The notes under the pieces are model-generated. The model was not told the DNA's origin, made no database searches, and worked only from the letters and a program-made list of their open reading frames with translations. A program made the position numbers and the translations under genes. Positions 1-64,000 of a DNA stretch of 64,000 nt are shown here, piece after piece. Source of the DNA: a virus; IMG/VR virus record IMGVR_UViG_3300034166_000560. One strand, 5' to 3'. Numbering within the stretch: position 1 is the stretch's first letter; each line of letters begins with the position of its first letter.

Positions 1-264
1 GAATATTTCTGTAATCTTATCGATTTCATACTCAAAAAGTATTAACAGCTGTTTGTTAACAATAGTATTCTGAAGTATTATATTTTGTTTCTCAGGAAGT
101 GTGAACAGAAAGATCATATCCAATGATTGGATTTTATTCATCTCATTCCAAGGAGGGCCAGGATCGTAGCAATAACTTTCCCAGCCCTTATTTAATATGT
201 AATTGGTTTTATCGATCAACGATTTAGGGTCAATATGTCCTAAAATATTATAAGCAGAATTCAC
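1..264 (-). CDS. partial ORF running off the window, possibly an Asp/Asn beta-hydroxylase-like protein
   Basis: Open frame from GTG at 264 (MNSAYNILGHIDPKSLIDKT...). The catalytic part is not visible. Confidence 0.4.
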   Translation of the reverse strand, partial: MNSAYNILGHIDPKSLIDKTNYILNKGWESYCYDPGPPWNEMNKIQSLDMIFLFTLPEKQNIILQNTIVNKQLLILFEYEIDKITEIF

Positions 265-267
265 AGA

Positions 268-855
268 TTACTTTCCTATTGTAATCATTCCAACCAACTT
301 CTTCATCAATTGTTCGTCTGGGACATCTGGCTTTCCACCAGAAGCGCTATGAAGGTCGATACCGATAACTTTGGCCAAATCCATAACTTCATCAAAATAC
401 AAGTTTGGTTTACTTTCCTGCCATGCTTTTACGTCAACATTCCAGTAGTAAGTTTTACCATCTTCTGGTTTCGGAATTGGTGGAACAAGAGATAAAGTAT
501 TTTCATCAAAAACCCAATCGCTTAGATCTGGGTTAATACGTTTGTATTTTTTAATTATTTCATCTCTTTCTTCTTTGTTCATTCTATGGATGTGGTGCAC
601 TTCATGCCATGTTTCTTGACCATATTCCTCTGAGAGTTCTGGACTATGTTCGTAATCCAAATATTCATATTTTTCGTATGGGTGTAATTCTGGAACAGGA
701 ACCTTAACGAACTTAACAAATCCTTTTGGTGGATTAGTAGGATCAAACCCTTCGATCAAATCTGCAAGGTTTTGCTCTAGAATTGGATGTGACTCTGGTC
801 TACCATTTTCATCCAGTTTTATGAATAGTGATTGTTCTGACATTTTTAACTCCAA
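268..855 (-). CDS. hypothetical tail-fibre-associated protein
   Basis: PPIPKPEDGKTYYWN motif; lies directly downstream of the Gly-rich gene. Confidence 0.5.
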   Translation of the reverse strand: MELKMSEQSLFIKLDENGRPESHPILEQNLADLIEGFDPTNPPKGFVKFVKVPVPELHPYEKYEYLDYEHSPELSEEYGQETWHEVHHIHRMNKEERDEIIKKYKRINPDLSDWVFDENTLSLVPPIPKPEDGKTYYWNVDVKAWQESKPNLYFDEVMDLAKVIGIDLHSASGGKPDVPDEQLMKKLVGMITIGK

Positions 856-1532
856 ACTGATACGTATACTGCGCCAGTGCCACCTGTGCCGCCATTATGA
901 TAGCCTCCGCCACCACCTCCACCAACGTAGATGCTAGCTGTTGTAGCGTATCCAGGACCATTAACACCCTTTGTCCAAGAAGCAGTTACACGACCACCAC
1001 CGCCACCAGCACTTCCATTACCTCCAGAACAACCGAAAGCAGTTCCACCAGAACCACCTCCGCCTCCACCACCAGTAATTACATCTCCGCCATAACCGCC
1101 ACCAGCACCACCACCAGAGCCACCATAAGCTGTTACATCAATACCACCAACACGATAGTAACTAGAACCTCCGGCACCACCGCCTTCACCACCACGTCCA
1201 TTACAGCAGTATGCAAAGAAACAGAATTGCCCACACCATCCAGTACAAGTGTCGGATCCGGAACCTCCATTTCCTCCACCACCGCCACCTCTGACGTCAG
1301 CACTCATATATTGATATGAAGGTACAACAAGAGAATACGCTCCTGAAGAAGTATACGAATAACTGTTATTAGCTGGTTTTGAGTAACCGTCTGTTATTGC
1401 TATTTGTCCAGAAGTCTTTTCCAACAAATATCTGATATCAGAATCATTTAGCCCAGACGCTGCTCCAGCATTGGCATATACAATAGCCGCTATTTGAGAA
1501 AACGATATTTGGCCAGAAGATGGTAATGCCAT
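846..1532 (-). CDS. glycine-rich tail fibre/adhesin-like protein
   Basis: MALPSSGQIS N-terminus, many GGGG loops as in T-even gp38-type adhesins, and a Cys cluster CTGWCGQFCFFAYCC. Confidence 0.6.
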   Translation of the reverse strand: MALPSSGQISFSQIAAIVYANAGAASGLNDSDIRYLLEKTSGQIAITDGYSKPANNSYSYTSSGAYSLVVPSYQYMSADVRGGGGGGNGGSGSDTCTGWCGQFCFFAYCCNGRGGEGGGAGGSSYYRVGGIDVTAYGGSGGGAGGGYGGDVITGGGGGGGSGGTAFGCSGGNGSAGGGGGRVTASWTKGVNGPGYATTASIYVGGGGGGGYHNGGTGGTGAVYVSVWS

Positions 1533-1742
1533 TTAATTATCCTTATTGGTGTTTTCTGTATCAGCACCCCATTTATTTAAAGGACATGTCGAATTCGGTA
1601 AAAAGGTCTTAAACAACATGACACAACCACATTCTTTACATTGTGTGGTTGTGTCATTATATTTGTCACATTCTAGACAGATCAGCAAACGTTTTTTTGC
1701 TATAGCCTTACGATGCTTCACTGTTTCGTCAATAATAGTCAT
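1533..1742 (-). CDS. small Cys-rich (metal-binding) protein
   Basis: CxxC...CxxCGC...CP..KW pattern. Confidence 0.65.
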   Translation of the reverse strand: MTIIDETVKHRKAIAKKRLLICLECDKYNDTTTQCKECGCVMLFKTFLPNSTCPLNKWGADTENTNKDN

Positions 1743-2054
1743 AACCGCCCTATACAGAAGAGTCTTATTTTATAGACTATTTATTCACAGTTCTTACTCT
1801 TAGAGACGGTCTACGCCTTAAACCCTATAATCAACTCGCAATCACTGACACCACTAAAGGTGCAGTAATTGACAACCCCGACACAGCACCAATGGTTCCT
1901 AGAAAGGGATCCATAGGGACCATTTTCTAGATCATGGTAATAGATCATTTCTTAACAGTCCTAAGAAACTCAAGATATTTGGCAAGAGAGATATATCCCT
2001 GGACCATCAAGAGTTCCATAGCAGCGATTTTAGCTTCAATCTTTTCTTTATCAG

Positions 2055-3880
2055 TCATGATTCAAACTCCATATTACGATTCTTCATTTCAGTAACCAGA
2101 GCCCAGTATTCCTTTTCAGTCTCACCACGTTCTTTGGCTTCGGCAGACCAATTACCTTCTGCGGCCATATAATACATATGGAGACGCCAGAGACGATCAT
2201 ATTCAGTTTCAAGTTCTTCGTTAGTTAGAACAGTAAGATCTTTCATCGCTTATCATCCAGTCTATTAAAGATTGCAGTAAGCAGCATAACAATACCCCAG
2301 AGCAAATTAACAACCGCACTGGCCTGATCATGCCTATACCATTCATTATACCATGCCAGACCTAGAAAGGCAGTTGAGAAAAGTTGGAAGAATTGAGCCA
2401 TCATTGTGACATTCCTTTCGCAATACGTGCTTTAATTTCCATACGATCACGGATATCCTTTAGCATCCGCACATGTTCATCCCGAGCAGTATAGTGGTCA
2501 GCAAGAATTTCGAAGGCATGTATGACGTTCATGCTGTCTCGCATATCCTCCATCTTAAAATCATACCTCTTAGGATCGCTATCATAATCTTTTTTGGCAT
2601 CTAGATACGCCCAGTAGGTTGTTTCATAACCTTCAAGAAGCATATCGAGGAAGAGCTTGTCGTATTCTTCCCATTCCATTGAAATCTTAATCTCTGGTTT
2701 CACTTATAGATCTCCTCTAGAACAACATCAAGAAAGCCACGAACTTCTGAGTCGAAGGCACCATAACGAGTCCACTGAGAAAGATAATTGAACATACCAT
2801 CATGGGTATCTTTCTTGGAGTAATCATTATTGACATAGTCATTCAGCTGACTGTTCAGCTTATTAGCAACTTCCTCGATCTCATCACGAGGGAACGAATT
2901 TGTAAGTAAACCCCACTGATCAGCAGAGAAGTTGCAGGTAATATCCTTCTTGATGACAATAGTAAGATTATGCATTGCGCTGCCCCACATTATCCAGCAT
3001 GTCCATTATTGACGGGCGATCTTTATCTCTTAGGAACATAGAACGCTCGATATCATGATCGTGCTTATCACTGAACCTATGGCATTTATCATAGCCAAGA
3101 GCATCATTGATACCATTATAGATACCAGAAGTCACCTTACGCCAATCATGATTGCCACCAATATTACCAACAATCTTACAAAGGATCAGCGCTTCGCTCT
3201 CATCAAGCTCAAGCGTAACGATCTTCTTGGTGACAACCTTTTCTTTAAACTTAACTTCCATATTAGATCTCCTTCTCATGCCAATCGACGAGGATGCTTT
3301 CCTTGCAATGCATGTCTCTTTGCCATTGTATGGCATGGTTAAAATCCCAAAGCACACCGGTGGTCGCCTCAAGAGAACTATCCGTGGTAACTACATAAAC
3401 GTATTTGCGTTCTTCCACTAGTGTCACTTCATAAGTCGTCATCTCCAACTCCTTATACCATAGGTTCCGGTGATTTCCACATCTCAGTGATACCATAGTC
3501 ACCATTATATTTCGATGATAATCTAATACCATTAAGAAGAGCCTTGGCCATATCTTCATCATAGGTGGCTGCTACGATATAGCCATGAGTCTTATTATAG
3601 ACTAGCCATGTAAACTCACCACACAATGCTCGTGTAGTATAAGGTTCTATGTTTTTACACTTAATCGGTTGTGGTGCCATCACTCTTCTACCTTCATGAC
3701 CTCTAGAGTAATATTGGCATGCTCAGCAAAATACTCTGCCCAATATAGTCCACTAAAGATAGCCAAAATCTTGCCATGAAACAATACAGCATACTTGGGC
3801 TCTGGATCAACGGCGTCTTTCTCCCAAGTGTATGTCTTGGCTTTCTCTTTCAGTGGTGTTAATTTAAACTCAGTCTGCAT
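2055..3880 (-). CDS. run of about 7 small hypothetical early proteins (2055-2246, 2401-2703, 2700-2975, 2968-3261, 3263-3442, 3453-3680, 3680-3880; starts approximate)
   Basis: Abutting or overlapping ORFs with GGAG-type RBS. Confidence 0.6.
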
Positions 3881-4303
3881 AGTGAACTTCTCCAGTGTGA
3901 AAATATTTTTGCGGATTTTTTTAGATCTAAGTACCTTAACCTTTTTGGTCGTTGGTGGTGGGCGGAATATTTGTTTAAGTCCGGGTCCCCCGACAGCCAA
4001 GCACTAGCTCCTGCAAGGGGGGGGGGGAGGCTTGACTTTTCCTCTATCTTGGCGTATTACTTAAAATTGGCACGACGATATCGCACCAAGTCCACATACA
4101 ACTCGATCCAAACTCCATAAGCCACACCAAGCACGAACAGAGCAATAAACTCCATGATCCTTCTCCTCTAACAGTCCGTTTCAAAACCCTCATAGCCATC
4201 ATACCACCAAAACTTGGCGATGTCAAGCAAACTCTTCTCCGTAGCCACACCCAGAGCTTGACCATGCATTAATGCCTTCCAGAGCAGATAGTGTGACAAA
4301 TGA

Positions 4304-4781
4304 TCAGCCACGACGATACATCTCCCTACACCACAGTTCTAGGTCACGCACCTCTTGGTCATAGGTCGCCTGGTCAATGATGCCATTGAGCAGCTGGTAG
4401 TCGAATCGATCCATTTCTTGGTCGGCGATACGTTCAATGGTTTCTTCGGTCATTAGCGCTTCTCCAATACCACAGTGTACTTCCCGTCGGACCATTGCTT
4501 GGTCTTGACAATAGAATATCCAGCATGAACCCACTCACGGGTCAGACGTCGCACATAGTGTAGGTCACCAGATATGATCTTCTGCGGTTTGTTAGACATT
4601 AGATCTCCTCCCCGCAGCCACCGAATTCGTATATACAGTTAAGTTCTACCTTGCGTATGTGAACGTTACCGTCATCACCACCAGCAAGCTGAAACTCTCG
4701 GGCCTTCACATAATCAGAGAACACACCCAAGAGCTGCTCGCCCTCATATTCCATCGACCAGATAACAGCGAATACTTCCAT
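4304..4781 (-). CDS. small hypothetical early proteins (about 4304-4453 and 4599-4781)
   Basis: ORFs downstream of the promoter at 4806-4833, with RBS. Confidence 0.55.
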
Positions 4782-4805
4782 GACTTATCTCCTTATCGTA
4801 TTCTC

Positions 4806-4833
4806 AGTATACCACATTCGGAGGATATGTCAA
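4806..4833 (-). promoter_or_regulatory. sigma70-type early promoter
   Basis: TTGACA-N16-TATACT on the minus strand. Confidence 0.75.
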
Positions 4834-4852
4834 CACTTATTTTCAAAAAATA

Positions 4853-5003
4853 TGCCGTTTACTATCAGAACCTGGAGGTGCGCACACACAACGATCCGTA
4901 ATAGTAAACGGCAGCAATATTGACTTTTTGTCGCAATTAGAATAGAATGGGTGGATATAGGTACGTAGTCTTAAGACCCACCCTCTGGTGCTATATCCAC
5001 CCA
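4853..5003. repeat. two tandem perfect 13-bp inverted repeats
   Basis: TGCCGTTTACTAT 4853-4865 / ATAGTAAACGGCA 4901-4913; TGGGTGGATATAG 4948-4960 / CTATATCCACCCA 4991-5003. Confidence 0.9.
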
Positions 5004-5040
5004 ACCAAGCCACAGGATCAAGAGCCTGCACTCAGTTCGA

Positions 5041-5571
5041 TTAGACCAATGCCTTCACATCGGCCATATTCAGGAACTTCGGAGCCTTGAAGCTATCGAG
5101 TTCTGCCTCGAGATTGGCAACTTCAGCACGAGCTTCCTCGGCCGTATGGATACAACCACGAGCACCATCGGCAGCTTGGCCCTTGGCATACTTACGACCG
5201 ACAGCCTTCAGGCGAGCAAGGTTCTTGTTACGAATGTCTGCGATTTCCTCGGCAGTCTTATCCGTAATGGGCTTGCGATCCTTAATACCAGACATATCCA
5301 GCTTCGGCTTAATCAGCTTGGGCTTCGCAGCCTTCGGAGCAGCCTTCGCCTTGGGAGCACGAACACTCTTCGTGGCACCAACGCCATTCGCAAGACCGTT
5401 CTTGATAGCCAGATTGTAATAAGCCTTCGCACGCTTCAGATCACAAACCTTACCAGGAATACCAGACACAGCATCGGCAGCAACAATCTTCACCAAGACT
5501 TCGTCCATCGGGAGCGAAGCATTAGCATCCATCACACTATGGACCAGACCAGCACGAGTCAACTTCGTCAT
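5041..5571 (-). CDS. Lys/Ala-rich hypothetical early protein, possibly DNA-binding
   Basis: RAPKAKAAPKAAKPK linker; own promoter TTGACA-N16-TAGAAT at 5616-5643. Confidence 0.65.
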   Translation of the reverse strand: MTKLTRAGLVHSVMDANASLPMDEVLVKIVAADAVSGIPGKVCDLKRAKAYYNLAIKNGLANGVGATKSVRAPKAKAAPKAAKPKLIKPKLDMSGIKDRKPITDKTAEEIADIRNKNLARLKAVGRKYAKGQAADGARGCIHTAEEARAEVANLEAELDSFKAPKFLNMADVKALV

Positions 5572-6160
5572 TTCACTTCTCCATCATATAAGAGGTCTCA
5601 TCCGACCGTATTACCATTCTACCGTATTTCGAGGATTTGTCAACACCTATCCTCAACTTTTTTGTTTATCGTGCCAGATCAAGCAGTTACTAACGAACCA
5701 TGTCTAGCCCACACTGCATCAACGTAGTCTGTGTGATTGTCCCTAAACCACAGCAAATAACGCTTGACTGCAACAAGAGATATATTAGTATAGGTGATAG
5801 TGCCATTGTCGAATTGCACTGTGAGATCATATGTTTCGATTCTCATTGGATCACATCCAGGATTTGAGTAAGAACAACGAACACAGAGAGACCAACAATC
5901 ACCAGCATCATACCAATGACATTCTGCATTTCAGTATTAGACATGTTTATCATCCTCACAGTAATGATTATACCAGTATTCTCGAAATAGTCAACACTTA
6001 TTTTGTCTCAACTACCATTTCTGTTACTTCTACGTATTCGCCCTCTTCATACATGCACTCGGCATAATTATAAGCCAGAGTTTCATTGGCGAACACTCGC
6101 ATTTTACCTTCATTGGAGACACAGACGAATACGATCATTTTCAAAACTCCTTATATTCTC

Positions 6161-6188
6161 AGTATACCGTATTCTGGATATATGACAA
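6161..6188 (-). promoter_or_regulatory. early promoter with upstream A/T tract
   Basis: TTGTCA-N16-TATACT; related copies at 5967-5994 and 6270-6298. Confidence 0.7.
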
Positions 6189-6407
6189 GCGGAAACTGGA
6201 CCATTACTCCACTTTTTTTGAAAATAATTTTGGGCTGGTGGTGGCCTCCACCCTCCCGCCTTCCCTATTACTATACCTGATCCCAGCCAAAATGTCAAGC
6301 GACGACTCGACCATACGAGCAAAAATAAAACTGCGCCCTACAGCACAGTCTTAGCTTGCTTTATTATTGGATTGTAGTAATATTATAATAGAAATAAGGA
6401 GAGCAAA

Positions 6408-6584
6408 ATGTTAAAACTCCACCGTTTAAATAAAGCCGAAAATATTAATGATGAATATAATAATATTAATAACGTGGTGGCTTATATAGTTAGTGAGGGT
6501 TTTATGGGCCATGATACGGTCGTCGGTTACGTTTATTTAAATGAAAATAATAAACTCCGACGGGAATATTGCGGCTGGCTTTAA
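6408..6584 (+). CDS. 58-aa hypothetical protein (not in the ORF track)
   Basis: AAGGAG RBS, MLKLHRLNKAEN...CGWL*, promoter TTGCTT-N16-TAATAT at 6356-6383. Confidence 0.6.
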   Translation: MLKLHRLNKAENINDEYNNINNVVAYIVSEGFMGHDTVVGYVYLNENNKLRREYCGWL

Positions 6585-6731
6585 TATAATAAAATAGTAA
6601 TTCACCGGAGCTAATAGTTTAATTACTATGGCTCTTGGTGATTACTGGGGCTTTATAATAATTAATAAACACACCGACCAAACAACGATTACATTTCTAA
6701 AACGGGATTTAAATTCCCCCTAAATATTCCC

Positions 6732-7504
6732 CTAATTACTCCCCTCCTCTCGTTTTAATTCCTCTACGATTTCATTCGCCAAATCTATTTGTTCAAAGTA
6801 ATCTAATATCTTATTCTCCCATTCCATAATATCAGCGTAATCAGCCCCGAATATAGCGGCAAACGATAGAGTAACTTCCTCTTCTAATAGTTTATTCCCA
6901 TTAGTAGTATCAATTACGGTTAATAGGCCAGCGTATTCGTGTACCCTAGTAACCTTACAGGCGTAACGATTATCTAATTCCGCTTCCCATATTGGTTTCA
7001 TTTAAACCATTCCTTTCTCAATTCCCCTAGTATATCAATAAACCATTTTGGCCCGAATACTAATACGCCTATTGCTAGTAATATAGAGCCGAATGATAGA
7101 ATTAGACGGGAGGCGATATTTAATAGTAGTTTCATTTAGGCTTATCCTTATTCATTTCTATATTATGGAGGTCAATAATCAATTGGAGCAATTGTAATTG
7201 AGTTCTATCATATCCTATTCCGGCATATGTTTTACTCTTTTCTTTTGCTTCAACTAATCTAGTATAATGACGCTTTTCGTTATTAATCCATTCTATTTGT
7301 TTGGGCGTTAATATCATTTTAATCCCCCTCAATCTTAATATTCTTCCAATCCGGGAGTAATTCGAATAATACCCGTTTCGCCTCTTTAATTGATTTACTC
7401 TCTACTATTTCCTCTACCCTTACCGGATAATAATCATTATCATATAAAGCGGCAATTAAACGGTAATATTCGCCGTATTTCTCTATAGTAACTCGCTTTT
7501 CCAT
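6732..7504 (-). CDS. small hypothetical proteins (6732-7001, 7132-7317, 7319-7504)
   Basis: ORFs with RBS, behind promoter TTGTCA-N16-TAGAAT at 7528-7555. Confidence 0.6.
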
Positions 7505-7676
7505 TTCGTTTCTCCTCTTATATTATCATTCTACCCTATTCCGGGAAAATGACAAGCGGCGACTGGAGTGTAGGAGACAAGTTGACTATCAAAATTATTT
7601 TAAAAAAAATGGAGTTATGGCTCAGTTAGCGCTTGCGTTTTTCGAGGATTGAGGTAATATAAGAATATAAGCTGAA

Positions 7677-8734
7677 ATGAAGGAAACTGAAATGACCTAT
7701 TCCTACCCGACTAAAACTGAGCTGTTCTCCGTTATGGCTCAGACTACGTTTAAGCCTTTTGATAAAATGGACTGGGACGCCTTTGCGGGCTGCGAAACTA
7801 AAAATCCGCTTATCGGTTACTACGGCGATTTTACTATTGTAATTGACGGCGGTTTAATTAATATAGTCCATTCCGAGGATATGTATGGCGGTCAATTGTT
7901 TGAATTAAACAAATTGGCCTAATTCTAATATAATAGGAGAATTACTATGGATAATATCAATAGAGAATGGGTTATTCGCACAAACGAATTAGCCGATTTA
8001 TATGATAATAAACAGGTTAATTTAGACGAATTCTCCGACGACCAGTTAGTATATCTGGCCTATTGGAATTGGGGTTATTCCGGTGCAGCTAAAGCCAAAG
8101 AGGCGCTAGAATGCGAGGCGGAATTAATTCGTCGTGGCAATCCTTATAATCAGGAATACGCCGATAAATTACTCGATTTATGCGAGGATTATCAATGAAA
8201 TATAATCTATCTGAATGGGAATTACAGGATATTGTTGACTTACTAGAGCATTCAGGCTATAGTAGCGATGATATTACATTCGCTGATTATAAACATATGA
8301 ATAGATACGGCCAAGCTGTGTTTACTATCGGCTACGACGATATTGACGGCGAGCCTGGAACTGGTCGAGTCTACGTTTCGATAAAAGATGGGCGCTTTGT
8401 AGCTGAGTTCTAGGTCATTCAGTAGGTCAACTCATAGGTCAGGAGATAGGTCATGAAGTTCCGTGTCACCAATAACTACCGTGATTCTAATATGACTGGC
8501 TTCCTTGGCGAAGTCAATACTACCTACGCTCGCCTTGTTGAAGTGTTTGGTCAGCCACTAAGCGGCTCTGGCGACGGGAAGGTAAACTCCGAATGGATTA
8601 TTAGGTTTGCCGACGGCAATGTAGCCACTATTTACGATTGGAAATTGCCGGAGACGCCTACCGAGGATTATTCCTGGCATATTGGCGGTCATAAGCGCTT
8701 CGTAGTGGCTCGGGTGGCGGCGTTGGTCGCCTAG
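7677..8734 (+). CDS. operon of four small hypothetical proteins (7677-7922, 7947-8198, 8195-8413, 8453-8734)
   Basis: Promoter TTGCGT-N16-TAATAT at 7633-7660; AGGA(G) RBS before three of the four, the third translationally coupled. Confidence 0.7.
8411..8453 (+). repeat. TAGGTCA x4 at an exact 12-bp period
   Basis: Starts at 8411, 8423, 8435, 8447. Confidence 0.95.
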
Positions 8735-8825
8735 TAGGTCAACGTGTAGGTCACAGCGTAGGTCATTCAGTTGGTCAACGGGTTGGTCAGGGTGTAGGTC
8801 AGCCCATTGGTCGTTGTCTAGGTCA
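8723..8825 (+). repeat. T(A/T)GGTC(A/G) x9 at an exact 12-bp period
   Basis: Starts at 8723, 8735, 8747, 8759, 8771, 8783, 8795, 8807, 8819; variable 5-bp spacers. Confidence 0.95.
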
Positions 8826-8907
8826 GCTGTTAAGCGTCTTAATTAATGCATCAACAATAGTAATTACAAATAGCCAATATACTAGGCCAATCATCATTCC
8901 TAATAAT

Positions 8908-9135
8908 CTAGGCATCATCATCTCCAATATATTTCTTCCACTCTTCACTAGTAATTCCAGTCTTAATAAACTCTCGCTGTCCCGCTGATAGGTCAGGGAA
9001 TGCATCTTCAATATAAAGTTTACCGTGAGTCCAGGCCAGATAGCGGCGCTCAAACTCGTCCTGTTCGTATTGGTCAATCAGTAGGGTATGCCACTGGTCA
9101 GATATTGGTGATTGCTTGGTTATTCTAGCGGGCAT
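8908..9135 (-). CDS. hypothetical phage protein
   Basis: IEDAFPDLSAGQREFIKTGIT motif. Confidence 0.65.
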   Translation of the reverse strand: MPARITKQSPISDQWHTLLIDQYEQDEFERRYLAWTHGKLYIEDAFPDLSAGQREFIKTGITSEEWKKYIGDDDA

Positions 9136-9719
9136 GGTAATAAATTCTCGCCTTGTTTCATAAACTGAAATACAATAGAATATCTGGGCGTTGTAGCAAT
9201 AGAGGAAATAGGAACTGGCTTATGCATTAGGCCAGAATCAAATATTACTATTCTTCCTGGCTTCGCTGCCACTGCAATCTCGCACTCGCCATTCTTATTA
9301 CAGAATAGAGTCTCGCCTTGCCAATCCTTATCCCAATTACTATTGGCGTAATAGAGCATTGTCTGGTCGCCTGTATCCCTCGGAGCTCCAGCGTCGACAT
9401 GCCAGAAATACTTCGAGCCTTCCAGAATAGCATTACACCAGCATCGAGTTAATACTCTGGCTGTCAGAGTCTCGTCTAATAGATGCATAATATTCTGTCC
9501 CTCGAAGAAAGACAGATTGACGATATCCTCTTTACTAAAAGACGAAGAGGGATATATGTATGCACTATGCTCTTGAAGAGTCGTAGAGGATGAACGGAAT
9601 TGGAAATACGATTGGGTGAGGAATTTGTGTATGAAATAGACTTTCTGAGGATCGAATACGTCGTCGAATATACGTATTTTATCTCCTGTAGTCGTAATCA
9701 AAAAACTATATTTCATCAT
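9120..9719 (-). CDS. Fe(II)/2OG oxygenase family protein
   Basis: HVD...LYY.N..W..DW.GET...PGR.VIFD...H...R motifs. Confidence 0.85.
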   Translation of the reverse strand: MMKYSFLITTTGDKIRIFDDVFDPQKVYFIHKFLTQSYFQFRSSSTTLQEHSAYIYPSSSFSKEDIVNLSFFEGQNIMHLLDETLTARVLTRCWCNAILEGSKYFWHVDAGAPRDTGDQTMLYYANSNWDKDWQGETLFCNKNGECEIAVAAKPGRIVIFDSGLMHKPVPISSIATTPRYSIVFQFMKQGENLLPCPLE

Positions 9720-9758
9720 ATCATCCTATAGGAAAAGAGGGGAATGAATCCCCTCTAA

Positions 9759-11585
9759 TTATTCGTTTGGAAAATTGTCAATTAGATTGACACCATTCTC
9801 AGTAAGAACATTGATGAGATCGTTTCTGTATTCTTCTAGCTTTGCTTTATCAGAGCCAGACAATGAACAATTGTAACCGTCTGCAAGCTGCGAATCTGGA
9901 ATTACTCTGATTCCACCAGTGTTCTCTGTATTAGTGAAATTGTTAGACAATGGATTCTTAGGATTCAACGGAACAGAAGTGTAATTGGTATAAATGATAC
10001 GGAATCCATAAGAGTTTTCGCTATAAGTTACGACTGGCGTAATATATTCAATTGCAGATAGCTTAATAAGACCCTTTGCAACAGGAATTCTATAATATTT
10101 CTCAGCCATTTTAATCTCCTTGTATTGGCAGAACAATTATGGTGTATTTATTAGAACTCTTGAATTACCATTTTCTTGTCAACGCAGGTATATAGATGAC
10201 CCGTGTTATTCTTACCGTAGGAATAAGTTCTATCGAGATAGACGCCACCAGCCTCTGCGCAGCGAATAGACTCTTGACTTACCTGTTCTTGACGACCACT
10301 ATCGAGATAGATAGCAATTCCAATGAACACAATCAATCCAAATAATAAGCTGCCGACCATTAGACTTTCAGCTTTCGGTGTCATTAGTATTTCTCCAGAG
10401 CGTCGAGCAGCAGCTTCGCCATATCAACTGATATTGCTACCTGCTCATATGTTCTATTTCTACTGACTATATCATCCAGCTTATCACGGAGATAATCAAT
10501 ACTACGGAGATAGGTATCGTCGAGATGCGCCGCTCGTTGCGCCTCTTCAAACCACTGTTTCTCTTGCGTCATTATTCGTGCACCTCAAAGATATGCCAGA
10601 CCAGCTGAGTAAGATGTCCAGTCTGGACTGTCTTAACATATTCATAATGCTTCTTATCGTAGTCTACCATCTCGAAGCCAGTACCAAATACATGGAATAC
10701 ATACTTACGCTTCTCTTTCTTAGGATTAACAATCGCCCAGATCATAGGCATTCCGCCCTGATTCTGAATATCGAGGATCTTTGCGCCCCTCGGCATTTCA
10801 ATCTCATAAATGGCGTTGTGATGGATATCTACGCCCAGCGGATATTTGTATATCATTTTCATTTTGTAACCTTCCTACATTCCATTTCTGTAAAGTTAGG
10901 CAGATGCACCCACTCGTAACCAGCAGAGATACAATCCTTCTGTCTCATCGTAAACAGATAGTTGGAATATGATGTTGATGCCGCAATTGCGATCGCAGCA
11001 ATAAGAAAACATCCAATAAAAATCAAAAACCCTTTGCCTTCGTCGCTCATCGTTTTACTTCCATTACCGATAGTTGGTGTTTAATGGCGCTGGAATTTAC
11101 AAAGAATTCCGCCCAATAAGTATTATCAAACACTGCGATAACAACCTTATGACTACCCCAAGGGCTATAAACTACAGCATATAGTTTAGACTTCTTACCC
11201 TTTTCCCAGGTAACGTCGAATGATTCTTCTTTAACCTTTAAGAGTTTCATTTCTTTGTCTCATATACAATGATAGTCTTTTCCACAGGAATTACCTCTGG
11301 ACATTCTATTTCGTCAGGCTCATATTCATATGGGTCTTCGTCTTGATATTCAGTAGCACCTGTGCTATAGGAAGTTTTATATAACTTATCCTCAAACTTG
11401 AAGATCATACTATATTTAAGTGACCATCTAGTATGACCAGTCATTTTTTGTTCAATGACTTCAAAGCCATCAACATAACATTCATATGCTAATTCTTGTA
11501 GGAGTTCTTTCTTGAATTTCATTATGGTTTCTCCACTACTACATAATTGGCGTTGATACGTTGATTTTGCAATGAATCTTTCCAT
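9759..11585 (-). CDS. run of small hypothetical proteins (9759-10109, 10151-10384, 10384-10572, 10572-10862, 10859-11050, 11047-11250, 11247-11522)
   Basis: Translationally coupled ORFs; two have N-terminal TM helices. Confidence 0.6.
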
Positions 11586-11691
11586 TGCCGACCTGCAACA
11601 TTCGCTGCATTCTTATCAACGAAATCAATAGAGTGTATTGCGAGGCCACCATCTACATGGGTTGACTGTATTGTCATAATTAGAACATAAA

Positions 11692-12072
11692 TCATGCCGC
11701 TTCCTCTACTTCTCTAACATGAGAACAACTACGCCTATAGCCAAAACCAGTACAGTTGCAAGCGAGGCTCCCATCATCGCAAAGAGTGACAGTGTAGGAT
11801 TTGTCACCCCGAGGGATACTGACCATTGTATTGCTGTTATCAGCAGAGATACCGCCAACGCCCAACCAGCCACAAATAATACTATCCTTGTGAAGTATAC
11901 GAAATGGAGCATCTTTATCACCAGTTGTTAGAACAAACCAATTGTCGTCCAGCCATGGGAACCGAGGGACGATATCGCCAGTATAGTCATTATATTCAGG
12001 GATAACGCAGCTAGTAGCGTAACGATGTCGAACATCATAACGAGGATCCTTCATACGAACCGTGAGGCGCAT
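11692..12072 (-). CDS. SWIM zinc-finger protein
   Basis: C-terminal CNC...CSH. Confidence 0.7.
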   Translation of the reverse strand: MRLTVRMKDPRYDVRHRYATSCVIPEYNDYTGDIVPRFPWLDDNWFVLTTGDKDAPFRILHKDSIICGWLGVGGISADNSNTMVSIPRGDKSYTVTLCDDGSLACNCTGFGYRRSCSHVREVEEAA

Positions 12073-12371
12073 AACAATCTCCTAAAGGGGAGCGAACTTG
12101 TATATCTTACCCTCTTTGGTGTATATTGTCAAGCCAGAAATGTAGTGGCAAGATTTCTGCGGAGGGATTGCCCAGTGATATCCCTCAGGTATAATACGGT
12201 AGAGAGTGTAGTCTGCACACTCTCCACCATTCTCTACGATACGAGTAATCGTCATTGTCTTATTGGCGTTGCAGTGGATCTGCCCGTCTGTATGTTTCTT
12301 AGCACACTCGATATCTTCTTTGCCGTAGGCTATTGACGGCAGAAGCAATAGAGCGTATACTAATCGTTTCA

Positions 12372-12812
12372 TCAGAAGTCTCCTGGCGCTACTTGGAAGC
12401 AGCGGAGTCCAGCGGCTCTCCACATCTTAACCACTCGATCACGATCGTCAAATACTAGCACAGGCTCGTATCCCATTTCATAGATCTGCTCGAGCAATTC
12501 GAACTTTACGATATCGTCATCACGACGATCTCCCAGCTTACGCATAAAGAGAGCGTTGTATGGAATATCGTGTTCGTGTAGCCATTCGAGCGTATCCTCT
12601 CGACACTTTTCGTCACGACCAGTGCAGAGAACAATCTTAATACCAGCGGCGGCAGCGAGATCGAGGATCTCTACCATCTGCTCGATTGGCTCGTCCTTAT
12701 GCGCATTGGCGTGCCATTTATCCCAGTCTTTATGACCATTAGTGATGTAATGAATACGATGCTCGTTGTTGGCAATCGTTCCATCAATATCCACGATATA
12801 ACACTTCATCAT
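12372..12812 (-). CDS. HAD phosphatase (PseT/Pnkp 3'-phosphatase-like)
   Basis: DIDGT, TGR, K and FDDR motifs. Confidence 0.85.
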   Translation of the reverse strand: MMKCYIVDIDGTIANNEHRIHYITNGHKDWDKWHANAHKDEPIEQMVEILDLAAAAGIKIVLCTGRDEKCREDTLEWLHEHDIPYNALFMRKLGDRRDDDIVKFELLEQIYEMGYEPVLVFDDRDRVVKMWRAAGLRCFQVAPGDF

Positions 12813-12820
12813 TTCACCTC

Positions 12821-13504
12821 TTATGACATAAACTCTTCGAACAGATTTACTACATCTTCAATCGTTTGGATATAGATAGCGAACTTCTGTTCCTTGCCGT
12901 CGTCGTGGACTTTCGAGTAACCATTCTTCTTCAGCCACTCTCGCATTGTAGCCTTCTGCGTGTTCAACTCGTCACCATAGGCATTGATCTCGAATGTAAC
13001 CTTGATAGGATCGTCAGAGTCTGGGTTCCACCACCACATCATATACATTTTGTTTCGTGCAATGGACAGGAAGAATGCAGTCGTTGCATTCAGCTTAACC
13101 TCACGAAGTCGACCACGGAATGTGCTATAATTATCGAGATACCACGACGGGAAAGATTCAAACATATCATACTGTTCGCTCTTGAAGCTAGAGAACATTG
13201 ACGATAGCGAAGCCATAACAAAACATTCCTTATAGTGACCAGAGACAGTATTGCCATCTGGAGATTGGGTGGCAATCAGATATGATTCCAACAGAAAGGA
13301 TTGCCAGTCTTTCTTGTTTTCAAACTTTTCAAGATTTCTTGCGACGATGTAACACTCTTCTGGGTTCAAACCCTTTTCAATCACGTGAGCGTAACAACGG
13401 TCTCCATTACCCTTGCCAGTGTAATATGGTTTACCCTCTGAATCAATATACTGATATACATATTGACCTAGAGTCGCAAAGAATTCTTGCGTGGGCTTTT
13501 CCAT
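12821..13504 (-). CDS. LEM-3-like GIY-YIG domain protein
   Basis: YVYQY...YYTGKG...R...H, E..LI. Confidence 0.6.
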   Translation of the reverse strand: MEKPTQEFFATLGQYVYQYIDSEGKPYYTGKGNGDRCYAHVIEKGLNPEECYIVARNLEKFENKKDWQSFLLESYLIATQSPDGNTVSGHYKECFVMASLSSMFSSFKSEQYDMFESFPSWYLDNYSTFRGRLREVKLNATTAFFLSIARNKMYMMWWWNPDSDDPIKVTFEINAYGDELNTQKATMREWLKKNGYSKVHDDGKEQKFAIYIQTIEDVVNLFEEFMS

Positions 13505-13625
13505 TTGTTCCTCTTCGGACGTCTATTCTTATTAACTCTACGGATATAGAATGACCACGACCCTACGAAAAACTCATCATAGGGTCGTAGCCACGTATCC
13601 CTTCTGTACACATAGATTATACCAT

Positions 13626-14447
13626 TTATCTGCAGCATGTAACCTTCGCAACAGTTTGCCAATTGGCGTTAGTCTTACGGATAGAGGCAATTTTAAGAGC
13701 CATACGCAGCGACAACTCACGGAGATTTTCGCTATACGCCTCGATGAACGTAAGAACATCCACCTGCTCGTCGAGATCGAGATCAGAGAGCAATCCCTGA
13801 GCAACTACCTGACGAATACGCACCAGATAGTCACGACGGCTCTTCATCGCCAGATCCAGGTAATGAGCACGAGACACCATCGCCTGCAAATGCGGAGCCA
13901 GTTTATGGCCACGATCGATCATAGCGTCGAAGTCGTAGTTCGAGATAAACACGATTGTACCCTCGAACACAAACGAGCGAGGAACAAGTTCGCCAGTCTC
14001 TTCTTCGAGCAGCCGACCCTCGGAAAGCCAAGACACGACACGACGCTCAGTCGTATCGCAAACCGCCTTCAGAAGATTGAGAGACACGTCGTCAAAGAAA
14101 ATGGCATCGGCGTCATCGAATACGAGAACCTGACCAGCCTCACGATAGGCGTAGAGCAGCTTGACGAGACCAGTCGCACGGACGTATCCCTTCGTAATAG
14201 CGTAGTTGTTACCCGAAGGATCCCACGCCTCGAGTTTCTTCTCGACAGTATAGGATTTACCGAGTCCAGCCGGACCACTGACGATAAGCGCACGGGAGTT
14301 ACCAGCGATACAGCTGTCAGTCAATGCCTCGAGGATATCGAACCGTTCACTAATACGCTGTTCGATCTCGTCGTCTGTCTCGGCGACAGCGGCCAGAGCG
14401 GCAATAGCGTCAACATTATCTTTATGGGCACGAACACCACGAGGCAT
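13626..14447 (-). CDS. AAA-family ATPase
   Basis: Walker A GPAGLGKS, Walker B VLVFDD; own promoter at 14473-14501. Confidence 0.85.
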   Translation of the reverse strand: MPRGVRAHKDNVDAIAALAAVAETDDEIEQRISERFDILEALTDSCIAGNSRALIVSGPAGLGKSYTVEKKLEAWDPSGNNYAITKGYVRATGLVKLLYAYREAGQVLVFDDADAIFFDDVSLNLLKAVCDTTERRVVSWLSEGRLLEEETGELVPRSFVFEGTIVFISNYDFDAMIDRGHKLAPHLQAMVSRAHYLDLAMKSRRDYLVRIRQVVAQGLLSDLDLDEQVDVLTFIEAYSENLRELSLRMALKIASIRKTNANWQTVAKVTCCR

Positions 14448-14493
14448 GACTATCTCCTTCAAGCTATAAGATATTATACCCTAGATACGGATA

Positions 14494-15452
14494 CTAGTCA
14501 ACATCTTCCTCTTCCGGAGTCTCTACACCGAAGAACCGATCGATATGTTCTGCGATCCGACTCGACTCTCGAGAATAGAATACGAAGTCGCCCATCTCCT
14601 GTCGATGATCCTTGTCTACGTATTCGAAGCCACCGTAGTATTCGATCGTTCCTGCACGGAACTTATCTACGGCGATATACTCCTGATTGATATAGATAGG
14701 GCCACAGCGACTGTCGAGTCCTACGTTGTCTCGCCCTGAGTATATCAGTTCGAAATGATCCTGAATATGGTTCTCGATCTTACGATTGATCTCGTAGAGA
14801 AAGTCTCCCGTTTCGCACCAATCAGTATTCATTGTCAAGTTCCTCTCCTGAAGCAACAATACGGATACGATCAGCCCAAATAAGAGCCTCTCCGACTCGC
14901 TCGAGCATGTTGTTGTCTAGGTTATGACCACCCTCTTTGAGATATTCCCAGATAAGAGTGGATACTTCTCGAGCCTCTTCTCGAGTGATTGACCATTCCT
15001 CTTTCATCAGATAGTCGCCTCTGTTAGATCTAGAGAATGAATATGCACCATCTCGAATTTAGTAGGATTTAACATTTGATAAAGATACCTATGATCGAAT
15101 GCTTCCATATGGGAGTTGTAATATCCCAAGATTTTTGTTTGCATATCTTCATAGATACCAACGAGAACCCAGATTTTCATTATGCCCTCCGGAGCAGCGA
15201 GCCAGAAACCTTCCACTGGGAAGTAGACGTATTGACCGTAACAGTCTTCTGATTAATACGAGCCACAGTACCCGTGATAGTCTCGCCAGAGCGAGTCTCG
15301 AACTTAACCTTATCGCCCTTCGCAAAGAGAATAGTCGCACGACGCTGCATCTCCTTGAATTTAATAGAGACAGCCTGGGACATAGAGCGGATCTCCTCCG
15401 GAGAGAAAGAACCAGAGAGAATAGCGGCATTAATCTGGGAAGCAGTCTTCAT
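14494..15452 (-). CDS. small hypothetical proteins (14494-14832, 14822-15007, 15007-15180, 15180-15452)
   Basis: Coupled ORFs behind the promoter at 15480-15508. Confidence 0.6.
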
Positions 15453-15504
15453 TTCAATCTCCTCATCAACCATAGACATAGTATAGCCTGATCTTTTAAA
15501 AAAG

Positions 15505-16149
15505 TCAAGCAGCCTTTTTCATTCGACGGATCTTGGCCATCATGCGAGATCCGTGAGCAGGATAGGCAACGACAGACACAGTCTTATCCCAGCAAGCACG
15601 GCACTCGCCACACTTACCGCCACGGGAATAGGCTCCACAGACCGTAGCAGTCGTCTCATCCTCGGCGTAGGAAATAACCGTAGCGCCGTGATCTTCCGTA
15701 TACTCGCCAGTGATAGACGGCGAGGAATAGCGGACAGAGGCATTCTCGAGAGCCTTCATACGCTCAAGAACTGCACGGATTTTCGGGATATTGTAGGATT
15801 TGGTGGGAAGCCAATGTTTGACGTGCGGAGTCTTCTGCATAACCAGAAAGATCTTAAACGCCAGAGCAGGATGATAGACGTCTCCCGAGTCAAACCAGCG
15901 GAAATACTTCTGCTTCTTCAGAGCCTCGACCATCTCGTCGACCCATTCGGCTCGTTTCCAATCCTCACGGTTGGCATCACGGACTCGCTTGGAGTTCGGC
16001 ATATTATACATGCCATCTTTAGCATAGCAGCCAGCACAGACCGGAAGCGGCTGTTTCGAAACGGGATCAATGGATCCAGGACAGGTATTACCCGCTTGGA
16101 GAGACCAGGATTTAGCAGGCATCTTAGAGGCTTTAGACAGGGTGACCAT
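15505..16149 (-). CDS. GP88-like Cys-rich phage protein
   Basis: SKMP..SWSL....CPG..C..CYA, FRWFDSGD, CGECRACW. Confidence 0.75.
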   Translation of the reverse strand: MVTLSKASKMPAKSWSLQAGNTCPGSIDPVSKQPLPVCAGCYAKDGMYNMPNSKRVRDANREDWKRAEWVDEMVEALKKQKYFRWFDSGDVYHPALAFKIFLVMQKTPHVKHWLPTKSYNIPKIRAVLERMKALENASVRYSSPSITGEYTEDHGATVISYAEDETTATVCGAYSRGGKCGECRACWDKTVSVVAYPAHGSRMMAKIRRMKKAA

Positions 16150-16208
16150 TTCAATCTCCTCATCAAGTATACGTATAGTATACCCCGGATCTTTTAAAAA
16201 GTCAACAC

Positions 16209-16832
16209 CTATCTTATATCTAGAGCTAGACTGTTCAGGAAGGAGATTACATCATTAAAATTATATTCCTCGGCTAGAGTCCATCGTATTCTTTCTCTCG
16301 GTGTATCGATTCCTTCTAATACGTAAATGATAGACTTTCCCATGTTGTTATTTGAAAGGTATTCTGCAACCATTCTGGGAGTATTCTCGTCTCTGCAGAG
16401 GGATATTATTTTTGTTCCTGGTATTAAATGTGTTACAAACACATCAAATGGTCTGTCGTATAACGATAACAGTTTACAATCCTGCTGTTGCCATTTCATT
16501 CTAGAAGCAACAAGAGAGAATGCAGATGGTGCTGGAATAGAATATATTTCTTGTGAATTATAACGATCTAAGATTATTTTACCTATTCCATAGAAAAATG
16601 GATCGCCTTGCGTTAACAAGACTGTTTGTTTGCCTCTCCATTTGTCTATTTCTTCGAATACTGCCACTTTACGTTCTGGAAAATATATCTTTTGTCCATT
16701 TATTTCAACTTGATCTAAATGAAATTTAGTTCCTGCGACAGCTTCTGCATGTTTGATTACGTTTTTAGCACGAGTGGATAAATCGTCTACTCCAGCACCA
16801 CCTACACCAATAATTGTAAGCCATGGTTTCAT
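16209..16832 (-). CDS. cbiE: precorrin-6Y methyltransferase CbiE/CobL N-terminal-domain homolog
   Basis: WLTIIGVG..G, GDPFFYGIG, IPAPSAFSL..SR..W, VLE...ERI; tetrapyrrole-methylase fold. Confidence 0.75.
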   Translation of the reverse strand: MKPWLTIIGVGGAGVDDLSTRAKNVIKHAEAVAGTKFHLDQVEINGQKIYFPERKVAVFEEIDKWRGKQTVLLTQGDPFFYGIGKIILDRYNSQEIYSIPAPSAFSLVASRMKWQQQDCKLLSLYDRPFDVFVTHLIPGTKIISLCRDENTPRMVAEYLSNNNMGKSIIYVLEGIDTPRERIRWTLAEEYNFNDVISFLNSLALDIR

Positions 16833-18208
16833 TATATCACCAAACTCTTAAATGGTATTTTCTTTTTAGATCCACCCCAATCGATATTATCTAAAAGTTC
16901 TATTTCTATATTAAACGTGTTTTTACCTACCTGATCATAAACAACACCAGCCCATTGTTTTACTTCTTCTTCTGAAATGGAATTAATGCCACCAATCTGT
17001 ATTCTAATGGTATTCAGATCAGTTTGAATGAATCTGTATTCTTTGTAATTTGAAATGAATGTATGATTCTTTACTTGTACCAAAAATGGCCAAATAGATC
17101 CATCTGGTTTTCTAACTAAATTTTTAGTTCTACCGTGTAGATTACGAATTGTTGGTCCATCATGACCGCATGGACATTTATGCAATAATTCTCCTATGTC
17201 TCCAATATCATAACGAATAAATGGAGTAGCATGAGAACTCATTTTTGTAATTAATAGTCGTCCAAGTTTAGAATCGCCCATTTGCAAATCGTCTTCTGGT
17301 ATAGATTCTACAATAACATTAGACATAGAAACATGATAATGATCCGGACATTCATTACACTCATATCCAATCAATCCAATTTCTTCTGAAGAATAATTTC
17401 CAGTAATTCTAACTCCTAGGTCTCTACATTCTTTCTTAGCCTCGTCGCTTGCTGTTCCGCCAATTGGCGTCCAAGCATTTAATCCATCCTTTACCATGTC
17501 TTCGATAGGATAAACTTGAGTTCTTAGAGTATCCATCATATATGGATTGACAATGAGATAACCTATTTTCTCAGAACCAATACATTCACGGAATTTCTTT
17601 AGATCTGGATTAGAATAAGAAATAATTCGTCTTGGTCCAGTAGAAATGAAACCATATTTTGTAGCCACTTCTGCGTATTTTACAGAAAACCCTGGATCCT
17701 CCATATATGAAGCAGCATGCAATCTGGTTGAATTATTTTTCAAATCAAAATCGCCGATAATGTATCGGGCAAATATTCTATATTGATTTAATTTTTCATT
17801 AGCTTTTGCGTAATAAAATTTAATCGGTACACCAGAAGACCCAGATGTATGATGTGTGAATATGCCTTCTTCTGGAGGCAATAAACATCCATCTTTTGAT
17901 ACTTGTTCTTTTACATCTTGTCTTGTTTGAATGGGTAATTGTTTTAAATCTTCCAGAGAATTCAGTTCAACATTTGTTAATCTGTTTTTCCAGAATGGAG
18001 ATTTCTCTGCCGCATGTTTTAACAAATGGTTCAATTGACATAATTGCCAAGTTTCGGTAGCCTTACGAGATCCAGTTTCTAGTAATATAACTTCGCATAT
18101 CTTAGAAAAGAAATCTGTATGATCTTTATCTAAAAATCTCAAAGCATCTTTTTCTTTATTAAAGCAATTATCCATGATATTAAAATTACTAAAATCTATC
18201 TTCATCAT
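16832..18208 (-). CDS. phenylacetate-CoA ligase-like (PaaK/CapK) adenylating enzyme
   Basis: TSGSSG P-loop, YSSEEIG, IRY.IGD, GR; start moved to the ATG following the GGAG. Confidence 0.8.
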   Translation of the reverse strand: MMKIDFSNFNIMDNCFNKEKDALRFLDKDHTDFFSKICEVILLETGSRKATETWQLCQLNHLLKHAAEKSPFWKNRLTNVELNSLEDLKQLPIQTRQDVKEQVSKDGCLLPPEEGIFTHHTSGSSGVPIKFYYAKANEKLNQYRIFARYIIGDFDLKNNSTRLHAASYMEDPGFSVKYAEVATKYGFISTGPRRIISYSNPDLKKFRECIGSEKIGYLIVNPYMMDTLRTQVYPIEDMVKDGLNAWTPIGGTASDEAKKECRDLGVRITGNYSSEEIGLIGYECNECPDHYHVSMSNVIVESIPEDDLQMGDSKLGRLLITKMSSHATPFIRYDIGDIGELLHKCPCGHDGPTIRNLHGRTKNLVRKPDGSIWPFLVQVKNHTFISNYKEYRFIQTDLNTIRIQIGGINSISEEEVKQWAGVVYDQVGKNTFNIEIELLDNIDWGGSKKKIPFKSLVI

Positions 18209-18258
18209 ACACTCCATTTTGTCTCTATTATATATACATCTTCGGTAAAAATCAAGTG

Positions 18259-18286
18259 TTGTCTTTTTCGAAAGATACGGTATAAT
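18259..18286 (+). promoter_or_regulatory. sigma70-type promoter at the strand switch
   Basis: TTGTCT-N16-TATAAT. Confidence 0.7.
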
Positions 18287-18314
18287 CATCATTGTGAATA
18301 TGAAAGAGGAATAG

Positions 18315-18428
18315 ATGTCTAAGATAAATCCAATCGCTCTTGAGCTCCGCTCGAGCAAATATAAACAGCGTATTGTTCGCAACAAGAAGAAATATGACCG
18401 TAAACGAATTATCCGGGAGAAATACTAA
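18315..18428 (+). CDS. 37-aa basic protein, ArfA-like (not in the ORF track)
   Basis: GAGGA RBS; MSKINPIALELRSSKYKQRIVRNKKKYDRK... Confidence 0.55.
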   Translation: MSKINPIALELRSSKYKQRIVRNKKKYDRKRIIREKY

Positions 18429-18563
18429 TGTTCGGTTGGAATATTAGGATCGCTAGCCAACTAAAATATTGGGCTGTCCTTAAAAAGAGAAAAAGGGGGA
18501 TGATTACTGGTCGTCCCTATATGCTTTATAAGTTTGGTCCTATAATTATCACGAGGTGGATAG

Positions 18564-19842
18564 ATGAAAATACATAATGAATCTACGTTTCTCAAGCCAG
18601 ACGGTATCGCCAAGGTAGAGAACATGTATAATGCCAAATACGTATTCGAGACATGTCTTAAGACTCGAACTGGTGGTTGGTCGGAGTTTCCTGTAGCGAT
18701 CTTCTATACAGAGGAAGCGCATCCGGAAGGTTCGAACTATATGGGATTATATCGTAACGATTTTGGACAGTTTACCGTCTGTAATGGTATCTCTGCTCTC
18801 GAAGAATTTACTGGTTTACAAATCGGCGAAGATATAGTATACTCTCGTTATCGTCATGATTACCGTGTCTTAGACGAAGAGAACGATGGCTTCATCGACG
18901 GTGGTCGGGATTATACCAGATGCAATCCTAATGTCGGTAAGCTAGTAACGTTGAAGGTTGTTAAGGATCATTTGGAGGTGGTAGAAAATGCTGCTTAGTC
19001 AGAGCCCAGAGTTCTTCTATTTGTTCTTGCTCCCATTGGGTATATTGGTATGGGGCGCTGTGATTTGGATCCTCTCAATGTTCGTTTATCTAATAAAGGA
19101 TAATCTCCGTGACCGATGACCTTGTAAAACGAATATTGGAACAAGCCAATGCAGAGGGTGATATTGTCTGTGGTGATGATGGTTATTATGTATATTGGCC
19201 TCGGCGCACAGGAGCCTATCCTTCCTATCATCTGCGAGCCCTTGCTGATGAATTAGATCGGCGCAATGAGGTCTGGGATAAAGAGTTGGATGAGTATTTT
19301 GATAACCTTGCCAAGAAACAGGAACCTCTAGGTGAGGATGATATGGATAAGACCATTGAAGACATCCTGGCTGAAGAAATACAGGCAGAAATAGATCGTG
19401 AGATACTTGAAACTGTTAAAATGACCTGCGATGGTTGGGTGTCAGTAGATTATCCAGATGGTATTGGCTTTATAGAACATTGTGGAATTAAGGATTGGGT
19501 AGAAGAAAACATTAAAGGTCCAAATAAACTAATTCATACTAAATGGTGGTTTAAGGATCCAAAAGATAAAGTATTATTCTTGTTGAGGTGGGGAGTTTGA
19601 AAAAGTCCTGTATAATAACCTTGATGACCTATATGTGAGGGATGATGACTGAATTTCTAACAAAGAATGCAGATGTTGCATTGGTAGAAGTAAAAGAGAA
19701 GCTGTATGAACGACTGCGTAATAGAACCAATTACGCTGCACAGGATCCATTGAAGGATCCATATTACAAAGGACTACAAAAAGGTGCATTGTCCGAAGTA
19801 GAGTTTCTGAAGGGACTGTTGGATATTATCGAGAGGTCATAA
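18564..19842 (+). CDS. hypothetical proteins (18564-18998, 19109-19600, 19642-19842)
   Basis: Consecutive plus-strand ORFs. Confidence 0.6.
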
Positions 19843-20001
19843 TGATTACTGACGAACTACGCCAGATTGCATACAATGAAGGTTGTCAGGCTTTCGCTGA
19901 TGATGTAAATCTTATGGATAATCCATATAATGGTGTTTCACATACTCTCAAAGTATTTTGGAGCCATGGTTGGTGGGCTATGTTTTACGACGAGAACTAA
20001 G

Positions 20002-20337
20002 ATGAAATATAAACTCTATCTGGATGACCTGCGTTATCCTGACCTGCATCCCGATTGGAGGATTGCTCGTAACTACCATGATGCTGTGTGGATGGTTACG
20101 AACTATGGACTGCCATATTATATCTCCTTTGATCATGATCTGAACGATTTTGCTGACTTCTATACTCATCGAATGGAGTTCACTGGCTATGACTTTGCCA
20201 AATGGTTCTGTAATTGGGTGATGGATAATGATGTATGTCTGAATGATTTTGATTACTGGGTTCACTCTGCTAACCCTGTCGGTGCAGAGAACATCCGCCG
20301 CTATATGGCAAACTTCATAAAGGATCGTTATGTCTAA
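20002..20337 (+). CDS. cyclic-phosphate-processing receiver-domain protein
   Basis: YLDD.R, ISFDHDL, TGYD, VHSANPVG. Confidence 0.75.
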   Translation: MKYKLYLDDLRYPDLHPDWRIARNYHDAVWMVTNYGLPYYISFDHDLNDFADFYTHRMEFTGYDFAKWFCNWVMDNDVCLNDFDYWVHSANPVGAENIRRYMANFIKDRYV

Positions 20338-21463
20338 TAGTATGCAAAATCTCTATAAGATCGACACCAAAGGCAAGACTCGTGTTTGGTGGATCGAATA
20401 CGATGAAGAGAAGTATCGCACTCATGCAGGTATTCTTGACGGTAAGATTGTAGTTTCTGGTTGGCAGCGCCCGACAGAAAAGAATGTCGGTCGTTCAAAC
20501 GCTACTACTGTTGCTGAGCAAGTTCTTGCCGAGGTCAAAGCAGAATATGAGAAGAAGCTACATCAGGGCAAATATCATTTCAGTCCTTCTGGTGCCGAAC
20601 AGGGTGCTAAGTTTATTGAATGTATGCTTGCTTCTAAGTTCGATGATAAGAAGCATAAACAGTATCCGTATTTCTCTCAACCGAAGCTGGATGGTATTCG
20701 CTGTTTGATTAGCAAAAACGGTATGCAGTCACGTCAGGGTAAACCTATTACCTCTTGTCCGCATATTATGGAGGCGCTTGATCCGTTCTTCCAGGCATTC
20801 CCTGATGCTATTCTTGATGGCGAACTATACAATCATGATCTTCGTGATAACTTTGAAAAGATTGTATCGCTTGTTCGTAAGACTAAGCCGACGACTGCTG
20901 ATTATATCGAAGCATCAAAGCTGGTTCAGTATCATGTTTATGATTGTGTGATGGATGAGCCGTTCATGGATCGTTTGAGTTTTATCAGCAAGCACTTCGG
21001 TACTTACAATTCGTTCGGTGACCGTTACTATCCTATCGTTCGTGCTGTTCAAACTCAGTTCATTAATGTCGAGCAAGACATCGAAAAAATGCTCGGAGAA
21101 TATCTCGAAATGGGTTATGAAGGTCAGATACTCCGTGTTCCCAATTCTCCCTATGAAGGTAAGCGTTCAAAGAACCTTATCAAGCATAAAGAGTTTCAGG
21201 ACGAAGAGTTTGTTATCGTCAATATTGAAGAAGGATTAGGTAACTGGGAAGGTTATGCTAAATCTGTTGAGATTCGTCTTGAAGATGGTACTACTCAGAA
21301 CTCAGGCGTTCGTGGTAATCAAGAGTTTATGGAGCAGCTGCTAAAGGATAAAGAGCAGTATATCGGCACGGAAGTAACAGTTCGTTATCAGAATAAGACT
21401 GCTGATGGTAAGCTACGTTTTCCTGTCGTTGTTGCTTTCTGGAAAGGTAAAAGAAATCTGTAA
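20330..21463 (+). CDS. ATP-dependent DNA ligase (gp30-like)
   Basis: KLDGIR, DGELY, EG..LR, K.K, LRFP. Confidence 0.92.
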   Translation: MSNSMQNLYKIDTKGKTRVWWIEYDEEKYRTHAGILDGKIVVSGWQRPTEKNVGRSNATTVAEQVLAEVKAEYEKKLHQGKYHFSPSGAEQGAKFIECMLASKFDDKKHKQYPYFSQPKLDGIRCLISKNGMQSRQGKPITSCPHIMEALDPFFQAFPDAILDGELYNHDLRDNFEKIVSLVRKTKPTTADYIEASKLVQYHVYDCVMDEPFMDRLSFISKHFGTYNSFGDRYYPIVRAVQTQFINVEQDIEKMLGEYLEMGYEGQILRVPNSPYEGKRSKNLIKHKEFQDEEFVIVNIEEGLGNWEGYAKSVEIRLEDGTTQNSGVRGNQEFMEQLLKDKEQYIGTEVTVRYQNKTADGKLRFPVVVAFWKGKRNL

Positions 21464-21716
21464 ATCTTACAAAAATAACAAGTTATGATATAAATAGATA
21501 ACTTTTAACACACCAAGGAGGGTGTCATGATTAGAGTATCATATACAATCAAAACTATTGACGGACTGTTGGTTGATAAGACCCAGATCTTCAATACGCT
21601 CTCCGAGTTAACCAGTTATATGGCATATCTCAGAGCATCAGGACAGTTGGTAGGAAAGCCTACTCTATCATAAATAGTTTTGTCCTTCGTGGACAATCTA
21701 TCGATAGGAGGTTATC

Positions 21717-21953
21717 ATGTTCGAAGGTTATAAAACTTACCTAATCGCCATTCTTATGGCAGTTCTTCCAGTTGTATCTGAGAAGGTTGCAGGAATTGAT
21801 TGGGTTACAGTTCTAACTGGTTGGGGTGTTCCCCAGACAATGGTAGTTCCACTAGCTGGCATTGTTGCCGCTGCAATCATGGCAGGAATGCGTAAGATTA
21901 CAGAGATGACAACTGTTAAGACAGCTTTGGAAACACCACCACCAGCTGAATAA
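21717..21953 (+). CDS. small two-TM membrane protein, holin-like
   Basis: GYKTY N-terminus, two hydrophobic helices; followed by a terminator. Confidence 0.5.
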   Translation: MFEGYKTYLIAILMAVLPVVSEKVAGIDWVTVLTGWGVPQTMVVPLAGIVAAAIMAGMRKITEMTTVKTALETPPPAE

Positions 21954-21957
21954 GATT

Positions 21958-21982
21958 GAGGGCGCTTCGTGCGCCCTTTTTC
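21958..21982 (+). terminator. intrinsic terminator
   Basis: AGGGCGC-TTCGT-GCGCCCT followed by a T run. Confidence 0.8.
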
Positions 21983-22003
21983 ATTTCATTATAGAGGATA
22001 GTT

Positions 22004-22672
22004 ATGTTACATTTTCCAGCATTTTGTATTGACAATTTTTATAACAATCCAGACGCTATTAGAGAATACGCTCTATCTCTGGATTTTAATAACATTGGGC
22101 CATGTCAGGGCAGACGAACCGCTCCGCTACACGAAATTAATCCAGAATTTTCCGATGTTTTTGCTAAACAGTTGCTATCTGTATTTTACGATATGGGTAG
22201 GAACGATGTTCAATGGATGATCAGATCTCATTTCCATTTACACAGAGTAACAGACAATTCTACGTTTGCTAAGAACACAGATCAAACGCTTCACGTTGCT
22301 CACAAATATAGAGATTTCGTTCCTAGCTATGAATCAGAGATACCTACTGCTGTCCATTTAGACGATAACAGTTTTTTCTCTGGCGTGGTTTATTTGAATC
22401 CTATTGCCGAGCCTCATGCTGGAACTGCCATTTATAGAGTTGTAGAAAACACTGATCCTATCAGATATGGTAATGGAGATATCGAAAAAGAAACTGTAAT
22501 AGAATCTGCTAATTTCAAACAGGTATATAATCGTTTGGTTGTTTTTGATGGCAAATCATACCATGGAAGAACAGGCGACAACACGCAAAGCGAAAGGCTA
22601 ACTCACGTTTTCTTTGCGCATCGTATAAACGCCAATATTCCAACACCATTAAATAGATTTAAGGTTTTGTGA
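22004..22672 (+). CDS. Fe(II)/2OG oxygenase-like protein (paralog 1)
   Basis: IDNFY..P..IRE.AL, HLD, YNRLVVFDG..YH, RLT.VFF. Confidence 0.75.
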   Translation: MLHFPAFCIDNFYNNPDAIREYALSLDFNNIGPCQGRRTAPLHEINPEFSDVFAKQLLSVFYDMGRNDVQWMIRSHFHLHRVTDNSTFAKNTDQTLHVAHKYRDFVPSYESEIPTAVHLDDNSFFSGVVYLNPIAEPHAGTAIYRVVENTDPIRYGNGDIEKETVIESANFKQVYNRLVVFDGKSYHGRTGDNTQSERLTHVFFAHRINANIPTPLNRFKVL

Positions 22673-22934
22673 GTTTATCTGCATTATTAATAAAATTTCT
22701 AATACTTTCAATAGAGGACTTACATGTCAAGTTGTTCTTTTGTAGTTGGACTATCAACTTCGCAACCTGAGAATCAGTCAGAGTCTGCCACTTCGGAAAC
22801 TGTTTCACCACAGGACAGTAATACATCGCCTCGGATGGATGTGCGACCATATATTTGTATGATGTTACAATCTGCTCCTGACTATTACAAGAAGCCAGTA
22901 GAACTGCAATTAACAATGGAATAATTTTTTTCAT
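22659..22934 (-). CDS. o-spanin-like lipoprotein
   Basis: Lipobox LLASC; overlaps the i-spanin stop. Confidence 0.65.
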   Translation of the reverse strand: MKKIIPLLIAVLLASCNSQEQIVTSYKYMVAHPSEAMYYCPVVKQFPKWQTLTDSQVAKLIVQLQKNNLTCKSSIESIRNFINNADKLTKP

Positions 22935-23317
22935 TGGCTTAACTCTTTAATTGTATTTTTGAGGATATCAGAAGATGGACGATCGTTGCCCTTTCCAATT
23001 TCCACGTCAATTCGAGACTCGATTGTTTTTAGCTTATTTTCTAATGCTTGTTTTTGGATTTCTAATTTCGCTACTTCTTCATCTCTATTTTTAAAAATAG
23101 CTTGTTGTTGTTCGATAAACAAATCTTTGTCTTTGATAGATTGCTGAAGCTGTTTGATATTATACGCTTGAAGCGCTGTTTGTTTTTCCAGGTCTACGAT
23201 CTGACGATGCTTGGAATATAATCCACCAGCTAACCCTCCAATGATTATAAGTATAGAAAGCCACTTGATGGCTCCAGAAGATATGAGAGATAATATTATG
23301 TTCATGATAAACTCCAT
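22931..23317 (-). CDS. i-spanin-like protein
   Basis: N-terminal TM plus coiled coil. Confidence 0.65.
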   Translation of the reverse strand: MEFIMNIILSLISSGAIKWLSILIIIGGLAGGLYSKHRQIVDLEKQTALQAYNIKQLQQSIKDKDLFIEQQQAIFKNRDEEVAKLEIQKQALENKLKTIESRIDVEIGKGNDRPSSDILKNTIKELSQ

Positions 23318-23332
23318 TTTTACGGTGTATTT

Positions 23333-23887
23333 ATGAAGTTTCCATTATTTTGTATTGATGATTTTTATGAAAATCCAGAAGCTATTAGAGAATACGCTCT
23401 TGGATTAGAGTATGAAGATCAAACTCCATATGATAAAAGATCTCAATGTCTATCTGAAATAAATCCAGAGTTATTCTCCAGATTTTGCGATAAACTATTT
23501 TCTGTTTTTTACGACTCACCCGTTAGGTATAAAGTATATACAGCTTTCCATATTCATTTCAGAAAAAGCGATGATCCTGATTCTCCTGACAATAATGGTT
23601 TACTACACAAAGACCCAAATGTGTTGATGGGCGGTGTTATATATTTGACACCTAATCCAAATCCAAAAGCTGGAACGACTGTATATAAATCTTTTGAAAA
23701 GCCTCTTGAAGAGGTAATTACTTTCCAAAACAAATATAATAGACTTATAGGTTTTGACGGTAGCAGATATCCTCATAGAGTCACCACTAGGTATATAGAA
23801 AATGATTATAGATTATCGCAAGTATTTTTTATAGAGTTTATGCCGAAAAATACAGTTTTTCCGCTAGAAAGGTTACCGAAAATATGA
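23333..23887 (+). CDS. Fe(II)/2OG oxygenase-like protein (paralog 2)
   Basis: HKD, YNRLIGFDG..YPH, RLSQVFF. Confidence 0.75.
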   Translation: MKFPLFCIDDFYENPEAIREYALGLEYEDQTPYDKRSQCLSEINPELFSRFCDKLFSVFYDSPVRYKVYTAFHIHFRKSDDPDSPDNNGLLHKDPNVLMGGVIYLTPNPNPKAGTTVYKSFEKPLEEVITFQNKYNRLIGFDGSRYPHRVTTRYIENDYRLSQVFFIEFMPKNTVFPLERLPKI

Positions 23888-24516
23888 AAAAATTTCCTAC
23901 TTTTTGCGTTGATGATTTTTATGAATATCCAGACGAGGTTAGAGAATTCGCTCTTCAACAAACATTTCATAAAATGCCAAGTTGTATCGGATTGAGAACT
24001 TCTCCTATGAAAGACGTTCAACCAGAATTTGACGACTATTTCAATAAAAAATTACTATCTATGTTTTATGATATATTAGATCCTTCTTTACAGTATATCG
24101 TCAAAAACGTTTTTCATAAAAATTATCCAGTAGAAAGTAAAAATTATACTCTCTATAAACCAGAAGAGTTATTATGGGGTAGCCGATATGGTGGAACATT
24201 TCGTAGTGATAATAACGCTCATCTGGATCCAAATAATGTCATTTCTGGAGTTATATTTTTAAATAAAGATGAAGAAATGCACGCAGGGGTGGCTATCTAT
24301 AGACCAGTAGAATATTCTGATGAACATGATGGCGCATTGTTACAAGAGACAGCCAGATTTTCTCAAATCTTTAATAGGCTGGTAGCTTTTGACGGCGAGA
24401 CTTGGCATGGAAGAGTTGGTGATAACACAAGAGAAGATAGATTATGTCAGGTGTTCTTTGTTCAACATGTTTCTGATCAGCTTTCTCCTATAGAAAAAAT
24501 GAGACAGATAGTATGA
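23884..24516 (+). CDS. Fe(II)/2OG oxygenase-like protein (paralog 3)
   Basis: HLD, FNRLVAFDG..WH, RLCQVFF. Confidence 0.75.
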   Translation: MKKFPTFCVDDFYEYPDEVREFALQQTFHKMPSCIGLRTSPMKDVQPEFDDYFNKKLLSMFYDILDPSLQYIVKNVFHKNYPVESKNYTLYKPEELLWGSRYGGTFRSDNNAHLDPNNVISGVIFLNKDEEMHAGVAIYRPVEYSDEHDGALLQETARFSQIFNRLVAFDGETWHGRVGDNTREDRLCQVFFVQHVSDQLSPIEKMRQIV

Positions 24517-24737
24517 AAAACATACCTAATATAGAAAACTTGATAGTTGTTTCAGAGAAGATAGTTAAAGAAGCATGGGAAGCTATCGATAAAGAACCAG
24601 ATAGCGGATTTGCAGTCGTGTTACAAGCAGCAGAAGAATATAAGGCTGCTAATATGACACCGATGTTTATTCTAGATCAACGCAATATGGACATCTATTG
24701 TTTCGCAAAAGAAACTTTCGGAAAAAAGCTCCATTAA
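24513..24737 (+). CDS. hypothetical protein
   Basis: Coupled ORF. Confidence 0.6.
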   Translation: MKNIPNIENLIVVSEKIVKEAWEAIDKEPDSGFAVVLQAAEEYKAANMTPMFILDQRNMDIYCFAKETFGKKLH

Positions 24738-24748
24738 GAAAATAGTAT

Positions 24749-24779
24749 TTGACTTTTGTATGGGGTTATAGTATAAATA
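24749..24779 (+). promoter_or_regulatory. overlapping sigma70 and T4 late promoter for pmoC
   Basis: TTGACT-N17-TATAAA, where the -10 box is part of TATAAATA (24772-24779). Confidence 0.7.
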
Positions 24780-24854
24780 AACTCAAGAGTGGCGGTTTCA
24801 CCGTCACCAAAGGCGAAACTGACCACTTGATTTTTTCTCTATGGAGAATAATAT

Positions 24855-25622
24855 ATGAGTACAGTAACTACTACAAGCGCTGCAGTTGCAGCAAAGTCAG
24901 ATGTCGTTGATCTCCGTGGAATGTGGATTGGGCTTGCCCTTCTAAACACATTCTATCTCATTGTCCGTATCTATGAACAAGTGTTCGGCTGGAGGGCTGG
25001 ACTTGATTCATTTGCGCCCGAGTTTCAGACATATTGGATGTCTATTCTCTGGACAGAGATTCCGCTTGAGTTAGTCTCAGGACTAGCACTTGCTGGTTAT
25101 CTTTGGAAGACAAGAGATCGAGATATTGACGCCGTGACTCCTCGTGAGGAAATGCGTCGTCTAGTAGTTCTTGTTCAGTGGCTTGTTGTGTATGCTGCTG
25201 CCATTTATTGGGGCGCATCCTTCTTTACTGAACAGGATGGTACATGGCATATGACTGTTATTCGTGATACTGACTTTACTCCAAGTCATATCATTGAGTT
25301 CTACATGTCATATCCAATTTATAGCGTAATTGCAGTTGGCGCTTTCTTCTATGCAAGAACTCGTATCCCATACTTCTCACATGGTTACAGCCTTGCATTC
25401 TTGATTGTCGCTATTGGACCATTTATGATTATTCCAAACGTTGGACTCAACGAATGGGGTCATACTTTCTGGTTCATGGAAGAACTATTCGTAGCACCAT
25501 TGCATTGGGGCTTCGTATTCTTCGGCTGGATGGCACTTGGTGTGTTCGGCGTTGTTCTCCAAATCCTAGGACGTGTTCATGCTTTGCTAGGGCGTGATGG
25601 CGTTAAGTTACTAGCAGAATAA
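24855..25622 (+). CDS. pmoC: particulate methane monooxygenase subunit C
   Basis: GLDSFAPEFQTYW, EQDGTWH..RDTDFTPSH, NEWGHTFWFMEELFVAPLHWGF; metal-ligand residues intact. Confidence 0.97.
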   Translation: MSTVTTTSAAVAAKSDVVDLRGMWIGLALLNTFYLIVRIYEQVFGWRAGLDSFAPEFQTYWMSILWTEIPLELVSGLALAGYLWKTRDRDIDAVTPREEMRRLVVLVQWLVVYAAAIYWGASFFTEQDGTWHMTVIRDTDFTPSHIIEFYMSYPIYSVIAVGAFFYARTRIPYFSHGYSLAFLIVAIGPFMIIPNVGLNEWGHTFWFMEELFVAPLHWGFVFFGWMALGVFGVVLQILGRVHALLGRDGVKLLAE

Positions 25623-25629
25623 AAAAGTT

Positions 25630-25660
25630 GAGGGGAAGGCGTTGACTTTCCCCTCTTCTC
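25630..25660 (+). terminator. hairpin after pmoC overlapping the hsp20 -35 box
   Basis: GAGGGGAAG...CTTTCCCCTC enclosing TTGACT. Confidence 0.55.
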
Positions 25661-25675
25661 ATATTATATTATGTC

Positions 25676-25728
25676 TGCGTTGCCTAATGGAACGCAATCT
25701 TAAACTCGCTCTAAAGGAGAATTAAATG
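25676..25728 (+). promoter_or_regulatory. ROSE-like RNA thermometer
   Basis: TGCGTT...AACGCA hairpin, then CTCGCT pairing with the AGGAG SD around a bulged G. Confidence 0.6.
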
Positions 25729-26181
25729 ACAAACGATGTTTTCAATTTGTCCAATCTAAACAAGCATTTTGTAGGTTTTGATAAGGTTCTAGACACTCTA
25801 ACTAATGTTAATGATACCTACACCAAGGCAATCCTAAACAACTCCCCAAACTGGCCTCCATATAATATCGTAAAGATTGATGATAACAACTACAGCATTG
25901 AATTGGCTGTGGCTGGTTTTGGTAAGCATAATCTAGATATCGAATTAGCTAATAACACTCTCGTAGTTAAGGGTGGATTTACTGTCGACGAGATTGATCC
26001 CATTGACAATCCAGTCCAGTATCTATGGAAGGGGATTGCTGATCGTATGTTTACCCGCAAGTTTACTCTTGCTGACACGGTTGAAGTGAAGAACGCAGAA
26101 TATGTTAATGGTATGCTTAAGATTTTCCTAGAGAACGTAGTTCCAGAGGAAAAGAAGCCGAAGAAAGTAGACATCAAGTAA
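25726..26181 (+). CDS. small heat-shock protein Hsp20 (IbpA-like)
   Basis: PPYNI, IELAVAGF, GIA.R.F.RKF.LAD, NGML.I. Confidence 0.95.
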   Translation: MTNDVFNLSNLNKHFVGFDKVLDTLTNVNDTYTKAILNNSPNWPPYNIVKIDDNNYSIELAVAGFGKHNLDIELANNTLVVKGGFTVDEIDPIDNPVQYLWKGIADRMFTRKFTLADTVEVKNAEYVNGMLKIFLENVVPEEKKPKKVDIK

Positions 26182-26191
26182 TCTTCTAAAT

Positions 26192-26220
26192 AGGGGAGAG
26201 TTTCGGCTCTCCCTTTTTTA
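26192..26220 (+). terminator. intrinsic terminator
   Basis: GGGAGAGT-TTCG-GCTCTCCC followed by a T run. Confidence 0.85.
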
Positions 26221-26235
26221 TTTCAGGAGATTATC

Positions 26236-26898
26236 ATGGCTACATTTAAAGAAGCATTTGCTGCTGCGAAGAAAGCAGGAAAAGAAACATTCGTATACGA
26301 CGGTAAATTATACACCACCGAAGTTGCTGTCAAAGATGCCAAAGAAGAAGGTCACATTGACGTAACAAATACAGTTAAAGAGTCGCAAGTTCCTACTGTA
26401 TCTAAGTTAAAAAAGAATGTCTGGCCTCTACAAACAGAACTACGTAAGAAGTTCGGCACACCAGACTATGGCGGAACATTTAAAAAGAATATGGTTTCTG
26501 TTAATCTACCATATACTATGTGGATGGATGATATTAAGATCACCAAGTGCTGGATGAATAAGATTTGCGCTGACTCTCTTGTTCGTGTTCTAACATACGT
26601 ATGGGACGAGAACGGCAGAGATTACGATAAGATCAAAGCGCAACAACTACACGTATTCTCAGGTTCATGGAATATTCGTAACATGCGTGGTGGACATTCT
26701 CTGTCTACTCATGCATTCGGTTTGGCTATTGATATTGCTGCTCCGTATAACGCTCTTGGCAAGAAACCTGGATACAATAAGTATTCATTCACAGAAAACT
26801 CTCTTATCGTCAAAGCCTTCAAAGAAGAAGGTTGGGTTTGGGGTGGTCCATGGTCAAGACCAGACGGTATGCATTTCCAGGCTGCTCGTGTAGGTTAA
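26236..26898 (+). CDS. M15-family peptidase endolysin
   Basis: R..R...S.HAFGLAID, WGG.W...DGMHFQ. Confidence 0.85.
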   Translation: MATFKEAFAAAKKAGKETFVYDGKLYTTEVAVKDAKEEGHIDVTNTVKESQVPTVSKLKKNVWPLQTELRKKFGTPDYGGTFKKNMVSVNLPYTMWMDDIKITKCWMNKICADSLVRVLTYVWDENGRDYDKIKAQQLHVFSGSWNIRNMRGGHSLSTHAFGLAIDIAAPYNALGKKPGYNKYSFTENSLIVKAFKEEGWVWGGPWSRPDGMHFQAARVG

Positions 26899-26913
26899 GA
26901 ATAAAGGTATATT

Positions 26914-28542
26914 ATGAAAATTGTAGGTGTTACTGGCTATCATGATAGTAGCGCTGTATTGTTGCAAGATGGCGAAATAAAATTATTCTTCAAAGAAGAA
27001 AGACTTGTTAGGCAAAAACGTGCCTTAACTGCAGTTTCTTCTGTTGATGAAATACTAAAACATCACAAGGATATAGATTATTTCGCCCTCTGCGACCATC
27101 ACGATAGTGAATATACATTCTATAAATCTTATAAAAGAATTTTCGGAACAGAAATTAAAGATTACACTTCTTCGCATCATTTATGTCATGCAAGCCAAGC
27201 ATTTTATAATAGTGGATTCGAGAATTGTTTGGTTTTTGTTATTGATAGAAATGGCGCTGCTATTGAAGGATTAGTAAGAGAAGCTGAAACTGTATTTGAA
27301 GCGTCGTATCCTTGTAATTTCCGAACGTTACATAAAAATTATTGGATACATAATACAGAAAAAGGGTTTTATGATAAATTCCCTACACTATTAAATAAAT
27401 TTAACAATCAAACTAAATTTTCGTTCAACGCTGATAGTAATATGAGTATTGTTAAAGTTTACGAATCAGCTACGACCCTAATAGGTCAATGCCCATTAGA
27501 AAATGGTAAAACAATGGGATTGGCATCTTATGGAAAAGATAAACAATTTATTAATTTTTTCCAAAACAATCGTCCAGTTGATAATTTGTTTTTGCATGAT
27601 AATTTTGTAGTAGATTACGTTGAGTCTACTTTATTTAAAGAATATGAAAACAATATAAACTTTGATCTGCGCAAAGACAACTACCAATTTTATGCGGACT
27701 ATGCATATCAAGTCCAGAAACAAACGCAAGAACAAGTATTGGATATGGTTTCTCAATGGGTGAGAAAAACTGGTATAAAACAGGTATGTATTACTGGCGG
27801 TTACGCTTTGAACGTTGTGTGTAACGAATATCTTATCAGAAATTTACCAGAGGTTGAATTTTATTTCGAGCCTCTGGCTGATGATACTGGTAATAGTATC
27901 GGCGCTGCTATGTTATTACACAGATCTTTAACCCAAGATAATACTAGAACAAAATTAAAACATACATTTTTCCACGGAAAGAATGTAAAACCCAAAAATA
28001 TCGGAAACGACTGCACTACGCAGGATATAGTTCGTCATTTAATAAACCAGAAAACCGTTGCGGTGTATAATGGCATGGCAGAAGCTGGGCCAAGAGCTCT
28101 TGGTAATAGATCTATTCTATTCGATGCTCGTAATCCAAACGCAAAAGAAATAGTTAATATCATCAAACAAAGAGAGTGGTATAGACCATTCGCTGGATTT
28201 ATTTTAAAAGAATATTTCCAAGAATATTTCGAAACTCATGGTTTGGACAAATCAGAATTTATGACAATTTCTTTCAGCTGCAAAAGAACAAATGTTATTC
28301 CGGGTATTGTTCATGTCGATAATAGTTGTAGAATACAAACTGTTGACGACGAAATTCCACATATGAAAGAATTGTTATTAAACTTCTATGATGAGACTGG
28401 ATGTCCTGCATTATTGAATACCAGTTTTAATCTGGCAGGAGATCCTCTGATAGAAACACAGGAAGAAGCTATTGAATGTTTCTATAGGTCTCAACTAGAA
28501 GTTCTTTGGTTTCCTGAAATTGGAAAATGTTTGACAAAATAG
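26914..28542 (+). CDS. carbamoyltransferase (NodU/CmcH family)
   Basis: HDSSA, EER..R.K, HHLCHA, GGYALN, E.GPRALGNRS, RE.YRPFA, LNTSFN. Confidence 0.92.
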   Translation: MKIVGVTGYHDSSAVLLQDGEIKLFFKEERLVRQKRALTAVSSVDEILKHHKDIDYFALCDHHDSEYTFYKSYKRIFGTEIKDYTSSHHLCHASQAFYNSGFENCLVFVIDRNGAAIEGLVREAETVFEASYPCNFRTLHKNYWIHNTEKGFYDKFPTLLNKFNNQTKFSFNADSNMSIVKVYESATTLIGQCPLENGKTMGLASYGKDKQFINFFQNNRPVDNLFLHDNFVVDYVESTLFKEYENNINFDLRKDNYQFYADYAYQVQKQTQEQVLDMVSQWVRKTGIKQVCITGGYALNVVCNEYLIRNLPEVEFYFEPLADDTGNSIGAAMLLHRSLTQDNTRTKLKHTFFHGKNVKPKNIGNDCTTQDIVRHLINQKTVAVYNGMAEAGPRALGNRSILFDARNPNAKEIVNIIKQREWYRPFAGFILKEYFQEYFETHGLDKSEFMTISFSCKRTNVIPGIVHVDNSCRIQTVDDEIPHMKELLLNFYDETGCPALLNTSFNLAGDPLIETQEEAIECFYRSQLEVLWFPEIGKCLTK

Positions 28543-28614
28543 TGAAATATAGTATAATGGTAATTAGCATCTGTGGGTTCGATCGTGGACCGGATAGCGT
28601 TTATTGGAGAGAAA

Positions 28615-31098
28615 ATGGCATTTTATACAAACGTTTTTATGAGAGGCAATAAGGTCTATGTTAGAGGATTTGACAAAGGTCTAAGATACAAAGATATTGT
28701 TTCGTATAACCCTTATTTGTTTATTGGTAAAGCAAACGGCAAATATAAGACACTAGACGGTAAGCCCGTAGAGAAACTCGATTTTGATTCTGTTTCAGAA
28801 GCTAGAGATTTTATATCTCGCTACGAACAAGTATCAAATATGGAGATCTACGGGCTTACTGCATTTTTATATCTATACATTTTTGATACGTTTAAGGGCG
28901 ATATCGATTATGATCCAAAACTCGTTAACATTGCAACAATAGATATCGAGTGTGCTGCTGATGAAGGTTTCCCAGATATTCAAAAGGCTGATAAGCCTCT
29001 TACCGCAATTACTTTGCGCAGCCGTAATCGTAATTATGTATTTGGCTGCGGAGAATTTAACAGTGACGACCCAAATACATTTTACACCCAGTGTAAAGAC
29101 GAATACGAACTTGTCCAGCAGTTTCTCAACTGTTGGGAAGGATTAGACATTGATATTGTAACAGGGTGGAACATTGAGTTCTTTGATATTCCGTATATTG
29201 TTAATCGCATTCGCCGTTTATTTAACGATACTGAAGCTCGTCGCCTTTCTCCATGGAGAATTCTCGACGAAAAGATTATCGAATTCCGAGGCAAAGAAAA
29301 TCAGAGTTTTAATCCGGCTGGTATCTCCGTTCTTGATTATTACCAGTTATATCGTAAGTTTATGTTTGGTAATCAAGAATCTTATAAGTTGGATTTTATT
29401 GCGCAAGTTGAATTGGGTGAAAAGAAGATTGATTACTCCGAGTATGGCAACCTTCTGGAGTTATATAAAAGAGACCATCAGAAATTTATTGAGTACAACA
29501 TTCACGACTGTGTTCTGGTTGATCGACTCGATGAGAAGTTAAAGTTCCTAGAACAGACTATGGCTATTTCATATGACGCCAAGGTTAATTACCCTGACGT
29601 TATGACAACTGTTCGACCATGGGATATTATTATCCATAATTATCTTCTTGAGCAGGGAATTGTTATTCCTCCAATGAGAAGAACGAGCGCTGACGGCTCA
29701 TTGATTGGTGGTTTCGTTAAGGAACCAAAACTAGGATTGAGTAAGTGGGTTGTTTCGTTTGACTTGAACAGTCTGTATCCTCATCTTATTATGCAGTATA
29801 ATATCAGCCCAGAAACGTTCGCTGGTAAAGTTGGTATACCATCTATTGAAGGATTGCTTGAAGGAAACTTTAAATACGTTCATGACGATCTTTCTCATGC
29901 AGCTAATGGTTGCACCTATCGTAAGGATAATCAGGGATTCCTTCCTGCTCTTATGGAGAAGATGTATAACGACCGTACCAAGTATAAGAAGTTAATGCTT
30001 GAAGCCAAGCAGCGATATGAGAATAATCCAAACGCTGAAGACGAGAAGTTAGTAGCTCGATACCATAATATGCAGATGGCTAAAAAGATTCAGCTAAACT
30101 CTGCTTACGGCGCATTGGCTAATCAGTTCTTCCGTTGGTTCAGTTATGATCACGCTGAAGCAATTACCATGTCAGGACAGTTATCAATTCGTTGGATCGA
30201 AAAGAAGATGAACCTGTTTATGAATAAGGTTCTTGGTATCAGCGAAGGAAGGCCAATTGATTTTGTTATTGCATCTGATACAGATTCTATCTATGTAGAA
30301 ATGGATGCTTTGGTAGCACACCTAGATACTGATAACGAATTGGATATTGTTGTTGCTATTGATAAGTTCTGCAATCAAAAGATCCAGCCATATCTAGATA
30401 AGTGTTATCAAGAACTAGCAGATATGATGAATGCATATCAGCAGAAAATGCAGATGAAGAGGGAAACAATTGCGAACAAAGGTATTTGGCGTGGCAAGAA
30501 GATGTATATCCTCAACGCTTGGAATGTTGAGGGTGTTCAGTATAATGAACCCAAGCTCAAGCTCCAAGGTATTGAGGCGGTACGTTCGAGCACTCCAAAG
30601 GCGTGTCGAGAAAACATTAAAAAATGTCTCTCGATAATCATGAACGGAACTCAGGAAGAACTTCACGAGTTTATTAAACAGTTCCGTGAAGAGTTTCTGA
30701 CAATGCCATTCCAGGATGTTGCCTTTCCACGTAGCGTTAAAGGATTAGAAAAATATTCTAAGAATAGAACTCTTACATACGATAAGGGAACGCCAATTGG
30801 AGTCAAAGGCGCTCTAATCTTTAATAATCTCTTGAAGAAGCACGACATTAAGAATATTCCTGCCATTCAGAATGGAGATAAGATTCGATTCGCTTATCTG
30901 AAAGTTCCAAATCCAATCCAGGAATCTGTGATTGCAGTTCCAGACGAACTACCGAAGGAACTAGATTTTATTGATAAGTATATCGACAGAGAAACACAAT
31001 TCAATAAATCGTTCTTAGAGCCAGTTGCTTCCATCACAGAAGTAATTAACTGGTCCACAGAACAACATTCAACATTAGAGGATTTTTTCAATGACTGA
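28615..31098 (+). CDS. 43: family B DNA polymerase (T4 gp43)
   Basis: DIE exonuclease motif, DLNSLYP, K...NS.YG, SDTDS; promoter TTGACA-N16-TATAAT at 28531-28558. Confidence 0.97.
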   Translation: MAFYTNVFMRGNKVYVRGFDKGLRYKDIVSYNPYLFIGKANGKYKTLDGKPVEKLDFDSVSEARDFISRYEQVSNMEIYGLTAFLYLYIFDTFKGDIDYDPKLVNIATIDIECAADEGFPDIQKADKPLTAITLRSRNRNYVFGCGEFNSDDPNTFYTQCKDEYELVQQFLNCWEGLDIDIVTGWNIEFFDIPYIVNRIRRLFNDTEARRLSPWRILDEKIIEFRGKENQSFNPAGISVLDYYQLYRKFMFGNQESYKLDFIAQVELGEKKIDYSEYGNLLELYKRDHQKFIEYNIHDCVLVDRLDEKLKFLEQTMAISYDAKVNYPDVMTTVRPWDIIIHNYLLEQGIVIPPMRRTSADGSLIGGFVKEPKLGLSKWVVSFDLNSLYPHLIMQYNISPETFAGKVGIPSIEGLLEGNFKYVHDDLSHAANGCTYRKDNQGFLPALMEKMYNDRTKYKKLMLEAKQRYENNPNAEDEKLVARYHNMQMAKKIQLNSAYGALANQFFRWFSYDHAEAITMSGQLSIRWIEKKMNLFMNKVLGISEGRPIDFVIASDTDSIYVEMDALVAHLDTDNELDIVVAIDKFCNQKIQPYLDKCYQELADMMNAYQQKMQMKRETIANKGIWRGKKMYILNAWNVEGVQYNEPKLKLQGIEAVRSSTPKACRENIKKCLSIIMNGTQEELHEFIKQFREEFLTMPFQDVAFPRSVKGLEKYSKNRTLTYDKGTPIGVKGALIFNNLLKKHDIKNIPAIQNGDKIRFAYLKVPNPIQESVIAVPDELPKELDFIDKYIDRETQFNKSFLEPVASITEVINWSTEQHSTLEDFFND

Positions 31099-31351
31099 GA
31101 CACCAGAGGACGATTTCAATTTCGATTTTGGATTTACTTCTGAAGACGAATTGAAAGCAGGAGAATTAGAATTACAAGATCAGCTAGGATCTACACAAGT
31201 AAAACTAGAAGGTCTACGTAAGATGATTATGCCTCTTCTTACCCAACTAAAAAAGAATCCGGACAAAGATATTATCAAATGGCCCGGAGCAGATCGAGTA
31301 AAACAGATAGATACATTTATTAAAAAGATGGACACTTATATTAAAAGTTGA
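31091..31351 (+). CDS. conserved hypothetical protein
   Basis: FDFGFT; lies between gp43 and uvsX. Confidence 0.7.
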   Translation: MTETPEDDFNFDFGFTSEDELKAGELELQDQLGSTQVKLEGLRKMIMPLLTQLKKNPDKDIIKWPGADRVKQIDTFIKKMDTYIKS

Positions 31352-31402
31352 CTTATACGAACATACATTGTATAGTAATACTACGATTATACGGAGAAAT
31401 AC

Positions 31403-32452
31403 ATGTCATTAAAAGAGAAACTTATTAAAAATTCTACAATTGATTTAACATCAACATTAACAGATAGTAAGATTTACACCAAGAAGGATATGATTCCAAC
31501 TCCAGTGCCGATGATTAACGTTGCACTTGGCGGAATGATTGATGCTGGTATTACTCCTGGCATGACGATGTTGGCTGGTCCTTCGAAGCACTTCAAGACT
31601 GGCTTTGCTCTGTTGTTGGCTTCTGCTTATCTTAAGAAATATCCAGATGGAGTTATTCTATTCTATGATTCTGAATTTGGTACGCCACAGTCTTATTTTA
31701 ATAAGTTTAAGATTCCGTTGGACTCTGTCGTTCACACGCCGATTACTGACGTCGAGGAACTCAAATTCGACATCATGAAGCAGTTGAAGGAACTTGATCG
31801 TAACGACCGAGTATTCATTGTTATTGATTCGATTGGCAATCTTGCTTCCAAGAAGGAAGTTGAAGATGCCATGAACGAAAAGTCAGTTGCTGACATGTCA
31901 CGTGCCAAGCAGCTAAAGTCTCTCTTCCGAATGATCACTCCTCATCTTACTCTGAAGGACATTCCCCTTGTGGCAGTCAATCATACTTACAAAGAAATTG
32001 GTATGTTCCCTAAAGATATTGTTGGTGGTGGTACTGGTGGAGTATACTCTGCGGATAACATTTGGATTCTAGGAAGGCAGCAGGATAAAGATGGCACAGA
32101 GATTCAGGGCTACCATTTTGTCATTAATGTTGAGAAATCCCGTTACGTTCGTGAAAAATCTAAGATACCGATTACCGTTAATTATGAGGGTGGCATTAAT
32201 CGTTGGAGCGGTTTGCTCGATATTGCCCTCGAAGGCGGTTACGTGGCTAAACCAAAGGTGGGTTGGTATGCCAAGGTGGATCGTACGACTGGGGAAGTGG
32301 ATGGAAAGAACTTCCGAGCGAATGATATCGTGGACAGTAAAGAATTTTGGATGACACTATTCCAGGAAACAGACTTTGCTGCATACATCAAGCGCAAGTA
32401 TTCGCTTGACACTGAAGGCAGTTTAGTTTATGATGACGAGGACGAAGAATGA
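31403..32452 (+). CDS. uvsX: RecA-like recombinase
   Basis: AGPSKHFKT, YDSEFG, DSIGNLAS. Confidence 0.95.
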   Translation: MSLKEKLIKNSTIDLTSTLTDSKIYTKKDMIPTPVPMINVALGGMIDAGITPGMTMLAGPSKHFKTGFALLLASAYLKKYPDGVILFYDSEFGTPQSYFNKFKIPLDSVVHTPITDVEELKFDIMKQLKELDRNDRVFIVIDSIGNLASKKEVEDAMNEKSVADMSRAKQLKSLFRMITPHLTLKDIPLVAVNHTYKEIGMFPKDIVGGGTGGVYSADNIWILGRQQDKDGTEIQGYHFVINVEKSRYVREKSKIPITVNYEGGINRWSGLLDIALEGGYVAKPKVGWYAKVDRTTGEVDGKNFRANDIVDSKEFWMTLFQETDFAAYIKRKYSLDTEGSLVYDDEDEE

Positions 32453-32507
32453 AAGTTTATATCGGTTAAAAGATGAAAGTTTATAAATACTCCAAAAGGA
32501 GTATTAA

Positions 32508-32999
32508 ATGGGTAAACACATTCATCATATTATACCAAGATATATGGGAGGTACTAACGATCCTTCAAACCTTATAGAACTTTCGGTCGAAGAACACGCC
32601 GAAGCCCATAAAAAATTATGGGAAGAGAATGGTAACTGGCAAGATCTCATAGCTTGGAAATCTCTTTCTGGACAAATAAGTGGAGATGATCTGAGACGTG
32701 AAATAACAAGATTGACTTGGCTTGGCAGGAACCATTCTCCAGAATCTATTGAAAAGATAAAAAAGGCTCGTTCTAAGCAGATTACTACAGAAGAGACTAG
32801 AAAGAAAATGTCTTTGGCCAGAAAAGGTAAAAAATTAAATTGGGAAACTAATACAACCACCCCAGAGGCTAATGCTAAGAGAAGTGAAACGATGAAAGGT
32901 CGTCCAAAAGAAAAAATACAATGCCCACACTGTAAAAAGGTTGGAGGCAAACCACAAATGATTCAATGGCATTTTGATAATTGTAAGGAAAGAATTTAA
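32508..32999 (+). mobile_element. free-standing HNH homing endonuclease with NUMOD3-like repeats
   Basis: HHIIP...GG.N...NL..L...EH..AH; H.PESIEKIK and EETRKKMS repeats; late promoter at 32482-32489. Confidence 0.85.
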
Positions 33000-33631
33000 T
33001 GCGTGTATATATCGGGCCATACACTACATGGCTAGGACCATACCAGATCGCTGACAAGATTCCTTTTGTCAGCGAGGAAACCAGAGACAAGATTGGCGAA
33101 TGGCTTGCCAATACTTGGGTTGCTGATGTTTGTAGCTGGATTGATAGCAAGAAAGAACGTAAGATAAAGATTCGTATTGACAAGTATGATACTTGGAATA
33201 TGGATAGCACTCTTGCTTTGATTATCGTTCCAATGTTAAAGCAGCTAAGAGAGACCAAGCATGGTGCTCCGATGGTTGACAACGACGACGTTCCAGTGCA
33301 TATGCGTTATGATGATGCTGCTCCTGTCTATAATGAGAACGACGAATACATTTATCCTACAACTCAGTGGTTTATGCATAAGTGGGATTGGGTTCTTAAT
33401 GAAATGATCTGGGCGTTCGAGCAGTATGACACTGACTGGGAACAACAGTATGTCATCCAAAAGGGTGAGATTGATTGGGAAGACTATCCTGAAGACGAAG
33501 GTAAAGATGCTATTCCTCTTCGTTGGAAAAAAGAATGCATAATTAATTTCGAAGGTCGTCAGGCTCATCAAGAACGAATTGCCAATGGCATTAGACTGTT
33601 CGGTAAGTATTATCAAAATCTGTGGGACTGA
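32999..33631 (+). CDS. conserved hypothetical T4-like protein
   Basis: IDKYDTW.MD.TLA, LFGKYYQNLWD. Confidence 0.75.
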   Translation: MRVYIGPYTTWLGPYQIADKIPFVSEETRDKIGEWLANTWVADVCSWIDSKKERKIKIRIDKYDTWNMDSTLALIIVPMLKQLRETKHGAPMVDNDDVPVHMRYDDAAPVYNENDEYIYPTTQWFMHKWDWVLNEMIWAFEQYDTDWEQQYVIQKGEIDWEDYPEDEGKDAIPLRWKKECIINFEGRQAHQERIANGIRLFGKYYQNLWD

Positions 33632-33632
33632 A

Positions 33633-34217
33633 ATGAAAGAACATTTTATCAATCAACTTGACAATTTTATTTGTGGGTGGTATATTGATAAGAATGTTTG
33701 TGGTGATATGATTGAATATCATCGTAATTGTGAACATAAACGTCCTGGAGCTTATGGCAAAAATAAACAAATTGATAAATCTATTAAAGATAGTATCGAT
33801 TGCGTATTAGAAGATAATAATCTCTGTAAAAGATATTATTCTGAATTACAAAATTGCGTTGATTTGTATGTCAAAAAATATCCAGGTTGTAACGTTGGAC
33901 CTGCATGGAGAAATACTGAGAATGCAAATCTTCAGTATTATCCTCCAGGCGGTGGGTATCACGTTTGGCACACTGAAAGATATTCAATGAAACCGCCTAT
34001 CGTTTATCGTCATTTAGTATTTTTGACTTATTTGAATGACGTAAACGATGGTGGCGAAACAGAATTCATGCACCAAAAAATAAAAATAAAACCAGAAACT
34101 GGGTTGACATTAATATGGCCAGTTGATTGGACTTACGTTCATAGAGGTGTTGCTTCTTTGACTGAAGAAAAGTATATTTACACTGGTTGGTTTAATTTTT
34201 ACGAGGAGAACGTATGA
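33633..34217 (+). CDS. Fe(II)/2OG oxygenase (prolyl-hydroxylase-like)
   Basis: WHTE, YLNDV..GGET.F, WP..WT..HRG, KYI.TGW. Confidence 0.88.
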   Translation: MKEHFINQLDNFICGWYIDKNVCGDMIEYHRNCEHKRPGAYGKNKQIDKSIKDSIDCVLEDNNLCKRYYSELQNCVDLYVKKYPGCNVGPAWRNTENANLQYYPPGGGYHVWHTERYSMKPPIVYRHLVFLTYLNDVNDGGETEFMHQKIKIKPETGLTLIWPVDWTYVHRGVASLTEEKYIYTGWFNFYEENV

Positions 34218-35620
34218 GCATTGAGAGAATAATCCTTTCCAATTTAATTCATAATGATAAATATAACAGAAAGGTCATTCCCTTTCTGAAGAGCGATTAT
34301 TTCCAGGATTATTCTGAGCGTGTTGTTTTTGATCTCATCGACGAATATGTAAAGAAATATAACTCTTTCCCTTCTACAGAAGCGTTAGCAATAGACCTGT
34401 CTAATAAAGAAGGACTAAACGATCAGACATTCAAGAACAGCAAGGATATTATTGCGGGACTCGAATCTGATTCTAACACGAAACTAGATTGGCTCTTGGA
34501 TAATACAGAGAAGTTCTGTCAGGATAAAGCGCTTTATCTTGCTATCATGAAGTCGATCAAAATAATGGATGAAAAAGATGGACAAATCTCCAAAGGTTCA
34601 ATCCCAACTATTCTTACCGATGCTCTTGCTGTGTCTTTTGATACCAGCATTGGTCATGATTTTCTGGATGACAGTGATGAACGATTTGAGTTCTACCACC
34701 GTAAAGAGAAAAGAATTCCCTTCGACCTTGACTTCTTTAACGCAATTACAAATGGTGGCTTGCCCGAAAAAACCCTCAACATTGCCTTGGCTGGGACAGG
34801 AGTTGGTAAATCCATGTTCATGTGCCACTGCGCAGCAGGTAATCTCACGAGGGGCCATAACGTACTGTATATCACGCTAGAGATGTCAGAGGAACGCATC
34901 GCTGAACGTATCGATGCGAACCTTCTTGATGTTTCTATCGAAGAACTAGAACTATTACCAAAGCAATCTTATGATGCTAAGATTAATAGACTAAAAGAAA
35001 AATATACTAGTAAGTTAATTGTTAAGGAATATCCAACAGCTGGCGCTGGATCTGCCAATTTCCGTCACCTGTTGAATGAATTGAGAATTAAGAAAAACTT
35101 TGTTCCAGATATTATCTATATTGATTATCTGAATATTTGTATGTCATCGAGGCTAAAGTATGGATCCAACGTCAATTCTTATACCCTTATCAAATCCATC
35201 GCAGAAGAACTCCGTGGGTTGGCCGTTGAGTTCAGCGTCCCTATCGTCAGTGCAACTCAAACAACTCGAAGCGGATATTCGAACAGCGACGTGGGATTGG
35301 AGGATACATCGGAATCCTTTGGACTCCCAGCCACAGCTGATTTTATGTTTGCCCTCATTGGATCAGAGGAACTTGAAAGTCTCAACCAGATCATGGTTAA
35401 GCAACTCAAGAATCGTTATTCCGATCCTAGCACTAATCGTAGGTTTATTGTTGGGATTGACCGTAGCAAAATGCGACTATATGACGTGGATCAATCTGCT
35501 CAAGAAGGACTTGTTGACGATCGTCCAGTAATGGACAAGGGCAAGTTCATGGAGGAAGAGAATGAGCGACACAGACCAAAGACGAAATTCGATAGAAGCA
35601 AGTTTGATGGTTTTAAATGA
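34214..35620 (+). CDS. 41: replicative helicase (T4 gp41)
   Basis: AGTGVGKS, IDYL, SATQ, ESFGLPATAD, QLKNRY. Confidence 0.96.
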   Translation: MSIERIILSNLIHNDKYNRKVIPFLKSDYFQDYSERVVFDLIDEYVKKYNSFPSTEALAIDLSNKEGLNDQTFKNSKDIIAGLESDSNTKLDWLLDNTEKFCQDKALYLAIMKSIKIMDEKDGQISKGSIPTILTDALAVSFDTSIGHDFLDDSDERFEFYHRKEKRIPFDLDFFNAITNGGLPEKTLNIALAGTGVGKSMFMCHCAAGNLTRGHNVLYITLEMSEERIAERIDANLLDVSIEELELLPKQSYDAKINRLKEKYTSKLIVKEYPTAGAGSANFRHLLNELRIKKNFVPDIIYIDYLNICMSSRLKYGSNVNSYTLIKSIAEELRGLAVEFSVPIVSATQTTRSGYSNSDVGLEDTSESFGLPATADFMFALIGSEELESLNQIMVKQLKNRYSDPSTNRRFIVGIDRSKMRLYDVDQSAQEGLVDDRPVMDKGKFMEEENERHRPKTKFDRSKFDGFK

Positions 35621-35813
35621 GTTGCACAAAGAAACTTTACAAGCATTAGCTGAAAGCGAAAAGAAAGAACTCGAGTTTCAGTTAGCTATGGCAGAAGATG
35701 TCTGGTTGAAAGTAAAAGGATATCCTATCCCAGATAGTTATTCCATAAAAGATAGACTAGAAATCTTCGAGAGATATTATCATCGTGCAGTTTCTCAGTC
35801 GCAAGGCGAATGA
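35562..35813 (+). CDS. hypothetical protein (start uncertain)
   Basis: ORF; its C-terminus is duplicated in the next gene. Confidence 0.55.
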   Translation: MSDTDQRRNSIEASLMVLNELHKETLQALAESEKKELEFQLAMAEDVWLKVKGYPIPDSYSIKDRLEIFERYYHRAVSQSQGE

Positions 35814-36557
35814 ATGATAGATACGCAAAATTACACACAAGGTTTGGAAACTATACCTGACAGAACCAAACAAATAATTTGTGTTATGGCAGAAGAATTA
35901 TGGCTAAAAGTGGAAGGTTATCCGATGCCTGATACTTTTAGCGATAAAGAAAAGAGATTATATTATCAAGATAATCATTTAAAGTATTTGCAATCCTTGG
36001 CGAAAACTGCTTCCAATTCTATTCTGTATCATAAAAACTATGACATTACTTTTTTAAAGGCTATGGTTCTACAACTACCAGAGGAATTGTGGTTTTCGGA
36101 TACAGAAAGACAGAAAGCGTATATTGTTCATCGCCAAACTCAAAGTATCATTAATACTGATGTTTCAATTTTTTATAAATCTAATGATCCGTTTGAACCA
36201 AAAGAGTCAAATATACTTCCTCATTATTTAAAAGAATATACTAACGAAATTATAAAAGATTTAGAAAGAACTTTTGATGGAAAGGTTGGTAAATCAAGCT
36301 ACGTTAGATTAAACGCAGGTTGTTTCATTCCAGAACATTCTGATAATTTCGAATATCTTAGAATGGTTCATCGTTTTCATATTCCTATCGTTACTAATCC
36401 AGATGTATTATTTAAAGTTGGAGAAGAAAGCGTGAATATGAAAGAAGGAGAGTGTTACGAAATTGATGTTAGTCTGTTACACTCAGTTTGGAACAACGGC
36501 GACACACCAAGAGTCCATTTGATAGTGGACATTATGCCGAATGAGTTAATAAAATGA
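35814..36557 (+). CDS. Asp/Asn beta-hydroxylase-like 2OG oxygenase
   Basis: I..HSD, HRFHIPI.TN, HSV.N.G..PRVHLIVD. Confidence 0.85.
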   Translation: MIDTQNYTQGLETIPDRTKQIICVMAEELWLKVEGYPMPDTFSDKEKRLYYQDNHLKYLQSLAKTASNSILYHKNYDITFLKAMVLQLPEELWFSDTERQKAYIVHRQTQSIINTDVSIFYKSNDPFEPKESNILPHYLKEYTNEIIKDLERTFDGKVGKSSYVRLNAGCFIPEHSDNFEYLRMVHRFHIPIVTNPDVLFKVGEESVNMKEGECYEIDVSLLHSVWNNGDTPRVHLIVDIMPNELIK

Positions 36558-36736
36558 TTCCTAATTGGGTAAGAATATTGGTACCTGCAGTATTGTTTGC
36601 AGGTTTATTCAGAGTCATTTTGGCTCATTTCGTTCCGTTGTTTTTTTATGAATAACCCTATCGCAGTAGCTGCAGTGAAAGCAGCAATCATAGCAAATAT
36701 ATTTTATGTTCTCTTGAAAGCAGCAGTGGAGTATAG

Positions 36737-36937
36737 ATGGTAATATGTTCTTGTAACGTCGTAACGACTGAAGATATTCGAGCGGTGCTGACATATGCGA
36801 CAGCAGCGAACGAAAGACAGGTTCTCAATATGCTTGGTTGGGAATCCGATTGTGCAGTCTGCGCCAATAATCTGGTGACAGAAATTCGTAAGGTGATGAA
36901 GGAGTTTGAACATGGCGATGAATTACAAGGTTGTTGA
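36737..36937 (+). CDS. Bfd-like [2Fe-2S] ferredoxin
   Basis: M.ICSCN.V...DI and C..C. Confidence 0.75.
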   Translation: MVICSCNVVTTEDIRAVLTYATAANERQVLNMLGWESDCAVCANNLVTEIRKVMKEFEHGDELQGC

Positions 36938-37124
36938 GATTGGTGGTTCTTATTGCGTCGAGGAAAAGACCACAGGATATATCATCGAGGCATATAATAC
37001 CCCAGAAGAAGCCAAGAAAAAGATGAAATTTTTGAATTTAGGCGGTGGATTTGATGGTTTTACACCCTCTTTTGTGCTTAGTGAGAATACCAAAAACCTA
37101 AATAAAAGCAGCAAAAATATGTAG
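36906..37124 (+). CDS. hypothetical protein
   Basis: LNLGGGFDGFTP motif. Confidence 0.65.
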   Translation: MNMAMNYKVVEIGGSYCVEEKTTGYIIEAYNTPEEAKKKMKFLNLGGGFDGFTPSFVLSENTKNLNKSSKNM

Positions 37125-37255
37125 GACGCCTTGAGCGTCAGCGGCACGAGCCACAATAGAAGGGCCACGGAATAGTCGGGAGTAAATGGTGGGGTTCCAC
37201 CCGACCGTATTTTTGTTAGAATTTATCGGGGCGAGTCGAAAGGCTCGCCCTTTTG
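37121..37255 (+). ncRNA. candidate structured ncRNA ending in a terminator
   Basis: GC-rich intergenic stretch; stems GACGC/GCGTC, GTCGGG/CCCGAC, GGGCGAGTC-GAAA-GGCTCGCCC-TTTT. Confidence 0.4.
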
Positions 37256-37332
37256 TCTTTTAAATAAATGCTTGACATAAGGCTCCCCATTCCGTAAGAT
37301 AAATATCTTAAAACTTAACTCTGGGGATAATA

Positions 37333-38805
37333 ATGTTTACATTCTCGCAATATTTGACAGAAAGAAAAGATCTCGGTGGCCTTTCTACAAACGAGGCAGG
37401 CAAATTACACGAGGTTCTTCTTGGCGGTCTAGTTCATCATTACGCTCAAGAATATCAGAAGAATAAAAATTTCGGACATAAAAAAGCTCATGAGCTTGCA
37501 ATGGCCGCCATCAGTAACCCCAAAAAGGTTAGAGGTGGGCATATGTATAACATCAACCATATGCCTCAGTTTAAGAATATTGATAACAAGTCTGCTAAAC
37601 AATTGCATGACGAATTCGGGGCTAAACTCTCACCAGAAAATTATCATGAAAGCTATCTACATGCGCTTCACGGCGCATCAGCTTTGATAGATCATCTTCA
37701 TAATAATGGCATCAAAGATATTAAAGGCGCACACTTTACCGCCAATAAAAACGACATCAACAGATTGCCTGGTTATGAAACCATTTCTGACGAAAAGAAT
37801 AATTCAGACATCGTTGTTGAACATGGTCACAAAGGAAAATATTTCGGCGTTAGTTTAAAATCTGGTAAAGAGTCTAAACTAAACAATCCTGGTATGGGAA
37901 CTGTTAGAGATCTTATTGACCAGTATCATCAAAAGATAACAGGTAAAAAAGGAACATTTAGTTCTGATGCCTCGAAAGCAGAAGCTGCAGCCAAACAAGC
38001 TCACCTAGACATTCTTAACAAGAATAAGTCATTCTTGAATAAGCATTTTGGTGAAAATGGTATAACATTGGCTGGCGGATTAAAGAAAAACAAAGACGGT
38101 AATCTAGAATTAAACAAAGAAGCATTTAGATATCTCGAAAAAGCCGAGCCAACAAAAGACGACAAATATGGTCATATGTATTCTGATGCTAAAACAAGAA
38201 AGCAGTTTCAAGATATATATGCAAATCTGAGAGATTCTAGAACAGAGACAGCCAAAAGAGCCACAAACGCTTCTATGTCAAAACACATTCAGAATATTAT
38301 GGCTCAACAAAAAGATCCTTCTAAACATGAAATGATTAGAGAATTTATGAAAAAATTCTATAACATTGGCAGACAAGAAGGACAAATGCCAGTTGTTAGA
38401 TTGAATACTGCTAAAAATACAGCGGGCGCTGTTAAGAAAGGAGCTCCAGAAAGAGTTTCTACAGTATCAGATGCAGAGTCTGATTTTGACAAGGGATTCA
38501 ATTCTTCGATTGGTAACTATAAAGTTACTAGTAATCCAGGAACTATCAACACTACCATAACTTCGCCATCAGGTCATAACGCTAGTTTGGTAGTTGATTC
38601 TTCGCCAGCTGGTGGTGGTAGTATGGTAAACAGGGCGGGAGTTCACGTTTGGGATAAATCAGTCCATGGTGAAGAACCAGCCCCTGCACCTGCTCCAACA
38701 AAAAGAACCAAAGCAGTAAGCACTAGAGTTGCACCAAACGGGTTTCCAGAGCATATGCACCAAGCGCATAAAGATACAACATACATGGGACACCAAGACA
38801 TATGA
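37333..38805 (+). CDS. hypothetical protein, possible PD-(D/E)xK nuclease
   Basis: G.LHE...SDIVV...GVSLK; CTS-like N-terminus. Confidence 0.5.
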   Translation: MFTFSQYLTERKDLGGLSTNEAGKLHEVLLGGLVHHYAQEYQKNKNFGHKKAHELAMAAISNPKKVRGGHMYNINHMPQFKNIDNKSAKQLHDEFGAKLSPENYHESYLHALHGASALIDHLHNNGIKDIKGAHFTANKNDINRLPGYETISDEKNNSDIVVEHGHKGKYFGVSLKSGKESKLNNPGMGTVRDLIDQYHQKITGKKGTFSSDASKAEAAAKQAHLDILNKNKSFLNKHFGENGITLAGGLKKNKDGNLELNKEAFRYLEKAEPTKDDKYGHMYSDAKTRKQFQDIYANLRDSRTETAKRATNASMSKHIQNIMAQQKDPSKHEMIREFMKKFYNIGRQEGQMPVVRLNTAKNTAGAVKKGAPERVSTVSDAESDFDKGFNSSIGNYKVTSNPGTINTTITSPSGHNASLVVDSSPAGGGSMVNRAGVHVWDKSVHGEEPAPAPAPTKRTKAVSTRVAPNGFPEHMHQAHKDTTYMGHQDI

Positions 38806-40031
38806 GAATAGATTTCAAAACCTTTCTTTCAGAACAAGCAGCTGCCCCAGAAGGAAAAGCGCTAAAACACTTAACTCATGTCGAAGATCATGTCATTCAC
38901 AATGGTCATGATGGTGTTGCTACTGCCGACGAACATCTTCGTGGTATGCACGATATGTTACTTGGTAAAAGATCAAGTTTGCACGCTTCTACGAAATACG
39001 ATGGTGCACCATCAATTGTATTTGGACAGCATCCAGAAACTGGTCAGTTCTTCGTAGCATCAAAATCAGCGTTTAACAAAACGCCAAAGATTAATTATAC
39101 TGAAGAAGATATTGAACGTAATCATGGCCATGCTCCTGGATTAGTTGAAAAGCTAAAACATGCATTGCGTCATCTTCCTGGTATTATGCCACGTGAAGGC
39201 GGGATATATCAGGGCGACCTAATGCATACAGAGGGTGATGCAGTAACAAAAGACGGCAAAACTTCTATAACTCCAAATACATTATCATATTCTGCTGCAA
39301 GCGATTCGCCAGAAGGCAGAAATATGGCAAAGAAACTCGGTGTTGTCGTTCATACAAAGTATACTGGGCGTGGTGGTTTAGGTAGTATGTCAGCGCAGCC
39401 ACTAGATGATAAAACACGTGCTAAATTCAGAGATCATCCAGACGTTAATAATATTGATCCAACAATAGACGTTAATCCTTCTAATTATTCTCCAGAAGAT
39501 CAGAAGGCATTTCTTAATCATATGGATAAAGCTAAAAGAGTTTATGCTTCTATGAAACCAGAAGCAATGGACGCTGTTGCTGGACATGGAGCTAATCTAG
39601 AAGGCCATATTAATAATATGATTAGAACTGGCGGAACTGCATCAGTTCAGGGTTATATGGATCATTTAACTGCAAGACATCAGAAAGATCTAGAAAAAGT
39701 CAAGACAGACGCTTCCAAGCAAAAGAAAATACAAGCACATGGTGAATTGCTTTCTCACATCAGCAATAACAGAGAGCATTTCGAAAAGCTATTACAACTT
39801 CATGGTCATCTACAAGATGCCAAAAACGTTCTAGTTGGCGTTTTGGCTAAGAATGCTCCATACGAGCATAGCGTTGCTGGTGAGCACACTGGTCCAGAGG
39901 GAACAGTTGTTGTTGATAAAAAGGGTAATGCTTCGAAATTCAATAACAGAAGAGAATTCAATCGCCTAAATTTCTTGAAAGGCGCATTCCAGAAACAGCA
40001 GGTAGCAAATGCAGAAGCACAACTTCAGTAA
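38802..40031 (+). CDS. conserved T4-like protein with ligase-like KxDG motif
   Basis: KHL.H.ED, TKYDGAPS, YQGDL, PEG.VV. Confidence 0.65.
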   Translation: MRIDFKTFLSEQAAAPEGKALKHLTHVEDHVIHNGHDGVATADEHLRGMHDMLLGKRSSLHASTKYDGAPSIVFGQHPETGQFFVASKSAFNKTPKINYTEEDIERNHGHAPGLVEKLKHALRHLPGIMPREGGIYQGDLMHTEGDAVTKDGKTSITPNTLSYSAASDSPEGRNMAKKLGVVVHTKYTGRGGLGSMSAQPLDDKTRAKFRDHPDVNNIDPTIDVNPSNYSPEDQKAFLNHMDKAKRVYASMKPEAMDAVAGHGANLEGHINNMIRTGGTASVQGYMDHLTARHQKDLEKVKTDASKQKKIQAHGELLSHISNNREHFEKLLQLHGHLQDAKNVLVGVLAKNAPYEHSVAGEHTGPEGTVVVDKKGNASKFNNRREFNRLNFLKGAFQKQQVANAEAQLQ

Positions 40032-40926
40032 TTATTTTTTAGCAGAAGCAGATAAAACAACTCATGTAATGACATTCATGAGAGCCAATCCACCAACTAT
40101 TGGTCATGAGCGAGTTGTCAATCATGTTATGGATCTCGCTAAAAATTTAGATGCAAATCATAGCATAGTTCTATCTCATTCTTTTGATGGCGATAAGAAC
40201 CCATTAACTGCTGAACAGAAATTAAGACATGCACAGATAGCATTTCCTGGCGCTAATGTAACAACTTCATCGCCAGAATCTCCAACATTGTTACACCACG
40301 CTTCAGAATTACATAAGAAGGGCGTAAAGAATTTACACCTTGTTGTTGGGCAGGACAGAGTGGAACAGTTCCAACAACTATTATCTAGATATAACGGTCA
40401 AGAAGGACCACATGGATTCTTTAATTTCGATAATATTACTGTTCACTCTGCTGGTGGGCGTGATCCAGACGCTGAGGGCGTTGAAGGCGTTTCAGGAACA
40501 AGCCAAAGAAACCACGCAAGACTAGGAAACTTTGAAGGTTTCCGTGCAGGCGCTCCAAGTCGTATGACAGACGAACAAGCCGCTTCTCTAATGAATGATA
40601 TTCGTAACGCTAAAGCTCCAGAGAAACCAAAGAAGCCAGCAGCAAAGAAAAAACTTAAAGAAGATACAACAACTGCAGTAGATGTTAGAGGACTAGGATA
40701 TATAACTGGAGATCCAGCAGTCGATAGTTCTGTTACAACAAACGATGTTGATTCTAATTTCTTCAGAGGAGGATTAACTTCTTCGATAAAGAAAAGCGAT
40801 AATCCTTTGGCTGCTAGAATAGGTTTTAAATCGTTTAACCCTAATATGATCTCAAGAGATAAAACTCTACAATACTGGGACACAGACGAGAATGGTGACC
40901 CATTAAAGGGTAGAAGGAAGAAATAA
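40009..40926 (+). CDS. cytidylyltransferase-like protein
   Basis: R.NPPTIGH, KNPL, VVG.DR, SAG.RDPD. Confidence 0.8.
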   Translation: MQKHNFSNYFLAEADKTTHVMTFMRANPPTIGHERVVNHVMDLAKNLDANHSIVLSHSFDGDKNPLTAEQKLRHAQIAFPGANVTTSSPESPTLLHHASELHKKGVKNLHLVVGQDRVEQFQQLLSRYNGQEGPHGFFNFDNITVHSAGGRDPDAEGVEGVSGTSQRNHARLGNFEGFRAGAPSRMTDEQAASLMNDIRNAKAPEKPKKPAAKKKLKEDTTTAVDVRGLGYITGDPAVDSSVTTNDVDSNFFRGGLTSSIKKSDNPLAARIGFKSFNPNMISRDKTLQYWDTDENGDPLKGRRKK

Positions 40927-42233
40927 TGGCACAGTTTCGTAAAGACACTCATCAATATTTACCAGACGGTAAGACTATATTTGAAGTTGTTATGCTCGCC
41001 GATCAGTTTGGTAATCAAGTTGGTCCAGCAAATCCAACAGGAACTGCTGTTGATGCTTTTGGAAGAGCGAGAGTTTCGAGCCCATTAACTCTTTTTGATT
41101 CCTCTCATCGTTACCGTGATAACAATTTATGGTCCACTTCAAACACTGCCGGTGGAACTTATGCCTTTTCTACCAACGAAGGTCTTGTTAATCTAAACGT
41201 ATCTACTGCAACAGATGCAGAAGTTGTTCGTGAAACAACTAAAGTATTTTCTTATCAGCCTGGTAAATCCCTTCAGATTATGAACACTTTTGCTTTCAAT
41301 ACTGCAAAAGCTAATTTAAGACAACGTGTTGGATACTACGGCGCCAAAAATGGTTTTTATTTAGAATTAGATGGCACAACTCTTTCTTTTGTTGAAAGAA
41401 CTTATGTATCTGGTGGTTTACAAGAAACGAGAGTTTCTCAGGCAAATTGGAATATTGACAAATTAGACGGCGTTGGCGCTTCTCTGTTAACATTAGATAT
41501 CACAAAAGCTCAAATTCTGTGGATGGATATTGAATGGCTTGGTGTTGGTTGCGTTAGACTTGGGTTTGTTATTGATGGTAAATTTATTCATTGTCATACA
41601 TTCTATCATTCAAATTTGGTAACAACAACTTATATTACAACAGCTTCATTACCATGCCGTTATGAAATTAAAAATACTGGAACTACTTCTGGTTCAAGCA
41701 CCTTAAAACAAATTTGCACCTCTGTTATTTCAGAAGGTGGTTACGAACTAAGAGGATTACAACAAGCCATTGGAACAGCTATTGGCGCTCCTAGAGATTT
41801 AACAACAGTTAATACATATTATCCAGTTGTCTCAATTAGATTGAAGGCTTCTCCTGATAGACTGGATGCTATTGTTATTCTTACTGCTTTATCGATACTA
41901 GGAATAACCAACAATGCTAATTATAATTGGAGAGTAGTAGCTTCTGGTACAACTACAGGCGGAACATGGACTACTGCAGGAGATGATTCTGCTGTTGAAT
42001 ATAATCTTACAGGAACAAGTTTTGCTGGTGGAAGAATTTTGGCGTCCGGATGGACCAGTGGTTCTAATCAGGGTTCAAGTCCTGTTGATATTCTAAAAGA
42101 AGCACTATTTAAGTTTCAGCTGGAAAGAAATGGACTTACTTCCTCTCCTTATGAGTTAACATTAGTTGCTGCATCCGATGCTGGTGCTGCTGATATATAC
42201 GCTTCTATGGACTGGGAAGAAGTATCAAGATAA
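40926..42233 (+). CDS. putative virion structural protein
   Basis: DAFGR.RVS.P.TLFD, YQPGK, EWLGVG; beta-rich composition. Confidence 0.6.
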   Translation: MAQFRKDTHQYLPDGKTIFEVVMLADQFGNQVGPANPTGTAVDAFGRARVSSPLTLFDSSHRYRDNNLWSTSNTAGGTYAFSTNEGLVNLNVSTATDAEVVRETTKVFSYQPGKSLQIMNTFAFNTAKANLRQRVGYYGAKNGFYLELDGTTLSFVERTYVSGGLQETRVSQANWNIDKLDGVGASLLTLDITKAQILWMDIEWLGVGCVRLGFVIDGKFIHCHTFYHSNLVTTTYITTASLPCRYEIKNTGTTSGSSTLKQICTSVISEGGYELRGLQQAIGTAIGAPRDLTTVNTYYPVVSIRLKASPDRLDAIVILTALSILGITNNANYNWRVVASGTTTGGTWTTAGDDSAVEYNLTGTSFAGGRILASGWTSGSNQGSSPVDILKEALFKFQLERNGLTSSPYELTLVAASDAGAADIYASMDWEEVSR

Positions 42234-42313
42234 TATCTTTTATAAATAGAACGTCAGTGCGATAAGGCTATGGGCAGACTCGCATATATTAGGAAAACCC
42301 AAGGGAAACTCCG

Positions 42314-43255
42314 ATGAAAAAATACTCTACTTTTGGAACTCAGCTAGGCGAGTCTGCTCTAGATCTCACTGACAGAGCCAAGCTATCTCTCTATAAAAAA
42401 TCCCAAAATTCAGGCATCTCGACCGATATTCTTGAAGAAGTATATCGTAGGGGTTATCGTTGCTGGACCGAAGCATTCGGTGGCACACCAGAACAATTCG
42501 CATTCGATCGAGTTAATTCGTTTATTGCTGATGGATTTGCTGCACAACTCGATGAAGATCTCAAAAAGGCATGTTGGAAGGGCTACGAAGCCATTGGAAT
42601 GAAGAAAAAGAACGGTAAGACCGTTCCTAATTGCGTTCCAGTCAAAGAACAGTTGAACGCTCCGCTCCCACCAATCGAAACTATTGCCAAGAAATTCGAA
42701 AAGCCAGTTGAAACTATCAAGAGAGCTATCAAATCTGGTTCTAAGGTCGAAAAAGAACACACCAAAGATCAAACAACAGCCGAAAAAATCGCCAAAGCTC
42801 ATGTCAATGAGCGTCCAGATTATTACAAGAAACTCGATAAGGCTGGATTGGAAGAACAAGAAGAAGCAAGATCAAAAGATCCAAATAAGCCATGTTCAAG
42901 ATTTATTGGTTCTGACGAGCTAGTAACAATCTATAAGTCGCAGACTCCAGGTCAGATTGTTAAGAAAGTTGTTCGTGAAAATCTCGATGAAGCAACATAC
43001 AAGGGCAAAACTGTTCCCCTTAACAAGCCAATGAAGGGCGACGTTAAGAAATCAAAAGTTTTCGTTGACCCTGATGGCGACGGCAAAGCCAAGAAGGTAA
43101 ACTTCGGAGATAAGAAACTATCCATCAAGAAACATATTCCAGATCGTAAAAAGTCATATTGCGCTCGTTCATCAGGACAGGGTAATTTAACTGATAAGTC
43201 ATCAGCAAATTACTGGTCGAGACGTGCATGGAACTGCGAAGAGACCGAGGAATAA
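42314..43255 (+). CDS. multi-module late (head-associated) protein
   Basis: TATAAATA at 42241; modules CWKGY..VPNCVP, VEKEH..PDYY, KVNFGD..YWS. Confidence 0.65.
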   Translation: MKKYSTFGTQLGESALDLTDRAKLSLYKKSQNSGISTDILEEVYRRGYRCWTEAFGGTPEQFAFDRVNSFIADGFAAQLDEDLKKACWKGYEAIGMKKKNGKTVPNCVPVKEQLNAPLPPIETIAKKFEKPVETIKRAIKSGSKVEKEHTKDQTTAEKIAKAHVNERPDYYKKLDKAGLEEQEEARSKDPNKPCSRFIGSDELVTIYKSQTPGQIVKKVVRENLDEATYKGKTVPLNKPMKGDVKKSKVFVDPDGDGKAKKVNFGDKKLSIKKHIPDRKKSYCARSSGQGNLTDKSSANYWSRRAWNCEETEE

Positions 43256-43257
43256 TC

Positions 43258-43704
43258 ATGATTGGTAAAATAGAACCATACGACGCAATTAAAGTTGCAT
43301 TAGCAGACACTTACGTTTTCAGCGTCAAGGTTCAAGGCTATCATTGGAATGTAACTGGTCCTCATTTCTCAGAATATCATAAGTTTTTTGGTGAATTGTA
43401 TGAAGAATTGTCTGGCGCTATTGATGTAATAGCAGAAGGTATTAGAACCTTAGATGCATTTGCTCCAGGTTCTATGAAAAGATATCTCGAGTTAACAACT
43501 ATCGATGAAGCAACTAATATTCCTGATGGTCTAGTTATGATGAGCAAACTATCTTCTGATAATGAAAGAGTTATTGCTTCTCTTACCTCTGCTTACGAAC
43601 TTTGCGAAAAGCATAAGCATTATGGTGTATCAAACATGTTACAAGACCGCATCCAGGCTCACCAGAAGCATGGTTGGATGCTACGTTCTTTCATAAAGGC
43701 ATAA
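43258..43704 (+). CDS. dps: Dps ferritin-like protein
   Basis: YHWNV.G..F...H..F...Y......D..AE, KH.WML. Confidence 0.9.
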   Translation: MIGKIEPYDAIKVALADTYVFSVKVQGYHWNVTGPHFSEYHKFFGELYEELSGAIDVIAEGIRTLDAFAPGSMKRYLELTTIDEATNIPDGLVMMSKLSSDNERVIASLTSAYELCEKHKHYGVSNMLQDRIQAHQKHGWMLRSFIKA

Positions 43705-43707
43705 CAA

Positions 43708-45093
43708 ATGAAAAGTTTAGAACATCTTATCAGAGAGATTCAAGAAGGTAAGGCTGAAAAGTCTGAAAAGAAAACTCTCGAAGGTTCAATCAGAAACGTC
43801 ATGAGCAAAGAGTCTTCATACGCTGCTAAGGATAGCAAGCCAGTTGATGAACATTGCGGTTGCGAAGACGAGAAGAAAAAGAAAATAAGCAAGGAAGATG
43901 GAGATAAACTTCCTGGCTCTGAAGATAAGATGGACGAAGCTATCGGAACTCTTGGTACTGACAAGTATCAGGGAACAGAATTTAAATCAATCAGAACAGC
44001 AACTCCACATATTCAGCCTCCAAAGGGCGATGAAACTCATTCACAGGCTCCAGAGAATGCTTCACGCCTAAGAAATATTGCTAAAGAAAAAGGCGGTATC
44101 AATAGAGTTAGTGAAGAATCAGGATTACAAGAATTAGTAAAAACCAAAGGGTTTGGTATTGATACTCTTTTGAATTTAGTTCCTGCAGGAAGAGCTTTAA
44201 CTGTTGCTAAGAGAGTGTTAGAACCAACAACTCTTGGTGCAGAAAATGAATTTGCCAGACAAGCTGCTCAAGGCTTAAAGGCTCCTCCAAAAACTCCAGA
44301 ATTACCTGCACCTACACCAACAAAGGTTGCGCCAGAAGCAAAACCACCAGCAGTTGTTCCTGCTAAACCATCTACTGTGCCTGCAAAGGTTCCAGAGACC
44401 ACGCCAGCTAAAGTTCCAGAACTACCAACACAAGTTCCAGCTAAAGCTCCAGTGAAAACTCCAGAACTTCCAGCAGAAATTCCAGCCAAAGCACCAGTAA
44501 AGGCTCCTGAAGCTCCTAAAGTTGATACTGCAACTTTAACTAAAACAGCAACTGCAACTAAGCCAGCCGAAGAAGTTAAAACAAAATCAAAAGAGCAGCC
44601 AGCAAAAGCTCCATCTGCTCCACCTCCTCCACCACCACAAGACAAAAAAGGTGAGAAGCCTTCAAGAAAAAGAGATATTTCTCTTGGACTTGGTGGTATG
44701 GCTGATGCAACTCAATATGTTGGTAAACCGCACATTCAAGCTCCATGGAAAATTCATGGAACAAAACCACATAGAGTGCACGAAAGTTCTGGTACTGATG
44801 TAAGAAAGAAAATTTACGATATGCCAATCGGTGGTGAACGTAAAGAAACTTCTTATGTTGGTAGACCAAACGATGATGTAAAGGGAACATCAGAAAAACT
44901 TTCAAGACAGGCACAATATAAAATTAAGATTATTGACGAAAGCAAGAAACTTGCTGGAATTGTTAAAGAAGCCATCAAAGAGAAAAAAGAGATTTTGGAT
45001 AAGCCTACAAAAGTTTTCGACTACGGTAAGGGCGATCTTGTTGTTATCAATCCAGATCCTAAGAAAAATACTCTAGATGTCAAAGATCAATAA
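43708..45093 (+). CDS. Pro/Ala/Lys-repeat hypothetical virion protein
   Basis: PAKVPE repeats. Confidence 0.65.
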   Translation: MKSLEHLIREIQEGKAEKSEKKTLEGSIRNVMSKESSYAAKDSKPVDEHCGCEDEKKKKISKEDGDKLPGSEDKMDEAIGTLGTDKYQGTEFKSIRTATPHIQPPKGDETHSQAPENASRLRNIAKEKGGINRVSEESGLQELVKTKGFGIDTLLNLVPAGRALTVAKRVLEPTTLGAENEFARQAAQGLKAPPKTPELPAPTPTKVAPEAKPPAVVPAKPSTVPAKVPETTPAKVPELPTQVPAKAPVKTPELPAEIPAKAPVKAPEAPKVDTATLTKTATATKPAEEVKTKSKEQPAKAPSAPPPPPPQDKKGEKPSRKRDISLGLGGMADATQYVGKPHIQAPWKIHGTKPHRVHESSGTDVRKKIYDMPIGGERKETSYVGRPNDDVKGTSEKLSRQAQYKIKIIDESKKLAGIVKEAIKEKKEILDKPTKVFDYGKGDLVVINPDPKKNTLDVKDQ

Positions 45094-45125
45094 ATATATT
45101 AAAACTTTTTTAAAGGAACCAAAAG

Positions 45126-47483
45126 ATGTCTGAAGATAAGAAAACAATCCAGGAAGCTCTTGCTGAAGTTCAGAAAAACGCAGAGTTAAAAAGAGTAGAA
45201 GAAGCCAAAAAGGTTTGGGGCGAAGCATTGCAAATTGATGAAGCCATGGCTGCTGCACCACCACCATCTTTTGATCCACCAGCAATCAGTGGTCAAAGAA
45301 TGGCTGGAACTGTAAAACGTAGTGGAACTGCTACTGGTAGATTTGTTCAGCCACAGAGAGTTACCGCTAGTGCACCTGGAAAGACTCCAAGTAGAGCATT
45401 AGTTCCAACAGGCGGTAGAACTCCTGTTGCTAGTTCTTCATCAACTCCAAGCGCTCCAAGTGGATCAAAAGGATTAACTACAACTGGCAGCACTTCTGTC
45501 GCTCCTTCAGCAGCTAGTGCTCCAAAAACAGGTTTTGCAGGTAAGCTACCAACTGAACATGGATTCCGTGCTCATAGCATTCCAGGTTCTGGTGGTGCTG
45601 CTAGTGCTGGCGATAAAGTAAGAAATGTTACAAAATATCTTGGACCTATCGGCGCTGCAGCTATTGGTGGCGCTCAGGCAAGTAATATTCTTGGTGGTCT
45701 TGCTACTGGTACAGAAACTGGACGTAATATTGGTAAAGCTATTGGCGAATTACCAGGCGCACAGACAGCTGCTAATCTTATGAGAAAAGCTGGCGAAGCA
45801 ATTGGCGTAAGACCAAAAGCAGAACCAGAAACACCAACTCCTGCACCTTCAGCAGCACCAAAGGCAGAAACAACTCCAAAGGTTGCTGCCCCAACTCCTG
45901 CACCATCAGCTGCTCCAAAGGTAGCAACTTCTACATCTACTGCTACTGCTGCCCCAAAGGCAGCGCCATCAACTGCAAAAGAAGTTCCAACTATTAAGGC
46001 TCCTTCTGAGCCAGCTAAAGTTGCTCCTTCTGCTGCACCAAAAACAGCTGATACTTCTGCTACAACAACTAAGGGTGGTTATTTTACTAAGTCACCAAAT
46101 GTATCAAAGGGCGACTATACTATTAAATCAGGTGATACGCTTTCCGATATCGCAAAGACTCATGGCACATCAGTTGGCGCTATCCAGTCAATGAACAAAG
46201 GTTTGACTGACGTTAATAAGATTGCTGCTGGCGGTTCACTAAATCTGCCAACTACTACAAAATCACCAGAAACAGAATCAGGAAAGAAAAAGAAAATGTC
46301 AGAAGATACAAACCCACTAATTGCAGCATTCTTAGACCTACAGGCTAAGAATCCAGAAAACATGTTCGTTGAAGCTAAAAAGCTATCAAAGAAGCAGGAT
46401 GAAAAGCTAGACGTTGTTGATGACGACAAGATTGATGCTAAGGATCTTGCTGCTCTACGTGCTGGTAAGAAGAAGGTTGATGAAGCTAATATTGATCCAG
46501 TTGTAACTGGTTCTTCTTCAGTCACAAAAGATAAAAAAGGCTACGTTGATCCATCAACACCAAAGGTTCCTTATTCAGAACTACCAAAGCCAGGTAACGC
46601 TGCTGGTGATGTTCTTTCAAAGGCAAAGAACGCTCTTGATAAAACAGGCGTTAAGGAAGAAGTCGAGATTGACGAAATGCGTGACCGTCCAAAGAAGGAC
46701 GATGTAAATCGTCGTAAACGTGATGCTGTTGCTATGAAATTGGGGCATGATAATCCAGAAGGTCGTAATAATAATTACAACGCTCCTGTCAGCATGCTTA
46801 AACACGGTCGCAAACTTATGAAGCAAGGTGTTACTAAAGAAGAAACTGAAGTAACTTTCTCTCAGGCAGAAATCGACCATATTAACTCTTTTTTTCTTGA
46901 AGCCTCTGTAGCACCAGTAGATCCAGAAACTACAGAGGCCAAACCTACTTCTGAAAAACTTTCACAGAATGATCTTACTGCGACAGCTGAAAGTGGAAAA
47001 AGAAAACTAAAAGAAGGAACTTGGAGCAGTTCAAGAATGTCTCATCCAAGACCAATGAGCTTATCATCCGGTGGTGGATTAGATTCAGAAAAAAGAAAAG
47101 CTCTTGCGGCTAGTATGGCCAAATATAAGCCTAATATGAAAGCTGGTGAATCGGACGAAGAATATAAAGCCAGAACTACAAAAAACGCTGCAAGTCAAAG
47201 AGCAGCAGTTGGAATGAAAGAGGAAACTCTTGAAGAAGGTCGTCCAAAGAAGAACCCAGAACCTGAAACAACTGAACGTGATCCACGTAAGCATATTCAG
47301 GTAGAGGCAGGACGTGCTGCTGCTGGTAATGTTGTTGACTTCCATCACAATGATGGTACAACTTCAAAGATTACACCAGGTATGGGTAGAAGAATTACTT
47401 CTCACCTTAATGGTCTAAAGCCAGCTGATCGTCAAGCTGCTGTTAATAAAATGCATGACAGTGCAGAAGGACTAAAGGTTTAA
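45126..47483 (+). CDS. LysM-domain, Pro/Ala/Thr-rich protein
   Basis: YTIKSGDTLSDIA LysM motif; APSAAPK repeats. Confidence 0.8.
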   Translation: MSEDKKTIQEALAEVQKNAELKRVEEAKKVWGEALQIDEAMAAAPPPSFDPPAISGQRMAGTVKRSGTATGRFVQPQRVTASAPGKTPSRALVPTGGRTPVASSSSTPSAPSGSKGLTTTGSTSVAPSAASAPKTGFAGKLPTEHGFRAHSIPGSGGAASAGDKVRNVTKYLGPIGAAAIGGAQASNILGGLATGTETGRNIGKAIGELPGAQTAANLMRKAGEAIGVRPKAEPETPTPAPSAAPKAETTPKVAAPTPAPSAAPKVATSTSTATAAPKAAPSTAKEVPTIKAPSEPAKVAPSAAPKTADTSATTTKGGYFTKSPNVSKGDYTIKSGDTLSDIAKTHGTSVGAIQSMNKGLTDVNKIAAGGSLNLPTTTKSPETESGKKKKMSEDTNPLIAAFLDLQAKNPENMFVEAKKLSKKQDEKLDVVDDDKIDAKDLAALRAGKKKVDEANIDPVVTGSSSVTKDKKGYVDPSTPKVPYSELPKPGNAAGDVLSKAKNALDKTGVKEEVEIDEMRDRPKKDDVNRRKRDAVAMKLGHDNPEGRNNNYNAPVSMLKHGRKLMKQGVTKEETEVTFSQAEIDHINSFFLEASVAPVDPETTEAKPTSEKLSQNDLTATAESGKRKLKEGTWSSSRMSHPRPMSLSSGGGLDSEKRKALAASMAKYKPNMKAGESDEEYKARTTKNAASQRAAVGMKEETLEEGRPKKNPEPETTERDPRKHIQVEAGRAAAGNVVDFHHNDGTTSKITPGMGRRITSHLNGLKPADRQAAVNKMHDSAEGLKV

Positions 47484-47731
47484 TGGCCGTTATTGCTAAG
47501 AATATCGTTCTAGGAGAGGTTGCTAAACCAGCAGCCCCTCCGGAACCACCAAAACATGTTAGTATTTTTGAAAAACTTAGACAACATTCAGTTGTAGAAG
47601 AAAAACCAAAACCTGTTATTGAAGAAGCCCCAGAAAAGTATCATCATATTAAAGACGGAGAGCTTCATAAAATGATTAATAAAAAGTCAGAATATCTTAA
47701 TGATATGTTGGCTCTCGAAAAAAATAAATAG
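47483..47731 (+). CDS. hypothetical protein
   Basis: Coupled ORF. Confidence 0.55.
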   Translation: MAVIAKNIVLGEVAKPAAPPEPPKHVSIFEKLRQHSVVEEKPKPVIEEAPEKYHHIKDGELHKMINKKSEYLNDMLALEKNK

Positions 47732-47762
47732 AGAAATAGAATTCTTTTAGGAGGAATATCAA

Positions 47763-48392
47763 ATGCCATTATGGGGTAAAAACGACGCTGCTTCTAATTC
47801 AACTATCTACGCACCAGCGCAGATGAAGCAGGCACCAAACACAGCCAATAGAGATCTTCTATTCGGTAATACAACAGCTAATGCTTATTTCGACGGCGTA
47901 ACTGTCGGACAGTATGCAGTTGACTCAAACGAAATCGCAGCTGGTGGTGGCAAGGTTGCTCACACTGGCTGGGTTCTAAGAACTGTTGGTCAGGGAGGAC
48001 GTGCTGGCCGTGTAATGACAGAAGTTCTAGTTGCTGGTGGTATCACTGGTGATGCTTCTGATGATACGCCATTCCCAGATTATACTTTAACAATTACAAC
48101 CAATCCATTAGCCAATAGTGGCAGTATTTCTGGTAATATAACAAGAACATTTACTGTTGCTGCTGCTTCAACACCATCAGGAGCCTCATTAAGCTACCTT
48201 TGGTACTATTCAACAGACAACGTAACATTCAACACTACAGCCGCTGTATCTGGCTTCTCAAACCAGACAACTGCAACTCTAAGCGCAAACGTAGCAACTC
48301 TTGGTGCCAACGTTTGGGTCAAGGCTGTCGTTTCTGCTACAGGCGCTGCAAGCGTCAATTCTACAGCAGCCAAGTTTACTGCTACAGCTTAA
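47763..48392 (+). CDS. virion structural protein with Ig-like C-terminal domain
   Basis: MPLWG, H.GWV, GR...EVLVA, LSY.W. Confidence 0.7.
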   Translation: MPLWGKNDAASNSTIYAPAQMKQAPNTANRDLLFGNTTANAYFDGVTVGQYAVDSNEIAAGGGKVAHTGWVLRTVGQGGRAGRVMTEVLVAGGITGDASDDTPFPDYTLTITTNPLANSGSISGNITRTFTVAAASTPSGASLSYLWYYSTDNVTFNTTAAVSGFSNQTTATLSANVATLGANVWVKAVVSATGAASVNSTAAKFTATA

Positions 48393-48402
48393 TAGGTGAT
48401 AG

Positions 48403-49992
48403 ATGACAGATAACAGCAAAAAAGTTTCTGAATTACCAACAGCTGCTAATGTGACGTCAACTGATAGGGTCTTAGTCCTCCGAGACCCTTCAGGGACTCC
48501 ATCAGTAAGAACTGTTAATGTGAGCATTTTTGCTGCTAATCTAATCATATCAAATACTGTTCCAGGCACTGCAGACGCTTCTGGTTTGCCTGGAACGATT
48601 CGTTACGATTCTTCTTACATCTATGTCTGTGTGGCCAATAACACATGGAAACGAGCACAACTTAGCACTTGGTCGTAATGAATGATATTTTGAATGATAA
48701 AAACTTTTTGTTATTTTGCGCTCATCATTATGATAATGCAAAGTATGTATCGACTGAAGATTTTTTAGAAGATCTTAACAGAATTAAATATATTAAAAAA
48801 CTTATTACTAGATATGTTGAGTATGGGGAACTGAAAGAGCGACTTATACTCAACCATATTATTGTTCTGAATAATTGTTTTGGAGCTGATGCTTGTTGTA
48901 AAATACTTTATTTCAAGTTAAAGCCTCAAATGAAATACATAAAACCATTTCTTATATTATTGAATATATTGCCTGATAGAATTTTTAATGTTGGTGGTGA
49001 AACCGTTGTTGACACAGACTTGATAGAAATGGACGAAGAAATCGTAGCAAGGTTAAGGAAAGTTTAATGGAAAACATTAACAAATTTATTAAATTTGCTG
49101 CGAAAGAGTTACAGTTACCTTCGTTACCAAAAATACATTTGGTTGGTAAAGAAGAGGACAAATATTCAGCCTTTGGTCATTCTAAAGGCGATGCAATCTG
49201 GGTGAGAGTTACTGGTAGACATCCAGGGGATATTATGAGAACTATTGCACACGAATTAACACATTATAGTCAGAATCACAGAGGAGCAAAGGGCGAGAAA
49301 ATGAGAGAAGATCAAGCTAATGCTCTTGCTGGCAGACTAATGAGAAAATTCAATACAGAAAATCCAGAAGTTTTTAAAGATTCTCCTATTCCAGAAGAAG
49401 TCGCATCAAACGTTCCAAACAATTTGATGGGCGCTTCTAGTTCCGCCTCTGACAGTAAAGGCGGCATTGCAACTTTTGAACCTTTATTGGGAAAAAAGAA
49501 AAACACTCAGAACACATTCCTTACTCAACGTGTTCATGATATGAAAAAACTATCCGACATTATTGGTAGTAATTCTACTCTGAAAAAGTTAAACACTAAA
49601 TTCAAGAGAACTCAATAATGGCAGACCTAGAATTCAGACAAGCTAAAATCGAAGATGCTATAACTAAACTTACTGAGATCTCTGCAGACCTCAACAAGAT
49701 GGTTGCAGTGCACGAACTACGTATAACTCAACAAGAGAAAATGACCGATAGCATCGAGATCATTCTTGAAAAAAGAAGAGATGAAGTAGAAGCTAAAGAA
49801 GAAGCTATTTACGAAACTATTGAAAAAGAAAAAAATGAATTCACTAGAAAAATGGATGAATCTTTTGAAAGCGTTTCGAAAAAGATAGATGCTCTTGAGA
49901 AGATGATGTGGGTGTATGGTGGTGGATTTGCTCTTGCTGCATTCATTATCGCAAACTGGGGCGATGTAGCCAAACTTCTCCTAAAAAATTAA
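48403..49992 (+). CDS. four late ORFs: 48403-48678 structural-like, 48678-49067 conserved, 49067-49618 HExxH zincin-like, 49618-49992 coiled coil plus TM
   Basis: Coupled ORFs; IAHELTH motif in the third. Confidence 0.65.
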
Positions 49993-50050
49993 TTTGTCTT
50001 TTTTGAAAAACCCAGTATAATCATATTTGAGGTTATATTATGGAGTTGTT

Positions 50051-51076
50051 ATGGATTGGCTTGTTCACAAGTATATTGGTATTGTTTCTACACGTCTAGA
50101 GAAATTCAAACGTAAAAGTTCGAACCTTTACAATTTCCGTTGCCCTATCTGCGGAGATTCAGAATCACATCAAAATAAAGCACGAGGATACATCTACCAG
50201 AAAGACGGTAAGATGATGTTCCATTGTCATAATTGTAATGCGACGATGGGTATTCCAAACTTCATTAAGATGCTAGACGTCAACCTATATAATGAATATC
50301 AGCTGGAGAGGCTGCAGGATAAAAAGCCTCCAGAACAAGATGAATACGAAAAGTTCGTTGAGAAGATGCGTAAGCCAGTGTTTATGACATCTGGTCCATT
50401 GAAAGGTCTTAAGAAGGTTAGCCAACTTTCTCCTGATCATCCTATTAAGAAATTCGTAGTTGAGAGAAAGATCCCTAATGTTTACCATGCCAAGTTATTC
50501 GCATGTCCTAATTTTAAGCATTATGTTAATAATTTGGTTCCCAACAAGTTTCCAGTTGAGTCTTTGGCTCGGGATGAGACAAGGTTGCTTATCCCTTTTC
50601 TGGATTCTGATAAGAGCGTGCATGCCTTCCAAGGTAGATCCCTCAAATCGTCTAATGGAATTAAATATATTACAATTATACTTAATGAGTCAGTACCTAA
50701 ACTTTATGGCTTGGACACTGTGGATCGTAACCGTATTATACCAGTCCTTGAAGGTCCGATTGATAGTATGTTCGTTCCTAATAGTATTGCTACTGCTGGA
50801 GGTGATCTGGTTAGCGCAATTAGAGATTTTGACAAATCAGGACTTACGATCGTATATGACAACGAGCCTCGGTCTGTAGAGACTAAAAAGAAACTTGACA
50901 AAGCTATCATGAATGGTTATAATGTCTGTATTTGGCCGGAAACAATGGAACACAAAGACGTTAATGATATGGTCCTAGCAGGATTATCTCCGGAGTTTAT
51001 CGAACATATTATTAAAACGAATACATATAGAGATTTGTCAGCGAAACTGGCATTACAGAAATGGAGTAAGGTATGA
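50051..51076 (+). CDS. 61: DNA primase (T4 gp61)
   Basis: CPICGDS...CHNC zinc finger, EGPIDS, YDNE, KD.ND. Confidence 0.95.
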   Translation: MDWLVHKYIGIVSTRLEKFKRKSSNLYNFRCPICGDSESHQNKARGYIYQKDGKMMFHCHNCNATMGIPNFIKMLDVNLYNEYQLERLQDKKPPEQDEYEKFVEKMRKPVFMTSGPLKGLKKVSQLSPDHPIKKFVVERKIPNVYHAKLFACPNFKHYVNNLVPNKFPVESLARDETRLLIPFLDSDKSVHAFQGRSLKSSNGIKYITIILNESVPKLYGLDTVDRNRIIPVLEGPIDSMFVPNSIATAGGDLVSAIRDFDKSGLTIVYDNEPRSVETKKKLDKAIMNGYNVCIWPETMEHKDVNDMVLAGLSPEFIEHIIKTNTYRDLSAKLALQKWSKV

Positions 51077-52311
51077 AGTTTGTTAAACTTTCTAATACTG
51101 GTAAGTATAGGGGCGATCCGATTTATATTAACATTGATTGGATTACCAGCGTTTTCGAAGAATCCAGCGAACAGTATGGTTCATTATCGACTATCGTTTT
51201 TGGTGGTCCAGGAAATGGCACACGGTGGATTGTAGAAGAATCTGCTAAAGAAGTTTTGCGTAAAATTGAAGAGGCAAGTAAATGATCGTTCGTAAGAAGC
51301 CAGTTGAAGTGGAAGCATTTCTTTTTACTGAGAAGAAAGCAAAAGAAATCTCTGATTGGTGTAATGGTTTGTTAATCTCTCGTGGAGAAAACACAGAACC
51401 ATTTATTCAGATCATGACTCTAGAGGGTATGATGACTGCTCGTCTTAATGATTATATTATTAAGGGAGTTGCCGGAGAGTTTTATCCATGCGCTCCTGCT
51501 ATCTTTGAAAAGACTTATGAGGTAATTTCGGAATGAAAGGATCAAAAGAATATAAAGATTATGTCAAAAAGCATCGCAAATATCTAAAAGCGATTCATTG
51601 GGATAGTCTTATGATTCTTTTGAAGTTTCCTAACTGTAAAAAATGGCGCAAGATAAAACGCCGACCAAGAGATGGATATTTAAAAGATGATCAAGGTTAA
51701 AGGATATGTCATCTGCATGCCCAGCAGCGTTTGGGCCAAGAGCGATGACAAGTTTCCGTGGATTCCTCGTGAACATTCTTTTGGTAAGACTGCAACAGAA
51801 GCATGGATTCGATTTATGAATATTCATCCTAATGATTATGAATGGGATAGGAAACAGACATATTGGATCGATCGTGGTTATTGCGTAAAAGAAGCTACAT
51901 TGGAGATTAAAATATGAACAAGATTGATATAGCATATGTAGTTAGAAATGAATTGCATCGACTTGAAAAGTATGAGAAGCTGGTTCAGTTCATCGCTAAT
52001 GATTATCATGAACTGTCGCACGACAAAGCACAATGGCAACGTGACGATTGGAAGAAGCGTTGTAAGAAACTGATAGAGGAAGATAACAAATGACTATGAC
52101 TTGGAGAGGAATGGACCTCAACTATGTTAGCAAAGACGTTGCTAACCGTTTCTTTGGTGACGTTATTAATATGTCAAGAGAAGAACTTGTAAAGCAGATT
52201 GTGGAATCGCCCATATATAATCTTCTTCCTAAAGATACTGCTGAAAAACTCAAGTATGAGAGAGTGATTGAATTTCTTGATATGAAGAAAAAACTGGAAG
52301 AAGCACGATGA
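51073..52311 (+). CDS. small proteins: 51073-51285 FlbD-like, 51282-51536 (TLEG..GEFYPC family), 51687-51917, 52090-52311
   Basis: Motifs and coupling. Confidence 0.55.
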
Positions 52312-53072
52312 ACGACGCTAAGATTATTGCAGTAACACAACCGCTTATTGAAAACAAAAACGATGTTGGGCAAATTCGTTGTGATAAGATGACACCCAAC
52401 GAATTTATCGCATACACCGCCCGAGTATCTAATCCATCCAATCAGCATAACACACTAACATCAGAAAAACTCCTCAAGTATCTAATCGAACATAAGCACT
52501 GGTCTCCGTTTGAGATGGTTTCTATCACAATGGAAATCAATACAACTCGTGATATCTCTCACCAGATCATTCGCCATCGTTCTTTTTCGTTTCAGGAATT
52601 TAGCCAGCGTTATGCCGATCCCACTAAGGACATGCAGTTTGTAACGAGAGAAGCAAGACTACAGGACGCCAAGAACCGTCAGAATAGTATTGAGGTTGAT
52701 GATAAAGATTTGGAAGAAGAATGGGATGTTCATCAACACCTAGTAAAAAGTCAGGCAGAATATTCTTATAAAAAGGCTATTGAACTTGGCATAGCAAAGG
52801 AACAAGCAAGAGCAATTCTACCAGAAGGTCTAACCACAACCCGTCTATATATGTCAGGGACGCTTCGTTCTTGGATTCATTACATTGACGTTAGAGCCGA
52901 AGAAGGCACACAGAAAGAACACCGTCAGGTTGCTCTTGCTGCACAGGAAGAGATTCTAAAACACTTCCCGTCATTGAAAGAATATTGGTTTCCAGAGCCT
53001 TGGTTTCATGGTGTTCCTGTGAATAAGTCGGAAGAAGAACCTAAATCATGGTGGTGGAGATTTTGGTCATGA
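52308..53072 (+). CDS. thyX: flavin-dependent thymidylate synthase
   Basis: HWSPFE, RHRSFSFQEFSQRY. Confidence 0.95.
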   Translation: MNDAKIIAVTQPLIENKNDVGQIRCDKMTPNEFIAYTARVSNPSNQHNTLTSEKLLKYLIEHKHWSPFEMVSITMEINTTRDISHQIIRHRSFSFQEFSQRYADPTKDMQFVTREARLQDAKNRQNSIEVDDKDLEEEWDVHQHLVKSQAEYSYKKAIELGIAKEQARAILPEGLTTTRLYMSGTLRSWIHYIDVRAEEGTQKEHRQVALAAQEEILKHFPSLKEYWFPEPWFHGVPVNKSEEEPKSWWWRFWS

Positions 53073-53475
53073 CACACGAAGATGCAATGCTTATTGTCAC
53101 AGCAATTCATGACATATATAAGATTCTTTATCTAATTTGCATAGGTGTATTTTCACTGGTAGTTGCCACGGTTGCTACATGGAAGTTCTGGTCATGAATA
53201 GAATCGTAACGATGATCAATATCCATGGAGAAACAATCAGGTCTATAAAGGCGCTTGATGATGGCAGGTGGTTTATCTGGCACGACGAATATCATAATTT
53301 TCCGTGGTCAAGAAAGAAGTTTGGTTTATAATGCTGTTCGATAGATATGACTTTAAGAAATTCGCCAGAGCCGTTCGCAAAGTGAATAGCAGGTTCATGG
53401 GTAGAGAAATCAGACAGCTATATTCTGGTTATCTATATCCAGAGCTACCTTTATATTTGAAAATCACGGAGATTC

Positions 53476-53787
53476 TTGATGCCTAAAATCGTATTAGTTG
53501 AAACCGTCTCCACGTTCAGGCATATATACGCTGTAGAACTTGAAGATGACCAACCAGCAGATTATGCTGTAGAAGATGTTATGTATTTTACTACTGGTGG
53601 TGAAACAGAATTTGATGAAGTAGCACAAGAACATGTTGGTGAAAACATCTTATCACATCGTGTAGTAACTGAAGAAGAATACTTAGAACTTTTTGATCAA
53701 CATAATCCATATGCCGCTCCTATATGGACAGTAGACGAAAAGAAGAGATATATATACAAGGCTAAAGAGAACAAAGAGGCAAAATAA
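53476..53787 (+). CDS. hypothetical protein
   Basis: ORF coupled to the RNR gene. Confidence 0.6.
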   Translation: MMPKIVLVETVSTFRHIYAVELEDDQPADYAVEDVMYFTTGGETEFDEVAQEHVGENILSHRVVTEEEYLELFDQHNPYAAPIWTVDEKKRYIYKAKENKEAK

Positions 53788-55688
53788 TGACAGACTTTAC
53801 AGTTTACCAGCAGTACATCCACAAATCCCGTTATGCACGTTTCCTTCCAGAGAAGAATCGTCGTGAACACTGGAATGAAACGGTCCAGCGTTATGTGGAT
53901 TATATGTTCACAAAAGTTTCAACAGGCCAGGGATGGACGGTTGATCAAAAGCTAAAGCAAGAAGTATTTGACGCAATTTATAATCTTGAAGTAATGCCAT
54001 CAATGAGAGCATTGATGACTGCTGGTAAGGCTCTAGATCGTGATAACGTCGCTGGCTACAATTGTTCTTATCTTCCTATTGACGATCCAAAGGCTTTTGA
54101 TGAAGCCATGTGCATTCTTATGAATGGCACTGGTGTTGGCTTCTCTGTTGAGCGTCAGTATGTGAATAAGCTACCAGAAATTCCAGAACAGCTTTTTGAC
54201 TGTGATACCATGATCACAGTACGTGACAGCAAGGAAGGTTGGGCAAAAGCATTACGTATGCTTATTTCACTCCTTTACGCTGGTGAAGTTCCAAAGTGGG
54301 ATTTATCAAACCTTCGTCCTGCTGGTGCACCACTAAAGGTGTTTGGTGGCCGTTCTTCTGGTCCAGATCCATTGAACGATCTATTCAAGTTCGTTATTCG
54401 TGTTTTCAAGAATGCACATGGTCGTAAACTAACATCGTTAGAATGCCATGACATTATGTGTAAAATTGGTGAAGTTGTTGTAGTTGGTGGAGTGCGACGT
54501 TCAGCAATGATCTCCCTATCTAACTTATCAGATGATCGCATGCGCCATGCAAAAGCAGGACAGTGGTGGGAAGCAAATGTTCAAAGAGCTCTTTCAAACA
54601 ACTCAGCAGTCTATACAGAAAAGCCAGAAGTCGGGCAGTTTATGTCTGAATGGCTTGCAATCTATGAATCTAAGTCGGGCGAGCGTGGAATCTTTTCCAG
54701 AGAAGCAAGCCAAAAAGTTGCTAAAAGAAGTGGTCGCAGAGATTCATCGTTTGAATTCGGAACTAACCCCTGCTCAGAGATTATCCTTCGACCCTACCAA
54801 TTTTGCAATCTTACAGAGGTCGTTATTCGAAGCACTGATAGTGAGAAATCTCTTGCTAGAAAGATTAGAGTCGCAACGATATTGGGAACTTTCCAATCGA
54901 CTATGACTTATTTCCCATATCTACGTAAGATTTGGCAGAAGAATACAGAAGAAGAAAGATTGCTCGGTGTATCATTCACTGGCATCTATGATTGCCCAAT
55001 CATGAACGACTATAATGATCCAGAGTTACCTGCACGCCTAGAACGTCTACGACAGGTCGCTATTGATACAAATAAGGAATGGAGCGAGAAACTTGGTATT
55101 AATCAATCAGTCGCCATTACTTGCGTTAAGCCAAGTGGAACAGTCAGTCAATTGGTCCTTAGTCCTTCTGGTATTCATCCAGGTCATGATAGGCACTATA
55201 TCCGCCGTGTTCGTAGCGACAACAAGGATCCCCTTACAAAGCATCTTATTGATGCTGGCGTTCCTCATGAGCCAGACGTTACTAAACCTCATTCTACTAC
55301 TGTCTTTAGTTTCCCAATGAGACTACCAGAAACTTCAATCACAAGAGAGAATGTATCTGCTATTGATCATCTAGAACTTTGGTTGAAGTATCAGCGTCAT
55401 TGGTGCGAGCATAAGCCATCAGTAACAATTAACGTAACTGAAGACGAATGGCCACGTGTTGGTGCTTGGGTTTATGATCACTTTGACGAAATGTCAGGTG
55501 TTTCGTTCCTACCTTATGATGGTGGAACTTATCGTCAGGCTCCATATGAAACCATTACCGAAGCCGATTACGAAGATCTAAATAAAACTATTCCAACTTC
55601 TGTGGATTGGGATGCTCTTGTCGAGATGGATGATAATGTAGAAGGAGTTCAAACTCTCGCATGTACATCAGGCAATTGCGAAATCTAA
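53787..55688 (+). CDS. nrdJ: class II (adenosylcobalamin-dependent) ribonucleotide reductase
   Basis: MPSMR, YNC, GGVRRSA, TNPCSE, VKPSGT, C-terminal CxxxxC; no beta subunit adjacent. Confidence 0.85.
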   Translation: MTDFTVYQQYIHKSRYARFLPEKNRREHWNETVQRYVDYMFTKVSTGQGWTVDQKLKQEVFDAIYNLEVMPSMRALMTAGKALDRDNVAGYNCSYLPIDDPKAFDEAMCILMNGTGVGFSVERQYVNKLPEIPEQLFDCDTMITVRDSKEGWAKALRMLISLLYAGEVPKWDLSNLRPAGAPLKVFGGRSSGPDPLNDLFKFVIRVFKNAHGRKLTSLECHDIMCKIGEVVVVGGVRRSAMISLSNLSDDRMRHAKAGQWWEANVQRALSNNSAVYTEKPEVGQFMSEWLAIYESKSGERGIFSREASQKVAKRSGRRDSSFEFGTNPCSEIILRPYQFCNLTEVVIRSTDSEKSLARKIRVATILGTFQSTMTYFPYLRKIWQKNTEEERLLGVSFTGIYDCPIMNDYNDPELPARLERLRQVAIDTNKEWSEKLGINQSVAITCVKPSGTVSQLVLSPSGIHPGHDRHYIRRVRSDNKDPLTKHLIDAGVPHEPDVTKPHSTTVFSFPMRLPETSITRENVSAIDHLELWLKYQRHWCEHKPSVTINVTEDEWPRVGAWVYDHFDEMSGVSFLPYDGGTYRQAPYETITEADYEDLNKTIPTSVDWDALVEMDDNVEGVQTLACTSGNCEI

Positions 55689-55910
55689 GAAGGAAAACTA
55701 ATGAGAATAGATTCAGAACTATTTGATTTATGTAAGGACTTTATAAGAGAAAACGAAATTTCTTGTCCAGAAACGATTTACGATAGAGATTCTCTTCAAC
55801 TACAGTGTTTAGAATTACTAGAGCAAATTTGTGATCTTATTGGTTATCATGAAGACGAAGAAGAACTAGACTTCGAAGACGACTAATAAATATCCCGAAG
55901 GAGATTCGGG

Positions 55911-56315
55911 ATGTGGACATATAAAGGTGAAATCGTAGAAGATATTGGTAATTATATTGGATTCGTCTATATAATTACCAATCTTCGCACCGAAAGAAAA
56001 TATATCGGTAAGAAAAATTTCTATTTCTCAAAGACTAAGCAAGTCAAAGGTAAGAAAAAGAAATACAAAGTAGAGTCTGATTGGAAAGACTACTTTGGTT
56101 CCAACGAAGAATTAAATCATCACGTAAATATTTTTGGCAAAGATGCTTTTAGAAGAGAGATTCTTAGATTCTGTTCTTCGAAAGGCGAGATGTCATATTT
56201 TGAAGCGAAACTTCAATTCCAGTATGATGTTTTAGAATCAGATCAGTGGTATAATTCTTGGATCTCTTGTAAGATCCATAAGAAACATTTGACTTTTCTG
56301 AAAAAGAAGGTATAA
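55911..56315 (+). CDS. short GIY-YIG (Seg-like) protein
   Basis: GFVY.ITN...YIGKK, Y.GS. Confidence 0.8.
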   Translation: MWTYKGEIVEDIGNYIGFVYIITNLRTERKYIGKKNFYFSKTKQVKGKKKKYKVESDWKDYFGSNEELNHHVNIFGKDAFRREILRFCSSKGEMSYFEAKLQFQYDVLESDQWYNSWISCKIHKKHLTFLKKKV

Positions 56316-56316
56316 T

Positions 56317-56985
56317 ATGGATATATTAAATGGTAGTCCTTCGCTTGTCTGTGATAACGCAATAGATAACCTATCTTTTAAAAAGATATGCGAACACGTG
56401 CGTAAGCCCGAATTTAGGTGGGATTATTGGCCTGTCGGAAAACGATACATAGATTATGATCCAAACTATCCATGGTTCTTAGACCCAGATACTGGAAAAT
56501 ACACCAATCAGAATAAATATAAAGATAGTTTCTCGAGTATGGGTCTAGTAGACAATAGAGTTGTCTCAGAAATTGGTGGATTGTGCAAAGATGCTTTACT
56601 GCAAGTTGCATCGAGATTAAATCTAAAAATCAAAAATATCTATAGAGTAAGATTAGGGTTGATTTTACCCAAAGAAGATGGTAAGATCATTAATATGCCT
56701 CATGTGGATAATGAAATACCTCACTACACAGGATTACTTTATCTAACAAACAATGATGGCGAAACAGTATTATACAATGAAATGTATAATTTAGACCGTA
56801 AAATTAATAGTGCCGAGCGCTATAAACAAATTATGGATAATGGCGGATTTACGGTCGCCGATAAAGTAGAGTCTAAAGAAAATCGTTTCATGATATTCCA
56901 AGGTAATAGGTATCATTCGAGCACCTGCCCTACTAATATCAAGGAGAGGATAACTGTAAACTACAATTTTGATTTGGAGGTATAA
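56317..56985 (+). CDS. Fe(II)/2OG oxygenase-like protein
   Basis: PHVD, YL...DGET, F.G..YHSS..P...RI..N. Confidence 0.8.
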   Translation: MDILNGSPSLVCDNAIDNLSFKKICEHVRKPEFRWDYWPVGKRYIDYDPNYPWFLDPDTGKYTNQNKYKDSFSSMGLVDNRVVSEIGGLCKDALLQVASRLNLKIKNIYRVRLGLILPKEDGKIINMPHVDNEIPHYTGLLYLTNNDGETVLYNEMYNLDRKINSAERYKQIMDNGGFTVADKVESKENRFMIFQGNRYHSSTCPTNIKERITVNYNFDLEV

Positions 56986-56986
56986 T

Positions 56987-57085
56987 ATGCCATGGCCAAG
57001 TAAGAATCGACCACGCAAGGGTCGCCGTAAAGTCGGCAGTCAGAAGCGCAAGGCTCGTCGTTTGAAGGGTCGTAAGCGTAAGTAA
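56987..57085 (+). CDS. 32-aa highly basic peptide (not in the ORF track)
   Basis: GGAGG RBS; MPWPSKNRPRKGRRKVGSQKRKARRLKGRKRK. Confidence 0.6.
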   Translation: MPWPSKNRPRKGRRKVGSQKRKARRLKGRKRK

Positions 57086-57109
57086 TTTTAATCAGAAAGG
57101 TGAATAAGT

Positions 57110-57391
57110 ATGAATAAGTTTTTTCTAGCAGCAGCAATCGTTCTGGGTCTAACAGTTTCCGCTGGTGCATATCAGGACGAGACACATAACGGAACAACCG
57201 TTGCTGTTCCAGGCGCTGCTAAGAGCAAGGGCGTGTTCGCTCCAGCTATTCAGCTAACTCCACATGGCACCGTCGTAACTGCTCCTCCAGGTGCAGATGT
57301 TGACGTTGATAACGATGGTGATGATGTCTCTGTTGACATTACTCCAAAGGGTAAGCGTGGCCTTCTAGGTCTCGGCATTCTAGGAATGTAA
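57110..57391 (+). CDS. secreted hypothetical protein
   Basis: Sec signal peptide. Confidence 0.65.
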   Translation: MNKFFLAAAIVLGLTVSAGAYQDETHNGTTVAVPGAAKSKGVFAPAIQLTPHGTVVTAPPGADVDVDNDGDDVSVDITPKGKRGLLGLGILGM

Positions 57392-57393
57392 CA

Positions 57394-57852
57394 ATGAAAA
57401 AGCTGAATCTGGACGAAGTCAGAGAGTTCATTGTCAACACATCATTGTCAACAAAGATCTACATCGGTTCAGATTCAGCCCGTTACCGTAAGGGTGAAGT
57501 TTGGTTTGCTGAATACTGTACTGTAGTTGTTGTTCACTATGATGGCAACCGTGGATGTAAAGTTTTTGGTCATTTAGAATCTGAAAGAGACTATGACCAG
57601 AAGATGAATCGCCCACGTATGCGTTTGATGAATGAAGTGCAGCGTACTGCGCAGATGTATTTGGATCTAGCAGAAGCTATTGGTCAAAGAAAAACAGAAA
57701 TACATCTGGACATCAACCCTGACGAAAAGCATGGATCTTCATGCGTTATTTTAGAAGCAGTTGGATACATCAAGGGAATGTGTAATGTCATTCCTTTTGT
57801 AAAACCAAACGCCTTCGCAGCTTCTATTGCTGCAGATAGATTGCTGGCGTAA
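57394..57852 (+). CDS. RNase H-like YkuK family protein
   Basis: IGSDS, RL..E, EIHLDI, KP.A.AAS..AD. Confidence 0.8.
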   Translation: MKKLNLDEVREFIVNTSLSTKIYIGSDSARYRKGEVWFAEYCTVVVVHYDGNRGCKVFGHLESERDYDQKMNRPRMRLMNEVQRTAQMYLDLAEAIGQRKTEIHLDINPDEKHGSSCVILEAVGYIKGMCNVIPFVKPNAFAASIAADRLLA

Positions 57853-57858
57853 TAATAA

Positions 57859-57934
57859 ACTCCGGTAGCCAAGTGGTTAAGGCCAGCCGCTCATAACGGT
57901 TCCATCGGGGGTTCGAATCCCTCCCGGAGTACCA
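57859..57934 (+). tRNA. tRNA with CAT anticodon (elongator Met or Ile2)
   Basis: ACTCCGG/CCGGAGT acceptor stem, CTCATAA loop, GGTTCGAATCC, encoded CCA. Confidence 0.92.
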
Positions 57935-57948
57935 CCAAAGGTTTGATA

Positions 57949-58539
57949 ATGCAATCGATCAATAATTATATTTTCAAAAAACAATTATCTTTAGATCTTA
58001 ACCTTATCAAACAAGAATGTTGGTCTGCATACGATATAATCAAAGAAAATTATATAGATAAAAATTCTAAACACAACAGACAGTGGTCTTTAGGATATGT
58101 CAGTTACAAATATAATTTATTCAGGTTAGGGTATCCAGGGTTTAGTTTATTACATGAACAAATTAGAGATATGTTCTTTGAAATAAATCCTAATTCCCGA
58201 GAGCAACATTATATACATTGTTGGTTAAACCTTTGCGATCAAAATGGTAATTTTCCATGGCATAACCATTCGTATAGATTTGCTATGCTTCTTGGTATGC
58301 ATGGTTTCTTTTGCGTAGACGTTGAACCTTCTTCGACATACTATAAATTCTTGGACACAGAAGATATTTACGAATTAGAAGACAAAGATAATCTTCTGAT
58401 TATGGCCAAAAACGATAACGATGAACATAGAACTTATCCTTGGCCATACAATAGAACCAGAATAACTATTCCTTTTAACATAGTTTCATCTAAGTATACA
58501 GGTGTTTTGCCTTGTACTGCTTCCTGGTTCCCTTTATAA
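57949..58539 (+). CDS. putative 2OG-oxygenase-fold protein
   Basis: CW.N, WHNH, H.T.P...RITI.FN. Confidence 0.55.
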   Translation: MQSINNYIFKKQLSLDLNLIKQECWSAYDIIKENYIDKNSKHNRQWSLGYVSYKYNLFRLGYPGFSLLHEQIRDMFFEINPNSREQHYIHCWLNLCDQNGNFPWHNHSYRFAMLLGMHGFFCVDVEPSSTYYKFLDTEDIYELEDKDNLLIMAKNDNDEHRTYPWPYNRTRITIPFNIVSSKYTGVLPCTASWFPL

Positions 58540-58555
58540 TCTGAAAGGATATATT

Positions 58556-58963
58556 ATGCGTTATATTATTGTGCTAGCATTTGCGCTTTTCTCTACAACA
58601 GCAAACGCTGGCTTCTTGGATGATCTATTTGGTGGTTGGAATCAACACCAGCAAGTCGCCTATGGCAAGCATTCCAAGCATATAAATACCTATTCCACTG
58701 GTGGCGGACATAACGCCTCGTGGTATAACGACCGGAGCGGACGGACAGCATCCGGTATGCGTCATCACTATGGGGTGGCGCATAGAACCTTACCATTTGG
58801 AACAACGGTTTGTATCCACAACCCGTCGAATGGTAGGCAAGTAGAAGCCGTTGTAACCGATAGAGGGCCATTCGTCAGAGGAAGAACAATTGACGTCAAT
58901 CAAAACGTGGCTCGTGCCCTTGGTTTCCGAGGAACCGCACATCTAAATTACCATCCGTGTTAA
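58556..58963 (+). CDS. RlpA-like double-psi beta-barrel lytic transglycosylase, secreted
   Basis: ASWY, TASG, AHRTLPFGT, DRGPF..GR.ID; signal peptide. Confidence 0.88.
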   Translation: MRYIIVLAFALFSTTANAGFLDDLFGGWNQHQQVAYGKHSKHINTYSTGGGHNASWYNDRSGRTASGMRHHYGVAHRTLPFGTTVCIHNPSNGRQVEAVVTDRGPFVRGRTIDVNQNVARALGFRGTAHLNYHPC

Positions 58964-58998
58964 GGGTCGGTTGCACATAACAGAAAGGTAAATCCCAA

Positions 58999-59526
58999 AT
59001 GAAGAAGATTATTCTAGCTGCGATGACAGCAGCTGCTGTGCTTGCGTATGCAAGTGTGGCAGAAGCAAAAGTTCATCCTGGCAAACATAGTCAGTATTCA
59101 GCAAATCTCGAAGAACCAGATCCGATTGGATCGATCTTCGATGGTTGGGGAGACGTTACTCCTCAGCTACGTTTTAAAAACAAACGACAGGCTCGCATTT
59201 ACAGCGAGCGTAGAGAAGCAACTTATGGCTTTGAGCGTGCGGACGATGGATACTCAGGTTCGATCGTAGCTCTTGGTCATCAGCTTCAGCATCAGGGTCT
59301 CCGTGTGTCTGAGCATCCATCATTCGGTGGAGTGCACCATGTTCATCATGGTTGGGCACACTACGCAGGGCGTGCGATCGACGTAAATGTTGGTCGTGGC
59401 GTTTTCGAGGCTCACTCAGCGTATGCACACAATTTTGATCACCTTGCTGCTCAGTTAAGATCAGAAGGTTACACAGTGCTCTGGAGAGTTCCAGGTCACT
59501 ATAATCATATGCATATTCAAAAATAA
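58999..59526 (+). CDS. secreted M15-like zinc peptidase-fold protein
   Basis: Signal peptide; HY.GRAID, H..H.H. Confidence 0.6.
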   Translation: MKKIILAAMTAAAVLAYASVAEAKVHPGKHSQYSANLEEPDPIGSIFDGWGDVTPQLRFKNKRQARIYSERREATYGFERADDGYSGSIVALGHQLQHQGLRVSEHPSFGGVHHVHHGWAHYAGRAIDVNVGRGVFEAHSAYAHNFDHLAAQLRSEGYTVLWRVPGHYNHMHIQK

Positions 59527-59562
59527 CAACGAGGGTGGCAATGTCCGTGCCACCCTTTTTTC

Positions 59563-60141
59563 TTGGAGGCTATTTTGAATTTAGAAAAAGAAGACAAAAC
59601 AATAGACATTCCGAATATCGAAGACCACCACTATTATCTATTCAACTCAACATTCGACGCAAGTTCTACGGGCGAAGCATTAAAGTTTATTCTTGCCCGT
59701 AACCTAATGAAAAAAGACCGCCCGAAGTTTATGAAATTTATTATTAACTCTCCTGGCGGCGAAGTTCCCTCAGCCTTTTCTCTCATCGATACGATGAAGG
59801 GTTCAAAGATTCCGGTATATACATATGGACTTGGTGAAATTGCTTCTTGTGGTCTACTTACGTTTATGGCGGGAGCAAAAGGACATCGTTACATTACTAG
59901 AAATACCGCAATTCTATCCCACCAGTTCTCATGGGGATCTATGGGTAAAGAACATGAATTGATGGCATCAGTCAAAGAATTTAATAATACCAGTCAGCGC
60001 ATTGTAGATCATTATAAGAAGTGCACTGGTCAAACCGAAGCAACTATTAAGAAGTATCTACTACCACCAGAAGATGTTTGGTTAACTCCAAAGGAAGCAG
60101 TGAAATATGGAATCGCAGACGAAATTGTGGATTTTTATTGA
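59563..60141 (+). CDS. ClpP-like protease
   Basis: INSPGG, IASCG, HQ, D.WL...EA..YG..D. Confidence 0.88.
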   Translation: MEAILNLEKEDKTIDIPNIEDHHYYLFNSTFDASSTGEALKFILARNLMKKDRPKFMKFIINSPGGEVPSAFSLIDTMKGSKIPVYTYGLGEIASCGLLTFMAGAKGHRYITRNTAILSHQFSWGSMGKEHELMASVKEFNNTSQRIVDHYKKCTGQTEATIKKYLLPPEDVWLTPKEAVKYGIADEIVDFY

Positions 60142-60343
60142 GTGGGTAGCAACTGTTGTTCTAATCGTAGGTGTTGCTCTGACTTCATGGAATATCTATC
60201 CAGCTAATATATACGTAAGTGCTGCTGGTAATCTATTGTGGTTTGTGATAGGTTGGCACTGGAGAAAATTGTCTCTAATCACAATCCAAATTATAGTTAC
60301 TGGTATATATGCAGTTGGGTTGTGGAAGTATTGGTTCTTATAA
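60107..60343 (+). CDS. small membrane protein
   Basis: Three hydrophobic segments. Confidence 0.6.
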   Translation: MESQTKLWIFIEWVATVVLIVGVALTSWNIYPANIYVSAAGNLLWFVIGWHWRKLSLITIQIIVTGIYAVGLWKYWFL

Positions 60344-60364
60344 ATAATCCAAAAAGGAATCAAT

Positions 60365-61087
60365 ATGCAGAACTTCTCAGAATTTATTGCCGAGTTAAAA
60401 ATAACTCTAAAATGTCACGAAGAGCTTAATGAGAAGCTCTGGGATGGCGATAAAATAAAGCCAGAAGTTCGTAAGGCTCTTATAAAATTCGGCGAGACTT
60501 GGGCTGACTTTGCTAAGATTCCCAAGAGTATGATTGAAGATATCGTAATGACAGGTGGTAACACTAACTTCAATTACACTTCTAAATCTGATATTGATGT
60601 TCATCTTATCGTCGACCGTTCTAAATTGTTTAGCGATCCAAAATTCGTAGAGGAATATCTCCAGGATAAAAAATCTCTCTGGACTCTATCTCACGATGTT
60701 AATGTATATGGATATCCGCTAGAACCTTACGCTCAAGATAATAGTATTAAATATCCGAAAGATCAGGGCGTCTATTCTCTTAAAAACGATGAATGGTTAA
60801 AGAAACCTGGTAAGTGCGACTACGATTATCAGAACGATCACCTTCTTAAACAGAAGGTTAAGCACTATATGCACGCCATTGACCATCTAATCAAAAATAA
60901 GATGGGCGAGGGTGCAGTCAATGTTTTGAAAACAAAACTAAAGAACATGCGAGCCGCTGGCATCCAGCAGTATGGTGAATATTCCAGAGAGAACCTAGTA
61001 TTCAAAGAGCTACGTAACAGAGGATATCTGGATAAGATGAATGCCTATGATAAGGGCGTCCAAGATCAAGAGCTCTCGCTAAAATAA
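60365..61087 (+). CDS. Pol-beta-family nucleotidyltransferase
   Basis: TGG..NFNY...SDIDVH; TATAAATA at 60339-60346. Confidence 0.8.
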   Translation: MQNFSEFIAELKITLKCHEELNEKLWDGDKIKPEVRKALIKFGETWADFAKIPKSMIEDIVMTGGNTNFNYTSKSDIDVHLIVDRSKLFSDPKFVEEYLQDKKSLWTLSHDVNVYGYPLEPYAQDNSIKYPKDQGVYSLKNDEWLKKPGKCDYDYQNDHLLKQKVKHYMHAIDHLIKNKMGEGAVNVLKTKLKNMRAAGIQQYGEYSRENLVFKELRNRGYLDKMNAYDKGVQDQELSLK

Positions 61088-61253
61088 ATATTGCTTTCCA
61101 CTAAAAAATAAGTTATAATGTTCTGATCTAACTTGGAGGTTGTCATGAATATGAGCAGTGATCTAGAATTTATGGTTGAGACGGACATGATTTTGCTGGG
61201 CTATAATCCGTATAACCCTGCTGATGTCAATTTGTATTGGGAGGATTACTTTA

Positions 61254-61529
61254 ATGGCCATTGAGATTTATTCAAAGACTAATTGTGTGCATTGCGATCA
61301 AGCAAAGCAAATCCTACGCACACACGGTAAAGATTTCATTGAGTATAAGTTAGACGAAGACTTTACTCGTGAGATTCTACTATCAAAGTTTCCAGAAGCT
61401 AAGACTTTTCCTGTCGTAGTCGTTGATGGTTTTAACATCGGCGGATATGAGCAGCTAAAGCAGCATCTTGTTGAAGAAACTTCAGACACTCGCAAGGTTC
61501 TATTGGAAAATAATTACCACGGAGCATAA
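61254..61529 (+). CDS. glutaredoxin
   Basis: CVHC, TFP, IGGY. Confidence 0.9.
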   Translation: MAIEIYSKTNCVHCDQAKQILRTHGKDFIEYKLDEDFTREILLSKFPEAKTFPVVVVDGFNIGGYEQLKQHLVEETSDTRKVLLENNYHGA

Positions 61530-61532
61530 ATT

Positions 61533-61814
61533 ATGGCTACCTACGATCGTGACACTCTGCTAGAAGACCTACGCAAGAATGTTGTTGCAGTTTATTTCAC
61601 AAAGGTTAATGGCGAAAAGCGAGAGATGCGTTGCACTCTCATGCCAGGTCTACTTCCTCCGACATATGTCGAAGAAGAAAAAGACGTAAAGAAATTCCAT
61701 GACGAGAACAAAGAAGTTCTTGCTGTATGGGACGTGATGAAGGGTGGATGGCGTTCATTCCGTATCGACTCTATTGAATATGTTCAAGTTTTAGATCCAT
61801 ATCAATATTTTTAG
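61533..61814 (+). CDS. SH3/WYL-like conserved protein
   Basis: FTK.NG..R.M.CTL, WRSFR. Confidence 0.7.
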   Translation: MATYDRDTLLEDLRKNVVAVYFTKVNGEKREMRCTLMPGLLPPTYVEEEKDVKKFHDENKEVLAVWDVMKGGWRSFRIDSIEYVQVLDPYQYF

Positions 61815-61823
61815 GAGTCAAGA

Positions 61824-62186
61824 ATGAACGAAAAGACCTACTGGGGTTATCACCTAATCATCAATGCGGGCGATTGCGATAGAGCAGCAGTAACAAGTCC
61901 AGCAACAATTTACGAATTCGTTACCGATCTAGTTGAGAAGATTGACATGGTTGCTTATGGCGAACCACAGATCGTTCACTTTGGCGACGGTAATAAGTCT
62001 GGATATACTCTTGTCCAGCTAATCGAAACAAGTAACATTTGTGCACATTTCTGCGACGATTCAGGTGATATGTACCTAGACGTCTTTTCGTGCAAGCCTT
62101 TTGATAAAAACGTAGTTGCTCAACTTGTTGATGACTATTTCCTACCTACTAGATCAAATACTACATATCTAGAAAGACAAGCATAA
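61824..62186 (+). CDS. speD: S-adenosylmethionine decarboxylase proenzyme
   Basis: GYHL, LIETSNI..HF, DVFSCK. Confidence 0.85.
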   Translation: MNEKTYWGYHLIINAGDCDRAAVTSPATIYEFVTDLVEKIDMVAYGEPQIVHFGDGNKSGYTLVQLIETSNICAHFCDDSGDMYLDVFSCKPFDKNVVAQLVDDYFLPTRSNTTYLERQA

Positions 62187-62204
62187 CATAATTGGAGTTT
62201 GGTA

Positions 62205-63035
62205 ATGAATATTATTTGGTCGGACTTTGATCCGAATTCAGAATGGTCTGTGAAGCAGCGTGAAGCTAAAGCGGTAAACGGGTCAGATTATTGGCCAACG
62301 ATGCGGGAAGTGTTCAAGCATGATTGTGCTACACTCCCGCTCAATCGTTTTCGTTTGTGGGCTAGTATCCACAACGTTCCTCTTGTAACACAGTACAGAA
62401 CATCTCGTTTCTTTGGCGAAGCATTCTATCATGCTTATCGTGACGAAGAAATCTATAATGCTCTGCTAGAAAACTGGATTGGTATTCCAGAAGGTATGGC
62501 AGAAGCACTTCGCCCAACTAATGATTTTGATACATCAACGCAGCGTATCCAGAACCTTGGTCATCTTATGATTACTGGGTTCGGTAAGGAGAAGCTACGT
62601 TCTATCAAGTCAATTGTTGAAATTGGTGCTGGCTATGGTGACATGTGTTCACTAATCCACGACCTTGGTTTCGAGGGCGAATATACTATCGTTGATATTC
62701 CAGAGACTCAGCCAATTCAGGAATTCTATCTTGGTAAGCAGGGCATTACTCCAAAGTGGTCTTTCGAAGACGACAACGTCTCTCATGCTGATCTTGTAAT
62801 TGCTACTTGGTCTCTATCAGAAACGCCACTCGAATATCGTGCGCAGCTAATGCCAAAGATCGACCAGTCAAAGAACTGGCTAATCATGGCACAGTCTGAA
62901 ATCTTTGGACAGAAGGTAAATGACGAATATTTTACTAACTTCTTCAAAGATAAGAACATGACAAAGATTCCACTTGGTTCAGAGCAGATGAAGCAGTGGG
63001 ATGGTGATAACAATTATTATGTTGTGAGGGATTAA
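62205..63035 (+). CDS. putative sugar O-methyltransferase
   Basis: IVEIGAGYG, DIP, WSLSE. Confidence 0.7.
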   Translation: MNIIWSDFDPNSEWSVKQREAKAVNGSDYWPTMREVFKHDCATLPLNRFRLWASIHNVPLVTQYRTSRFFGEAFYHAYRDEEIYNALLENWIGIPEGMAEALRPTNDFDTSTQRIQNLGHLMITGFGKEKLRSIKSIVEIGAGYGDMCSLIHDLGFEGEYTIVDIPETQPIQEFYLGKQGITPKWSFEDDNVSHADLVIATWSLSETPLEYRAQLMPKIDQSKNWLIMAQSEIFGQKVNDEYFTNFFKDKNMTKIPLGSEQMKQWDGDNNYYVVRD

Positions 63036-63541
63036 TGCTTAACGTTCGTTCAACTTATCCTATGGCAGAACCTTGTTATAACCATGCAGAAAAGTGGCGT
63101 CCTAATAATGGTATTACATTCGGAACGTTTGATCTGATGCATGCTGGCCATGTTACAATGCTCGAGGTATGTCGAGCGCAGTGTGATCATCTAATCGTTG
63201 GGTTGCAGTCTGACCCAACGATCGACCGTCCAGATACAAAGAACAAGCCAGTTCAATCTCTTTTTGAAAGATATGCGCAGTTATCTGCTTGTCGGTTCGT
63301 AGACCAGATCATTCCCTACGACACAGAAGAGGATTTAGCAAATATGCTAAGTATCCTGGACGTTAAAAAGAGATTCCTTGGCGAAGAATATAAGGGACAA
63401 TTCGTATATGCCGCTGATGTCTGCAGACAGCGAGAGATTGAAGTCGTATATATTGATCGCAAACACTATTATTCTTCATCAAATTTAAGAGGCAAAGTAT
63501 ATGCTAGAGAGTTGTCTAAACGCTCCAATAATCCATCTTGA
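63035..63541 (+). CDS. glycerol-3-phosphate cytidylyltransferase-like protein
   Basis: FDL.HAGH, KNKP.Q...ER, R.H..SSS. Confidence 0.85.
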   Translation: MLNVRSTYPMAEPCYNHAEKWRPNNGITFGTFDLMHAGHVTMLEVCRAQCDHLIVGLQSDPTIDRPDTKNKPVQSLFERYAQLSACRFVDQIIPYDTEEDLANMLSILDVKKRFLGEEYKGQFVYAADVCRQREIEVVYIDRKHYYSSSNLRGKVYARELSKRSNNPS

Positions 63542-64000
63542 ATATTTCGCACAACAAGCTCAGAACCTTGATGGTTTGGTTCTAGAGTTTGGTGTAGCTA
63601 CAGGCGGAACTATCAAAAGAATTGCATCAACATTACCAGACAGAACTGTGTATGGATTTGATTGGTTCCAAGGTTTGCCAGAAGATTGGACTAACGGTTA
63701 CAACGCTGGGCATTTTTCTTGTGAGAAACCATCAGACCTACCAGAGAATGTAGTAATCGTAGAAGGTCTATTCAAGAAAACTGTTCCAGGATTTATCAAA
63801 CAACACAAAGAAGAAAAAGTTGCATTCATGCATGTTGATTGCGATATCTATTCTTCTGCAAAATATGTTCTTGATAAGTTCGAAAAGAAGTTCCAAGATG
63901 GTTCTGTTATTGTCTTTGACGAATTTATCATATATAATAATTATCAGCATCATGAATGGAAAGCATGGAATGAATTCTTAGAAAAGACTAAGTATAAGTA
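63501..64000 (+). CDS. partial TylF/MycF-like SAM methyltransferase
   Basis: LEFGVA.G, GFDWF.GLPE.W, H.DCD.YSS, FDE; runs off the window. Confidence 0.8.
   Translation, partial: MLESCLNAPIIHLEYFAQQAQNLDGLVLEFGVATGGTIKRIASTLPDRTVYGFDWFQGLPEDWTNGYNAGHFSCEKPSDLPENVVIVEGLFKKTVPGFIKQHKEEKVAFMHVDCDIYSSAKYVLDKFEKKFQDGSVIVFDEFIIYNNYQHHEWKAWNEFLEKTKYK

Follow-up and report, generated by a model that had tools for sequence, protein, structure and literature searches.

Phased YWGGTCR repeat arrays among small early genes of a T4-like phage clade, and their possible role as RNA-level punctuation

T4-like phages carry promoter-early stem-loop (PeSL) cassettes, in which a sigma70 promoter is combined with a terminator hairpin (Arbiol et al. 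2010, PMC2839356; Comeau et al. 2014, PMC4122927). The gain, loss, and expression of small early T4-like genes are understood for PeSLs only, and the clade described here seems to use another device. Intrinsic terminators and the REP/BIME-type extragenic repeats of enterobacteria are GC-rich hairpins that follow stop codons, often between convergent genes, and REP/BIME-type repeats, which vary in tandem number, are thought to stop or stabilise transcripts. Short direct repeats also occur in centromere and operator arrays bound by ribbon-helix-helix (RHH) proteins, as in those of R1 parC (5 + 5 repeats of 11 bp) and of the omega protein (7-bp heptads), and as plasmid iterons. The SRL and SRR arrays of phage T7, as Dunn and Studier reportedly described in 1983, consist of a heptamer with 5- to 6-bp spacers and lie beside the terminal repeats. 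Finally, evenly spaced 12-nt repeats with an undefined role have been noted at oriE of T4 (Kreuzer & Brister 2010, PMC3016281). In the T4 genome (our comparison locus L150, NC_000866 79,400-79,560), those repeats lie inside the C-terminal repeat region of gene 5 with a 24/48-nt period, and the oriE "12-nt iterons" may simply reflect the beta-helix coding repeat of that gene.

Here we analyzed a 64,000-nt stretch of viral DNA (the window) whose array locus is called W; related and comparison loci are labelled G or L with a number. On sequence, the virus is a distant T4-like myovirus of lytic type, with a DNA polymerase 48% identical to cyanomyovirus polymerases and with genes for a ligase, a DnaB-type helicase, and ribonucleotide reductase. 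The G+C content of the window is 39.8%, and megablast against known phages returned no match, none being close in DNA. Small early genes and many sigma70-type promoters surround the arrays (Table 1), and the order of the 81-, 83-, and 77-aa genes recurs in G001, G005, G006, G007, and L151. Homologues of the 75-aa gene adjoin arrays in G001, G004 to G007, and L062 and are present in array-free L119 too; the 75-aa product gave no informative match. The window also encodes a 2OG-Fe(II) oxygenase (9123-9719, minus strand) and a Nol-like carbamoyltransferase (26914-28542, plus strand), which may have a role in DNA or nucleotide modification. Its longest GATC-free stretch (6279-9650, 3371 bp, against a window mean of 4.3 GATC per kb) covers the arrays and the divergent promoter region. 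On the minus strand at 6270-6353, a T-run hairpin is followed about 30 bp on by a near-consensus TTGACA-17-TATAGT promoter, with others at 4067-4089 and 9736-9756, and the PeSL-like terminator-promoter cassette at 6270-6353 indicates that the phage also has ordinary stem-loop punctuation nearby.

Table 1. Features of the array locus, in window coordinates
Feature	Coordinates	Strand	Basis
Three operon genes (81, 83, and 77 aa), first of the small early operon with the arrays	7677-8413	+	ORFs
Array 1, junction array, 4 TAGGTCA units	8411-8453	+	motif positions
93-aa ORF, no function assigned	8453-8734	+	ORF, homologues, AlphaFold2 model
Array 2, end array, 9 YWGGTCR units	8723-8825	+	motif positions; orthologous arrays
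RNA hairpin within array 2 (predicted)	8775-8810	+	folding
32-aa ORF, hydrophobic membrane peptide (predicted)	8823-8921	-	reverse-frame translation
75-aa gene, phrog_20898, conserved neighbour beyond the end array	8908-9135	-	PHROG match

Both arrays are built of heptamers with an exact 12-bp period. The four TAGGTCA units of array 1 begin at 8411, 8423, 8435, and 8447, and the nine in-phase YWGGTCR units of array 2 begin at 8723, 8735, 8747, 8759, 8771, 8783, 8795, 8807, and 8819, those at 8723 and 8807 being the variant TTGGTCG. The 64-kb window contains 31 TWGGTCA motifs versus 16.5 expected, a count that none of 100 shuffles reached, and the longest in-phase chain was 9, versus 1 to 2 in 100 Markov-1 simulated sequences. 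The four plus nine heptamers at exact 12-bp spacing reported in an earlier note on this DNA are therefore present beyond what chance chains produce. As that note also claimed, array 1 absorbs a stop codon, a ribosome-binding site, and a start codon: its first unit supplies the TAG stop (8411-8413) of the ORF at 8180-8413, its last spacer (GGAGA, 8442-8446) is a predicted Shine-Dalgarno site, and the final A of its last unit opens the ATG at 8453. Array 2 begins within the last codons of the 93-aa ORF, such that its first unit is coding and the other eight are noncoding, and the TCA of its last unit is the reverse complement of the TGA stop (8823-8825) of the minus-strand 32-aa ORF, an arrangement repeated in L151, L155, and G006. 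The convergent gap thus consists wholly of array, and the placement of array 2 at a convergent strand switch is borne out.

The W arrays are not a coding tetrapeptide repeat, as the sense frame contains TAG, one reverse frame contains TGA, and the remaining reverse frame, open in array 2 by construction, has no start. Reverse-strand coding of array 2 and a +1 frameshift of the membrane peptide were rejected for want of a start codon and of a consistent slippery site, respectively. Fusion of 8180-8833 into one protein by TAG recoding or read-through was likewise rejected: TAG is a normal stop that terminates 14 of the 105 ORFs, a suppressor tRNA is absent, and every gene starts with a Shine-Dalgarno site and an ATG of its own. 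A promoter scan found no site within 8411-8453 or 8723-8825 and no unit at the operon promoter, and promoter function of the arrays was rejected. The cumulative GC-skew minimum lies at 17-18 kb, and an origin or terminus signal in GC skew at the arrays was rejected. The arrays have 44 to 53% G+C in a 40% genome and are flanked by coding DNA. Spacers were about 60% G+C in a sample of 93 units from the clade, versus 40% for the genome, and those of end arrays are pairwise complementary, which contradicts the idea that spacers vary freely. The shared register of the two arrays (312 bp = 26 x 12) holds in W, L154, and L158 and fails in G001 (279 bp), G005 (255 bp), and G007 (293 bp), and is therefore not a conserved property.

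Scanning viral contigs for three units in phase gave at least 118 loci, most of them coding tetrapeptide repeats, and noncoding arrays at the same locus were found in about 15 related environmental T4-like loci. In whole-record scans of eight records, including one 98%-complete genome of 162 kb, arrays were on one strand, at a single locus, and codirectional with the small plus-strand operon. End arrays orthologous to array 2 contain 6 to 12 units and occur in L151, L154, L155, G006, and others. Array 1 is more variable: upstream of the 93-aa gene there are four units in W and G001, three in L154, L158, L280, L282, G005, and G007, one in L151, and none in L155, G006, L156, L157, L159, and L286, among relatives that are 83 to 87% identical in the 93-aa protein. 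Three relatives of 74 to 168 kb, at most 86% complete, contain no array. In protein identity, W is nearer to L119 than to the array-bearing G006 and G004, and thus loss of the arrays from L119 appears to be the simpler reading. In L026 and L112, the arrays lie at a different convergent junction, near replication genes. The search of related phages that had been proposed for an array-plus-gene unit therefore found arrays that recur, at one locus per genome, but no such unit, as array 1 has 0 to 4 copies and other genes are flanked as well; absence from homologous loci, which was to count against the proposal, was seen at the L119 and L130 junctions, and about 15 loci carry arrays. We conclude that the enclosure of one gene by two arrays is incidental.

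Outside the clade, 119 four-unit arrays were found in bacterial and archaeal genomes, and a cellular counterpart was rejected, as nearly all of these are coding repeats. The repeat is also coding in L144 (reverse complement, 1653-1767), on the opposite strand, where a 68-aa ORF with D(Q/P)xx repeats lies just upstream of the homologue of the 75-aa gene; array DNA is therefore able to switch between coding and noncoding. L144 and most database matches are thus coding tetrapeptide repeats. In L034 (400-5100) and L039, tandem small reverse-strand genes consist almost entirely of 12-nt (tetrapeptide) repeats, and their TTGGTCA motif is a coding coincidence unrelated to the arrays.

Selection on motif and phase, which the earlier note had proposed, is supported by comparison of orthologous end arrays, in which GGTC is 100% identical, the heptamer 83 to 98% identical, and the spacers 56 to 82% identical, with almost no phase breaks. 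The end array of L157 (2747-3020) alternates TAGGTAAacacg and CTGGTCAacaca in identical 24-bp repeats, interrupted by an N scaffold gap; the identity of the repeats points to a recent expansion, which suggests ongoing slippage or unequal exchange. We conclude that the arrays are real, selected, and lineage specific.

Junction arrays coincide with gene starts and with the borders of gene cassettes. The joint unit-GGAGA-unit-ATG is found upstream of the 93-aa gene and of at least five unrelated genes, and the five junction arrays tested had no excess RNA structure against a spacer-shuffle control (z from -0.4 to +0.7). G001 equals G005 plus a 147-bp cassette bounded by TAGGTCAGGAGATAGGTC (an 18-bp joint), and cassettes in L159 and L141 have duplicated unit-spacer segments on their flanks. 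The slot 3' of the 93-aa gene holds zero, one, or two different genes depending on the phage, and units lie at the borders of gene insertions and deletions among relatives. As every joint carries the same 18 to 21 bases, the arrays could also serve as recombination joints. In L062 (5960-6460), two tandem sigma70-type promoters are followed by an apparently noncoding leader of about 280 nt and then by an 8-unit array; GU-rich and CA-rich arms of the leader form a long predicted hairpin (-78.6 kcal/mol, z -1.9), and a 48-aa ORF (6425-6571) would translate the array as xGQx repeats.

Most end arrays, in contrast to junction arrays, are predicted to fold as RNA. The core GGUC, extended as UGGUCA, is self-complementary when G·U pairs are allowed, and its reverse complement is not. 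In W, two units with the spacers acggg and gccca form a predicted 9-bp stem, including three G·U pairs, with four outer pairs and an 8-nt loop (-12.9 kcal/mol; z -2.8 against dinucleotide shuffles, the control for all four hairpins; -10.5 kcal/mol for the reverse strand). Predicted hairpins are longer in G001 (12 bp, -18.9 kcal/mol, z -4.9; reverse -15.2), G006 (16 bp, -26.5 kcal/mol, z -5.5; reverse -13.4), and L156 (23 bp, -28.1 kcal/mol, z -8.1; reverse -15.3). The reverse strand folded more weakly in all four because G·U pairs turn into A x C. In a matched test in which units were fixed and spacer letters alone were shuffled (L158 left out), 10 of 14 end arrays folded better than at least 96% of controls (z from -1.8 to -4.2). 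The L151 array was marginal (z -1.4, with 9.7% of controls folding equally well), and the W and L062 arrays gave no signal (z +0.2 and -0.65, respectively); folding of the 136-nt region of W gave a z of -1.5.

Spacers appear to co-vary in a way that preserves the hairpins. A 16-pair helix of the relatives, homologous to the W hairpin, was paired in 98% of cells with two pairs changed on both sides, versus 23 to 55% for a slid partner, and a 15-pair helix was paired in 96% with one CG-to-UA change; slid-partner controls over both helices gave 16 to 55%, and the two alignments contain three compensatory pairs. Each alignment comprised 4 to 5 related sequences, and the observed covariation score was reached by 38 and 91 of 500 shuffles. 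Moreover, the complementary spacer pairs differ by lineage (acccg:gcggg, actcg:gcgag, taccg:cggta, aggcg:gcgcc, and acgcc:gggcg), and such complementarity, being Watson-Crick, could reflect a DNA-level inverted repeat. As the samples are small and related, the covariation is good evidence for the hairpins and not conclusive. The hairpin takes up only 2 to 3 of the 6 to 12 units, and the outer units are equally strict in core and phase.

The hairpins resemble intrinsic terminators in being GC rich and differ in having no U-tract: a terminator scan found no terminator-like site in the arrays and no T-run after the hairpins, L026, where a canonical terminator is made out of units, being the exception. 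L119 and L130 carry, at the end-array junction, a canonical bidirectional terminator of hairpin plus T-run and no array, and in L284 two units are followed by an ordinary terminator. As array hairpins lack the U-tract, termination is an analogy only, and we propose more generally a role at transcript 3' ends. Membership in an Rfam family was rejected, as array RNA gave no match.

The earlier note had named the 93-aa ORF as a candidate binder of the arrays, and this proposal, which the analysis does not support, was rejected as unlikely. The protein belongs to no Pfam or PHROG family, has 58 environmental homologues, and in an Atlas search matched viral hypothetical proteins only. Its AlphaFold2 model (pLDDT 94.6) best matched 6z1p_AR, a ciliate mitoribosomal protein (Z 8.8, rmsd 2.5, 92 residues), followed by adaptin-appendage platforms (Z about 6); these predicted similarities are not diagnostic, and no nucleic-acid-binding fold was among the structure matches. 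Moreover, gene and arrays are separable: L119 encodes a homologue at 70% identity with zero arrays in 45 kb, more distant homologues (Manatee Spring virus, Melnitz) are array free, and in L062, L141, L026, and L112 arrays are present and the gene is not beside them. The gene does share sequence with the arrays, as codons of its C-terminal helix (..VVARVAALVA) align as in-phase array-like units. The in-phase Val codons are GTC in array-bearing genomes, a codon that makes up 12% of Val codons in large genes, and GTT in L119. This leaves two options, namely that the array motif imposes itself on the codons or that slippage of TTG-GTC-GCC-TAG gave rise to the array.

We tentatively favor, at somewhat under even confidence, the reading that the arrays are RNA-level punctuation of early transcripts and at the same time a PeSL-like cassette joint. 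Three features argue for RNA over a protein filament on DNA: units lie on the sense strand only, the hairpins depend on wobble pairs, and arrays overlap ribosome-binding sites. The unit would be Y-W-G-G-U-C-R plus a 5-nt spacer, read mainly as sense-strand RNA. A junction array such as array 1 would place a few units between two genes, with the last spacer as the Shine-Dalgarno sequence and the last unit spanning the 7-nt gap to the AUG; such arrays, being unstructured, might act as a portable translation-start joint. In end arrays such as array 2, the GGUC/UGGUCA core would self-pair through G·U, and complementary spacers would close 2 to 3 units into a GC-rich hairpin that reaches 23 bp at most and immediately follows the final stop codon, in the position that an intrinsic terminator occupies in array-free relatives. 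Such a hairpin would end, insulate, or stabilise convergent early transcripts, whether by terminating transcription with no U-tract, by blocking 3' exonucleases, or by offering RNase III a site; we do not choose among these. Array joints would also be recombination sites where phages acquire and drop small gene cassettes.

An extended form of this reading, which we consider somewhat unlikely, is a self-propagating gene punctuation in which one 12-nt unit provides end hairpin, start site, and recombination homology and an oligomeric protein may read the outer units. The 7 + 5 geometry of the unit would equal that of a Shine-Dalgarno sequence and its AUG, so that a start site arises from the last copy; a handful of copies would suffice for an end hairpin wherever their spacers match; and repetition would let each gene boundary recombine with all others. 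A reader of the outer units would account for their strict conservation and phase. Because only 2 to 3 units enter the hairpin and the W array folds no better than spacer-shuffled controls, hairpin punctuation has a live rival in a protein that reads the repeats, whether on RNA or on DNA.

On RNA, a multimeric protein could read UAGGUCA/UUGGUCA repeats on early mRNA, repressing translation where units flank the Shine-Dalgarno sequence and AUG, with the end array as a nucleation site or a CsrB-like decoy for a host factor. The sense-strand-only orientation, the exact bracketing of Shine-Dalgarno sequence and AUG by units, the unstructured junction arrays, and the L062 promoter and noncoding leader that run directly into eight units are all consistent with such an operator or sponge, which would also account for the conserved units outside the hairpin. 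We nevertheless think it unlikely, as no candidate protein and no match to a known RNA family was found, the central end-array units are paired rather than exposed, and genomes without junction arrays have the same genes behind ordinary joints.

On DNA, an oligomerising phage or host protein could sit on each double-stranded heptamer, and the array could then block or insulate transcription, act as an iteron-type origin, be a small-terminase (pac) site, or function like a centromere. The cooperative protein-filament site proposed in the earlier note belongs here and is only partly supported: selection on motif and phase, recurrence in related phages, and the single locus per genome were confirmed, and orientation, G·U hairpins, and ribosome-binding-site overlap point instead to RNA. 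A single locus per genome, strict phase with an invariant core in all units including those outside the hairpin, and the location of the end array at a strand switch fit a DNA platform, and a 12-bp period over 6 to 12 units would suit a ring or helical filament. Yet 12 bp is off the helical repeat, such that bound proteins would spiral around the DNA, unit number is unstable (0 to 4 at junctions, and the L157 expansion across a scaffold gap), L119 lives without arrays, and the operon promoter lacks units. Among the eight neighbor proteins (7.7-10.1 kb), which include small family-less ones, Pfam and PHROGs gave no ParA/ParM-type NTPase or adaptor family as expected beside a partition centromere, no Rep, initiator, or helicase-loader family, and no terminase family. 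Nor was there an AT-rich unwinding element or skew switch of an iteron origin, as the arrays are GC rich (up to 53%) and the skew minimum lies elsewhere. Finally, a DNA platform leaves the placement of units over ribosome-binding sites and start codons at many unrelated joints unaccounted for, and we regard it as unlikely.

That the arrays are a minisatellite of little function, born by slippage of a gene 3' end (TTG GTC GCC TAG, encoding L V A stop), changed neutrally, and copied by recombination, is improbable: in-phase units do encode the C-terminal helix of the 93-aa family, identical adjacent spacers and 24-bp expansion indicate ongoing slippage (L157, L062, and L159), coding tetrapeptide repeats of many phages and bacteria, including L144, have the same motif, and arrays can be lost (L119), but in the absence of selection GGTC would have diverged among five genomes whose spacers differ by 18 to 44%, yet it is 100% identical, phase is maintained without indels, spacers co-vary to preserve the hairpin, and their G+C content is 60% in a 40% genome. 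Further alternatives considered were Rho loading, which 12 nt per subunit fits, although G outnumbers C on the sense strand and the 7-nt motif exceeds what Rho needs; tandem weak Shine-Dalgarno sequences, in which AGGU would pair with the anti-Shine-Dalgarno sequence, yet half of the units are UGGU; T7-type primase sites (5'-TGGTC); the elemental pause consensus, from which the motif is one base off; and Type III restriction-site decoys.

The extended, self-propagating form would amount to a previously undescribed class of modular element, both regulatory and recombinational, in phage hyperplastic regions. If RNA-level punctuation is confirmed, the arrays would be a second independent case of regulatory punctuation that doubles as a gene-shuffling substrate. 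They would also be a compact natural part (about 20 nt per joint and 40 to 60 nt per end) and a caution that short phased phage repeats are not necessarily protein-binding iterons. A factor that reads the repeats may yet await discovery, given how conserved the outer units are.

Among known systems, RHH-bound arrays and iterons likewise group short direct repeats, at times into two blocks, and are read cooperatively; they lie, however, at promoters or origins beside a gene for a binder and an NTPase or initiator, none of which was found at W, their periods are 7, 11, or 22 bp rather than 12, and the coupling of units to the sense strand and ribosome-binding site has no counterpart among them. 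The T7 SRL and SRR arrays are alike in their conserved 7-mer, variable 5- to 6-bp spacers, roughly a dozen copies, and two blocks, but they border the concatemer junction in a podovirus whose genome ends are fixed, whereas array 1 is dispensable in close relatives of W. Homology with the T4 oriE iterons (gene 5, antisense repEA/repEB) was rejected, as the motifs are not similar and the W arrays are noncoding and lie in another region. CsrB/RsmZ sponges differ in motif (GGA, not GGUC), in that the central units of W are paired, and in that no Rfam family matched. Like intrinsic terminators and REP elements, end-array hairpins are GC rich, lie directly 3' of a stop at a convergent junction, and vary in copy number; unlike them, they have no U-tract, consist of direct repeats rather than palindromic units, and occupy one locus rather than hundreds.

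PeSLs come closest. Like PeSLs, the arrays are short, conserved, and noncoding, separate small non-essential genes in the hyperplastic early part of T4-like genomes, have a stem-loop at the 3' end of a transcription unit (the end-array hairpins with their covariation), and bound insertions, deletions, and replacements between relatives (the 147-bp cassette and the variable slot). Unlike PeSLs, they contain no strong sigma70-like early promoter, their downstream part being a ribosome-binding joint instead; they are a phased heptamer repeat whose hairpin arises from the repeat units through G·U pairs; and there is no sequence similarity between the two. New here, on good though not conclusive evidence, is that a self-pairing GGUC core and complementary spacers together give the hairpins of most end arrays. 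We conclude that the closest concept, on the best reading, is the PeSL, implemented with a different device.

What the first reader, a model, noticed from the sequence alone, without database searches (positions are those of the whole stretch)
24855..25622. Phage-encoded stand-alone pmoC
Full-length PmoC with intact Asp/His/His and Asn/His/His motif residues and no pmoA or pmoB in the window. pmoC-carrying freshwater phages have already been reported, so this is important but not new. It implies a methanotroph host and possible modulation of methane oxidation.
Basis: partly seen in the sequence, partly recalled or inferred. Interest (0 to 1): 0.7.

Follow-up and report, generated by a model that had tools for sequence, protein, structure and literature searches.

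The report
Phage-borne methane monooxygenase subunit gene
A large T4-like freshwater phage carries its own intact, selectively maintained copy of pmoC, one subunit of the methane-oxidising enzyme of its probable Methylocystis host; the gene is real and well supported, but such phages have been known since 2020.

Summary
The ORF at 24855..25622 (+) encodes a full-length 255-aa PmoC. It is about 93% identical to the solved Methylocystis PmoC structures and 92-95% identical to PmoC of Methylocystis MAGs. All six metal ligands are present. There is no pmoA or pmoB in the window, in 80 related phage loci or in five near-complete related phage genomes.

The surroundings are a T4-like myovirus (PolB, UvsX, DnaB, primase, RNR, virion protein). 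An assembly chimera is excluded. The gene has phage-like GC3 (0.37, against 0.74-0.90 in bacteria). The same gene order recurs in about 30 independent contigs, and 6.8 kb is identical in two separate JGI assemblies. AmoC is excluded. dN/dS of 0.04-0.09 shows purifying selection.

This is a member of the published pmoC-phages (Chen et al. 2020), including the known Hsp20 neighbour, so it is already known.

Three smaller points seem to go beyond that paper. First, pmoC is an autonomous unit with its own sigma70-like/T4-late promoter, a conserved and probably structured 70-nt leader found only in front of pmoC, and a terminator-promoter composite. Second, the block from promoter to stop codon is far less diverged between phages than its flanks. 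Third, the PmoC and PolB similarities disagree. Together these suggest recent exchange of the cassette between phages.

The parts
24749..24779 (+). pmoC promoter: sigma70-like TTGACT, 17-nt spacer, then a -10 that is also a T4-late-type TATAAATA (24772-24779)
   Evidence: Sequence. The TTGAC-N16-18-TATAWW pattern occurs 8 times in the window against 0.88 expected, and 0 of 100 shuffles reach 8. TATAAATA lies within 140 nt upstream of pmoC in 30 of 48 distinct phage contexts. Function is inferred from motifs only.
24785..24854 (+). Conserved 5' leader. Closing helix 24787-24792 with 24823-24828, second helix 24793-24799 with 24815-24821, U-rich tract 24831-24836, and a small hairpin 24835-24848 that includes the Shine-Dalgarno (24843-24847)
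   Evidence: MFE -23.6 kcal/mol, z -3.65. The same architecture appears in 17 distinct leaders, with closing-helix probability 0.88-0.98. 97.4% of cells are paired, but with one-sided changes only. The motif occurs once in the window and only in front of pmoC elsewhere. No Rfam family matches.
24855..25622 (+). pmoC, 255 aa, stand-alone
   Evidence: GC3 0.37. dN/dS 0.04-0.09 against other phage copies.
25630..25670 (+). Terminator-like G-rich/C-rich hairpin (25630-25655) whose loop and 3' arm carry the -35 of a second sigma70-like promoter (25642-25670) that serves hsp20; a PeSL-like terminator-promoter composite
   Evidence: Fold of -20 kcal/mol, with equivalent hairpins after pmoC in nearly all related phages. 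Promoter match 10 of 12. For the PeSL concept see PMC4122927.
25726..26181 (+). hsp20 (small heat-shock protein), the conserved downstream neighbour
   Evidence: Pfam HSP20, E 3.1e-16. It lies directly downstream of pmoC in about 30 contigs. Chen et al. note this adjacency.
24513..24737 (+). 74-aa ORF of unknown function, the conserved upstream neighbour
   Evidence: No Pfam hit. It is found upstream of pmoC at 36-64% identity in about 30 contigs.

Best explanation
This is a genuine auxiliary metabolic gene of a T4-like freshwater myovirus of the published pmoC-phage type. The host is most likely a Methylocystis-like alphaproteobacterial methanotroph.

Shown: the gene is intact, has long been resident in phage genomes, is under strong purifying selection, keeps every metal ligand, and stands alone as its own transcription unit.

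Inferred: during infection the phage makes PmoC from its own promoter, probably both early (host sigma70) and late (T4-type TATAAATA). The protein inserts into the host's intracytoplasmic membranes and joins host-made PmoA and PmoB. This replaces or adds to the host's PmoC. Methane oxidation, and with it the supply of energy, reductant and carbon, then continues while phage particles are made. The analogy is cyanophage psbA, and also the extra orphan pmoC copies of methanotrophs.
For: Identity and integrity.

The best are Methylocystis MAGs at 95% over residues 17-255. On the tree the window sits in a phage-only clade of 25 (SH-aLRT 97) among Methylocystaceae PmoC.

Long residence in phages: GC3 is 0.37, against 0.74-0.90 in bacterial copies. 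Synonymous sites are saturated against bacterial copies.

Selection: dN/dS is 0.04-0.09 among phage copies.

Phage context.

Real linkage: the order 74-aa ORF, pmoC, hsp20, PolB, UvsX recurs in about 30 contigs. The exact protein lies on 17 contigs read, and 6768 nt are 100% identical in two JGI assemblies.

Stand-alone state: no pmoA or pmoB in the window or in five 98-100% complete relatives, and the positive controls did find both genes.

Own expression signals. Chen et al. found phage pmoC among the most highly expressed genes, together with late structural genes, in gamma-type phages.
Against: There are no expression data for this phage. No experiment has shown that a phage PmoC assembles with host PmoA and PmoB or raises activity. 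The host is inferred from PmoC similarity and from co-occurrence of relatives only; no CRISPR or tRNA link was obtained. The first 16 residues do not align with bacterial PmoC. Some related phages carry an internally deleted pmoC, so the gene can be lost.
Confidence: 0.85

Rival explanations
1. The phage PmoC does not augment methane oxidation. Instead it manipulates the host, for example by upsetting pMMO subunit stoichiometry, by acting as a copper or membrane-stress decoy, or by excluding other phages.
For: Only one subunit is carried. The N-terminus differs from the host's. A neighbouring Hsp20 suggests handling of membrane or protein stress. Nothing measured here tells augmentation from interference.
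Against: All six metal ligands are invariant, and there are no phage-specific substitutions at positions conserved in bacteria. dN/dS is as low as expected for a working enzyme subunit. A decoy would not need an intact active site.
Confidence: 0.08
2. The gene is a bacterial pmoC joined to a phage contig by mis-assembly, or it comes from a mis-binned bacterial fragment.
For: Chen et al. report that phage scaffolds often break at pmoC because of similar bacterial copies.
Against: GC3 is 0.37, against 0.74-0.90 in every bacterial copy, and nucleotide identity to bacterial copies is only about 73%. The gene order is conserved in about 30 contigs whose flanks have diverged. The sequence is identical over 6.8 kb in two assemblies. 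The conserved phage-type promoter and leader abut the gene.
Confidence: 0.01
3. The protein is an AmoC and the host is an ammonia oxidiser.
For: The NCBIfam equivalog AmoC_BACT scores 361 bits, above its cut-off of 319, so automatic annotation would call it AmoC. amoC-carrying lake phages have been reported (preprint listed).
Against: The score is 524 bits to Methylocystis PmoC structures, against 215-222 bits to solved AmoC chains. The nearest genomic copies are followed by pmoA and pmoB in Methylocystis and Methylosinus genomes. The tree places it inside Methylocystaceae PmoC.
Confidence: 0.01
4. The gene is a decaying passenger with no present function for this phage.
For: Related phages carry fragmented, partial or internally deleted pmoC.
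Against: In this window the frame is intact. dN/dS is 0.04-0.09, all ligands are kept, and the promoter, leader and terminator are conserved.
Confidence: 0.03

Closest known systems
pmoC-phages of freshwater lakes (Chen et al. 2020, Nat Microbiol, PMC7674155), alpha-type group of 160-175 kb
   Same: T4-like myovirus related to cyanophages. GC is about 40%. pmoC stands alone, is over 90% identical to Methylocystis PmoC and keeps its copper ligands. The termini diverge from the host's. HSP20 lies next to pmoC. An exact-match contig measures 158 kb and relatives are 162-174 kb.
   Different: Nothing essential differs. I could not establish whether this is one of their named genomes, because they are not in the phage collection searched. 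That paper does not contain the words promoter, UTR, upstream, terminator or selection, so the cassette anatomy and the contrast in synonymous divergence seem to add to it.
Orphan (stand-alone) pmoC copies of Methylocystaceae genomes
   Same: Single pmoC genes without pmoA or pmoB. 32 of the 80 closest bacterial copies are orphans.
   Different: The phage copies do not fall in the divergent orphan clade (16 rows, SH-aLRT 99). They sit with the operon-type sequences. The bacterial leaders share no similarity with the phage leader.
Cyanophage psbA (D1) as an auxiliary metabolic gene
   Same: One core membrane subunit of the host's energy-capturing enzyme, nearly identical to the host's, carried by a T4-like myovirus. 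By inference it keeps host energy metabolism running during infection.
   Different: The enzyme and host differ. For psbA, expression and incorporation have been shown by experiment (my knowledge). For pmoC they have not.
PeSL promoter/stem-loop composites that flank shuffled genes in T4-like phages (Arbiol 2010, PMC2839356; Comeau 2014, PMC4122927)
   Same: A near-consensus sigma70 promoter is combined with a G-run/C-run stem-loop at the boundary of an accessory gene (25630-25670). Identity to other phages drops sharply at the cassette edges.
   Different: Only the downstream boundary has the stem-loop. The other seven promoter-like sites in the window have no strong stem-loop. Recombination at these sites is inferred, not shown.
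amoC of viruses of ammonia-oxidising archaea and of lake amoC-phages
   Same: Only the C subunit of a copper membrane monooxygenase is carried by the virus (preprint listed).
   Different: A different branch of the family and different hosts. This protein is a PmoC.

Membership tests
PmoC, subunit C of particulate methane monooxygenase (Pfam PF04896, TIGR03078) | Full-length match to the family profile | tested here: met
   PF04896 E 6.6e-108, profile 4-244 of 245. TIGR03078 scores 336 bits against a cut-off of 281.
PmoC, subunit C of particulate methane monooxygenase (Pfam PF04896, TIGR03078) | Asp/His/His ligands of the CuC site | tested here: met
   Asp128, His132 and His145 are invariant in all 113 distinct sequences compared. 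They are aligned to the solved Methylocystis structures.
PmoC, subunit C of particulate methane monooxygenase (Pfam PF04896, TIGR03078) | Asn/His/His ligands of the CuD site | tested here: met
   Asn199, His203 and His217 are invariant.
PmoC, subunit C of particulate methane monooxygenase (Pfam PF04896, TIGR03078) | Closer to methanotroph PmoC than to nitrifier AmoC | tested here: met
   524 bits to Methylocystis PmoC against 215-222 bits to AmoC chains. The nearest genomic copies sit in pmoCAB operons of Methylocystaceae.
PmoC, subunit C of particulate methane monooxygenase (Pfam PF04896, TIGR03078) | Assembles with PmoA and PmoB into an active enzyme | not testable with these tools
   A complex prediction would pass merely by likeness to solved structures (93% identity), so none was run.
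pmoC-phages (Chen et al. 2020) | Gene lies in a large T4-like phage genome | tested here: met
   UvsX, DnaB, primase, ligase, RNR, thymidylate synthase and a virion protein. PolB is 48% identical to cyanomyovirus gp43. An exact-match contig of 158,369 bp.
pmoC-phages (Chen et al. 2020) | pmoC present without pmoA or pmoB | tested here: met
   Window, 80 phage loci and five 98-100% complete relatives with working positive controls. The rest of this phage's own genome was not available.
pmoC-phages (Chen et al. 2020) | PmoC over 86-90% identical to PmoC of co-occurring methanotrophs | tested here: met
   95% over residues 17-255 to Methylocystis MAGs. One of them carries metagenome number 3300042861 in its name, and that metagenome also yielded the related pmoC-phage contig L037.
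pmoC-phages (Chen et al. 2020) | Comes from a methane-bearing freshwater lake | tested here: inconclusive
   The exact sequence is in JGI metagenomes 3300043539 and 3300002835. The tools do not give sample names. I believe, from memory, that these belong to the Lake Mendota series.
Bacterial AmoC (NCBIfam NF041641) | Groups with AmoC of ammonia oxidisers | tested here: not met
   The profile scores above its cut-off, but similarity to solved AmoC is far weaker than to PmoC. The profile name is misleading here.
PeSL terminator-promoter composites of T4-like phages | G-run/C-run stem-loop joined to a near-consensus early promoter at the edge of a variable gene | tested here: met
   25630-25670. 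This holds for the downstream edge only.
PeSL terminator-promoter composites of T4-like phages | Recombination at these sites moves the flanked gene | tested here: inconclusive
   Identity to L004 is 82-100% (mostly 90% or more) from 24750 to 25600 and 52-74% just outside. dS of pmoC is 0.24, against 0.8 to saturated for neighbours. PmoC and PolB similarities disagree. This fits exchange but does not show the mechanism.

The most novel reading that the evidence does not exclude
The unit from promoter through structured leader and pmoC to the terminator-promoter composite is a mobile expression cassette. It has recently been exchanged between diverged pmoC-phage backbones. Its 70-nt leader, found only in front of pmoC, is a new cis-acting RNA element. 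It could be a 5'-terminal stabilising stem-loop, an attenuator, or a translational switch that hides the ribosome-binding site. It would set when and how strongly phage PmoC is made.
Probability: 0.4. Interest if true: 0.45.

Novelty: already known. Interest (0 to 1): 0.3.

Why it matters
Phage-borne pmoC may change how much methane lake methanotrophs consume before they lyse, so it bears on greenhouse-gas budgets. That point was made in 2020. This window adds a clean, well-controlled example. It also gives concrete handles for experiments: a defined promoter, a conserved leader and terminator, natural deletion variants, and signs that the cassette moves between phages.

Tried and rejected
- No whole genome is held for the window.
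- The INPHARED phage collection has no PmoC match, so the window could not be matched to a named published genome.
No expression or 5'-end data could be obtained and read laying was not used.
- Rfam gave nothing for the leader.
- The formal pair count on the leader's closing helices found no change on both sides of any pair, and it did not exceed the shuffles on covariation. The structure therefore rests on conservation, thermodynamics and one-sided changes only.
- I looked for homology between the phage leader and the bacterial pmoC leaders (operon-type and orphan-type) and found none.
- I looked for phage-specific substitutions at positions conserved in bacteria and found none.
- TATAAATA is not enriched in the window as a whole (6 found, 5.55 expected).
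- Only one of the eight promoter-like sites has a PeSL-type stem-loop.
- Most IMG/VR hits to the leader pattern were chance matches in coding DNA.
- Structure and complex predictions were not run, because 93% identity to solved structures makes them uninformative.

Full report
**1. The observation.** The ORF 24855..25622 (+) exists as described. It has an ATG start, 255 codons, and a GGAGA ribosome-binding site 7 nt upstream. It matches Pfam AmoC (PF04896) over the whole profile (E 6.6e-108) and TIGR03078. Among solved structures the best matches are the PmoC chains of Methylocystis sp. Rockwell and strain M (4phz_K, 3rfr_C; E about 1e-157, aligned from residue 2 to 255, about 93% identical). 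Next come Methylosinus trichosporium, then the gammaproteobacterial PmoC chains (about 1e-100), and only then AmoC chains (about 1e-63 to 1e-65). The two metal sites map to Asp128/His132/His145 and Asn199/His203/His217. All six residues are invariant in 34 alpha-type phage, 18 gamma-type phage and 61 bacterial distinct sequences. One caution on naming: the NCBIfam equivalog 'AmoC_BACT' also scores above its cut-off, so pipeline annotation would call this AmoC.

**2. The surroundings.** The window is a T4-like myovirus. It encodes family-B DNA polymerase, UvsX-like recombinase, DnaB-like helicase, primase, ATP-dependent ligase, ribonucleotide reductase, thymidylate synthase, a virion structural protein, a lytic transglycosylase-containing protein, a carbamoyltransferase, an M15 peptidase and an Rz/Rz1-like spanin pair. 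The polymerase is about 48% identical to gp43 of Synechococcus myoviruses. Directly downstream of pmoC lies hsp20 (25726..26181). tblastn with Methylocystis PmoA and PmoB, taken from locus L085 and checked by Pfam, finds nothing in the window (best E 2.2) or in the flanks of 80 phage loci. Profile searches for PmoA and PmoB are also empty in five 98-100% complete related phage genomes. The same searches find both genes in two Methylocystis genomes.

**3. Not a chimera, and not recently acquired.** The gene's GC is 0.445 and its GC3 is 0.37, close to the window's GC of 0.40. Every one of 80 bacterial copies has GC3 of 0.74-0.90, and every one of 80 phage copies has 0.21-0.47. Against the closest bacterial genes the protein is 89-92% identical over its full length, but the DNA is only about 73% identical and synonymous sites are saturated. 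The order 74-aa ORF, pmoC, hsp20, (M15 peptidase), PolB, UvsX recurs in about 30 independent IMG/VR contigs whose flanking proteins have diverged to 36-91% identity. The exact protein is on record on 17 contigs read (54 index blocks). The 6768 nt around it are 100% identical in two separate JGI assemblies, one of them a 158,369-bp contig.

**4. Placement and host.** The best 80 are almost all Methylocystaceae or Beijerinckiaceae. The top ones are Methylocystis MAGs at 95% identity over residues 17-255; the first 16 residues do not align. One of these MAGs carries the metagenome number 3300042861 in its name. That metagenome also gave the related pmoC-phage contig L037. A maximum-likelihood tree of 159 rows was rooted on the gamma-type phage copies. 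It puts the window in a phage-only clade of 25 rows (SH-aLRT 97). A second phage-only clade has 28 rows (SH-aLRT 88). Both lie among Methylocystaceae PmoC in a poorly resolved backbone. The phage copies group with operon-type sequences, not with a distinct clade of 16 divergent orphan copies (SH-aLRT 99). The host call rests on this similarity and on co-occurrence, as in Chen et al..

**5. Selection.** Among phage copies dN/dS is 0.04-0.09. No position conserved in bacteria carries a phage-specific residue, and the window has no unusual residue at conserved positions. The protein is therefore kept as a working PmoC.

**6. Comparison with what is known.** Chen et al. 2020 (PMC7674155) described 22 pmoC-phages of 159-527 kb. 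They include alpha-type phages of 160-175 kb and 38-41% GC from Lake Mendota, Crystal Bog and Lake Rotsee. The reported features match this window:
- stand-alone pmoC with intact copper ligands;
- termini that differ from the host's;
- HSP20 next to pmoC in six genomes;
- kinship with cyanophages;
- predicted Methylocystis hosts.

A 20-year Lake Mendota study lists pmoC among the most abundant viral auxiliary genes. The window is a member of this known kind. The proposed mechanism, augmenting or sustaining host pMMO, is theirs and remains untested by experiment.

**7. What seems to be added here: the expression unit.** Upstream of the gene is a near-consensus sigma70-type promoter (24749-24779) whose -10 is at the same time a T4-late TATAAATA. 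The stricter pattern TTGAC-N16-18-TATAWW occurs 8 times in the window against 0.88 expected. A second copy lies just after pmoC and serves hsp20. TATAAATA is not enriched overall. However, all six copies are on the coding strand, and at least four lie shortly upstream of ORF starts. It also occurs within 140 nt upstream of pmoC in 30 of 48 distinct phage contexts, gamma types included. That fits the late co-expression seen by Chen et al..

Exactly 5 nt after TATAAATA begins a 70-nt leader. Its two ends are invariant across 17 distinct versions, while its interior varies in sequence and length. All 17 fold into the same plan:
- a closing helix that starts 2 nt from the presumed 5' end (probability 0.88-0.98);
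- a second short helix;
- a variable inner hairpin;
- a U-rich tract;
- a small hairpin that includes the ribosome-binding site.

The window's leader has an MFE of -23.6 kcal/mol (z -3.65). The evidence for pairing is conservation plus one-sided changes (G-U, A-U and G-C at one pair). There are no changes on both sides of a pair, and the formal count does not beat its controls. The motif occurs once in the window. Elsewhere it is found only directly upstream of pmoC: in 36 of the first 80 loci and in 19 further IMG/VR contigs. It is never in bacterial loci. No Rfam family matches.

A second group of alpha-type pmoC-phages has a different leader with two hairpins. Three of its pairs show compensatory double changes among only seven sequences. 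My preferred reading is a 5'-terminal stem-loop that stabilises the mRNA, with possible control of translation through the hairpin over the ribosome-binding site. An attenuator or a protein-binding site are alternatives. All of these are inference.

After the stop codon comes a strong G-run/C-run hairpin (25630-25655, -20 kcal/mol). Its loop and 3' arm carry the -35 of the hsp20 promoter. Equivalent hairpins follow pmoC in nearly all related phages. This resembles the PeSL terminator-promoter composites that flank shuffled genes in T4-like phages (PMC4122927). The other promoter-like sites of the window lack such a stem-loop.

**8. Signs of cassette exchange.** The window's PmoC is most like that of L001-L004 (98%), yet their PolB is only 65% identical. 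The phages with the most similar PolB (L020 at 87%, L006-L008 at 83%) have PmoC at 91-94%. Between the window and L004, dS is 0.24 for pmoC. For the neighbours it is 2.9 (74-aa ORF), 2.1 (hsp20), 2.5 (M15), saturated (PolB), 1.2 (UvsX) and 0.8 (DnaB). In four of the five other relatives compared, pmoC also has the lowest dS; the exception is L020, where dnaB is lower. Identity to L004 in 50-nt bins is 82-100% (mostly 90% or more) from 24750 to 25600 and falls to 52-74% just outside. The block therefore begins at the promoter and ends at the stop codon. Recent recombination of the cassette between co-infecting phages explains this best. Unusually strong constraint on synonymous and leader sites is the alternative. 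Chen et al. mention recombination near a partial pmoC in some Lake Mendota phages.

**9. Verdict.** Interest is modest. The cassette anatomy, the pmoC-specific leader and the evidence for exchange between phages are small additions that can be tested.

Noticed in passing
window 24785-24854; also L001, L005, L006, L010, L012, L014-L018, L020, L028, L029, L036-L039 just upstream of pmoC: A 70-nt leader with invariant ends and a variable interior, predicted to form a 5'-terminal stem-loop plus a hairpin over the ribosome-binding site. It is found only in front of phage pmoC and has no Rfam match.
   Followed up: yes
L024, L027, L030, L035, L040, L048, L049: 85 nt upstream of pmoC: A second, unrelated pmoC leader type with two hairpins. 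Three base pairs show compensatory double changes among seven sequences.
   Followed up: partly
L260 (about 9765-9990 on the reverse strand) and L264 (815-1040): The same promoter and leader are followed by an in-frame, internally deleted pmoC of 52 aa: the N-terminal 37 residues are joined to the C-terminal 15, and the active site is lost. This resembles the population variant that Chen et al. report for CB_5.
   Followed up: partly
window 32508-34217: Three ORFs lie between uvsX and dnaB: an HNH/NUMOD3 homing-endonuclease-like ORF (32508..32999), an unknown ORF, and a 2OG-Fe(II) oxygenase (33579..34217). In relatives L004, L007, L013 and L037, uvsX and dnaB are adjacent.
   Followed up: partly
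window 22004-24516: Three paralogous ORFs of the DUF6445/phrog_1644 type (22004..22672, 23333..23887, 23884..24516). The first is separated from the other two by an Rz1/Rz-like spanin pair on the opposite strand (22659..23317). Relative L020 shows one matching region.
   Followed up: no
window 5967, 14473, 24749, 25642, 28531, 33658, 50895, 56289: There are eight near-consensus sigma70-type promoters (TTGAC, 16-18 nt, TATAWW) against 0.88 expected by chance, each on the strand of the nearby genes.
   Followed up: partly
window 19930-21463: A protein with a cyclic-phosphate-processing receiver domain (cREC_REC, E 2.1e-20) lies directly upstream of, and overlaps, the ATP-dependent ligase gene. 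This could be an RNA or DNA end-repair pair.
   Followed up: no
L081-L160 (bacterial loci): Of the 80 closest bacterial pmoC copies, 32 are orphans without pmoA or pmoB. Some are identical to the operon copy of the same genome, and 16 form a separate divergent clade. The orphan and operon copies have different conserved leaders.
   Followed up: partly
L140 (JAQTNG010000322.1): A 4.5-kb contig binned as Elusimicrobia carries a Methylosinus-like pmoC-pmoA pair. It groups with Methylosinus and Methylocapsa, so it is probably mis-binned.
   Followed up: no
window 24855-25622: The NCBIfam equivalog model for bacterial AmoC scores this PmoC above its trusted cut-off (361 against 319 bits). Automatic annotation would therefore mislabel phage and Methylocystis PmoC as AmoC.
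   Followed up: yes
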